DNA of 63,666 nt, filler included, from Basidioascus undulatus (GCA_000826855.1; 8 parts of 8 records of this genome joined end to end with filler, not necessarily neighbours in it), one strand, 5' to 3'; shown: positions 1 through 63,666, counted from the whole stretch's first letter. Made by a program: numbers and translations. Notes: generated by a model not told the origin, from the sequence alone.

Positions 1-216
1 GGGGGCAGGCGGGTGGGTGGGTATGGGGAAGCTCGGGGTAGGAGGGAAGTGGAAGATGGGAGGTGGGTGGAAGGACAAGGGGCTGGAACTTGGTTTGCAT
101 GCCATGCCGACCGGATGGGGGAAGAGAGGGACGGTGCTGGCGTTGTACGATTTATCCGCTCGTTTTTCTCTTACGTTCACTTTCTGTTTCAATTACACTC
201 TTTTTTGCATACGTAC

Positions 217-870
217 CTACAGTCGACCATGGCTTGTGGCAGCGTATTTTGGTTGCAGCGACCAGTAGGCCCTGCGCCAAAGGGGACACAGCGCGGTCGG
301 CGAAGTCAAGAGAAGCGAGCCTTCGAACGTAAGCAGCTGCAGAAACTGGGCAGAGCGCCATTCGGTGCGGTTGGCTACCGAGAGATAAACTCCGAATATG
401 ATGGAAGGAACGCTAATCGCTTCGTGCGTATTTCCGAAGTCAACCTCCACTGAAGTGAACTGTGTGCATGCTGTGATGGCGCGATAAGACGTTCGAAAGG
501 CACCCCACGATCTCGTGAAAGACGGCTGCCTCATCGTCCTCGGAGTGTAACGAAATGGACAGCTTGCTCAAGGTTCCCGAGAGGGCTCGAATGATGACGG
601 CGCTTTCTTTGAAGAGGGCAACTCTCCAGTCTCCCCCGTCGAGGGTGAGGTTCAGCCCGTCTGTGGAGGCGGCTACATGAGGCTGCCGCCTGAGTGTGCG
701 GGCAAGCTGCAGAAGGGCGCCCAAGTGCACGGAGCGGTACAGCGGGCTGGTGGCAATCGGGCAAAGGCGCGGCAGACCAGGGCGGCCTTCGGGAGCGCCG
801 ACGTTGGGAGGCGAGCAACGATGTCGATGAGCGTCTCAGACGGCAGATCGAGAAGAGCGAGAGAAGTCAT
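217..870 (-). pseudogene. F-box domain protein, frameshifted (pseudogene or indel errors)
   Basis: The ATG at 870 gives the F-box motif LLDLPSETLIDIVARLP...AALVCRAF. The expected continuation IATSPLYRSVHL is in another frame near 755-760, where one C is missing from a C run. A further frame change occurs near 490. Confidence 0.65.
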
Positions 871-1242
871 GGCTTAGACTGGTTGGGTTGTTCGGAAAGC
901 GAGAGGAATGGTTTCGTAGGCGAGGATGGTGGGGAAGGCAGGCAACCCGTCGCCGCGGCTGACCACACAAAAATGCGGAGCGGCGTTTCCGCAACCTCAC
1001 ACGAGGAGTGCGCCAAGAGTGTGCTCGTGTCCAAGTATGGCTTAACAACAAATTGATATAAGGCGGTTTTCTTTTCTACTCAGTAAATGGAGTGTGTGCC
1101 CAGTACCGCGGGTAGTTCGCAGCATTGAGCCGGCTTTAAATGCAGTGCTCTCACAACGTTGCCATAAATCGTTGTAATGAAATCATCCGATTATATAGCT
1201 AAGCGTCAGAGATCAAAGTGTCCGTGCCAATCCGCGCCCATC

Positions 1243-3089
1243 TCATTCCGCCAGCCTCACGCTCTGCTGCCACCTGAACACGTTCCCCGGGTCGACCTCC
1301 CGCTTGATCTGCCTCAGCCGCTCGTAGTTACCCCCAAAGTACTGCTCCTCCCACTGCGCCTGCTCGAGGCGCGGGTCGACGTAATTGATGTACGCGGCCT
1401 TCGGCTCGGACGTGATGCTGCCCAGGAGGCCATCGACGAAGGCGAAGCCCTCGTCGGACGGGTATGGCGGGGAGTAGGTCGGGGAGGACGCGTAGAGCTG
1501 GAAGGAGAGGAGCGCGGATCGGTGCGGGAAGGCAGTCGCGTTAGAGGGGACGGCGGAGATGGCGCCGTTGTAGGCTGCGGTTTCGCAGATCACAAACTGT
1601 CAGTCGCGGCGGGGAAGGGTGGTGACGCGGTGTATGGGACGACATACCGTCAGACATGGCGTACCAGCCGAGGTCGGAGTTGGCGCCCTCCTCGAACAGG
1701 TAGGTGAAGTAGGAGTCAAGTGCGTCAGACGAGAGGGGCTCGTCAATGAAGAGGGACTGTCCGCCGATTTGAAATAAGCATTGCGCACTGAGAAAGCGTT
1801 CAACACGACAGGGGACGCACCTTGGCGTAGAATGTGTCGTTCGGCGCCGGCCCAGACGTGTCCAGCGAGCCAGACGTAGCCTCAACGCCGTCGATCCACC
1901 CGTAGTTGTTCACCTGCAGGTCGTAGCCCTCGGGCAGCGCATCCAGCAGCGGCTGCGTCGTCGCGCGGAAGTCGTCCTCCGAGCCGAAGTAGTTGCCTTG
2001 CAGCTGTCTCCGAAGCCCGTGTGTGAGTCGCTGCGCAACGCTGAAATGGAACGCAAGGACGGACCTGGAACGAAATTCTTCCGCTGCCGTCTGGACCAAG
2101 GACGAGTACGATGTACAGCTCATCGGGTGGGTTGCCGGCGAAGAACTGCTGGAACGCGTCGAAGCTGCACGAAAGGAATCGTCAGTTACGGCCTGACTAG
2201 CGTGGCGTGAGGATGAGAACGTACGCCGAAACCAAGTCCTCCTTCGGACGCCCCCAGTAGTTCAACGTGAATCCGACAGTGTTGTTTGGTGCAGGAAGCG
2301 TGTCGAAGATCCAGGACGTGACGATTCCGAAAGAAGGTGCAGCGCCGCGAAGAGCCTGACCGGGCGGGACGCAAAGGTCATTCACCCCGTTTCACAGATA
2401 CCGGAGCTATATACGCACCCAGAAGAGATCAGGCTGCTCAGTCTCGGATACGCTCGTGATCGTCCCGTTGGCGAGGACGACTTTGGCGCCTGAAATGCGG
2501 TCGAGGAGAAGCCCGGCCTTGCGAGAGAAGGGGCCGTACCCGCCGAAAGCTGCATGCCCTCCGATTCCAACACTGGAAAAAGACTGTTAGCTCTGACAAG
2601 GTGCGGACTTTCAGAATCAAAGAGGACGCACTATGGGCAGGTACCGGTCGGCAATGCACGTTCTCCCTCATCCCATATACCCTGAATCACGTCGCCTAAC
2701 CTGTTGCCCGTCTCAATCGTAGCCTTCCCGTTTTCGTCCACCTCGATCTTTTTCAAGCTATCCAAAGAGATAACAAGGGCCTCCTCGTCCGCTCCTCCGA
2801 GCCCGTACGCCGCGTACGAGTGGCCGCCCGAGCGCGCGATGACAGGCACGTCTGCCTCTGCCGCGCAGCGAACAGCAGAGGCGATGTCCTCAGCAGACGA
2901 AGGATAGACGAGCGCCAGCGGGGACGGATGGAGGCGGAGGTTGTACGCCGTTGATTTTGCGTCGTACGAAGGGGAAGAGGGGAGGAGAAGCGTCGAGGAC
3001 AAGGAGGAGAGGCAGTCGGTCAGGTTCGATTGTGCGGCAGCCAGACCGAGCAAGGCTGGGAGAAGGAGGAGGCTCGTTGGGCGCGCCAT
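1243..3089 (-). CDS. Secreted FAD-binding berberine-bridge-enzyme-like oxidase (AA7/glucooligosaccharide oxidase-like), multi-exon
   Basis: Signal peptide [26 protein letters not shown] (FAD His), [16 protein letters not shown] across an intron (FAD Cys), [14 protein letters not shown]-terminal BBE motifs AYINYVD and [22 protein letters not shown]. Confidence 0.92.
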
Positions 3090-6000
3090 GATGGTGGTGG
3101 TGTTGAATAGAGGAACTATGAGATCCAGCATGCCGAGGGCAAGCATTTATGTACACGGTCGGCCACGGCGGCGTCCGCCTGGGCTGTGCAGGTTTAGCGC
3201 CCATGAGAAGGACGGCCACGAAGTCACATAACCTACTTGTTCCTCTAAGTTGACCCACTTGCAAGGCGGTCATGAATGCGGACGGCCACCTGACATCGTG
3301 GTATTGGAGTGTGGCAGTGTAAAAGGCGCCTCGCCATCATGGGAAGGAAGGGAAGGAAGAGAAGAGCTCAAGAACCGGTCTCCTCAGCATCGTCATCCAT
3401 AGACTCCAAGTCAACGTTGTCTCAACTTGCAGTCTGCACGACATCGACGTTACCAACAACAAAAAAATTACACACTTTCGCACAACAATTGTGTACATAG
3501 GGTGATCGCATATATAGAGCGTTGGTATATGTGGCTCGAGGGTATGAACGCGCGTGGGGCATGGCAGCCAAGAACAGCATTCTCGCACGGCGGGATGGCG
3601 GAGCCGGTGGTAGTACAACAAGAACATCGAACAAAGAGGAGACCAGCCTCAATAGCAAGCAACAAATATCGTTAAGCAGAAGGGGGAGCGTGGTGCGGCC
3701 GAGTGCCTATGAGCCACAGGGGCCTGCAACCTCGGTCCGGTAAGCACTCTGCGGTGGGATGGAGGGAAGGAGGAACACGAGAGATGCACAGGCAGTGCAG
3801 TAGCAGTCCTCATTCTCGCGGCCAGCCGGCTTGCAGGCCTGGAGTCGATGGTTCACGGTCAGTCAACGTACTTGGGCAATGGGCCTGAAATAAGCCTCAC
3901 AGCGTTGCCCGGGCCTGAGAAACAAGTTCCATCCCCTTCAGCATTCAGCCCCATGCAGAACCCACACAGAAGACGACTCACAGACTTCGTTCACGAGGTT
4001 ACGGTCCTGCTCCTCCCTCTGCTTCTTGCTCAACCCGGCCGCCGGGTCCTTGTCCGACCTGGGCCGGCAACAGGAGCAGCCTACCCTTCGCCCGCTGCCC
4101 TCAGCGTGAGAGCCGTCGCCTGGCCCGCCCGCACCACCTCCAACCCACCGCAGTGCGGCCTGGTCTGGCCGTTGGCCATGGCCGGCTTCGAGTTCACGAG
4201 CGCCGGCTGGGTGGCGGAGGCGGAGTCGCAGCAGCCCATGGCTGGGGGTCGGTTCGCGGTGGTGGTGTGGGGATGGTGGCTCCGGTAACCCGTTGGGGTG
4301 CGAGAAAGGTCGGAATATGTTCGAAGTAAGGGACGAAGCTGCACGATTCCTTTTATTCGCGTCGATGTGCCATGTGTCAGGTGTTCAACGGATCCCAAGC
4401 CGTGTAGGTAACAACGTGGTGTATCGACATGTTCCGCTGTCAGAGGCGGCGCGAAACGGAGGCGGAGGCAGCGGCGGATGTACCCCGAGGCTTCTTTGGG
4501 ATGTTGCGCAAATTGCCCATGGCGCAAGTTCATCGGTACCTTGGAAATTTCAGGAAGTTCTCAGGCTGTCTATTGCTGCTGCTTGACTCCAGGCCCTCCC
4601 ACCAACCCGGCAAGCGCCATAGAAGGCTCAAACACACCGCATGGCTGAAGCGGTAGGCAGCCCCATGACTGTGAAACGTGTGTTCCGGTAGAGTGATTGT
4701 GCAAACAAACAGTTGCGCGGCCCTCTTACGCCATGGGCTGGACGAGATTTTGACAGCCAGACCGCGACGGCAATGACAACTGTGCCGCTTCAAGTCTACA
4801 GGCGGCCGATGGCTACTAACAACTCAGTCGTTTCAAGCTCGGTGGATGCTATTTCACGGGGAAATAATGAATCTTGTTCATGTGAAGTGGACCTATATCT
4901 GTGTTCGTTTCGGAATGCATGTGAAGTGGACGCCATAGCAGACTGGCGAACCGATAGTGCCCGGTAGCGCTGTGCAACGCATGTGAAATTTTGGATGGCC
5001 TACTGTTCGATCTTGTGATATACACAGCCCTAGCACGTCGAACAGCGTTCACAAATATACACAGCATAACTTTGCTCGAGCACATACTCGTGTTCGGAAT
5101 GAGCATCATACTGACCGAGTGAGCGTGGACAGTGGGCGGGCCGCACACACGCTGCGGCGCTGTAGTCGTGCAGTCCCCATTGCGCAGCCTCTGGCCGGGA
5201 TTCCCTATTAAGAGAATTGTTATTGCATTGGTCAAATTGGACGATTCGAACGCTCATTGTGCCGATACTTGCTGAGCGTTGCCTCTCGTTCAGAGGGAGC
5301 CTGCGTTGCAGTGGGGGTCTTTGGCTTTCTTTTTTGCACAGGCGGGCCGCCTAAAGCGTCTTCGTCCGTAACAGCACGCAATGTGGCACAGCATCTAGGC
5401 TACTTACTTAAGGAGGAGGACATGCTGGCGGACCGCTTCGCGGAGCCCAAGCCCAGGCCTTTGGACGTTCTGCCGCTCCGTCGACGACTCGAGTCCCGAC
5501 AAGTCGTGCAATGCAACCACGAGGCTGTCCCTCCTCATGACGACTGACTGTTAACTCATGACTCAACTGGCTCTTGAAATCGGCTCTTGATTGTTCGGTC
5601 ATCTCGAACTTGGAGCTTCCGGAATCATCCCAGAAAGGACGAGGGGTGTGGACGGGGTGTGAAAGAGGCGGGTGCCATGGACGAATCGCGCTTGAGGCAT
5701 TTTCAGAAGATGATTGCAGGTTGAAGCCTGACGTTCCCAGACTGGGAGCATGCAGGCGTTGCATGTGCGATGCATGCGAAGTGTTGCTCAAGCGAGCTCG
5801 GCTGCACCCCGAACAGTAGATCGTAGTCTCATGGGCCTACATTGACCGTGAAACGCACGTTGACTGAGCAAAAGACGGTTATTGTGTCCTTGGGTGAGCG
5901 CGTTCAAGTGTGGTTGTGCATCAGAAGTATACCGTAGACGCTCAGGCAAGACCCAGGAGGGAAACGCAAGACGGTTAGGGAAAAGTCAAGCACCCGGATC

Positions 6001-6187
6001 TTGGTTTCCGATTCATTGAACGCCACTGTCGACCTTGCAATCGCACTTTTCAATCCACAGTCCCCCCGCCCCCCACTCCTTCTCCCCCACTCCCCGAAAA
6101 AGCTCACGCAAACAGCGTCCCCTCCGCCACTGAGATCCCATCACCCACATTAGCGCCCTCTGCAAAACGCCCCCCAAAAATTCGTTC

Positions 6188-7188
6188 TCACGCACCGACG
6201 ACCGCCTCCCCGCGCAACTTGCACCGCCCACCCTCATTCTCGGACTTGCCGTCCCACATAACAGCGATCTCGCCCCTGCGCGGGCCGCCCTGGCCGGCGC
6301 GAAGCTCTTCGCCGGCCGCGCTGAGACGGCCAGACCAGTAGGGGCCGAGTGTGCAGTGCGCCGAGCCTGTGACGGGGTCCTCATCGACGCCTGCGGCGGG
6401 CCCGAAGAAGCGCGAGTAGAAGCGGTGCGAGGCGGAGACGCCGGAGGAACCGGTCGTGAGGATGACGCCGCGGGAGGAGGGGATGTGGACCTGCGAGGAA
6501 AAATGAACATTGATGTTGATGTGCCTTGCGTAATCGTAATCGTTAATGGATTTTGAGAGTGAAAGAACCCACCAGAGCAGAGATGTCCACAGGCAGATCA
6601 GCGAGCTCGACGCCCTCGACCTCAAAGAGCCAGTCGAACTTGCCCTTCCCCACAAACCCGATGCGCATCTGGTCCTTCTCCGCCCTCAGCGCGTTCCGCA
6701 GCGCGCGCTCCGCGCTCTCGCGGTCGTCGCCCTCGACAGGCACCAAGTCGTCCGCGGGGAAGTCGAGCTGGACGGACTTGCCGTCGGGCGTCTTCTCCGC
6801 GACGAGCGCGCCCGAGCGCGTGTGGAAAGTGAGCGGGCCGGGCGCGCCCTGCTTGAAGAGCACCGCCGCGGACGCTAGCGTCGCATGCCCGCAGAGCGCG
6901 ACTTCGAGCGTCGGCGTGAACCAGCGGAGGTCGAACTCGGAGGGCGAGGAGCGGCGGACGACGAAGGCCGTCTCGGAGTGATTGAACTCGCTGTAGAGGA
7001 GGGGGTGGTGGTCAGCTCAAGCTTGTAACGGATATCAGAGGAGGAAGAGTCACGCACGCAGCGATCTTCTGCATCAGCTCCTCCGGCAGCGGCTCGTCCA
7101 GGACGAGGACGGACGCGGGGTTGCCCGTGAACGGCGAGGAAGCGAGCGCGAAAGCGTCGACAAGCGAGTACCGCAGCGAGCGAGTCAT
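6188..7188 (-). CDS. PhzF/PhzC-family (diaminopimelate epimerase-like) protein, multi-exon
   Basis: VDAF...PFTGNPASV, NHSETAFV, LRWFTPTLEVALCGHATLA, and SRFFGPAAGVDEDPVTGSAHC are PhzF-family signatures. Exons are separated by GT-AG introns. Confidence 0.92.
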
Positions 7189-7887
7189 GATTCCGTTTGA
7201 GCGAGCGAAGTGTGGCCAGGCAGTAAGTGAGTTGGGGAGGAAGACGAAGACGACAATGATGGTGGACGGAGGGTGAGGAAGACGTCTGTCGGCGCGTATA
7301 AAAGCTCGCTCGTCGACTCATTTGGTGCATGACTCATGACCCATGATCAATTTGCGGTACGGCATGGCCGCCCCCGGACAATAAGGTCCATAAAGATTCG
7401 TTGGCGCAGTGCGAGTATGCGTACGAAAGAAAGTTACGTTGCGTTGGGGAAAGAAGCATTCAACTGGCAGCCGACTGTCGCTTCGTCCCGCAGCCAGCCT
7501 GCCGGTTCCTCCTCCAAACTTCACGACCTCTGACACACCCACGCGGCCCAAAATTACTCAAATCCCCAATGCAAATACAACAAACAGCTCCACCCTCGGC
7601 GCATGCAACCCCCCTCATCCCTCTCCCATCCGCATCCGCATCCGCGCACAAGCACCCCAACCTCTATCTCTCATCTAAACGTTCTTGCTCCTCCCTCCTC
7701 CCCCGCCCCTCCGTCTCCTGAGCCTCCTCCACCCCAACCCAAGCCCAACGAGCGCCAGCTGAATGAGCACCAGCCACCCAAACGGCTCCCAGAACGCCGC
7801 AATGCCTGACGGCTCGGCGTCGGCGGGGCGCCGCAGGTCCTCGCGCGGCGTGTGGAGGAGGGGGAGGGGGAGGTCGGGGAAGTGCGG

Positions 7888-7987
7888 NNNNNNNNNNNNN
7901 NNNNNNNNNNNNNNNNNNNNNNNNNNNNNNNTTAATTAATTAANNNNNNNNNNNNNNNNNNNNNNNNNNNNNNNNNNNNNNNNNNNN
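7888..7987. other. Artificial contig spacer
   Basis: N44-TTAATTAATTAA-N44, a linker with stops in all frames. Confidence 0.99.
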
Positions 7988-8059
7988 GCGGTTAGTATTG
8001 TCGATAGTAAATGGCAATGGGGGGTTCGTATGGGTAGAGGGTTAGTAGCGGTCATAACC

Positions 8060-8530
8060 CTTCAATACCATCAAAGGTGGCCATCTGTACATACTCGCCG
8101 GACTTTGCGCTTCTCCTGAAATCACAGAGCTTGAGGGTCATGGTAGGGTCTATCAGGACATTGCCGGGCGCTATGTCGCAGTAACCGACGCTGTGAGAGT
8201 GCATGTGAGTTACTGCCGACACCAGCTGTGAGTACCACTTGGAGAGCTGGCTGTATGGGGTCAGGGGACTGAGGTGTTCATACAGAGTACTCCCTGGGGA
8301 CCTCTTCCATGACTATGCCAACATCGGGAATATGAGCTATGAAGGCCACAATATTAGCATGTCGCTTGATGAGGTTAAACCCCTGGACTCCCTTAGGAAG
8401 CACTCCTTGACATCGCAGGAGTTGGAGAGCTCCTTCCCCTCAACTATGAACTTCTTGACCCGCGGTGCCTTCAGCATGCACTGTGTAATGAGAGAGGTGC
8501 TGCCTGTGGCTACGTCGCTGTCGCCGCTGG
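8060..8530 (-). pseudogene. Intronless protein kinase relic (N-lobe to DFG), frameshifted
   Basis: Manual minus-strand translation across two frame changes gives VKKF...KECFLRE, LIKRHANIVAFIAHIPDVGIVMEEVP, and GSTLYEHL...QLVSAVTHMHSHSVGYCDIAPGNVLIDPTMTLKLCDFR. DFG has become DFR. Confidence 0.75.
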
Positions 8531-8789
8531 GGGGGGCAACTGAAGTTAGCGGTCACTGGATACTATTCTACAATGGGCAAGAGCTACGACGCAAGGAACC
8601 AGGGTAGCAAGGGCCAAGTCCAGACTGAGCAAGACAAGAAGGAAGGACGTGACGAGAAAGACGAGAAGAAGAGCTCCTGAGGTGGTGCTGGCCCCTCGCT
8701 CAGCCCTACCGCGTCTGCCGAGCGCTGTGTACTCTGTATGATACCCTCCATGTTATACCGTCCCCGTAGTACCCAGTGTGTCAGTGTTG

Positions 8790-9100
8790 TTTTCAAAACC
8801 CCACCAGCCTACTCCGGCCTCTCTGTGGCCTCCCTGATCTTTGCTACCCCGGGAAATCGAACACTGAGGCACTCGCTTATGAGCCATCCAAACTTCGACG
8901 AGGCGTCGAACTCGGGAGGTGCCCCCGTAGCCCTGACCAGTGCCTCCTCATCGTCGCTCTCCACGTCGGGGTAGGGCTTGCTACCGGAGGTAAGATAGAG
9001 GACTAGCAGACCGTAGGAATAAACGTCGTGCTCGGTACGATAGTGGCGTCATCCTCTTTGGTCTCGTGCATAGACCACCGTGGGTCCGCTGCCAACACGA
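8790..9100 (-). pseudogene. Protein kinase C-lobe relic
   Basis: The minus strand reads RWSMHE (APE-like), then after a frame change EHDVYSYGLLVLYLTSGSKPYPD...FGWLISECL, matching kinase subdomains IX-XI. Confidence 0.65.
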
Positions 9101-9442
9101 GGTTGCTCGGCATACATGGTCATCTTAGTGCATGTGCACATACATGGGCCAAGCACCCCCAACTTTCTCGGAGATCAACCTCGCCTTCTGTCACCAATCC
9201 TCGTGCTACTTCGCCTGGGAAGAAGAGAGACGAAAGTGTGGCGGCTCGGCTCGCCCTCGACACACTTCCGCCACGGTGCAGCTCGTAGCGGCATATTTTC
9301 CCCGCTCCGCTACGTTCTCGACCTCTTTTTGCGTGTGTGAAGGCATGGTGCTGTTCGTCTAACACCCCATGCCGCAGGTCACCCGGTCACCCCAAGATCT
9401 TTTAGGGTGGCTCCTCCGGGCTCAACAGCACCGCCCGGGGGA

Positions 9443-9550
9443 ACTGGCGTGGCAGAGATGGAGGAGCGTGACCCAGCGGCAGAGAAGCGAGGACGGTCGT
9501 CCGGCAGCGCCGTTCCCATCCAGCGCGCATATGAAAGGTATAAAACGGGC
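9443..9550 (+). promoter_or_regulatory. Promoter of secreted peptide gene A (TATAAAA at 9539-9545)
   Basis: AAAGGTATAAAACGGGC. An upstream 19-nt block CCAGCGGCAGAGAAGCGAG (9473-9491) is identical to 10854-10872. Confidence 0.7.
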
Positions 9551-9784
9551 ACCCTTCGCCTGGTTAGGAGTCCCCGTCAACTGCCCAGCACAACAAGCAC
9601 CCTCTCCAGATACTCATCGTCACCTGCAGCCGCAGCGCTCCAAGCAGTACTTTCTTTCTCTCCAGCTCGACTTGTAGCGACGCCTGGTACGTTTCTGACT
9701 TAATACCGCTTTTGAGATTTCCATCGGCTAACGGACGGTGTCTCGTGCACGACTCGAAAACCCTCTGGTTCGGGCACAGACAAT

Positions 9785-10087
9785 ATGAAGTTCACGACCA
9801 CGGCAGTGCTCGCATTCGGCCTCATCGCAAGCATGGCGGTCGCGGAGCCCATCCTCCAGCAGCCCAGGTCCGAAAACCTCCCTCAGCCCAAGGCCGAATC
9901 CAACCTCCAGGCCAGGGCCTGCACGGATACCGGCTGCCGAGTCGATCCCGGCCACGGGCAGTACCAGAGCTGCGGCTCGGGCATCGGCTGCCCCAAGTCG
10001 CACGTCTATGAGTGCAACGACAGCGGCGTCTGCTGCGACTACGGCTATCGCACCTCGTGCGCCGAGTGCAACGAGCTGTCTTGCTAG
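9785..10087 (+). CDS. Small secreted cysteine-rich prepropeptide A (100 aa; predicted 56-aa mature peptide with 10 Cys)
   Basis: Hydrophobic signal MKFTTTAVLAFGLIASMAVA and a propeptide ending in QAR. Mature region ACTDTGC...HVYECNDSGVCCDYGYRTSCAECNELSC. Strong GC3 bias. 5'-UTR intron about 9687-9779 (GTACGT...GCTAAC...CAG). Confidence 0.88.
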   Translation: MKFTTTAVLAFGLIASMAVAEPILQQPRSENLPQPKAESNLQARACTDTGCRVDPGHGQYQSCGSGIGCPKSHVYECNDSGVCCDYGYRTSCAECNELSC

Positions 10088-10161
10088 GCTAGCGTCGCCC
10101 ACCTCGATGTAGTGTAGCAAAGGCGCTGCCGCTGCACCCTTCCAAATCTAGCTCGACGTCT

Positions 10162-10284
10162 TTTTCCTGTGACGAGGCCCACGCTCCAACTATGCCGATG
10201 TTTTCTTTTTCTTTGTTCCTTCCCGTGTTTTCCTGTGACGAGGCCCGCGCTCCAACTATGTCGATGTTTTTTTTCCTTCCCGTG
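10162..10284. repeat. Tandem duplication of about 60 nt downstream of peptide gene A
   Basis: TTTTCCTGTGACGAGGCCC(A/G)CGCTCCAACTATG(C/T)CGATGTTTT...CCTTCCCGTG occurs twice (10162-10227 and 10228-10284). Confidence 0.9.
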
Positions 10285-10822
10285 ATTGGCCGTGTCACCT
10301 GTGATTTGCGCCCGGCACTTGTCGATTTCAAAGTCGTGAATGAGTCGAGAATGAAGGAACGATGTGCTCATTTCTGGTATCGTGCCTGAGAGGGGAAATC
10401 ACGAGAGAACGCGCTGGAAGGGGAGCAAATGACGTGAGGGAAAGGGGAGCACCGCAGGGGGAAGCACGAGCGACTTGCCGCGATGAGCCCAGTGCGCGAA
10501 ATAAAAGCGACCAGTCATCAGCGCGCGCACAGAATGCCCGCGGCCACAAACAGTGCGAGCAGGGCGGCCAGCGAGCAGCACGACCAACAGCCCACTCGTC
10601 GATATCCCGTTTACGTGCGATGCCCGGCCCTTCTCACCGAACAAACATGTGCTGTGCTGTATGTATCACCTGACGGGTCGAGCCTGACTGACTTCCCCTT
10701 GACTGATGGATCCGCGCTAACCTTGTGATGACCAGCTCGACCTGGGGTCGGATATGACTCGCTCGGACTGAGCACCGCCATCGAGCGCACAGCCGATGCC
10801 GCCAAGTCACATCAGTCACATG

Positions 10823-10963
10823 GGCTGGCACAGAAAGCTGGAGGAAATGGGTACCAGCGGCAGAGAAGCGAGCGAGGACCAGCGAGGACCAGCGAGGACC
10901 GGCGATGACGATGTTCTGCCGCCGCACCCATCGAGGCCGCACGTCCAAAGGTATAAAAAGGGC
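10823..10963 (+). promoter_or_regulatory. Promoter of secreted peptide gene B (TATAAAA at 10952-10958), with three copies of AGCGAGGACC
   Basis: AAAGGTATAAAAAGGGC. Homologous to 9443-9550. The decamer is triplicated at 10871-10900. Confidence 0.7.
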
Positions 10964-11166
10964 TCGATTCGGTCGGTCGGTCTGGTCGTGAGCTCAGATC
11001 AAGCGGCCAGGATATCCTCCACATTCTTCTCACCTACACGCACACCTTATACCAAAGTCTGGTGAGTCCTCTTTACGTGTCGCTCTCGAGCTTTCATCAT
11101 CGGCTAACGGCCGTGCCTCTCGTCTCTCATGTCTCTCGTTCTCTCTCCCGCCCAGACGCAGGCGAC

Positions 11167-11436
11167 ATGAAGTTCACCAGTGCAGCAGCGATCGTCATCG
11201 CGGGCATCCTGCCCTTCGTTGCCCAGGCACACGCCTGGAGCTGCTTCTGCTGTCCCGACGACTCTGCGCAGAAAGCGATCGCGCCGACGTACAAGTGCGG
11301 GTCGAAGATGTCCGGCGTCAGCTATGACAACGGCGGCATTCTCAATATCGCCCATTGGTACGGACTGTCCAACGGTCAAAAAGACTCGTTCGAGTCCTGC
11401 TGCTACAAGGGCGGCGCCGATGTTCACTGCTACTGA
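11167..11436 (+). CDS. Small secreted cysteine-rich protein B (89 aa), KP6-like cysteine spacing
   Basis: Signal MKFTSAAAIVIAGILPFVAQAHA and mature region WSCFCC...PTYKCG...SYD...AHWY...KDSFESCC...HCY. 5'-UTR intron starts at 11062 (GTGAGT...GCTAAC...CAG). Confidence 0.85.
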   Translation: MKFTSAAAIVIAGILPFVAQAHAWSCFCCPDDSAQKAIAPTYKCGSKMSGVSYDNGGILNIAHWYGLSNGQKDSFESCCYKGGADVHCY

Positions 11437-12171
11437 GGTGAGCGCGCCGCGCCGCGCAAAATGCGTGTCCGTGGTGCTCACGTCCTCGAACATATCCATC
11501 GACCTCCAGACCGATCATGCCTCGAGGCCTTCCGCTCGATAGCGTACCGAACGAGTGTGATGCTCTGCTGCCCTTTTCTTGTCAAGCCTGTTTGGATATG
11601 TACTCTGACGTATCGCTGCCATCTCGTCTCTTTCGATCCGCATGCTCCCTTCCCATCTCCGCGGCCTTGAAAATAGTTACGGTTACAATAGGCAATGTCC
11701 GACCTGATCTTTAGATCTGCGTCGCCTGATCCATGCTCGCACCGTTTCTCTTCCTCATGCTGACGAAACCACTGATCTCCGTCGCGTATGATGACGTTCC
11801 TCTCGGGCAAGGGCAATCGACTAGACAGCCGATGGTAGCGAAACTGCTAAGACATTTCCCACGGAAACCATGTGACAGGCACGGCAAGAGGAAACTCGCG
11901 ATCAAGAATGCGGTTGTCGTGAGAAATAACCCAGAGGGCGTGTTGACGTAGTGGAGAATTTGCTTCGGTAGGCTCAGTCCTCGAGAACGGAGAGCCATCT
12001 AAGAGGAGAGACGCATCGCCCCAACAGTCGGCTTTTGAGATGAACAGGCAGGTCGCGTTGGTAGCATTGTCAAAGGAAACTGAGGGCCAGACTGTGATGC
12101 GCGCAAGTGCAGCAAGGCTGACCCACGGAATATCCGCATTACAACTGGCTCGCAGTGCTGACCGTGTTTCA

Positions 12172-12245
12172 TGTACAGGCAGGCTGTACAGGCAGCAGGC
12201 TGTACAGACTGGCTATACAGACAGGCTATACAGACAGGCTATACA
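12172..12245. repeat. 13-nt minisatellite, about 5.5 copies
   Basis: T(G/A)TACAG(G/A)C(A/T)GGC units in tandem. Confidence 0.85.
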
Positions 12246-12845
12246 AATGACCAGATACCCTGTGAAGAGTAATGCAATATCTTGCAAGACAAGGTTAAGA
12301 GTGCAGGAGTATTTACTCGCAATAAAAGCAAACGAGTCAACTTGTGAAAGACAATTGTAGGCATCAGAGCAAATGACGCGTATGGGTACATGAGCACACC
12401 ACCTGCAATAGGTGGCGTGCGAGTGTGAGAAGGCGAGGTAAGTGGGTCGTGGGAAAGCGTCAACTGTCGCCGCGCGTCTGGCAGAACGGCTTGAACGGGC
12501 ACTTGCTGCTTAGCATTGATGAAATGTAAGTTGGGCCTCAACCGACGATCGTGGTAGGGACAGCTCTCGCCACTCTTCGTTTGTTCTTCTCGACGCTGCA
12601 CTCTACTCTTGAACGCGACCACTCCTATCCTCCCATCTCTCTTGGCTGGCTCTGTCCGTCTCCCCGTCCTCGCTGTCCTCTTTGCTTGTCTTTGCGCTCT
12701 CGCCGTCATCCGTGCATTGACTTGCACCCGCAGCACTCAATTCCGTTCACCCTTCCCAGACCCCGCTCGTCTATACAACACCCGCTCCCATCAACCATCG
12801 CCCCTCTCCCTCCGTCCACGTCGACCGCCCACCGTCGCCCGCGTT

Positions 12846-14518
12846 ATGACCCTAGACTCCAAGTGGGCCGACCTGAGCATGACGTACGGCCCCCGTATCC
12901 ATGGCTATCCGGAAGAGGACCTCCGCCCGCCCGGCGTCACCGGCGGGCGCGCTGGCAAGAACCGCGGCTACTTTCCCGTATTGCTTGGGCAACAGTTCCT
13001 CCAGGGGAAGTACGTCATCTTGCGCAAGCTCGGCTTCGGCGACTATTCGACCGTCTGGCTCGCGCGCGACCGGTCGTACGTCGCCCTATTGCAGACTTGA
13101 ACCCCTTCTCGCGCGCTTCACTGCAAGCTGATATACGCCGCCGGTTTGCAACGCCGTGCAGCCAGAACCGGTTCGTGGCGCTCAAGATCCTGACCGCCGC
13201 GGCAACGGCGGAGCTCGAGCGCGGCGAGACGGTCGAGATCGCCGTGTTGGACAAGATCCGCCTGAGCCCTGCCGCGCCCACGCACCCGGGCCGGCGGCAC
13301 ATGCTCGACTACTTCGAGACGCTGACGCTCGAGAGCCCGCATGGCGCCCACCGGTGCATCGTCACCCATCTGCGGGAGAACCTCAGCCTCGCACGTCTCA
13401 GGGAGAACCTCAGCCTCGCACATCTCAGGGGGGAGAAGTACTCGGGACAAAACGGCTGGACGATGCCGATGGGCCTCGTCAGGAGCGTCGTGCGCCAAGT
13501 CGTATTCGGGCTTGACTACCTGCACACCGAGTGCGGCATCATCCACACCGGTACGCTTGGGTTCGATGGACCCCCTCTTCCTGCAGGCTTTCGGTCGTGG
13601 ACTTACGCGCCCCTCTCTCCCCGAGACCTAAGCATGACAACATATGTTCCGCCCAGTCAACATCGAGCGCGTCGTCTCCACCGAGCTCGTCGCCGAGCCT
13701 TCGCGAACGTACGCGTGTCCGACCGACATCCAGGCACGACCGCTCGGAGAGGTCCCGCCCGTCGTCTCGCAAGCGTTGTCACTCGGCGCCGCGCCCATCG
13801 ACAAGGACGGCGGTAACCTGCATGCTGTCATTGTGGATTTCGGCCGCGGTGCGTCGTCGTCCGCTTCTCCCCCGTTGTGCTGCCGATGAGACGTCTGTCC
13901 GTCGGTGTGAAGCGCAATGGAGGGACATCGCACTCCATGAGGATATCCAGCCGTACGCCCTGCGCACGCCCGAAGTCACTCTCGGCTATCCGTGGGACAC
14001 CTCCGCCGACATCTGGAACCTCGGATGCCTTGTACGTCCCGTTCCCGACCGCCTCAATTCCGCCTCCCTTCGCCTTCCATTTCCCCAGAGGTCTTTCACT
14101 CACGCGACTTGATAGCTTCACCGGCTGCCGTCTGTTCGAACCCGTGGATGGGCCGAACTGGACGCGGGCCGAGGACCATCTGGCAAGCATGACCCAAGGT
14201 GAGCGCTTCCCTGCCGACATGTTGAGCCGGAGCAAGCACCGTGACCTGTACTTCAAGCAGGACGGTGAGCGGCGCGCTTGCCATTCTCCTGTCCTCCACA
14301 CGCTGACAAGCAGAAACGCAGGCACATTTGCCCATTTTACGACCCGTGAGGTACCCATGCCGCCGCTCAACGAATGTTTGGTCATGGACGCGGAGGGGAG
14401 GGACCATTCTGACCGGGACGCGGTAGAAGCGTTCATCAGGAGGTGCTTGAGGCTGCAGCCCGAGGCGACGGCGACGGCGAAAGAGCTGGCCGAGGACCCG
14501 TGGCTTACGGGGGTGTGA
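12846..14518 (+). pseudogene. SRPK/Sky1-like CMGC protein kinase with a frameshifted catalytic loop (pseudogene or sequencing error)
   Basis: KLGFGDYSTVWLARD, FVALKIL, GLDYLHTECGIIHT, VIVDFG, IQPYALRTPEVTLGYPWDTSADIWNLGCL, FIRRCLRLQPE...ELAEDPWL. The DLKHDNIMF segment lacks two single bases at 13628-13643. Confidence 0.85.
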
Positions 14519-15873
14519 GACGAGGCAGACAAGGAGTGTTGATGTTTGCTTGTTGTGTCCTGTGCTACGTTGCGTGCTATGGTGATCTGTGCTGTGCTGC
14601 GTGCTGCATTACGATATATACAGTTACTTCTCTTAAGCCGGGGCAATACTAGGGACAAGAATACCGGCAGGAGCGCGTCACTGACTAGCAGAAGAGTCAC
14701 TGACGCTCCCTTTCACCTTCGCCAATGGCTTTGCTCCGCCAGACCTGCCTCGATCGTCTGTCCTTTCATGAGCCCATGAACGTGGGGAATCGCCGGAGTC
14801 GCCTTTGCTCACCTTTCTGTGCCTTTGTTCACCTTGGGGACGCCCGAACGGTTTGAGGTTCAACGCGATGCCACCGTACGGCCCGCACCGGGCCCAAATC
14901 AGCTTCAACGATCCTACACGGGCGTCCCTCTTACAAATCCTTGCAACTCTTTCATCCTCCACCGCTCTATTCTACCTTTCTGCGGGCTTGATGGTCGGGC
15001 GGCTTGCACCGGGCCGAGGGCATCAAAGGGAGAGCCTAACCCTACACATCCATACCTCTTCAAAAGCAGCAATACGGTCTGTAGCGAAGGGCAGGTGTGT
15101 GCAGGAGTGATCGTGCCCGTCAGGCCTCCCTCTGCACAGCAACAAAAGACATTGTTTAATGTAGATGCGGGTGCGGCCAGCACCTCGTACTCACAGGCAT
15201 CGCCCAGGTCTCCAAGGACTACAAGCGCATCCGCTGCAATGCCGAGTTGGCACGAGGGCTGTCCACCTGTCCTTCCCATGCGTTCCGGTCAAGCGCCGCG
15301 ATGCGCACGCCCTGGGGCCCCCCCGGGACGCGACGCGCGTATGCCGAGAGGAACGTGGTGGTGTTGACTGGGCTGCTAAAACTCATTATTGGCCTCCTAC
15401 TCTCACTGAACGCAACGTCATCGGCAGGCAGCGGAAGGGTGCCAGCGGGTGCAGGGACCAGTTCGCATGCAGTTAGAGTGGCGAGCTCTGCCGGCCCGCA
15501 ACCTTTTTTCTTCTTCTATCTGCACTTGACATGAATGTACCAAGGAAACCTGTACCCATGCACGACGGTCGTGACGCTGTTCCGTTAGCAGTGGACGTGG
15601 GAGGATGCAAAGGCGCGAACTAGTGACAATGGCGGTGTCACCTCTCTATGCCTTTCCCTACGTGCAGTCGGTCATGCACAGCGATCACGGAGGACTGCAT
15701 GCGTCTTCATCATCCACATATCATGCATGTCCTGCACAGAGTGACAGTAGCTCGTCCGGGACTCTGGCCCTCGCCTACGTACGCAGACACAGCTATGAAC
15801 TGTCTCCCTCCCCCCCTCCGACCTCACCGTCGCGCTCCGCTGGCGTAGAGGCAAGACGGCCCAAGGCCGGACC

Positions 15874-15973
15874 NNNNNNNNNNNNNNNNNNNNNNNNNNN
15901 NNNNNNNNNNNNNNNNNTTAATTAATTAANNNNNNNNNNNNNNNNNNNNNNNNNNNNNNNNNNNNNNNNNNNN
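15874..15973. other. Artificial contig spacer
   Basis: N44-TTAATTAATTAA-N44. Confidence 0.99.
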
Positions 15974-17073
15974 GCCCCGGCGGCGAGGTCGAGCCGCCGC
16001 CCAAGAAGCGTCGCGGTCGCCCGCCCAAGAGCGTCTCCGCTGCGGCGCTCGCTGCCGAGGCCGCCGCCGCGGGCACGCCGGTGTCGGGCAAGCGCAAGCG
16101 CAACCCTGTTGCGTCGACGAGCATGACGCCTTCGCTCAACGGCGACGACGATGATGAGCCGCCTCCGACCACTGTATGTTCGGTTTTCATTCGAAATCGT
16201 TAGATCTGAAGAAGAGCGGGGGCTGAGAGAGGGAGGTGCTGTCGCTGGCGAAAGAAGCAGAAGCGCCGCAAGGGCAACGCCGCGGCCGGGGTCGACTCGG
16301 CGACCAAGGACCTCATCCGCTCGGTTCTGCAGCAGCTCCTTGAAGCCATGTACAACGTCCAAGATCCGGCTGATGGACGCTTGCGCTGCGAACTCTTCCG
16401 CGAGCTGCCGAACAAGAAGGTGCGTTCGGGTTCGCTCACTCACTGCCCTTGCGTGCGAATGCTGACGGCTCTCACTGCAGGCATACCCCGATTACTTCGC
16501 ATTGAGTGCGCACACTCTCTCGTGCCAGCTGGATTGTGAACCTGAACTAGTGAGAAACTAATCAATCCTTTTCACGCCGCTCCAGTTCAACGGCCGATCG
16601 CGCTCAACCGCATCAAGCGCAACATCGAGCGCAAGACGTACCTGTCGGTGGCACAGGGTCGGGATGACTTCCACCTGTGCGTTGTAGAACTTGTCTTCCT
16701 GCGTTGTGAAGAGTCGCATGAGCTAACTGTGTACACTGGACACAGCATGTTCAACAATGCCCGGACGTACAACGAGCCCGGCAGCTGGGTGTACAACGAC
16801 GCGGACGCGATGCAGGCCGTCTTCGACCCGATGTACGAGTCCCTCGTCGCCAACTCGGGCCTGCCGGGCGCCGAGGAGGGCCTCGGCGCGAGCGCGATCG
16901 CGAGCGGCACGGGCGCGCCGTCGACCGCGAGCGCGTCGCCCGCGCCCAAGCAGACGATCAAGCTCAAGCTCGGCGGCGGCAAGGGCTCGGCGGCCAACAC
17001 GCCTGCGGCCGCGGACTCGGACGACGACGAGGACGGCGGGGACTACCATGTCGGTTCGGACGATGAGGACTAG
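15974..17073 (+). CDS. 3' end of a Snf2/Sth1(Snf21)-type chromatin-remodelling ATPase: AT-hook plus bromodomain (5'-truncated)
   Basis: AT-hook KKRRGRPPK. Spliced bromodomain ELFRELPNKK|AYPDYFALI|QRPIAL...DDFHL|MFNNARTYNEPGSWVYNDA, including a 25-nt microexon at 16481-16505. Acidic tail ends at TAG 17073. Confidence 0.82.
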
Positions 17074-19986
17074 ACTTGCTTGTCGTTGTTCTGCACTCCT
17101 CACCGCTCTTCCTTCACCTCGCGAACACTTGTCCTGGCCTGCTTCTTGATATTCCCTTCGCTCTGGCTCCTGGTTTTCCTTTTCACATACTCATTTTTCG
17201 AACGCCAGTCTTGTCTCTTTAGCTGTAACCTTAGAACCATATTCTGTGTCTGGAGATTGATGCTTGAGGCATGTGTACAGAAGTATTCAAGCGCTTGCAC
17301 GCAGTATCAAGTACAAGCCGTGTCGACCACCGCGTCGATTCCGCTGCTGGTCGGAAAACCGTGTCTTGCGCTGAGTGCCACAAGGATGACGATACGTAGC
17401 TCCGCACAGCAAGGGAAGATGCATGGGTCAAACAGTGAATGCACGCGCAAGAGCAGGAGCGACCCCAGGAGCACCTCACCGTCCAGTACAAGGACAAGAA
17501 CAAGCGCATCTACACTAAGCACATTCACTGAAACCCTCGGGCGGACATTGCTGGATACAGTGTGAGTCAGGCATGCTTGCAATCGTATGTGGGATATACA
17601 GGAGAAGAACCACATACCCAAATGTGTGATCAGTGAATATGCTTGGTGGCAATGTGCTTCTTGTCCTTGAGGCGCCCCTTGGCGTCGCTCCTGCGCCTGT
17701 GCTCGCCGTCCCTGTTTGAACGATCCGAAAATAAGTTGAATGGGACTTGACCGAGAAGTTTACAAATGTCTGAGAGGAAGACCGGGGTCGCGTCAGAGCA
17801 GAGGAACGGAGGAGTGGCCATGTCCAAAGAAACGAAGAAGAGGGGAGATACGCTACAGAAACGGTGTCCAGGGTAACGGAGAGAGAAAGGGGACGGCTGG
17901 AGTGTATGAATAATCGCCTCGGTGGCTTCGCAACGCATGCCGTTCCCGGCGACGGACAACTCCCTGCTGCGCTCGCGAGCGTCCCTTCGTGAAGAGCGGG
18001 GTACTGTACACATTTCCCGGGTTCCGGAGATCGTGGTGTCCTGATGTCGATCCTAGAATGCCTGGCGAAGGAGGAGTTGGAAGCAGTCGGTCGGGCAGGC
18101 CTTGTTTGGTTTGAGACGGACGTTAGGCGAAGGACAGGGAGTTTTTCGTCGCCCGACTTGGTAGTCGTTGATGAGCTCCGCATATGCTCTGAGCGCGCAG
18201 TGATATCCACTGCTCGGGATTGGAATTGCCCAAATGAGTCTGGCAGCCGAACAGCCGCAGGCGGACATCGGGAGTCTAACACGTTGCCGTCCGCGTAGAG
18301 CTCATGCACAGTTGGACCAAGAAACCCACCCGTCAGTGTGTTTGTAAATGGTCTTGGGATTGTCCGAATGTTGAGTAAATCGTGTGCTTTAGCTTGAACT
18401 CAGCAGTGTCCTCGACGGCGGACTGGATGACTTTCACGAAGGCGTTCGCCCTGTTCAGCGAGAACTGGCGGGGGCAACGCTTCCTTCATTTCCGTCATTG
18501 CAGGACGTGGAAGAAGCTCTCCAAGTATCTACGCTATGCTCACTTGCTTAAGATGACATTCGCGCACTGCGTGGACGAAAGCGAGGTAGAGACCGTGCGC
18601 CTCGACATCGCCGAGAATCCCTCGCTTGAGCGGACTCGCCGTTTCAACTTTCGGAACCGTTCTAGAATGAAGACGCAAAAGGTGAGCTCCTTGAGGGACT
18701 GAATACCGCGCCGGACCGGGCCCAGAACATTGTTGAGTTCGTTCGTGGAATGATTGACCTTGATGGTGGAGAAGGTTCACGTAGGGGGTGGGGAGGGAGA
18801 GGGACCGCGGGGAGGAAGGGGAGGAGGGGGAAAAAGTGAGAGTGCTGGCGGGAGGAGGTGTCAAAAAGAGGGGTCAGTTACATTTACGACAGTTATATTT
18901 GAAGCTAATGTTATGTGTGCACGCCTGTTTGGCTCAGAAGACGACTTCGAGCACGAATGTGCGCTTGCAAAGCCGGTCTTGCGTACCGAGCCGGTCGGAA
19001 GACTTCCGTTGAGGTTCTCTACCCACTGGAACATGCCACTTTCATCCTTCACGGTTAAGAAGCTCAAGATGCCTTGAGGGTCACTTTGAAGCTTCTCCGC
19101 TTCCGAGGAAAAAGGAGGATGCCCGTGCGAATTGGGAGTATTCAATTTGATCCAGCAGGACCACGCCGGGGCAGGAGACCAGTCAAAAACGCCACAACGT
19201 CTCTGAGTGTCGTTTTGAATTGTTCTCTGGCGTCCTGCATACTTTACAAGTTTGATCGGAGTTTCGCAGCCGTGTGTGGATCGCGGAGTCAGACGTAAAT
19301 GAAGCGAAACTGAAATACCACTGCACTCGATGTCTCTTTCACTTTCATATTCCGAAGTTCTTTATTGTCCTCTTGGAAATAGCGCACGAGTTGCCGTTGC
19401 GTACCAACCTCGGCCACGTGGCGTGACACATTTTCAGCCCTAGAGTCTTCCTGAGTTATAGCTTACGTCCGCTGATTGCCAGTTGGTAGGAAAAGGCATT
19501 GTCTTCAAGTTCCTGTAGTTTCTGCGTGTTGCACTGATGGCACGCACTCCTTGCACACAAACGCATCGGAATCCGCGCCTCCGTGGGTCCGACTCTCCAT
19601 AGACTGTGCCCGCGTATGTTCGCATTCTGTCCGTTCGCTTGATTTGAGACTGCTTTATTCTCGGCCGGAGATTTTATAATCAACTGTATCATAATGGGAC
19701 TAGTAGTTGTAGATGCAACCAACCTTGCACGGCGTGTGGAGAGGATTCTTCACGTTAGTGGCTGCCACCCGCCTGATCAATGCACATAGAGGCTTGGCGA
19801 CTCTTCAGCGTGTTAGATCCCACTAAATAAGTACTTTACGGGCTGAAACACCCGAAAGATCAACTGATAAATGGACCGCCCAAACAGCCCGCACTGCAAG
19901 AGCCGCACCGTCTCGACGTATTTTCACCTTCAGCCCTCCCGGTCTCCCGGAACTCAGCTGCCCTCGTATTCACAAAAGCCTGAGCG

Positions 19987-20740
19987 ATGAAAGCTCGCTT
20001 GTTTCTACCCCTCCTCATGCTCCTTCACTCGCGCGGCGTTGCCAGCGCCCCGTCGCAAACTCTCCGCGCCGCTGTGCAAGCCGGCTCCTTCCGCACCGCT
20101 CAGGGCTTCCCCGGCAAAATTGTCGCTGGGGGAGGAGTTGGGCCAGATGCCTACGCGAAGGTGCGGGCGACCCTTTCCGGCTTTCCTTGCAGGAGAAGCT
20201 CAAAATCTCATCGAACACACCCGTCCCGAGCGTTAATTGGACGGGGCTCACTTTCCAGGGCGGTAAGCGCTCTCAGGCCCTTCCGATTAGGGCACAGTAC
20301 CCTCCCCACCAATGACTCTGAACGCACTCGTGTTCACTACGGATCCGCGAGCTCTGCCATGACCGGCTTCAGGTTCCGGGCTTGACATATACGACTTTAT
20401 CAGAGCGTTGCCGGGCGCACTGACTTTTCAAAGAATGCCTACGAAGACTGTATCTGCAGCCACGGCATCAACAATGGACTCACGATGTGTCACGGTCCCC
20501 TCGTTCTGGCTTGGCGTGTCCCTTAGCTGGTCCTACAGACTCTCGTGCAACTTTCGTTGTAAAGAGATTTTCGTGCTTCCTATGTACGAAAGTGTTCGTA
20601 CAGTCACGTGAGGCTACTTACGCCAGTCGAGGCAGCTCACCGACCACGCAGTCGCGGGAGCTTGCATTGCGAGCAGGTGCAGGCCTACCGACCGATACTC
20701 ACAGATATTCGAGGCAGAAAGCAACAGACGCAAACGATGA
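19987..20740 (+). CDS. Putative small secreted cysteine-containing protein, multi-exon (gene model uncertain)
   Basis: Signal-like MKARLFLPLLMLLHSRGVASA and a donor GTGCGG at 20161. Downstream exon-like segments NAYEDCICSHG, LSCNFRC, and AGACIASRCRPTDRYSQIFEAESNRRKR*. Confidence 0.45.
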
Positions 20741-21187
20741 CAAGTTCTTCAAGCATCGACTGTTTGTCTTTGGCATCTGGCCAGGGAGTACAACTTGATC
20801 TTTTGCAGGGCGGGCGGTCGATCCCGCACTTGGCTCATCAACGAAGGGGGAGCATGGGACAGAATTAACAAAGAAGGGAACAGGATAAGAACAAGACCCG
20901 TAAGTTAACAGAAGAACAAAAGAAAAAAGTAAAGTGGCTAAAGGAAGAAGTAGAAAAACAGAGGATCGTATGCATGCAACAACGAGTGGGGGATTTCGGC
21001 GCCGGAACACATTTGAGAAGATGGGAATGTTGTACAAGTGGCATTGGATAAGAAGAAAAAGATGTTTACGATGAGGTTGGGAAATGCGGCAATGTCGTGA
21101 GAAGCGGAAATGAGGAATAAGAGAGGAGGTGGAGTGGAAGGATGCGGGACAGCGTCGGGGGGCGAGGGCGCAGGATGTGTAGTGCGT

Positions 21188-23857
21188 TCACATAACCTGC
21201 TGGCTGCCGACGTTGCCCATCCAGATCCGCGTTTTAAGTTGCCTAGTTGAAATAGAGCAGAAGAAGAGGTCAGTAGACGGGCGGGACTTGACGCAGTTGG
21301 GGCGAGGCGAAAGCGACGAACCTGAACAGCTCGCGGACGAGCTCGCGGAAGTCGATCCGCTGCTCCGCGATAAAGTAGAACGTGATCTTGCGTCGGTCCC
21401 TGCACGCCCGCCACCGGGAAGCAACACGCGATGAGCAAATCTAGCTGGGTAAAGGGAAAAGGAAAAGTAGGTGCACCATTGGTACTCCGCGTCGATCACC
21501 TCCATCGGTAGCTTCTTTTGTCGGACCTTGGTGATGCACAGCTGCAGTGCCTTGGCCTCGTCCTGCTGCTTGGAGAGAAGCAGTCTGCACGTCCCCGCGT
21601 CCCTAGGCATCAGCGCGAGCCCCAACCCCCAGAACAGCGAAAAGAAAGCAACGCACTGCGTCTCCGCCGCCGTCGCCTTCGAAAAGATCCGCTTAGGCTG
21701 GAGCTCCTTCGTGAGCCCTCGGATCGCGGCAGGGCTAATGCCGCTCGGGGACGCGCTGTCCGGCGCGGCCGGGCCCGCGCTGCCGCCGCCGCTCATGGTC
21801 GCGAGGAGGGCGAGCTCGGCCTGGTGCTTCTGGAACGCCTGGACCTCGCCGAGCGTGATGCTATCGTTGATGATCTTGCCCAGGTCCTTGCCCCGGTCCG
21901 CCTCGACGATGACGAGGTCACCCGTCTGCAGGGGGACCGACGGGTCGGCCGCGTAGAAGAGGTCCGTCCTGCGATGCAAGGGAACAGTTCGTCAGTTCGA
22001 GTCGAACGGATATGGGAGGGGGAAGGAGGAAGGAACGTACCGGCCAGCTTTGAACTCGACAATGTAGAGCGGGCAGGAAGCGGGGACGGAGGAGAGGGGC
22101 ACGCCGCGGCCGAGCTCGGCGAGGTTGGGCGCGAGCGCGGCGGGTGCGCTGGGCGGGCTGGAAGGTCCGAACGCGCGGGGCTGCGTGGGCGCTTGGGGCG
22201 GCGGAGGCGCCGGGAAGGGTCTAGCGCCTGGGGCGGCGAAGTTGAACGAGCCAGCAGAGGGGGAGGGGGGCATGGGCGTGCCGGCTGAGACGGAGGGAGT
22301 GCGCCCGAACGCGCGCTGCTGCTGCTGGGACGACTGCTGCTCGAGGCCGAGACCGACGACGGGCGGGGAGGGCAGCGGGATGGAAGGGAGGCGCGAGTGC
22401 AGGCCCCTGTCGCTCGGGCTGGGCGCGAAAGGCGAGGACGAGGTGCCGTACACGCCTCCTCCCGGGCTGCCGTTCGCCCCGCTCGAGAAGTCGAACCGGC
22501 TCCCTCGGCGCTCGATCGTCCGGTCGCCCGGGCTGCCTTGGGGAAGGCCGATCGGGCCGTGCGCGGGAGAAGGACCAGGCGAGGGCGCGTCGTACTCTCC
22601 GCCGTAGGACGCTGCGCGGGAGCCAGCAAACGCAGCGAAGGGGTCGGCGGGGCGCGGAGAGGAGCCGACGGGCGCGGCGCGGCGGTAGGGCGGGTCGTGC
22701 GCGTATATGGGGACGGAGGAGGGGTGAGAGAGCTCGGCGTGCTGCTGGGGCGGGGAGAAGGAGAGCGAGTTCGCGAGCGTGGACGCGAGATCATCGTCGT
22801 GGATCGCGGAGTTGCCGCCGCCGAAGAGGTTGCGGCGTCCGCCGGCGTACGACGGCCGTCGCTGCGGCTGGGCGGGCTGGTGCAGATGCGAGTCCCCGAC
22901 CGCCGCGAGCGCGAAGCCGCCCGAGCCGACTGCCGCCGAGCGGGGTGGGACGACCGAGAGGCTGTGCCGCCTGCTGCCCGGGGCGGAATCGTCCTCCTGC
23001 TGCCCGTACGCGAACGCGCGCCGCGACGGCGTGCCCCAGACGTACTCGTCCCCCTCGGCCTCGCCGCCCTCCTTCGCGCCGTTCCACCCCGCGGGCTCGT
23101 CAAACAGCGCGCGCCCGCCGTCCCGCAGGAACGGGCTCATGTTGCTGTACGCGATCCCGCCCGGCGTGGGGAGGAGGTTGAGGTCCGCGAGGCGCGACGG
23201 GCTCAGCATCCCCTCGTAGCGGCTCAGGAGCCGCGACGTCGGGTTCGCGTTTACGCCGACCCCTGCCCGGTTCGGATTGTTTGGATCCGGAGTCCAGAAC
23301 GGGCTCGTACCAGGCGGAGGCTGAGGTCGGAACGTCGCGGCGATGGACTGCGAGCGCGAGCGGCTGCCGATGGGCGGACGGGGGTACGCCTCGAGCCCGG
23401 CCGTCTCGTCCTCCTCGCCTTCGTCCGCAAACGTGGTCGGGAACTGCGCGCCCCGCCCCGGTGCAGAGGAAGCAGCGAAGAGCTCCTCGTGCATGGTCGG
23501 CAGGCCGAGATGCCGGGACGAGTCGGTACGCGAGTGGAGCTGCGGCCGCTCGGCGAAGCTGAAGCTCGCGCTGCGGCTGACGGTGCCGGGCCCGCCTCCG
23601 CCGCCACCGCCGTTCCACAGGCCCGAGGTGGACGTGGGCGGCGTGCCCGGACCCCAGTTGAGGCCCAGGCCGGACTCGAACGCGGTGTTCTGCTCCATGC
23701 GGGCCGCGATGGACGGCGGCTGGGAGGACGCGCGCGAGTGGATCTCGGGCGCGGTCATGGTGCGCTGGAAGCGGGGGACGCGCTCGGCGGTGGTGGGAGA
23801 GGGGGAGGATTCGGAGGGTTTGGAGGAGGTGGTCGGGAGGGGCAGTCCGGGCGTTCC
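21188..23857 (-). CDS. PSP1 C-terminal domain protein (long low-complexity N-terminus, 5'-truncated at contig end)
   Basis: LYIVEFKAGRTDLFY, GDLVIVEADRGKDLG, LPMEVIDAEYQWDRRKITFYF, RIDFRELVRELFR and KTRIWM across four GT-AG introns. Confidence 0.92.
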
Positions 23858-23957
23858 NNNNNNNNNNNNNNNNNNNNNNNNNNNNNNNNNNNNNNNNNNN
23901 NTTAATTAATTAANNNNNNNNNNNNNNNNNNNNNNNNNNNNNNNNNNNNNNNNNNNN
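23858..23957. other. Artificial contig spacer
   Basis: N44-TTAATTAATTAA-N44. Confidence 0.99.
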
Positions 23958-23964
23958 TGACACA

Positions 23965-24025
23965 CTCTCGCCCTCCCCTGTCACATTCTCACCCGAGACC
24001 CTCTCACCCTCCCCTGTCACATTCT
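23965..24025. repeat. 25-nt direct repeat, two copies
   Basis: CTCTC(G/A)CCCTCCCCTGTCACATTCT at 23965 and 24001. Confidence 0.85.
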
Positions 24026-24269
24026 GCGGCTTGCCCTTCGCAGCCGCGGTTACCTCTCAGCGATGCAACGCTTCCGTTAGCTATAAAAACCCCCACGTAC
24101 CCTCTACATGTTCTCCATCTGGTCTTGCCTTCTTGTTTCCACATTAACGTAGTCCCTGCTCTAACCTTACTCGTCTCGTAATCAACCATTGCCCTCACAA
24201 GCCCCGGGTAGCCCCCGTTGCGGTCTGTTTCACTCTGCCGGATCTTGACAAAAGACCAGCGCCCTCCCC

Positions 24270-25435
24270 TCCACACAGACTCGATTGGATTACAAGGTAG
24301 CGAGCTCCCTTGTCCGCATGCTCACCCTCCCCCTGCAGAACCCTGTCAAGTTGGCTGTTCAGACAGCACTAAGGTGCAAAGGTAAAAGGCATGCCACAAA
24401 TGACAGCTCTCCTTTGCAAAGCTCGCACTCCCAACTAACCTTCAACAGATCCTCCCGGTCATTCTCCTTCCATGGTGGGAGCCCTTGCATGGTACGGAAA
24501 TGGCTGCTGACAAGGGAAGAGGCAATCAAGAACCACAACATCCTTCTCCGTTGCACACAATGCCTGGACACTGTGCACACTTACTCTGATGGCTCCCTCC
24601 TGCTGGGTAAGGGCATGGGAGCTGCTGCTTTCCTTCCCCACAGCAGTCATACTTCGCAGCTCCATCTTGGCTCTGAAAGGAGCATGCGGTATACGAAGCG
24701 CAACTGGTGGGGGTGAAACCAGCAGTGGAACAACTCACCGCCCTCTCCCGCTGAGCACATCACTGATCCACATGTTCTACATCCACCTCGACAAATAAGC
24801 GGCAATCAAGGCTCTCCGTGTCCGCCCCTCAAGAGCCTCCGGGCAGTTCATCAAGGTCGAGATCCACAAGGTGATCAAGACGCTTCGCAAGATCCACCCT
24901 GGCTCCCGTCTGACCATAACCTGGGTCCTGGGGGACAAAGGCATGAAAGGTAATGAGACCATGGATCAGCTCGCTAAAGACGCTGCATGCTCCCCGGACA
25001 TTGCTCCCCCACAGATGTGCTACCGGCAAGCATGTCAGTGATGCGTGCCAGGCTTTGTAAGATACCATCCCCCCCTCGTCCCCTGCGCTTTGCCCCCCAT
25101 TCCATGCATGCATGCATACGTCACCGCGCGACTCCAGAGAAGATGCTGAAGATGCTGTCCACCCTCCCAAGGGTGCATGCGTCCCTGATCTTCCAGCTTT
25201 GCAGCAGGCACATCTCACTCCATGACTATCTTCACAGGTTCAAGCACTCGCCATCATCAAATTGCAGGGTATGTCGGTACCCTAAGTCTGTTGATCATTA
25301 CCTCGCAGATGCAAGCTTTACAGGCAAGAGCAATGGACACTTCAGCAAGAGCTTTGCAAGATCAAGATCCCCTTGAAAACCAACACATCCTCTCATCAGC
25401 CAAGGTGCTACCGGCTGTTATCTGCTACATTTAGA
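24270..25435 (+). mobile_element. Degenerate Tad1-like non-LTR retrotransposon, 3' part of ORF2 (RNase H plus C-terminal zinc knuckle)
   Basis: HTYSDGS...GAAAF, YEAQL, LDK*AAIKAL and LTITWVLGDKGMKGNETMDQLAKDAA (RNase H). HISLHDYLHRFK...SSNCRVCRYPKSVDHYL (zinc knuckle). Contains stops and frameshifts. Confidence 0.85.
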
Positions 25436-26559
25436 CATCACGCCGCTTTCCCCTTCCCCCAGGTCAATGCTGCAGAGCATTGAACCTTCCCCCGCCTCCC
25501 CCTCTCCCCACGCAGGCCCCACATGGCTCAGCGTGCCACTAAAGGCACCCACCCATGTCCCGGGGACGACACCAAACTCCGTCCCACCATGGGCCAGCAA
25601 TACCTGGCTCTCCATGCATGCCTCGCATTACAGCCACACCTGGCCCAGTGTTCAGGGGCCCGCCCTGGCAGGGTGTTAAACCTGCCCACCCTGAGCAAGG
25701 TGTCAAACTGCTCGCACACACCTCAGGCTGGCGTCGTAGCCCATGTCGCATGGTCCTGTGGGTTAAGTGAACCCGCCTCAGCAGGTGTTAAACATGTCCG
25801 CCCGCGATAAGGCCTTTAAACTGTCGACTATGTTCCCATGCTCCCCTGGGCCCACTCACAGCCCATCATGTGAGCTCGACTGGAAACGAGCCTCGCCTGG
25901 GAAGGTGTTAATCCCCCCTCCAGGACAGTGTTAAACTCCCTCCCACTCTTCCTTATTTTCCCACCCCTCCCTCTACGCACTCTGCTTTCCCCACCCCCCC
26001 ACACTCACACCATCAAGCCATGCCTTGCACACGCAATGCCGAGTTGCCACAGTTCCCCCCCACTCGGAGCCCCAAACACTTCCTTGAGCCAGCGCTGCCC
26101 AGCTTGACCATCCGGAGCGCTGCACTCTCGCTCGTAGCATGGCTTTGACAACCTGGTTGTCGCGCAGACACCCCTCAACCAGCTGGAACTGTGCACTTGT
26201 GCCGTGCTGAATGCAGGCCTCTGGCCGCAATGATGTCCTTTCTTTCGCCTTGCAGCAGTTCTTTCTCCAACCTCCACCCTTGTATGGGCCTGATGATATC
26301 CCCACCAACTCTTATGACCGCACCCCCTGATGCGGTATGCTCCATGCCTCATGTTCTATGCAGCCATGCCCTCCCCACTGCCTTTCACTGTCACCCTATG
26401 CCCCCATGCCCCATGTTGTATGACACCTGGATTAGCCCCAAAACCCCAGAACCCCCAGACAGTTAGAGTAGCATATGCCTGAACAAACTGGATTGCAAAC
26501 AAACTACTGAGGCCAGGCTGTTAATGACATCTTTGCCAACATCCTTGACTACACCTTTG

Positions 26560-27150
26560 GATTCACTGGTGGGCACACTTACTTACACTGCTACAAGGAC
26601 ACACATCTTTACAAAGAGTATAAGACACTCCTTGCATTCTGCAAGCTGAGAACGAGTCGCGCAACAATGGTGACTACGACTTCTACCTCTCGTGGATCTG
26701 CATTGCCTCTGAGCACATGTTTGGCTTCCTCAAAGGGAGCTTCACTTCTCTGAAGGAGTTGTGGATCAAGATTTGCAACCAGGTAAGCACCGCAATTACA
26801 GGCTCTGAGTGGTACTGACACTCTTGCCTCTTCTAGTGTGATTTCCAGTTTGGGATGTTGTGGGTGCATGCTTGCATCACACTGCACATAGTCACAAAGC
26901 AGAACAAAGGCAACGACTACGAGTGCGACAAGATCTTTGAGCAAGGGTGCAAGTGTGAGGAGGAGCTGCGGAAAGAGGAGCAGTGCCAGCAGCACAGTCA
27001 GGGGTCGAGGAGCACTTGCAGGGTGGGAGGTATGGTTGGGGTGGCCGTGATGAGGAGCTGCACAGGGGAAGGCATTCCAGGGAGGTTTGAAGGGTCTGTT
27101 GTTTTCACAGCTTGGGGAGGACAGGTAGATTAGCAGGGAGATGGAAAAGG
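26560..27150 (+). mobile_element. Degenerate PIF/Harbinger transposase (DDE_Tnp_4 C-terminal part)
   Basis: YDFYLSWICIASEHMFGFLKGSFTSLKELWIKI, an intron, then WVHACITLH. This matches the Harbinger pattern N..LS..RI..EH.FG.LKGRF..L and ACI.LHN. Confidence 0.8.
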
Positions 27151-27249
27151 CTTCCGTGCCGAGAGTCCAGTGCACACAGGGTTTTGTATGCGCTTCGTGC
27201 TTCCTCTTGTACACACAGCAGAGTTAGACTGGCCAACAGGCATATATCC

Positions 27250-28750
27250 ATTCGGAAACTTGTCCTATACTGCACCTGTACCCTGTTCCCAGCCTGACGC
27301 AGAGCCAGCTCAGCTTCGCAAGCAAGCCACTGCCACACAGCTCAGTGACCTCAAGCTCCTTCTTACACAGCTGGAACTGGCACTCCCCATCCACATCTGC
27401 ATGATCCTGTTCGCGGTGGAGCTTCTCAGTGCGAAGTTTGTGAAGCTGGTTGTTGGCCTTGTGCTTCATTGCCTCTGTCTTGCTGAGGACCTTGCCGAAG
27501 ACACTGGCAATTGACTGCTTGCAGCTCTGGAAAGTAGATTTCTTGACTGTCGAAACCTGCATTTTTATGAGGAGCTACAAGAAAAATGGGAAATGAAAGA
27601 GTAACACCGATGCTTGGAGCCATCCGCACCCCGTGGGATCTGGGTGCAGGCCAGTGTAGATGTGCTTGCCTGCTGCGACTCTGCAAACCCACACAACATG
27701 GAGTGTCAGATCTGAAGGAAGGAGGGAAATAAGGACAGATACTAGCACAGCTACTCATGCAGCAGGCATGCTCTGCTCTCGATGGATGGCCTCAACCATG
27801 GACTCCCCAAAGTCTGAGTGCAATGGCAAAGGGAGAGTCATTGAGTGCTGGGATCATGATGGAGAAGCGGCTGCATAGCACTGGTTGCAAGCATGGATGC
27901 AACACTGGCCAGCTCCACACTCTGTGACACACAAAGCTCAAGCTGCTGCTGCCGCTCATGCAGTGAGAGCTGCTCAGGTGGCATAATTGCATACCCCTTC
28001 CATGACCTGCAAAAACAACATGTTAGTAAGACGCGAATGTAAATGAAGGGCTAAATATATGAGTGCAGACACAAAGTAGAGAGATTGAGCAGCATAGTGC
28101 TGTTGGCGGTATACTCTTTGCCATGTTCAGGTGCAAAGAGATGAGGTTGCAGAGCTCAATGCTTCTGCAGAGTACCCTCTGGATGGAGCGTCATAAGCGC
28201 TTCATCCAATAATAAAAGAGCATACTTACCCCAGATGTTCAGAGCCTTCAATCCTTGTGAGCTCTTCAAATCCGGCTAGACCTGCTCCCATCTCCCCAAC
28301 AATCTTTGGCATCTCAGTGTACACCTCATAGAACTTGCTGAAAAGATCCGAAAGCTCCTCAGTGAATAGGCACCACAATTAGAAAGAAATGAGACTCACA
28401 GACACTTGTTGACCACTGCTGCACAGTACCATTTCTTATCCTTCAGGAATGGCTCCGACAGGTCCATGTCCTTCAAGAGATGCTCGGCAGCCTCCACTCC
28501 AGCATCACACATGCCCTTACCCATGCAGGACTCGCCCAGGTGGGTCTCGAACGGCTTGCAGCTTGGATGCTCGCCAAAGATGTTGATCATTGCCCACTCA
28601 TACTTGTGGCTATTGAGCTTCCACCTGTAGATGCGGAATATTATATTGAGCACACAACTAAGCATAGCTACATAAGAGTCCAGAAAGCGATACGGATTGC
28701 TGGGTTTTTTGCTGGGTGCGCAAGACATGCTCCGAGAGTGTGTGAGATGT
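27250..28750 (-). mobile_element. Degenerate convergent second ORF, probably the Harbinger DNA-binding partner protein
   Basis: Spliced, CpG-depleted coding relic with a coiled-coil C-terminus (AMKHKANNQLHKLRTEKLHREQ...KKELEV). It lies tail-to-tail with the transposase, as in two-ORF Harbingers. Confidence 0.45.
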
Positions 28751-28920
28751 GAAGATGACATACGTTGGACGAAGAAAGACGGCTCGAACCGCGAGGCGCG
28801 AGCTGTGCGAAGCGCCGCTTGGGGCACTTTTCAGTTAGTGCACTTCACACGGTTCACAAGCCGTTTCCTTCCTACGGCTTCTGAAGTGTACAAAGCGCAC
28901 ACTCTGACCTCCCCTATTGC

Positions 28921-28996
28921 GTCCAACATGTCGTCCAACAAGTCAGCCAGCCGGTCAACATGTCATCCAACATGCCATACAGCTGTCCAACATGTC
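28921..28996. repeat. Cluster of five TCCAACATGTC-like repeats (possible subterminal repeats)
   Basis: GTCCAACATGTC, GTCCAACAAGTC, GTCAACATGTC, ATCCAACATGCC, GTCCAACATGTC. Confidence 0.7.
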
Positions 28997-29962
28997 AGGA
29001 GGCTGTTAAACAAATCCCATATATTTAATTTTTTTGGTGTGTTGTGTATCCACTGGTTCTATTCTCTCCAGCATCCATGCTACTTTTCATACTTCAAGTG
29101 CAGCTGGTAGCGCTGTTGCCTGCGATTGCCAGGAATTGCAACGTATGCAGCTGTCAAGTAACTACCTAGTATGTACCGCTGCTCTGCCTCTGCTTGCATG
29201 CTACCTTGTTCATCAACTCCCTCAATTCCGCGGAGAACTTTTCCTTCGCTTGACAGCACCCCCACCGCCTCCAGCTCCAGTAAAACCGGAAACAGCGTTC
29301 GCGATGGCTGTGCGGAAAGCGGTGACTCGCTCGCGCAGGCATATTGCTCGGCACTTCCGGCGGAGGCGGTGCGTGCGCGGCTTTCTGAACTCCGGCCGTT
29401 CGTGGAGGAACACGAATGGTTCTCAACCTGCGTGCAGCGGTTTCCTCTTTCTTCGGATCTTTCGTTTGCTTGCCAATCGCGGGCCGTCACGGAGAGACGG
29501 GGGTTGATCAGCTGTGGACGCAGATCACGGTGGTATTTTTTGGGAGGAGGAGGAGGAGATGGGGGCAGAAGAAATGCGATTGAGCACGGCGAGCGGGGTC
29601 GGTGCGATAAAACACCGTGATTGGTATCGTTGGACCCTGGGATAGGTATTTGGGCTAGTAGGATCACTTATCGACGCACTTGGCTAAGGTCGTAATCTCG
29701 CCCGAGATTCATTCGCCCCTTCTTGGCTTGCCTGCCTACCGCGTTTCCACGTTTATTCAGGCAGCATGTGTGTCGCATGCAGCCGATTGACGGCTGGTGA
29801 CGATAGCTTCACAGCCCTCTTTTCTTTTCCTTTTCTCGACACTTGACCATCATCGTCACCATCATCAATCAGTCCATCCTTGACGACCGTAACGGCACCG
29901 GCGCTATCAAGCGCCCTCTCCCCTCCTCGCTATCGCCCCCGTACCAGCCGGCGCATACGAGG

Positions 29963-31835
29963 ATGGCCGCCCCCGGCCCGTCCCAGCTGCCGGGCACAGC
30001 AGCAGCAGCGATCGCAGCCGTCGGCGGCGGCGGCAGCGCGGACGCGCCGAACGTGCTCAAGCGCGGGTCCGCCTGCTTGTGCTGCAGGAAACGCAAGCTC
30101 GTTAGTCCACTCTCCACTCCTGGTGCGCGGGTCGGCGGCGGGGGGCTCATAGGATGAGTTGGGCGGGACAGAAATGCGACGCGGTGCACCCGACGTGCAA
30201 GCACTGCGCGAAGTCGGGCACGACGTGCGTGTACGACGAGCCTCGCCGGAAAGGCCGCGTCGCGCAGCTGGAGGATAGGATCTGTACGTATACGCCTTCT
30301 CCCCCCTTCATCCCCGCACCCCCGCACACCCGAGACTGAGTGACACGGGCTTGGAGCCAACAGTGGAGCTCCAAAAGGCGCTTGAGCAGGCTCGCCTCAA
30401 CAAGGCCGCGCAGCAGGCGGCGGCGCAGCAGGCCGCCCAGCAGCAGCAGCAGCCGGGAGGCGGCGCGCTGGGCGTGGGGGAGGGGACGCGCACGCAGGGC
30501 GCGCTGGGCGCGTTCGGACCGGCGGCGGTCGCGGGGCTCGATATGGCGCGTGAGTCGGGTCGCTAGATTTCTCCAATTTGCGTGGGATGGGGAGCAGACA
30601 GCTGATCTCGTCCGACACAGCCCTCCCCGTGAACCCCCTCGCGAACCTCCCTCCCCTCCCGCCCCTCCCGGGCGGGCCCTCCTCCGCCTTTCCCGCAGCG
30701 CCGGCCGCCGCCGCCTACCGTCCGCTGCCGTTCGCGTTCTCCTCCACCGGGAGCGGTGCGAGCTCCTCCGACTCCCCACCCTTCGGAACCTCCTCCTCCT
30801 CCATCTTCGACGTCTCCCCCTCCCAGCAGCCTGGCACGTTCTCCCACACCTCCTCCTTCTCCGGGCCGTCCTCCAGCCCCTTCCCCGACGCCTTCCCACC
30901 ACCCCCAGCGATCAGCACACCGTACCTCCCCGGCCCCGAGCCAGCGATGTCCTACCCGCCCGCCATAACGATCATCGACAACCTCCTCCCGCCCGCCTCC
31001 GGCCCGCCGCTCGACCCGCAGCCGATCCTCGACCAGCTCCTCGCGCAGGCGGGGCAGGCCGTCCCGGACTTCTCGGGGGGCGGGAGCGCGCTCCCGCCTG
31101 ATTTCGAGGTCCTCATGGGCGAGGGGACGGACTTTGGTATGGACATTGCCGGGGCGATGGGGTTCGACCACCTTGTGGGCAATCCGGGCGCGTACGACAT
31201 GAGCATCAAGACGGACTTGTTTGGGGACGACGTGCCGCCGGATGTCGCACAGCATCTGTGGGTCTTCTTCCTCCCCCTCCCCCTCCTCCTCCACCTTTTC
31301 CTATCCCTCCTATTCCCCCTTCTTCTTTCCCCAACGTCTGTTCCTCGGTTCACTGACCTCGCCAACCCGCCCAGCTTTGACCTCTTCTTCGAGCGCTTCT
31401 CGCTCTCCGCGATCCTGCACGCCCCCACCTTCTACGCCTCCCTGCACGCGCCGCTGTCCTCCACGGAGCGGCCGCACCCGTGCCTCCTCTTCGCGATCTA
31501 CACGTCCGTCGCGCGCCTCAGCCCGGACCACACCGTCGCGCTCCTCGCGGAGCACTTTCTCATCCGCGCACGCGCGCACTTGAGCGAGGCGATCGCGAAG
31601 GTCGATAGGGTGCTCCATGCGCTGCAGGCTTGCTTGATCCTTTCGGTGAGTGGATTTCGTCTGCGTGGGGAGAGGAGGGGGAGGTGAGGTGTTGATAGTG
31701 GGATGGGGACAGGTAAACGCCTACGGCCAAGCGCAGATCTCCTCGGCGTGGACCTTCTCCGGCATCGGTGCGCCTCCCCCTCCCCATCCTATCTTCCTCC
31801 CCGCTCCCCCCCAACCCCACACACAGGGACGAAGC
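29963..31835 (+). CDS. Zn(II)2Cys6 transcription factor with a fungal-specific TF domain (3'-truncated)
   Basis: ACLCCRKRKL|KCDAVHPTCKHCAKSGTTCVY binuclear cluster split by an intron. Later LFDLFF...LHAPTFYASL...RPHPCLLFAIY...LHALQACLILS. Confidence 0.92.
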
Positions 31836-31935
31836 NNNNNNNNNNNNNNNNNNNNNNNNNNNNNNNNNNNNNNNNNNNNTTAATTAATTAANNNNNNNNN
31901 NNNNNNNNNNNNNNNNNNNNNNNNNNNNNNNNNNN
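31836..31935. other. Artificial contig spacer
   Basis: N44-TTAATTAATTAA-N44. Confidence 0.99.
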
Positions 31936-32648
31936 GCAGCTATTCCCCGCACCGCACCCGCACCCGACCCATCCACAACAACGCCACACCGCACCGCATC
32001 ATTCCCCCTTCAATTACCACCATGGACTCCGCACCCTTTGTCCTCCCCGCCCGCACCACCTCCCTTCCCATCCACCCGAGTATGAAACGGACCCCAACCG
32101 CCTAGACAACATCAAAGCCAACTGAGACTTTCTTTGGCCTTTCTTTAACTTCCTCGCATTCCACCGGTTTTAAACATAAAAAATTGTCTGCCTGGAGCTC
32201 GCTCGTGCGATGAAGACCTCATCGGACTCGTTCTTCAGGTGCTCGCCAACCCAGCGTTCTTCGCCATCGTCGCCGTCGCCTGCACCCCGGAAGACGTCTT
32301 AGAGATTGGGCGGAATATGAAGCTGGTCTCAGATGAGTTTTTCGGGCCGGCGGGAGGTTGCAGTTGAACTGATATTTCGCATGAAATTGTCTTTGAAAGC
32401 ACTCGACGACATCGCAGCCTTGTTGATTGCTTAAAGTTGAGTTCGCTCTGCACCCTGGTGGATGAGGGTTTTCCCTAATTTAATGAAATTGTCTCCACTG
32501 CAGGAGGAACAAGTATTTCACGGTCAATTGAGAGGTGGACGCTCGTAAGCATGCTTACGTGTAATCAGATCTCTTCTTGCCATGTCGCGTCCCGCCTTCT
32601 CCGCGGGTTCTCTCCGTCTTCTCCGCGTCTTCTCTCCTTTCCACCGTC

Positions 32649-35246
32649 ATGACCGAAAACACACCTCCCACCCCCGATCTGGTGCTCCACGGCGAGGGAG
32701 ATCCTGCTCTGGAATATCGCGAGCTGACGATTCTGTACGCAACCGAGACCGGGAACGCGCAGGACGTCGCCGAGCGCCTTGGGCGGGAGGCGAGAAGGCG
32801 GCGATGGAGGGCGAGGGTGGTAGATGTTGCGGAATTCGATCAGGTTAGTCATTCTCCCGAATATGTTGTGTAAAGGAATCTGAATTGGAGAGGCGCAATC
32901 TGTGGCCGGAGTGATGGGTGTACCGGCGACCGACGGGCGGCTTGTGGGTGCGGTCTTCTCGCTTCTGCGCTGCAGCGTCCTCTTCAGAGCAGTCGTTCGA
33001 AAACCTACTCACAGTCAACTTACAACCACATCTGAACTATTTTCTATGCAGGCCGACTTAATCCGCATCCCGCTCCTCGTCTTCATCCTCTCAACGACCG
33101 GCAACGGCGCCCATATCACTTCGTTCCAGCCGCTGTGGTCAACTCTCCTCCGTGCCGATCTCCCGCCCGATCTCTTCTCGCACGTCCAGTATGCCGTTTT
33201 TGGGCTTGGCGACAGCGGCTATGCGCGCTTCAACTGGGCAGCGAAGAGCATGGACCGGAGGATGGAGACGCTCGGTGCGGAGCGGCTGGTCGAGCGTGGG
33301 GAGGGCGATGAGCGGCATTATCTTGGGTGAGTCTCCTCAATTCCCGGCACCATCCTAAGGTGTTGAATGTCTGTGTTGCATCGTAGGATCGATGGCGCCT
33401 TCGGGCCGTGGTCACAGTTCCTCTTCTCCGCGCTCGATCAGCTCGAACCGCTTCCCCCGCATATCCAGCCACTTCCCGAGTCCTACACACCTCCTCCTCG
33501 CGCCCGCCTCAACTTCCTCTCCAAAAGCGGCGCGGCGCCCCCATCTCATCCGCCGCCTATTCCAGACGCGCAGAAGGGAAAGATAACCAAGTTCGAGCGC
33601 ATGACAAGCGAAGATTGGTGGCAGGACGTCCGACGTGTGGAGCTTGATTTCGAGGAACCTATCGAGTGCGTCCCTGATGCGGTTTCAAAAAACCTCCAGA
33701 TCATACTGATATTCTGCGGCAATTCAGCTACGACCCTGGCGATATCGCAGTCCTCTACCCTTCCAACCCGCCTGCCGCGGTGGACTCGCTCCTGTCCCTC
33801 CTCGGATGGTCGTCCAAAGCGGATGAACCCCTCACGCTGCAAGCCTCCTCCTCAGGTTCGTCTTTCCGAGTTCCTTTCTTCTCAGTCCGCCCACCCTGTC
33901 ACGTTACCCTGGTCTTTTCAGATCAACCTCTTCCTCCATCTCTATCTCCCTTGTCTCGGACTCCGACTACCCTCCGCCTCCTTCTCACACACCACCTCTC
34001 GCCCTTCTCCGTTCCCCGCCGGACGTTCTTCGAGTTCCTCACGCACTTTGCGCAAAACGATCTCGAGCGAGATCGACTGAAGGAGTTCCTGACGCCCGAA
34101 GGCGGGGTGTGTCTCATCGTCGGTCACCAGTTCGGGAGGCGTGATCCGTCTGACTCGAAGGGACCGACAGGATGATCTCTTCGAATACTGCACGCGCGTC
34201 AAGCGCACTGCCGCGGAGGCGCTGGCGGACTTCAAGTCCGTGCGGATACCGCTCGAGTACGTGCTGGACGTCTTCCCCGAAATGCGGCCGCGCAAGTTCT
34301 CCATCGCAAGCGACATCCAGGTTTGCCTTATCCACTGTCTCTGCCTGGGATAGTCCCACTAACAGTTTGGGCTCTCATGCTCAGACTCATCCGCAACAAA
34401 TTCACCTCTGCATCGCGCTCGTCAAGTACAAGACAAAGCTGCACGCACCGCGCCGGGGCGTCTGCTCAACTTGGCTCAAGTCGCTTGCTCCCGGTCTGTA
34501 TTCCGCTTGAAACGCCTGCTTTCGTTCATACGCTCACAAATGTCCTCTTTCTTTTTTTCCCTCCTATGCGCAGGCTCTGAGATCTCTGTCAATCTCGAAA
34601 AGGGCACGCTGCCGCTCCCGTCCTCGCCCGACACGCCCCTCATCCTCGTCGGCCCAGGGACGGGCGTTGCGCCAATGCGGGCATTGCTCGAGCGGCGCTT
34701 CAGACAAGGCTCGAAAGGTGCGCAATCTGGTTGCGTGATACAAAGTTTCCCTAACCTCAACGCTGTCGCGCGCAGAGAACACCCTCTACTTCGGATGCCG
34801 GAAGCACGCCGCCGACGCCCTGTACGAAGAGGAATGGACGAAAGCGGAGCAGGAAGGAGCGCTCAGCTTCCGGCTGGCGTGTTCTCGAGATCAGGTACTT
34901 ATTCCTGTGTCTTCCCAGGCGAGTATGTGCTGACCTGCGGTGGTCCTGATCCCAGGAACAGAAGGTCTACGTGCAGCACCTGATCCAGCGCGATGGCAAG
35001 CGCGTCCATAACATTCTCTTCAAGCGGGAGGGACTTTTGTACATTTCCGGGTACGCTCGCTTTTTACATCGCGAGGCATACATTTCTGATTGCCCCCTTC
35101 ACAGGTCTTCTGGCCAGATGCCCAAGGCGGTTCGCCAGGCGCTCGCGTGGGTCGTAGAGGCGATAGACGGTGTCGACGCCGAGACTGCCACTCGCCGCGT
35201 CGAGGATTTGGAAAGGGAAGGTCGTTTGCGGGAGGAGTGCTGGTGA
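32649..35246 (+). CDS. TAH18: NADPH-dependent diflavin oxidoreductase 1 (Tah18/NDOR1), about 11 exons
   Basis: ILYATETGNAQDVAERLGRE, STTGNG, YAVFGLGDSGYARFNWAAK, DWWQDVR, PRKFSIAS, ILVGPGTGVAPMR, FGCR, KVYVQH, GSSGQMPKAVR, and C-terminal REECW*. No N-terminal membrane anchor. Confidence 0.93.
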
Positions 35247-36837
35247 GCGAGGATATGAGATGCAAATTTCGGGCGGCCTCCTTGAAACGATGGAGGCGAG
35301 GCGGGAGGCAGTGGCGGGACGTCTGACAGCTTCGCCGCCTCGCTCGCCCGACGTTCGTTCGTTCTGTCGATCTTGCTCGTGCCGCGGAGAGCGACTGCTC
35401 GACATGATGCCCATCACAGACCATATAACTCAACCTGCGCTGCTGACTCTCCTTCCCATCTTACCTCCCACGCGCATCGCATCGAATCTCCCTTTCACCA
35501 CTCAACACGCCTATCAAACACCATTCCCGTCATAAAGCCCTAGAATTGGGAATACAAGATTAGGGGCACTGGATCCTGTCAAATTCCTTTGGGCTCTTTC
35601 CCGACACCGCCTCGTCGAGACACTTTTGGATCGAGCTGTGATAGGATGTGTATAGGCGGCTCAGACGGGTCGAAATCTGGGCGAGCGACTCGCTCTCAGA
35701 CTTTCGTGTTTCCCAACACCGAGGTATTGAAGACAAGAAACCAGAAGCAGCGTACATCTTGTACCGGGTCAGGCCTGGTCTGGCTATTTACCACTGCGAC
35801 CTCAAGCGCCCCCTCCCGCTCCAACCCCTCGATCTCCTTCTGGAACTGTTGGCTGTGCGACGGTGCCCTGAATCAGGACATGCATTCAAGGGATGAACGT
35901 TCGCACTCACCGCACAGGGAAAAGTCTTTGACGTTTCCAATCTCTCCTGCCTTGGCGCAGTCGAGACACTGCTCGAGCGTGTCTTGATATTCCGCTTGGA
36001 CACGGAGGTTTGCAGGGTCTGAAAGAGTTTATCAGTCTGAAATTCAGCTTTAAATCACTTACGTCCACGGTGGTGTGTGTCGACGAGCCTCTTGACGTAC
36101 ATCCGACATCAAGCTTGAGGTAGTGATGTTGTTGTTACTATGAGAGTGGGCTGAAGAGAAGGCGGACAAGCCCAGTGGAGAATTTTCATACTCCAAAGGC
36201 CATTCTGAAGTTCTGGTGTTCAGAACTGCGCTTGGAGCCGTGGTCTGCGAACGTTGACCCGCTTACACGCCTTCTGCCAGCGTGTGATGCGTGGACATAG
36301 CGCGTTCGTGTGCCGAGTAGCAAGCTGATGGTGTGCGCGCATGGTGTGTGACCCTATCCAAACTCATGGTGAATAGCAGTAGTATCAGCTGCTGTGAAAG
36401 AAAGCCCCGCGGCAAGGTCTGGTATGACATTGGTGTGGCCACGCTTCCGTCGCACCGCGTGGAAGGCTGGCTGCGCAGAATAGGCAGATGGAAGGGGATA
36501 ATTTATCCAGGGTAATGCGGGTTCATATTTTCAACTGCTTGTAGACAAATTGCAAACGTTACCAAAAGACTATAATCAACTGCAGCGGATATCCCGGGTG
36601 CATTTTACACGGCGGAGTGAGTCGCGGACACGGGTGGGGATGGATCAACATGCTCAGTATTATGCTTGAAAGAGTCAGTTTATTCTAATGAGCTCGAGGA
36701 ACCCTGTGAGCGGCAGAAGTCAGGGCGTCAGGACTTGCAGCACGACGGTCAGCGAGATCAGGTCCACATGTAGTTCGCAGTCTTTTAGCTGTCTACACTC
36801 CTGGCAAGCCCAAAACAACACTTAATACAGCATTTAA

Positions 36838-37296
36838 TTATACGAATACTTCTTCGTACCCACGCGGCATCTCCTTATTCCGTCCATCCTCCATCACGCC
36901 CAGCACGAACCTCTTCTCCCTCTGCGGCCTAACCCCAAAGAACGTGTCCGACTGAACCTTCATCGCTTTCGCCATCTCCACCAGCTCCTCGGGGGTATAT
37001 CCTCCTTTGCCTTCCGCTTCTTCTCCTTTCGCGGGTCCCCACCGCGACCGGCTGCGCGCCGAAGAACGCTTCACGTTGACGTGCATCTCCTCGACTTGTG
37101 TGCGTCTGCGCTCGAATGTTGCCTGCGCCTCGTCGGAGTCGTGGAGAGTTGTATAGTCATCTTCAAGGTGAATCGGGACCCGGGAACGGGGAGGAAAGAT
37201 GGCAGCGAGGACGGAGCGGGTCGACCGGACGTGCGCCTTGCTCAGCGGGCTCGGCGTGCAGTTTGTGCGCGCGGTCGGAGGACGAGAAGCGTTCAT
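36838..37296 (-). CDS. Hypothetical protein (152 aa, single exon)
   Basis: Intact ATG-to-TAA ORF with protein-like composition (GYTPEELVEMAKAMKVQSDTFFG). No recognised domain. Confidence 0.45.
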   Translation of the reverse strand: MNASRPPTARTNCTPSPLSKAHVRSTRSVLAAIFPPRSRVPIHLEDDYTTLHDSDEAQATFERRRTQVEEMHVNVKRSSARSRSRWGPAKGEEAEGKGGYTPEELVEMAKAMKVQSDTFFGVRPQREKRFVLGVMEDGRNKEMPRGYEEVFV

Positions 37297-39782
37297 TGTG
37301 TTGGGTCTGTGGGTGGTAAGAGACGGAGGGTGGAACGGAGGGCAGGAGGGTAGACGCCATTATACCAGGACTGGCGAGCACTGCCGATCTATCCGTATCT
37401 GGCGACGCGAAGGACGCAAACGCAGCTTACGCGCCTCCGGCCTCTCCCACCCAGCGGCGAGTGGGCGCGTCAGTTCGGAGAGGGATCTGAGTTCAAGTGA
37501 AGCTTACGTGACAGCTTCAGGCTGAACAGAGGTCACGCACGTAGCGGAAGAGTTGACGGAGGAGGCGGCGGGGTAAAGCCGGGGCTCGAAGCTTGAGTCC
37601 TTCTCTTTCGTGATTCGAAGGATCTGCAACAGCGTCGCCTCTGTCCGGAATCCGGACTGCTCTTGGGCTGTTCTCCCCTATGGAGGCTGCACCGCTTGAT
37701 CAAATTAGACAAATAATTTTATGATCTGTCGGTGGGAACCACGTCTAGATTTGAGGAATCGACATGCGCGGCTGTGGGCGGCGCGGGAGGTGAAGCAAGC
37801 TGGCTGTCGGGCGAGTGCCCGTCCGACCCGCTGTCCAATGTGCCATCAAGGGCCCGCATTCTTGAGGGGATCAAGAATGGTTTGAAATACTTATGTTGAA
37901 GATGTGTGGAATTGCGAGCTCCTATTCGCTCCACTGTCCAGGGACCAGACGACAACATCTAGAAGATGTGTAGAGCGAGCTTTGACCGGCTTGGACCGCG
38001 TGCCGAATAAGGAAGACTTGATGTGTCGGGATGTGCATGAAGCAAGAAGGGTTCGAAATCGGGCTAAGTATATGTAATCAAGGGTAAATATGTCCTTGCA
38101 CATTGGGAAGGGGATGGCAGCAGACCGCAAGCGCCTCGAAGACGGATCCTGCGACGAGACGAGCGCTGGAGAGTGTACAGTACCAGTTACGCCTAAGAAG
38201 AGTGCATGCCTATCCAGAGAGTGAACATGTGGCAAGTCCGCCTCCACAGTCTCTCCTCACGACACGTACTTTGCGTGCCTCCAAACTGCAGGTCATCCTC
38301 CTTCCGCTGAACGCAGCCTGCAAGCTTCAGCTGGACGTCTGCAGCTTCCCGTTTATCACATCATCCCGATCTTGATGTGAACTCCCCATAAGTTCAAGAG
38401 CACGTTGCATTAGCAGCGTCCATGCAAGCACGATGCGGCTGACTGGCTCATCCATCCAGCTCGCTCCGCGCTCCTGTCGCTACGTACGCACACAAACGCC
38501 ATGAGGCGAACGAATCTCTCAGGTGTTTGGTGACGCACAGATGATGGTACAAAATGGGCAGCTTGAAGTTTGAATTTCTGTCGTACCTTTGGGCCGCTCC
38601 CGGGAAAGGCTGCTACACAGAAGTTGCCCTAAACCTCTGCATTTGGCGGCCGATCAAGCCTCGGCGTGTAGGATAGCAATTGACAAGTGCAGTCCGTTGT
38701 AGAAAGGACATGAATTCAGGAACAAGTTGCAAACTGTGCCCTAGAACCAAGAACACATTCGCGAACACGTCATTGCGAAATGCGACACCGCGCTTACAGG
38801 CTTACAGGCTCGCCTCAGCTGGCTGTGTTCATAACTTCTCAACGCTCCTTTCAGATACAGTCAGGCACAGACTACTTGACTGAACTAAACTGAGATTTTT
38901 TAACCGTCAAGGTAGCTGCTTTATGCTTGAAAACAGCGACGATAGGCCGGCCGGTAGCACCGACCGCCAACACACGTACTTCAGCGGACACTCGCTGGCT
39001 GCTGCCCTTCCCTACTCCCGTGCACCGTTCGATGAACGCACTTGAGCTAAGTATGGAAAGCGACGAAGCGAGACGCAAGGTGGGACGTGGAAACGCTCGA
39101 GATGCGCAGCCCCGCGAGTCGCGACGAGCCCAGTGCGCAGAGGCCGGATGACCCCCCCTTCCGTCCACCCATCTGCCCTGTTCCTCTTTCCCCACGACCA
39201 CCGATGCACAAACGTCCAATCCGAAAGCAGGACGCGAAAACGCCGAAGACAAAATGCGAAGCGTTCATGTGACATGCTAGTATCCGAGCAAAGCCAGCCC
39301 GATTTCCAAAGAGTGAGGGTCCGATGTCAGAAAAAACGAGAGAGAATGAGCGTGCGTGCGAGTGTGCGGGTCGGGTGGATGGTATAGATACGGTGGGATG
39401 GAACGAGGGTAAACGTTGTGGGGGTAGTGTGTGGGGAGGGATATCGTATGGTGTGCGCGTGGGTGGGTGTGCGCGTGGGCAACAGGCGTTGCGGCGTTTA
39501 TGTCGTGCCTTCTCGTCTCTCCCTCTACGTATCTTCCTGTCCCGCCTCCCACCCCTTCTCCCCGCACTCTCATCAGCCATCCCGTCCCTTCCTCCTCCCC
39601 AAAAAGCAAACGCACCTCTTTCTCCTCCCAATACTCCACCATCGCCAGCCCCACAGCGACCCACCATGCTTCTCCCAAGCCCGAATCCTCGACGGCGCGT
39701 CCATCAAGCTCAAACACCCCGCGCGTGGCGGAGCCGAGCCAGGGGGGCGTGGAGTCCCGGAATACGAGGAGGGGGTGGGGCG

Positions 39783-39882
39783 NNNNNNNNNNNNNNNNNN
39801 NNNNNNNNNNNNNNNNNNNNNNNNNNTTAATTAATTAANNNNNNNNNNNNNNNNNNNNNNNNNNNNNNNNNNNNNNNNNNNN
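39783..39882. other. Artificial contig spacer
   Basis: N44-TTAATTAATTAA-N44. Confidence 0.99.
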
Positions 39883-40161
39883 TGCCAAATCAGATCTGCC
39901 CTCCGTCCCTAGTCCCCCCCCCCCCCTCCCCTCTCCCCTCTTTACCTCACCATTTCCGCGCTACCCGCACTATTTGGCATCTTCGCACACGAGCCACACA
40001 CACAATCACAATCACAATTCGCGCATGTTGTATCCGCCCACCCGCCATGCATTTCGATACCAGAGCACATGGGCGCGTCGTCTCCTTTTCCTCCCTCCCT
40101 CCCCACACCTCATGTTCGCCATTCTTCCGCCGGGGTGGGGGGGAGCCTTGAGCGGGCCGCC

Positions 40162-42156
40162 ATGAGCGCCAAACTTGCCGACCTTGTCGACTTGAGCATC
40201 GCTCCACCCGACGCCTAAGAACTCGAGCGCTGACGACGACGCCTCTCCCCGGTCCTCTCTGCGCAGACGCCTCGCCTTCGGAACCCGTCCCTGAGCTGTC
40301 CGCGTCCGAGTTCCCGCCTCTGCCGACAGCTACGCCCACTCTCGCCCCCGCGACCGCTGCTGCTCCCGCTCCCGCGACGGAAGAGTCTACTTCAGTAGCT
40401 TCGCTACCGCAGTCGGCCTCCTCCAGCAGCCTCGTGAACGTGATAGTCAAGACGGGCGAGAGCGCGCTCCACCTCCCCTCGCCGCGCAGCAAGGCCGAGC
40501 TCCGCGCTGAACGTCGCGCGCAGAGGCAAGCCCTCAAGAAGGCCAAGGCTGCCGTGACCACTGACGAGTCAGGCCAGGCATCGCCGGCAGTCCCCGGTTC
40601 GCCCGTCGCGACCAGCTCCGCAATCGCGAGCTCTGTCGCGGGCGACGAGCACGCCACGCGCGCCGAGACGCCCATGAGCGAGGCGCCCGCTTCGCCCGTT
40701 GTCAAGAAGGCGTCCGCGGTGTCGTCCGTCGCGCCCACTTCGACGAGGTCCGAGTCGCCCGCGCCTTCCGCGGCGCTCAGCAGCCGCCTGGCGTCGTCGT
40801 CGCAGCCGGACACGCCGACGATGAAGCCGATCAAGGTCATCCCGCAGTCGATGCCGATCCCCAACCACGACTACCGCTCGCGCTCGTCGGGCGCGTCCCG
40901 CGCCGCTCGCAGGCCGCCCCCGCCCAAGATCGAGCTCTCGCTCGGCAAGCCCGAGGAGCAGGCGCCGGTGTTCACCCGCCAGACGAAGAAGAGCAAGTTC
41001 CAGGCGCGCACGGCTGCCGGCAGCAAGAAGAAGGACAAGAAGAAGGACGAGTCGCCTGCAGCGGCGCTCAAGAAGGAGAACGAGAACGAGACGGCGACGG
41101 CGACGACGCACTCGGTCGCGAGCTCCGTCATTGGCGAGGAGGACGCGGTCGTTACTGGCAGCGAGGCGGGGTGTGGTAGCGAGGCGGCGGTGCGCCCTCC
41201 GACGCCGCCTCCGTCCCAGCCTTCCGTGCCTTCGCCTTCGCCTTCGCCGTCGCCGTCACCAGCCCCGCCTGCCGCTACAGCGACGGACAGGCTCGCCGCC
41301 GCCGCGTCGGGCTCCGTCACGCTCTCGGACCTCGCGGAGCTGCTCTCGGAGCTCTCGCTTCCCGTGCCCGTCGAGTCGCTCTCGTTCTTCAAGAACCAGC
41401 CGCCCCCGATCAGCACGGAGCCGCTCGGCCTCAACGCTGTCATGCTCGCGCTCGGTCTCTCGTCCGTCACCGACGGCGGCACGTTTGCTGCCAACCTTCC
41501 CGCCGACTCGATCGACACTGCTGTCCAGTCCTTCCAGGTACGTTGATCTGTTTCGGGATGGTTGTATCGACCTCGAGACTTAATGTTGGCCGGGTTCACA
41601 GGACACGCTGTCTCTTCTTGCCGAGACGATCGGCTCCCTCCTCCGTCTCATCCCGCACTCGACGTGGGACGAGGGCGTGAGCTTCGACGCCGCCCTGCGC
41701 GACATGCTCGACATGGGCCCCGAGTCGTCGGACATGTTCGAGAACGGCGCGGACAGCGGCAGCGGCGAGCAGTCCAGCGTTGTCGCGCTTCTCGGCCGGC
41801 GCGCGAAGTGGATGCAGGCGCAGCTGAGCCGGCTCGAGGAGCTCCACGTCTCGATCAACAACCTCGCCGTGCGCTCGACGCTCGTCAACAACGCCCGCGG
41901 CTGGGGCGCTGGCGGCGTGCACGTCGTCCGCACCGTACAATATGCGCCTGACCCGCGCCCGCGCCCAGGCCAGGAGGGCTTCGGCAAGGTGCTCAGCGAG
42001 GACGGGTCGTGGAGGGCCATGACGGTCAAGGAGCTCGAGGCCGCGGTCGAGAAGGCTAAGGCGGAGGAGGCCGCCGTCGAGCACTCGCTCAAGGAGGTCG
42101 CCAAGGCCAATGCGAGGTCGATCGCGGAGCACTTCTCGGTCGAGGGGGCGGCGTGA
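40162..42156 (+). CDS. Hypothetical Ser/Pro/Ala-rich protein with a helical C-terminal region (start uncertain)
   Basis: Long GC3-biased exon to about 41537, intron GTACGT...CAG (about 41538-41601), and a second exon to TGA 42156. The ATG at 40162 needs frame corrections to join the main exon. Confidence 0.7.
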
Positions 42157-42474
42157 GATGCAGGACTGAGTCACCTTGCATGCTTTATGTTCTTCCGCGC
42201 TTTCATCTCCATATGCGCATTCATTGATATGCTGAAACTATATTGTACAATATTGCGAGTGCCGGGCTCGAGCTGAACTTGATCGCCAATTCGTTCAAAA
42301 TTTGTTGCAATTCGTTACCGAAAGAGTGCAGTACCGGAAAGGCCGCGGAAGGCAGGCGTGATCGATGCTCGCGTGGGAGTCGCCTCTTGCACCCTCACCA
42401 TCTCTCGAGCTCTTTATACTGTCTTCCCTTCCATCTTGACCCTATAAACAGTCCGCTACACCGAATACGCCGCG

Positions 42475-45139
<2,665 letters not shown>

Positions 45140-45839
45140 GGGACGTTGCGTTGCTGGGACGCTGGGACGCTGGGATGCCGGGGGCTATTTCTCGGGTGGG
45201 ACGGGCAGATCTTGTATGAGTCATACTACCAGTACGCCGCGGCGTGGTATTGCATCTCACTCACGCTTGCATGACTATTTTTCGCCATGATTGCTCGCCG
45301 ACGTGCTCGCACACTTACTTTGCTCTACAGCGCTTTGCAAAAAGCTTGCCGAGCGCGCATCGGCCCGGGAGGGGGTGCCTCATCCAGCAGCGCCCCAGTC
45401 CCCGCGGGATCGCGCCGCCAGGCCACCGGCCAGCGTTGGAAATGGCTGCTGGGACGTCTTAAGGTCAAACTGATATTGAGGACTTCTGATTAAGAATGCT
45501 AAGGAATCAGAGAGCCTTAATAGTAGATGTTTGAGGCCACCCGACGCTGTCTACAATAAGAGCCGTGCAAGAGGGCAGTTCCAAGCATGCCGAGTTGCGA
45601 AACGGACTAAGCCCAGCTCAAATTCCACACAGAGCACATCATAACCGATTAATTGAGTTGCCCAGAGTTGAGAGTTTCCGAGCCCCATGGTTTCAGCGGC
45701 ACTCTGCACCTTGAATGGCGCTCAACCTCCTCCTCCTCCTCCGCATCCTCATCCTCTGTATCCAGGCCCTCAGCTCACCGCAAACTCTGAAAACGTGTTC
45801 AAGTTCATAAGCCTGTCCAAAGAGAGAGGCCAATGTAGC

Positions 45840-46800
45840 TGGTTTCTAATGCCCGTCCAGCTGCCCTTCCCCCAAGCCAATGCTTCCGCGTTGATATCGG
45901 CGCGGGCAGTATACTCTGTCGGTGTCCTCGCGGACGAGGAGGTCACTTCGGCGTTCTGGCTGCCTCGCGCTACTGTACGCCTTTCCGTTCATCCTCGCTT
46001 TCTTTCCCTCCACCACCGTGACTGTTCGCACTTCCTCTTCAACAACAGTCTCCGACCATCTCATCCTACGCCCACCTCGACCCCTCCCTCGACCCACTCC
46101 TCGCGCAATCAGTGCACGACCCCAACGCCTTCACCACGCACCTGCCAACATGGGACTCCCTTCGTCGTCCTCGACAAAGCACTCTCCCTCAGCCGGCGTA
46201 TCACGCGCCTGCACGATGGCCCGACCGAGGACGAGGAGGACGAGGCGGATGAGTTCGACCGTCTGCGGCGCATCCGTGCCAGTAGCGAGTTCGCGGAGCT
46301 CGGCGAGCTGTTCGCAGCGTCCCATGCGAGCTTGCCTGAGAGTTTGGTCGCCGAACATGAGCTGGAGGAGTAGGACTGGCCGTATAATGGTCCGAGGCGG
46401 TTTACGGCGATGAGTGTTACGTACGGGTGAAGCTGCATGATTTCAACTCGCTGTGAGGGAGGGATCCCTCAGGAAAGGACACGCAGGTTCGATTTGCTCC
46501 TGCATGAGATTCACGTCGAGCATTCTCCCGAGTCGTCGGAAAAATGCACCAAGGCCGCCGCGGACATCGTCGAGCTCATCACTCAGCTGGCCTCGCCCAA
46601 GTTCGAGTTCGGCAAGATCAATCTGGCGGTCACGTACGCTCTCTATCCACCCCTCAACTTACTCCCCCAAAACCCTCTGACATCTTTCCGGTTAAGCCTC
46701 AACTGGGCCAGAGCCGCCCAAGTCTTGTTGGAAGGCTGGCGTCGTACGCTCGAAGAGAAGGATTGGGCGCGCTGTCCACCTGCAAGCTGGCGTCCAGGTC
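45840..46800 (+). pseudogene. Degenerate gene resembling the C-terminal region of a fungal transcription factor
   Basis: Exon-like segments LLLHEIH...SSEKCTKAAADIVELI...FEFGKIN and LNWARAAQVL. In-frame TAG at 46371. Confidence 0.3.
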
Positions 46801-47752
46801 GTCTTCCACGCATACCGTCGGCTGGGACAGATATGGCCGTTCGCAGGTAAAGTTCAACTCCAGATCTTTCTGACGTGGCGGACTGAAACGTGTTGCGGTT
46901 TCCCGACCCAGCCATGCGGGCGACGCTGCTGCAAAGGGATTCGTTGACGAACCATCTGGGTATCGCTGTCAGACACCTGTTTATTCTGGGGCGTTTGTTT
47001 GCTTACATGAAGGTACGAAGTTACGCCGATGTGTGTCGTAAGCTGCCCCGCTAAGCCACTGAGCCTGGAAGCCTCCTCGAGCTCCAAGTGCTTTCCTGTG
47101 TCTCGTGTACGAGCTTGATTCATCCACCAAAAGAAATATATTTACAAAAAGGTGAGACCCAGCCGTTCGTGGCTGCAGTAACGACTGCAGCTGCGAATCG
47201 AGCTATTTTCTGCCACGGCGATGGATCGCTAATCCTTTCAATATTACACCGCGACTACGTTGTCAGCTAGCCTACGTTTTCTTAATGCAGCTCCTTCAAG
47301 AACAACGTCCTAATTCCCAGACAGGTCGGGCCCTCCATGGTAAAGAACTGTATACTGTCGCGTCTTCGACCCAGCTCAACGCAAGCAATGTTCCGCTGCC
47401 AGGTCCGCACTGCCATCTCGACGTGAAAGGACACCTCATCTGCATCCCTCAACTCAACTCCAGCCCAAAACGCTCCCAAAGTTCACTCAACCGCTACCCG
47501 CACCAGCGCGCACCATGCGCTCACGGCACACGCACGCCGCGCCTCGTGTGAAGAAGCATTCATCAATCGCATCTCTTTGATTTTCACCCCTACGACGATG
47601 CTGCCCTTAAAGCGGAACGATATGACATCTGAAACCGCCTCGTCAGTCACGCTCCCCTTGAATGGGTGTTCGCCTGTGGGACGGATACGCACCCAAGCAG
47701 TCCCCTCCCGCCCCACCCACTCCTCGGGACAAGGCCGCGCATTGCCCGAAAA

Positions 47753-47852
47753 NNNNNNNNNNNNNNNNNNNNNNNNNNNNNNNNNNNNNNNNNNNNTTAA
47801 TTAATTAANNNNNNNNNNNNNNNNNNNNNNNNNNNNNNNNNNNNNNNNNNNN
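47753..47852. other. Artificial contig spacer
   Basis: N44-TTAATTAATTAA-N44. Confidence 0.99.
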
Positions 47853-49598
47853 CAAGGGCGAGCGAGAGGTGATGGCGAGAGGCAGGCGACGAAAGGGAGA
47901 CGCGCCAGCGGCAGGGCCTCTGCGCCCGCCGCTCCGCCGCAAACTCCTCTGCCGTGCGCACTCGCACCGCTTTCTGACTTGTTTCAATGTAAAACTTGCT
48001 CTCGATACAACCACCTGCATAAGGCCATTCGTCGTAAAGACAGATATGTTTGCCGAGGCCTACTTCCAAATTTTGATGAAAATGGACCGACCGCGCCTTT
48101 TCCGGCCTGCAACCGGGCCCAGGCTCGTTCCGGGTGATTTTACCTCGGCTCAGCTGGATGGTACCATTCCCTGCTTCACGCTGCCCCCCGTACCATCACA
48201 TATTCAGCTGCTATCCTCCTTTCGGCACTATGATTTAAAAAGAAGAGTGCCCATGGGACAGAAGCTCTGCACGGCGTTCACACGATGTGTCATCGTGCAT
48301 TCTGTGGCTTGGTCAGCGCTCTTCAGTCCCACTTTCAAAATGAAGGAATGGTACCGGTACTGCCTCTTGATTCTTGTCTAACTGACAAAGAGACTGCAAC
48401 GCAACGGCCTCTTGCTTCCCGCTTGCGTGCCCGTTCGCCAAGAACGAGCGCCTGAGCGGGTCCTCGGCTGAGCATGAGCACAAGTGCAGCTTGCCCAATA
48501 AAGGCTGGTTCTCGGTCGCCCCATACTGAAAGATACTGCCTACGGTAAAAGAACGAAGAAAGGAATCGGGTTATAAGAGACGCAGAACATCATTGGCACG
48601 AGTTGAACTGAAGCGTCAAGCTGCAGTGTTGAAATTTCTTTCAGGCAGTGCAGACCAGCAACGGGCCATTAACGTCCTGTCTGTTCTCCCGATATGTGTT
48701 CCCCACAAGCACCCCCCAAGGCCAGGACAGGGCGGCATTCTGTGCTAATCGAAAAGCCTTCTTCGACTGTACAGTTCACCATCAGGCATGCAATTTCATT
48801 CTCAGGTGCTGCACACGCCAGTCCTGTTCTCTGTGCTAAAGCCATGCCAGGCGAGCGCCATGGCGAAGAGCATTGAGCCTTAACCCCGACGCATCTGTGC
48901 ACATGACTGTCCATCTGGCGCTAAAGGCTGCCGAATTTTAGCATCAAGCTCTCCATTACACTCAGTTGATATCACCAGCCGCAGAACCAGTTTGAAGGGG
49001 ATCAGTGCATGCGTGGAGTGCCTGTTGCTGGTGAGAATTTGTTGAGACAGCCTATGTTGGCTGAGGCCAGAATTCTTGTCGCCCCTTCTATAGGGAAAAC
49101 TATAAAGAGACCGTTCAGGGAGCCAAGGTGCTTTGTGATGCAAGATGTAATAGCCGGGTTGAACGAAGGCAGACCGCATAGCACAAATCCACGTCTACAA
49201 TGATGCCCTTTGATATTTCAGTGGACAGCAACTTCATCCATCATCAGCTCCTTTCAACATACCAACCCCACTACGTAAGAAAGTGTTTTGCTGCGATATG
49301 AGACGCAGACGCAATGCAGTCAGAATTTCGTCCTCGAGCTATCAAAGCTGCCTGCCCACATGTCGACAGTGGAGACAAGTCGTTTGTATGGTGTTCATAA
49401 TACACGCGGACTAGATGGAACGCGTTCCAAATGCATGGGCATGAGGGGCCAATGTCTCCGCCGAGGTATCTCAATCTCCCGGAACTCCCGCCGCGTCTCC
49501 CGGTTCTGCAACTTCGATCGATGGTGGGTCACCAAACGGGACCGCCCTGCCCTCAAGGTATTGCGCTGCGGCGGATTGCTCCAAGGTACTTGGACGTG

Positions 49599-50330
49599 CT
49601 ATAAGCTTCCGACACGACCTCTCCCTCGAGTAGCCGCGTGCGCCAGATCTGCGGATACCCCTTCCCGAAAGGTCCGTGTCGTGCACCCACCCGGGTACAC
49701 CCCAGTTTCCCCCCTTGGCATGCATCTCCCTCGGCCACTCACGCTGTTTCTTGCCATATCGTCGGGCGTTGATTGAGAGGCCTTCTCATGGGTTGTATGC
49801 TCTGCCCGTGCGCGCTCGATGGCTGCGTGATCGACGTCGACATTGTTGTCTCTCACCCGCGCAGCCCGCTCTACGAACGCTACGATCCAAGGCTCGGCGA
49901 GCGCGAGAAACCATGCGCGAAGCTCGGAGCTGTCACGCCCGCGGCTTATCTCGTGACGGTGGATCGCACCGACGAAGCTCTCGAACAGATCGCCGAAAGC
50001 CTTGATCCCGGCGTAATCAATGCGAAGTGGGTGGCTGTAAGGCGTGCGCAACGTATGCAGATCGCTTACTTATGACTGCCCAATGACCGAAAAGCGTTGG
50101 ATTTGCCAATTCGGCCCGCAGAGCCTGCGGATGATGCCTGCGTCAAGACTTTCTCTATGTAACTTCCGATAGTGCAGGTGAGCGTACGCTGAGTAGACCC
50201 TCAGTCAAATCCTAAACCTCTCTTCGATATGCTCGCTGGTCGTCCAGGTTAACTACGCGGTAGCCAGAAACTTGTCGTGCTCGCGGCTCATGATCAGGTC
50301 GTCCAGAGGAGCATCCCACCGAATAGAGCC
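49599..50330 (-). pseudogene. RNase III-domain gene, degenerate or frameshifted
   Basis: KAFGDLFESFVGAI...LRAWF is the RNase III D-x-x-E helix. Upstream, LRAELANPTLF and a frameshifted signature-like EHDKFL/GYRVVN. Confidence 0.6.
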
Positions 50331-51912
50331 AGATATAGCAGCTGATGTCCTGAAGGCGGACGGGAGAACCGACGATCGCGAGGAATCTCCGGAGCGTATT
50401 CGGACGCCGGGGGGAGCCGGGGGGAGACCCCAGGAGGGGGTCGAGAATGAGGCGGAGGTACGAAGAGTGCGGCCGACATCGCGCCAGCAGAGAAAATAAG
50501 ATGGAGAGCGTGCGAAGCCAGTGAAGCCAATAAAGAACACGGTACGGCCTCTTGAGAAAGATCAAGGTCCAGGTCGGTCGAGCGGATACCGGGAGAACTG
50601 GTGATGGTGGTCGAGAGGCAAGAGAGAACGACTCGCACGACTCGCGAGCTATTGCGATTCCTCACGGCCAACCCAACAGGAGCACGATATTCTCTCAGGA
50701 ATGTCTGATATATGATACTATGTTCTGGCCCAGATTTCCCGTTGCTACAACATTTCATTCTCTCTGTGACACCTGTGGATTTTCCTGGTAGCTGGAAAGG
50801 CCGCCGGCGGCGGACGCATTGCATCCATATCTGGACACAAATGGCAGTTGAGTGTCGTCGAATTTGTTAGAGGTGTCGCAAAATTTGAGCTACACAGACA
50901 AACAGTGATGACGGGGGGAACCCAGATATACGAATGAACTGTCAGATGAAAGACACTACGGAAGCAAGAGATACTGCCCTGGCGCTGTGCCGTGGTATGC
51001 TGCTGTAAAAGCCTGAGTGCCTGCAAGATCCGCAGCACTTGAAGATCTACTTCCAATCCTGTTAACACCTTCCATCGTAATTGTCCGAGCAGGCACAACC
51101 AACCTGTTTGCGCTTTCTCAGCTTTCCGTGCTCGCTTTCACAAGTCACACCGCCTCCTGCAAGCATGTGTAGGTTCTTTTCATATCTTTAGAGAACGGAC
51201 CTAGATCCCGCCTCTGCCAAAGAAAGTAACTCTCTGTGGCAATTCCCGTTCACAGAGAAGGCTGCTGTAGGTGAAGGTGCTTGCTGAAAAACAGCGCCCA
51301 ACGTGAAGATCGAAGAGCTCACCGTCCGATGTGCGCTGCGCTGGGCTCCGCTTGCGGGGAGCTGTTGGGAAGACTGCAGAAGCTGAGAGGTTATTTCTTC
51401 TGGAGCAGTTGGACAGTTGGATAGTCGTCCCACCTTGGACCCTTTCAGCAGATGGACAGCCTGTGGAAGCGCCGCACACATTGCGTCCGCATGCAAGGGG
51501 AGGTGTGCTTGTATAGACTTTCACTCCGTGGTGCATACGTCCGCGGTGTATTTCTACGTCATATCTGATGCGTTTTATTCCAGAGGGTATATTGCTCTGG
51601 ACACTCTTCCCCATCCCGCGAACACAACGTCGTCGACTTCTCGCCATGCTTTTGATCACTTTGGTCTTCCCGGCCTTGGTGGCTATTCCCGCTCTCGCTG
51701 CGCTTCCAACATGCACCAACACGACCTCCGGGGCCTTCACAATGTATTCTCTTTGTTTATCTGATGACTGTTCATGGAAGATCAGGTTTGACACACCGCA
51801 TGGCAAGTCAATAATGACAGCCTCGTGGCCGCAGCGGGCGCAGCTGTCGGCGGTGAGGGAGCGTGGCCTTGACTTCAACCCTCAACGACTTCCCCATAAA
51901 ACCTCCACAATC

Positions 51913-51992
51913 ATGTCCCTCCCTGAAAATAACAAGCGCAAGCTGTTTGTCGGCAACATCGCGAGTCTTGTCACCGCACACGAGGTCAAGTC
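51913..51992 (+). pseudogene. Truncated RRM start (RNP2 motif)
   Basis: MSLPENNKRKLFVGNIASLVTAHEVKS stops abruptly at repeat-rich sequence. Confidence 0.5.
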
Positions 51993-52189
51993 TAGAGGTG
52001 TCGTGGTTCGGTTTCGGTTCAGAACCGCTGGTTTGGTTTGAAGACTGGTCTGAGACTTCCTCAAATATAGGGAACCGGAACCGCTAAATCGGTCCGGGTT
52101 CGGTTTGGTCTGCAACCGGTTTGGTTTGGGGCTTGAACGGTTCCTGAACCACAATCACACAATCAACAGAATAGCAGCACATGCCCCTA
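51993..52189. mobile_element. Small hAT-like non-autonomous element or element end
   Basis: Starts TAGAGGTGTC and ends GCCCCTA (weak inverted match). Packed with GGTTCGG/GGTTTGG/AACCG motifs in both orientations. No target-site duplication seen. Confidence 0.45.
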
Positions 52190-52921
52190 GAGTGGCAGGG
52201 ATTTAGCCTCAATTGACCTCTGGGCTTCCCAAGGAAAGTATTTCCAACAATCCATGAGTTTATTTAAAGTGCCCTGTTAGAAGATCGAGCATCACGCTGC
52301 GCGGGAAGCAGTGGACAAGTCATAAGACGTTTTGACAGGCCTCTGCGAAGCGGCTGGGCTATGCAGCTCTGCACAGGTTGCCTCAACCAGGCAGAGGTCT
52401 TTTAATACTAATAACCGCCTCAGGGACATCAAAGCAGGCCTAGTTGGTGGTCAAGAGCCAAACCGTGTCCTCGACTTCGTTCGCGCTCCAAGCTGCGGTC
52501 CAACACCCAGCTCCAGCACCCGGGCGTCGCCGAGACAAGCAGATTTTGCTTCACTTCCAAAACAGAGCTGCTAGCCTCACCTTCACTCGGGTACTGGTTG
52601 TGAACATGCAATATAAGTCATGATCAATACGTGTCCTTGCAATGCTTAGCTTTTTTCCTAAGCATCGTCGCCTCACGAGGGCAGGACGGAAAAGCTGCAT
52701 GAGGCCCGACAGCAGCAAACGGGTGTATTCGTTTTCGCCATTATGCGCGGTTACTGTCTCCCTTTTGGTGTCCTGCAAAGCTCAAAACTTTTCGATAAGG
52801 AGCAGCGATCTTCCAATGTTCGTGCTACGAACCTGCTCGGAGCTCCTTTGCCGCTTGCTCCTAGCCATACTCGAGACGAGGCAAGGGTCAAGAAGCTCGT
52901 CCGGAACGCGCATCGAGGTAG

Positions 52922-53598
52922 TAGTAACGTTCCGGCCCCAGAAGAGGCCACCAAAATGGGAAGAGGCCACCCAACCGGGAAGAGACCACTTTGCTTTTTC
53001 ACTCCCTGCTGCTACTCACTTTGCAACTCTTTTTTCTGAAGCCGGCGAACCAGTCTAAGACTACTGCTTCTCCTGCTGTATCTTCCCCAGTTTGACCTTG
53101 GCAAGCCTATTTGGCTGGAGATCGTGACAGAGGTGGAAGTTGGGAGGGTCTTGAAAAATTGCCCATTCTGCCGCAAAGATTTTGTTCTTTCTCCAAAGCC
53201 AAACCAGCATCTGCCTTTCTGACGAGTGATAAATCAACTAGTGGTTCTAAACATAAGGTCGAAAAGTGGCCGCGTGCGGCACTTTTCATCCGCCTGACAG
53301 CATGGCCCAGATTCCACGGAGGGCCAAAGAAGGACTTGGGGGTTGCTATGCTTCCGCGGAACCGAGGAGTAAAAAGTGGCCTCTTCCCGGTCGGATCAGC
53401 CAGCAGGGAGGCCACGGTTTGCAACACATCCCAAATCCCTTTCTTAACAAGCACTTTTCGATCTGATGAGCCCGTTCTACTACTCAGCAGCCCTCACGTC
53501 CAACACAGGTAGGCAAGCCGCACATATGGAAGGAACGAGGAGCCAGTGATGCTAAAAGAGAAAAAATGGTGGCCTCTTCCCGGTCCGGAACGTTACTG
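52922..53598. mobile_element. Non-autonomous TIR DNA transposon (MITE), about 680 nt
   Basis: AGTAACGTTCCGGCCCCAGAAGAGGCCACCA (52923) pairs with the reverse complement ending at 53597, AGTAACGTTCCGGACCGGGAAGAGGCCACCA (28/31 identical). Internal GAAGAGGCCAC repeats on both strands. Confidence 0.75.
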
Positions 53599-54753
53599 AT
53601 TACCCCCCCCCCCTTCCACGGCTCATGATTAACGATTTGGAAGTGTACCCTCTTTAAATAACTGTGATTCCACATCCAAGGGAAGGAGCCTGGCAACCCA
53701 TCAGCAGTCAGTGAGCAGCAGATGGACTCAAGTGGTCCCCCCCCCCTTTTCCGCGACTCACTCAAGCTGAGTCCTCGCCCTCTCTCTATCTCTCAAGGCT
53801 ATTCTACCAATATCTTCCCAAAACGTATATGCACCCTCATGCCTAATTAGGCCCGAGACTCGCTATCAAGGCATAGATAGACGTCTATAATTCCCCCGAC
53901 GTTGTTTTTTGGGAAGTGGTACACGGGGCCCGTTTGCAGAACTCATGCCCCTCTGTGGTCTTACTATTTCCAAGTGGTTGGGAGGAGCCAAGTTGTCTGC
54001 ATGGCGCCTTCTTGGATTCTGCCAACTGCCAGGGTGCCATGATACCCTCGAGCTTCTATACCAAAGCGAGGCTCCATAATGTCCAGCATAGGTAGACAGA
54101 ATCTGCCCCAGTGTTGGGTGGTCAGTGAACTTGCTAATGATGCATTTTCGTCACTCACCCATCACCCTTTCCACCCTTCTCCCGCCGTCCACCACCACGC
54201 AACCCATACCGAGTTGCTCACATTATCCCGGTTGTTTCTCACCTTGGCTTGGCAAACGAATCATCATAAGCTCAGCTGCTCTCTCTCCGCATCGCCGACC
54301 ACTCGCGCGTGGCTGACGCAGTTCTCTTTGTGGACGCATCCATACACCGAACGGAAGCGGAGCATCCACCCCTTCTCACTATTCTCTCTCTATCGGGTAT
54401 TGTCGTATCAACCACGAACAACACAGACCACATTATTCTTCCTGGCTCTTCAGCCCCGCACAGTTATCTCACCGTTCTCTTTCTCCCCTTCCTTGAGCGT
54501 CTTGATCAAGAGACTCCCACCAATCCCGTTGCCATTTCTGGTGTTGGGGGGGGCGGGGGGAGGGGAAAGTGGTCCGAATCCTACTTTACAATCCAAGAGT
54601 CATATCTGGAGTAGAAGTGCTTCGGTTGACAGCTTAGGTTTTCTGTATCTCCCCAAGGAACACTCCACTGATGATCCTGACTCTCACCGGGTCCTCCTGG
54701 AGGGCGGATGCGCGATGATCCGCGCTCTGGAGACGGCCCTCGAGCACACAGCA

Positions 54754-54783
54754 TACTGTGAAACTGCGAATGGCTCATTAAAT
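54754..54783 (+). other. Isolated 30-nt fragment of 18S rRNA (5' domain); not an rRNA gene
   Basis: TACTGTGAAACTGCGAATGGCTCATTAAAT matches the conserved eukaryotic SSU segment. The flanks do not continue as 18S (GAGAAG instead of CAGTTAT). Confidence 0.8.
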
Positions 54784-55715
54784 GAGAAGTCCTCATAAAA
54801 CAGCGTTTTGCGGTTTATCTCTTCCCCCCTCACTCACCTCCCTCTCCACACGCATGCACATGAGGCAATCTGACAGTATTCGCGTGCACATGCCATCACT
54901 CTGCACAGCCTTTGTTTTTGACCCACCAAGGGTGGGGGGCGCGGGGGTGGTATAAGAAGGAGGGTCGGGGGTGGATGGAGGACACGGTGGTTTCCTCTCA
55001 CATCTCCCATCCACCCGCTGAAGAACAGCCACCGACTACTCTCTCTTCTTCTCTCATTCCTTTTGCCCCGAAACACCCACACCATGCCCGTCGAGATCAA
55101 ATCCGGTCCAATTCAACGACATGGTGCGTTTCCCCCGTCCCGCGTCTCCTCCATTCAACTCTCCTTATGCACACGCTGTTTCTGACTACCACCGTCAATC
55201 CTCCTCCGTCCTGGAACGACCATCATGGTATGACTTTGGGGGACGAGGCACGCCAAGGAGGGCAAGCCTCTCATTATCCACTTTTGTACGCTTTTCTTTT
55301 CCTGCTCTTACATGTTGCTTGGACGTCGTGAATTGACGAAGCTCTTCTTGTTCTTCTTCTTACGATAGATACTACTTGGTAAAACCCCGCTTGTTCCTAG
55401 CAATACCCCCCCTCCCCTCCTCCCCCCAATTCTAGGATGTGGCGGCGGCGGCTCTCCCGCCCCCAGCCTCTCGTTCTGTCCCCTCGGCAGCCCCGCGCCG
55501 AGCTACGACGGCAGCAAGCCCGAGCCGGGCGCGCGGACCATCTCTGCGCGCATGTTCAAAGAAGAACACGGCGTCGAGCTTGGGCGGTGGGTTGGTGGTG
55601 GGATCGTGCCGGGGAGCCTGGTGCTCGAGAACACGAGGCCTTTGCGGTTTGGATCGGGGAGGAGCCTCGGTGGGGCGGGTGGGGGTGCGGGGGGAGAGGG
55701 GGATGGAGGGTATGG

Positions 55716-55815
55716 NNNNNNNNNNNNNNNNNNNNNNNNNNNNNNNNNNNNNNNNNNNNTTAATTAATTAANNNNNNNNNNNNNNNNNNNNNNNNNNNNN
55801 NNNNNNNNNNNNNNN
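55716..55815. other. Artificial contig spacer
   Basis: N44-TTAATTAATTAA-N44. Confidence 0.99.
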
Positions 55816-55816
55816 T

Positions 55817-58673
<2,857 letters not shown>

Positions 58674-58991
58674 ACATCTTCGCCGCACGACGAGAACAAA
58701 CTTGGGATCCGCTCCCATCTCTTTCCTTTTGGGGGGGGATTCTATTCTTTGGGGTCATGGAGGGACCGTGTCTATACGGCTGTGAATATGCCGCTGTTGC
58801 ATCGCATCGTCATTTCTGCTTTGTCCATACGCTCAGCGGACTCAGTCTGTTGCCGGGCTGTCGAGCTGTCACAAGTCACATCGGCGTGTATAAAATATGC
58901 CACGCACTGCCACGCTTGCGACCTTCGCCACACCTCCCACCTTTACACTCAGACGTGCCCAACAGTCTTCATGGGTTTATTGCTGAACCGG

Positions 58992-60258
58992 TCACCGCTT
59001 GAAATATGGTAGCACATATTCTCACTCGCCATCGGCGCACGACCGCTCCATCCAGTCGTTGTGTTCTCAATCTCCTCTTCGGACTCGTTCAACGTCGAAT
59101 GCGTGGCTTTCAATAGAACCAAGGCGACGTTGAGGCTCGTTTGTCGAGAGTGGGAAGGTATGGATGCGGTGTTTACGGGTGTATAAATACTGCAAGAGAT
59201 ACTTAGGCCGGGTCGTTTCGCTTGCAGTGCATCAGTCGCAGTGTCGTTTTCGGGAGCTCCTGCTCACATCGTTTGCCTCCCTTGATCTTCTGTGCGACCT
59301 AGCCAATTGACCCACAGACGACACTTCATCGTCGTTCAGTCCCGTCTGATTTTCTAGACATACTCTCGAAGCATACGTGCACCCTTATCGTTCGGACCAT
59401 CCGCCGCACTCCTCCGACAGCGTGTCGCCATACACCCCTCACAGATACCGACCCGCCTGGTCTTTCAAAGTTCCTCTCGGGCTTCTCTAATATCCAAGTC
59501 ATGTGGGCCTAGCCCTCCCTGCTAGCGCTGTACCTTCGCTCGTTGCTCCTGTCCGCGCCCTTCACATTCGCGAGCCCTCGCGCGCCCTCACAGACGAGCA
59601 GCGTCGATTGGGCACACAAGACGTCGACCTGGACCTGGGGTCCTCATACAACCTCGACACGCCTCAGCATCGCGTCGCGCTCTCCAACGCAACGCTCGTG
59701 AGGCTGGCGTCTCCAGTCGGCCGAGGTGGCTGACCTGGTCGTCGACCTCGAGCGGGCCGCCCGTCACCCTCGACTTGCTCACGTCGCTGCAGCTCCATAT
59801 CTCATTCCAACCTCCCGCGCTCGCAGTCACTTAATGCATCCCGCCTAGTGGCGCCAAACCTGACCATTCTTGTCCTCCTCGGAAATCACTCGGACCTCAT
59901 CACCGGCCTCGCAACCCTGGTCCAACTCCCTCTTCCCATCAGCCTTCAAGGGAACTTCGATCTTGGAATAGTGCTAGCTCGCCTCGAAAAGATTTCGACA
60001 ACCGTCTCGAACCTGTACCTCGCCTCTCTGGCTCGCCTACAGCCATACGACCCGCTGCGTCGCGTGTGCGTGCCTTGCGCCGCGCTGGTACGCCCAAACA
60101 ACGATCTCGACGGATTCTAGGAGCGTGCGCACGCCGGGAGTGCTTGAAAGTTGAAAGTGCTTTAGAGTTAGGGAGCACTCGGAGGACGTACCATAAGAGA
60201 GTGCAACTGGCGGAGCGGACGCTGCTGGCGAAGGGGATTGCGGAGGAAAGGCGGTGAT
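58992..60258 (+). pseudogene. F-box/LRR-like gene relic
   Basis: SPLEIW*HIFSLA...TLRLVCREW (F-box-like, with an internal TAG at 59010). Downstream broken leucine-rich segments (APNLTILVL). Confidence 0.45.
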
Positions 60259-60482
60259 TTCTACGGAGTCAATATAGTGTTAACCTTGCTGCTTCACTTG
60301 TTACTTCTTGCCTATTTTCTGCCATCCAACTCCTGGAAAGATGTGGCTTGCGAGAAGGTGCAAGCGAATACAGCAAATTGTCGACGTTTAGTCTCGCCGG
60401 CTCATAGATTCAACATTATATGCAGTGCAATCCGTAGGTTCAACAAGATACAGTTTTCAAACTGATTATTTCTAAGAAACTG

Positions 60483-61171
60483 TCAACCAAGCAAGAAGTT
60501 AAACCAGGGGACCGTGCGAGATTCACTCTTCAGACATTGGTCTTGGTCAGGGCAATCAATAAGAGCGCGGTATCCGCTCTCCTTTACGTTGCAGTCCCCG
60601 TTTCCGTCAACGTTGATGAAGGAACCGATGTCTTCGGAAGTGTCTCCGAAGACGGCACCGTAGCCAAAGAAGGAGCCCAAGCCGTTCCTGATGTCGGGGA
60701 AGCTGAGTGCCGTCGCGCCGGAGGTGTCCGCCGCGTCGCCGTCGATGTAGATCCAATGGTTGCTGTGGCTGGTGAGCTTGTCGAGGAGACTAGGAAACGT
60801 GAGTTAATGATCAAATGTCAGACTGGCTCTGTTCATGCGTTGGCACATTGTTGTGGGAATATGTAATCTACACGGACTTGAGCCGCACGGCGCTGCTGTC
60901 GGCCTGAACGACCTCGAACTTGGCCGCATCGCCGCAGTTGCCCACGTCGAGGAACGGCGCGCCCCCGTTACCGTCGACACGCTTCTCGATAACGCAGCCT
61001 GTGGACTTGACGCTCCCGGCAACGGCGCGGCTGACCTGCATCGTGACCACGTCGCCCACCTGCGTCGGCGCAGACAGGGCCGCGGGCGCTGCCGAAGCGC
61101 CGCTCCAGCTGCGGTGCGGCGGCGGCGGAGCCACAGAGGACGGCGAGAGTGGGGAAGGCGGTGAAGCGCAT
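60483..61171 (-). CDS. Secreted protein with signal peptide and Kex2-like site (one frameshift near 61095, one intron about 60790-60871)
   Basis: MRFTAFPTLAVLCGSAAAAPQLERR, then after a frame change TGCVIEK...FLDVGNCGDAAKFEVV...VRLKSV|LLDKLTSHSNHWIYIDG...GDCNV...IDCPDQDQCL...WFNFLLG*. Confidence 0.65.
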
Positions 61172-61473
61172 GCTGATTGATTGAGAAAGGTGGATGTGCA
61201 GCTGAGATTGTAGGAAGAAGGAGGGTGTCTTTGACTGAAGAGAAGCGACAGGCTGAAGTCGAGAGCATTTATGTGTTTGCTGACATGGCCTGAGCGGCAG
61301 CTTTCCGCCTTAGCTTGAAAGTGGCCACTTCGTTTACTCTATTCATACCTGCAGATGGATGGCAGAGGGATTCGTTCTCGCTAATGAGAGCAGGTAATCT
61401 GCATCGTCCAAGCGGCTGTCCTCGCTTGCAGGTCGCACTGTGGAAGCTGAACAAAGCCCGCAACGGCTAAGCT

Positions 61474-61790
61474 CAGGCTCACAGGCTATGAAAGTTCAGA
61501 GGTCGTCCACGTCGCTTGCAAAACAACCATCTACAGTTCGTCTTCTCACAGAAGGACAGTAGGTTTCTGTCGACGCGCATCGTCCCGCTCTTTGTCTGCG
61601 ACGCTAAGAGTCTGCATCGCCTAAACAACCCCTATCGGTTAATGAACATTGTTATTCAAAGCTTAGGTGGAGGAACCTATAAAAACCCCACAATAGCAAC
61701 ACCGTAATACAACAGACTCACAGGCCATGAAAGTTCGGGGGACTTGCACAGCGACCGTCTACAGTTTCGTCCTCGGCATAAGGGATAGCC
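61474..61790. repeat. Imperfect direct repeat of about 80 nt, two copies about 240 nt apart
   Basis: CTCACAGGC(T/C)ATGAAAGTTC...CTTGCA...ACC(A/G)TCTACAGTT...CGTC at 61478 and 61717. Confidence 0.75.
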
Positions 61791-63666
61791 ATATTGTACT
61801 CCATGAGAGGAAACCACCACTATATATGGTTGAAATTGGCACTTCTGTTCAAGTATGAAGTGTTATGGAGGTGGTCTCCGTAATCCAATCGTCGCTGCGC
61901 CCTGCTCAGGTTGCAGGCCCGCTATGCCATGCCGCATGGACACCTCTGCCTTGTCTGCACTCATAGAATGAAATACGACCAAATAAAGACCAGCGCAACC
62001 TTCTACTCAACTTTTACTCGGCAGTTGCCATCGCGTTCAGCCTGATATAATGCTGAGGTTTGGTATTCTTCAAGACCAGGCGGACAACCTTTTTACAACC
62101 GCGGGTCATCGCATTCACCGAGCCGAACACTACAATAGCGCCTCTCAGTACCAACTCCTCATGAAATGCCTTAACCTGTAGCATCATTCGAGTATGGCTG
62201 TGCTTTCACAGACTTACTGGCCGTCTCCTCCGGCCTGTCTTTCTCACTGCTTCCTCGTCGATGCTCTCGGCTGTCTGTGAAATTGACTGCTATCGCGGAT
62301 AACAAGAAACCTCACTGGTGTATCTTTACGAAGCTGCAATCCGGGCACAGCTCAGTATACAGCTCATGTTGGACCAGCAACGACGGGAGGACACCTCGAC
62401 TCGCACATCGCGTACGCGAGTTCAGCCGTGTCGTTGCTGCGCCTCACCCCTCCAAGTCGCGACTGTTCGATAGAACTTCATCAAAGGGCACTTCTGTTTA
62501 CTCATGAGATGTTTTGTAGTCACGACGAATGTCAAGGGTGCCGCGTGCTCGGGCCGGGTGGAGTGCAGACTCTTTCAGGCTGCATGCCCTGTCCACTGAC
62601 CTCGAATTATACGCCATCGTTCTGCCTGATCTCTTCGCTAAAATATAATACAGCTGCCAGCGCTCGATAGATCCGCGATCGATTGCGAACCTTTGAGGCC
62701 CAGCTGCCCCGCTGCCAGTACTCCAGTAAACACTGCCTCCTCGTCAACGCTCCTTGGCGCCCTTTCTTTGGTGTATGATCACGCTTGTATCCTTCCTGTA
62801 TATACATGGTGGAGCTTCACATATATGCAAACACGGTCTGTGCACGGTGTTGCATACCCAGGAACCAGCTCGAGCCTCCTCGCATGAAACGACTCGGACT
62901 TCCAGGACACAATCCCAGGTGCTCTTCCGATTTGCTTCTGACTCTTCCGGTCCGCCGCTGTACCGTTTTCACCGTAATGGGTTCATGGAACGAACACATG
63001 CGCCTGTTTATCCTTACACAGCCCCGCTTCAACGTTCGACGAACGCTCCTCGAGGTCAGCTGCGATGCTAACGAGCGACTCTGAGCGGCACGCGCGCTTG
63101 CCACCCGTCGACCCGCTCCGCCCCAGCGCTATGACGTTTGATTGTTGTCGGCTGAACGGCCGTGCCTCCAAACCTGGCAGAGCAATGCGAAAATACTACG
63201 TAACTGCTACACTCTGCTGTGAGGGTTGGGACGGAGGCTGAAAGATGAGGGAAGATGCGCGTGGACGTTAGAGGATGCTCGTCGTGGGTCGACTGTCGGG
63301 GCCTGTTTTTAGAGGGGGCGGTCGACGGTTGAGGGCGTTTCGCTGCAAAGTTGGTGGGCGCGCTGTGCTCGCTACTCAGCGTTCGATGCTCGGTTGATGG
63401 TGAGTTGAGATCGTTCGATGCACTGATATTTGAGTACAGGAAAATATGAACATGTTCGGAGAGAAAGGAGAGTAAAAAAGGAAAAGGGGCTGAGGGCTGG
63501 CCCGGGGGCAGTGGCGATGTCACGCGTCAGAACAAATGAGTTTGGCGTCGCAGCGCAGCGTCCGCCGGGATCCGCAAGCTCGCAGGGCAGGCAAAACCGA
63601 CGCCCGCCTCACCGCCTCTTTCTCTTTCCCCGTCGACATCCCAGTCCCCGTCCCGCCCGTTGACCC

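Follow-up and report, generated by a model that had tools for sequence, protein, structure and literature searches.

The window analysed here is a stretch of 63,666 nucleotides of Basidioascus undulatus DNA (GCA_000826855.1), a chain of contigs of about 8 kb joined by N spacers. Contig C526 (window 7988-15873), one of the 2992 contigs of the 32-Mb assembly, carries two tandem genes, A and B, both on the + strand and separated by 1.4 kb, each of which encodes a small cysteine-rich protein with a signal peptide; the cleavage sites of both were set by eye. The features of the locus, in window coordinates, are as follows.

9378-9390, + strand: GTCAC-N3-GTCAC pair upstream of A, with a 3-nt spacer
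9473-9491, + strand: 19-mer before A, a putative cis element, identical to the B copy
9515-9550, + strand: CCCATC block and TATA box of A, with the TATA part at 9534
9687-9779, + strand: 5'-UTR intron of A, 93 nt, GT..AG, with the branch context at 9722
9785-10087, + strand: gene A coding sequence, 100 aa, with a signal peptide at about residues 1-20, a propeptide ending LQAR and a 56-aa mature part with ten Cys (9917-10084)
10632-10713, no strand assigned: intergenic piece copied along with A (contig C1524) and in part present upstream of the second B copy (C2463)
10806-10819, + strand: GTCAC-N4-GTCAC pair upstream of B, with a 4-nt spacer
10854-10872, + strand: 19-mer before B, identical to the A copy and followed by a 10-nt tandem repeat (10871-10909)
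10927-10963, + strand: CCCATC block and TATA box of B, with the TATA part at 10947
11062-11161, + strand: 5'-UTR intron of B, 100 nt, GT..AG, with the branch context at 11098
11167-11436, + strand: gene B coding sequence, 89 aa, with a 23-aa signal peptide and a 66-aa mature part containing six conserved Cys and one extra
11167-11196, + strand: putative, approximate chimeric junction zone, codons 1-10 of B, A-like before and Rhodocollybia-like after
11438-11509, + strand: 3'-UTR intron of B, 72 nt, GT..AG, with a joint at 11435>11508 in runs X3 and X4

The pair is flanked by a kinase-like fragment and dispersed repeats (window 8052-8556, 8784-9085 and 15803-15873), and at the end of the contig is a 71-nt element with matches on more than ten others. 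Downstream of B lie a 13-nt tandem repeat array (window 12172-12245) and an intron-containing gene for an SRPK-like protein kinase (window 12846-14518, labelled by eye from its motifs), of which there is a diverged relative on C2321. The propeptide of A contains two 24-nt repeats (window 9853-9900; three in the second A copy described below), and a 47-66-nt unit is duplicated in its 3' region (window 10162-10294).

Five features shared by A and B had been listed in a first-pass annotation of this DNA, and each is present at the positions claimed: the 19-mer, the GTCAC pair, a block common to the two upstream regions (CCCATC...AAAGGTATAAAAnGGGC), a 5'-UTR intron in which the branch context CATCGGCTAACGG is identical in both genes (at 9722 and 11098), and the coding start ATGAAGTTCAC (at 9785 in A and 11167 in B). 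In both introns the donor follows CTG and the acceptor lies 5 nt before the ATG. The upstream blocks are collinear over about 400 bp, with a local alignment score of 94 against 26±4 for 300 dinucleotide shuffles (z 18, reached by 0 of 300); the best of 316 other pieces of the window used as a control scores 41. Divided by segment, the z-scores, which are inflated by the generic cores of the TATA box and branch point, are 14.6 for the promoter, 10 for the intron and 4.5 for the signal-peptide DNA against the same null of 300 shuffles. There is no significant similarity between the mature DNA of A and that of B (z 1.6, reached by 25 of 300 shuffles), between the 3' flanks (z -0.6) or in the DNA further upstream (z -1.6). 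Global alignment identities are uninformative because shuffles themselves reach about 60%: permissively aligned, the 19-mer-to-TATA block is 82% identical (shuffles 63%, maximum 73%) and the whole intron 65% (shuffles 58%, maximum 71%). Conservation lies in islands, with the 19-mer-to-TATA block conserved and the intron as a whole within the range of the shuffles, a pattern that suggests an old duplication of the front end, with selection acting on cis elements.

Splicing was assessed by comparing contigs from four public runs (X1-X4) over positions 9000-12000. The X3 contigs skip 9687-9779 and 11062-11161, corresponding to both predicted 5'-UTR introns, so that the intron use proposed for checking at first pass is borne out in one RNA-like run. 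The joint in A (9685>9779) is absent from DNA runs X1 and X2, and the 5'-UTR joint in B (11061>11163) occurs on an X3 contig with the variants of the second copy; the window copy of B is seen in X3 as a spliced 3' contig identical to it. The 3'-UTR intron of B, missed by the earlier annotation, begins one base after the stop codon, and no joint of this kind was seen for A in the runs. None of the three joints is present in X1 or X2, and X4, from another study, has only the third, at low depth. X3 and DNA run X2 come from the same sample, and X3, provisionally labelled as DNA by guess, is read as RNA only because of its GT..AG joints. The first position covered by the RNA-like contig of A is 9554, although contigs cannot fix a transcription start, and the X3 contig depths (55 for A, 900-4500 for B) cannot rank the genes and give no expression levels. 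Seven variants of the B coding sequence occur among the run contigs, four of them synonymous and three not. For the second B copy, the RNA-like contig continues past the TATA box for some 230 nt on the upstream side (window 10724-10950), which reflects either upstream transcription or DNA carry-over.

The mature part of A has 56 residues and ten Cys and follows a propeptide, as originally described. A full HMMER scan of 1.84 billion representatives identified 40 relatives at E≤0.001, none of which had been recovered by a word-filtered search (0 among 2 candidates). Eleven of the 20 relatives looked up are named, and these derive from Aspergillus (2), Fusarium, Coccidioides, Exidia, Marasmius, Glomus, Gigaspora, Dentiscutata, Calcarisporiella and Gryganskiella; the family spans the Ascomycota, Basidiomycota and Mucoromycota, and its consensus comprises the ten Cys and the motifs GxYCG, HVYECN and CCDYGxRxSC. 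Identity of the mature part to proteins of distant fungi reaches 35/56. None of the 41 alignment members has a Pfam match at E≤0.01. The AlphaFold2 model of A is confident (pLDDT 89), small and beta-rich, with four strands and a short helix; Foldseek returned no match at E≤0.001, and none of its 205 chains reached Z≥2 when re-examined. Three of 48,161 chains compared with the model do reach Z≥2, including PAFC at noise level (Z 2.0, rmsd 3.6, 45 residues aligned). A is a member of a pan-fungal ten-Cys family without a Pfam model. PDB sequence matches of A to designed Cake repeats were rejected as chance. The mature protein has 3 basic and 7 acidic residues, with charges of -6 to +12 among the 34 of the 40 relatives that were scored. 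A levomeric-1 gamma-core pattern is absent from A and present in 12 of the 40 relatives, and a dextromeric/levomeric-2 pattern is present in A and in 22 of the 40. GC3 of A is 0.88.

In three longer relatives (P0005, P0038 and P0039; 198-246 aa) the A-family domain is N-terminal, and in the two long proteins shown it is followed by a proline-rich linker and another region; these longer proteins have no Pfam match. Twelve A-family metagenome loci were examined, and neither the module nor, at a meaningful E-value, a B-like gene was found; in four of the 12, another A-family match lies no more than a few kb away. Metagenome contigs L045, L047, L050, L051 and L052 each bear two such matches at this spacing, and in several of them, in contrast to A, the mature region appears to be interrupted by an intron. 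Two weak matches to an A relative in the organism's own genome (E 0.02 and 0.08) were set aside, there being no Cys-rich secreted open reading frame at either place.

For B, the count of seven Cys in a 66-residue mature part was correct, but Cys29 is absent from its homologue, leaving six that are conserved. This homologue, Rhodocollybia butyracea KAF9065008.1, is the only one found (67% over the full length); B was searched with word-filtered tools, and since such a search missed all 40 relatives of A, one is a lower bound. The mature parts are identical at 53 of 66 positions and the 23-residue signals, which align without gaps, at 7 of 23. In metagenomes, none of 116 candidates from a word-filtered search was confirmed, and the one match among 26 candidates in viral contigs, 19 residues long and running through a stop codon, was rejected, as was a chance PDB match to 3mn8 (carboxypeptidase-sized, E 0.006-0.009). 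A feature search places the BAS4 cluster at rank 6 with 0.83, under the 0.9 mark. The weak model of B (pLDDT 44, from a two-sequence alignment) has a strand at 26-28, a helix at 69-81, a strand at 86-88 and an ill-defined middle; fold searches with a model this poor found nothing. Cys26/28 and Cys78/79 are conserved and fall in the first strand and the long C-terminal helix of this weak model, the elements that a beta1-to-second-helix disulphide would join in a KP6 protein. The KP6 fold, as set out in PMC12382754, has the topology beta1-H-beta2-beta3-H-beta4, in which the four-stranded sheet carries both helices on the same face; neither B nor its homologue has a Cys between residues 44 and 78, and hence a KP6-type beta3 Cys is lacking. 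B may resemble KP6/BAS4-like proteins and is a candidate for a KP6-fold function. A search of 12 of the 21 supplementary files with PMC12382754 did not find the Rhodocollybia protein, and a literature search found no paper naming any of five accessions or locus tags. The mature protein has 5 basic and 6 acidic residues, and GC3 is 0.80.

Profile-profile alignment of A against B gives a probability of only 0.24%, in agreement with the initial view that the front ends share descent and the payloads do not. By these alignments the payloads are members of two separate conserved families and not hypervariable cores. The observation that the non-coding DNA is better conserved than the mature coding DNA was also sound as a pattern, but the mature regions were never homologous, and so have not diverged faster than the non-coding DNA.

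Over codons 1-9, B has a score of 28 with A and of 17 with the Rhodocollybia protein; over codons 10-23 the score with the Rhodocollybia protein is 22 (shuffle p=0.0018), and that with A does not exceed 11 at any of 7 offsets. The signal peptide of B thus looks chimeric, A-like over codons 1-9 and Rhodocollybia-like over codons 10-23. Because raw identity over the first 20 residues is the same for all pairs of the three signal peptides (6-7 matches each), this junction is a statistical inference. The shared signal start noted earlier accordingly holds for the start codons, common to both genes, and extends over only about 4-10 codons, not over the whole signal peptide.

The 32-Mb assembly was searched for further copies at the protein, DNA and pattern levels, and as it is fragmented the counts are lower bounds. 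Exact matches number three each for the 16-nt core of the 19-mer, the TATA block and the acceptor plus ATGAAGTTCAC, all of them in A, B or their recent copies, and the branch context at 0-1 mismatch occurs twice, both A-type. The 16-nt pattern with up to 2 mismatches has 78 matches against 44 for the control; 27 of 75 inexact matches were aligned to the module, the other 48 being left out. Among 49 near-match loci the best scores 61, compared with 113 for A against B. The top four were inspected and are chance matches, the 61 (L081) reflecting a GA-rich stretch inside a coiled-coil gene.

The only further loci are a second B and a second A. The second B is split between C2463 (promoter, 96%) and C1475 (3' part), with the middle missing from the assembly. 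The second A, on C1524, is 84-93% identical and has an 18-nt deletion, an in-frame stop and an inversion of the segment corresponding to 9594-9852, such that the leader, intron and signal are reversed relative to the payload. This copy (L096, positions 1133-1956) consists of six pieces and includes two or more inversions; one of its breaks is near the signal/propeptide boundary, and its left flank reads like the coding sequence of another gene cut by the insertion. It is not an assembly error, since its joints occur in both DNA runs. For the neighbouring kinase gene the best matches are short pieces at 66-89%, with no second copy comparable to these, and the second copies of A and B therefore appear to be gene-sized duplications and not a second haplotype.

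The relationship of the host to Rhodocollybia was evaluated with one marker, an ARG5,6 exon from another contig of the window (gene at 55817-58627; no match above 64% in the search). Among its best 120 matches, the exon is 55-64% identical to basidiomycetes of several classes. Without gap columns, identity is 62-63% to three Omphalotaceae and 68-71% to Wallemia, Botryobasidium, Kwoniella and Dichomitus. In a tree of 36 rows, which included no Pucciniomycotina, the host is on a long branch outside a supported clade with Agaricales, Polyporales and Boletales. From these identities and this tree position the host would therefore be a basidiomycete distant from Rhodocollybia, and its lineage seems poorly represented in protein collections.

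A plausible scenario, and one that we consider the probable explanation, is that a module was duplicated once, long ago, and fused within the signal-peptide region to an unrelated secreted-protein gene, probably B. The ancestral module would have comprised the upstream elements, the TATA box, the 5'-UTR intron, the 5-nt leader and the first 4-10 codons, and a copy of it would have been joined inside the signal-peptide coding region of the recipient. Upstream similarity is far above chance and fades within the signal codons, with none left in the mature DNA or the 3' flank, all in keeping with such a capture, and the locus is one that yields gene-sized rearranged copies, such as the second A. 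Of the two, B is more likely to have been the recipient, since the Rhodocollybia protein matches both its mature domain and the remainder of its signal. Selection would then have kept the cis elements while the spacers drifted, in which case A and B are probably switched on together, although co-regulation cannot be deduced from one RNA-like sample. Both would be exported as independent proteins, with a role in antagonism or defence presumed from their size, secretion and disulphides and from a weak likeness to KP6 and PAFC. Against an antimicrobial role, both mature peptides are net neutral to acidic, and the antifungal proteins described in PMC13525654, unlike A and B, are cationic.

B may also have reached this genome by transfer from fungus to fungus, for which we regard the chances as nearly even. 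Transfer is suggestive because a secreted peptide is 80% identical across lineages in which a housekeeping enzyme is 62-63% identical; its strength is reduced by there being one homologue, one marker exon from another contig and a long host branch. The GC3 of B is close to that of A, so that no foreign signature is left. A more specific form of this scenario, in which a transferred KP6-like antifungal gene was domesticated by capturing the promoter, leader intron and first codons of a resident gene, is possible but doubtful. We would put forward just as tentatively its corollary that detachment of the module close to the boundary between signal and payload is still going on, of which the rearranged second A would be an example.

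A rather unlikely alternative is that ectopic gene conversion between two neighbouring, unrelated secreted genes, seeded by their similar MKF-type starts, overwrote one front end with that of the other, no tandem duplication with later replacement of a payload having taken place. Conversion would account for the similarity ending inside the signal peptide and for its lack in the 3' flanks, and the genes are 1.4 kb apart in a rearrangement-prone region. However, gene conversion over about 400 bp requires prior homology on both sides, and the DNA further upstream has none (z -1.6); the large indels and largely diverged intron also speak against any recent homogenisation.

It is unlikely, though compatible with capture of an old module copy, that A and B form a two-component or synergistic pair whose shared promoter was kept so as to make both together. 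Both genes are spliced in one sample, B has its KP6/BAS4-like lead (0.83), and the KP6-fold AvrLm10A/SIX5 proteins pair with unrelated neighbours, according to PMC12382754 and PMC10346447. In contrast, the second B is without A on the fetched parts of its contigs, the second A is broken, none of the 12 A-family metagenome loci has a B-like gene at a meaningful E-value, and the published pairs are divergently oriented whereas A and B are in tandem. Complex prediction for mature A with mature B gives 0.04 against a mark of 0.34, from which no verdict follows.

The first-pass annotation had proposed instead a reusable expression and secretion cassette into which many payloads are swapped, akin to families with a conserved leader and a hypervariable core. 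The one module does indeed precede two different payloads, and in the broken A copy it has come away near the signal/propeptide boundary. Yet in the assembly search the module occurs only at A, at B and at the recent copies of the two, and conservation of the cores extends across phyla, with identities to distant fungi of up to 35/56 for A and 53/66 for B; we consider the proposal very improbable. That A and B are ordinary old paralogues with mature parts diverged beyond recognition is scarcely credible, for despite their tandem arrangement on one strand, shared intron position and a score for mature DNA a little higher than that of shuffles (z 1.6, 25/300), both have much closer relatives among the proteins of distant fungi than in each other, and their Cys patterns and predicted secondary structures differ (A beta-rich; B, in its weak model, a long helix then a strand).

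Capture of a duplicated front end by a transferred B, if correct, would document at base level how small secreted proteins come to be expressed after transfer, and would place two unrelated weapons under one programme. Transfer of such proteins between fungi is often proposed (for example in PMC13525654); it is seldom possible to see how a newly arrived gene acquires expression and export, and here the junction is placed within a few codons. The conserved islands (19-mer, GTCAC pair and TATA flanks) are candidate cis elements. Both payloads are uncharacterised, and A would be an entry point to an undescribed pan-fungal ten-Cys family without a close solved fold.

Several known systems invite comparison. 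B is similar to the KP6-fold proteins (UmV-KP6, Zt-KP6-1, BAS4, ECP28 and AvrLm10A/SIX5) in size and in having Cys in the predicted first strand (26, 28), at 44, in the C-terminal helix (78, 79) and in the last strand (88). Zt-KP6-1, which inhibits fungal growth, has Cys26, Cys43 and Cys86 in comparable places (PMC12382754); its beta3 Cys bonds to helix 1, whereas B has no Cys there, and PDB searches found no sequence link of B to a solved KP6 protein. A resembles the bubble protein/PAFC class as a pre-pro-protein of about 100 aa with a small, disulphide-rich beta domain and a gamma-core-type motif. That family is described in PMC13525654 as having eight conserved Cys and two levomeric-1 gamma-cores, and A differs in having ten Cys and no levomeric-1 gamma-core and in being acidic; its profiles matched no bubble protein chain and no Pfam or PDB sequence.

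As organised pairs, AvrLm10A/AvrLm10B and SIX5/Avr2 place two unrelated secreted proteins side by side, as do A and B, and according to PMC10346447 and PMC12382754 they are co-expressed, divergent and physically interacting, with one member of KP6 fold. Unlike these pairs, A and B lie in tandem, and the promoter and intron are present in a separate copy for each gene. The literature searched showed no example from fungi in which such a module was duplicated onto an unrelated secreted gene, although one may still exist in print. Chimeric genes and leader shuffling are known kinds of event, and Crinklers, conotoxins and MSDIN precursors are known conserved-leader families, the oomycete Crinklers arising by recombination at a fixed point. 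Like A and B, these families carry a shared front end on different payloads; unlike them, they are large and their leader is part of the protein. The locus described here has few genomic copies of its leader rather than many, and its cores do not evolve faster than the leader (in B, 7/23 for the signal and 53/66 for the mature part). It is a single event with two payloads and not a new diversification system, and it is set apart from the conserved-leader families by a shared part that is mostly non-coding and by cores that are conserved.
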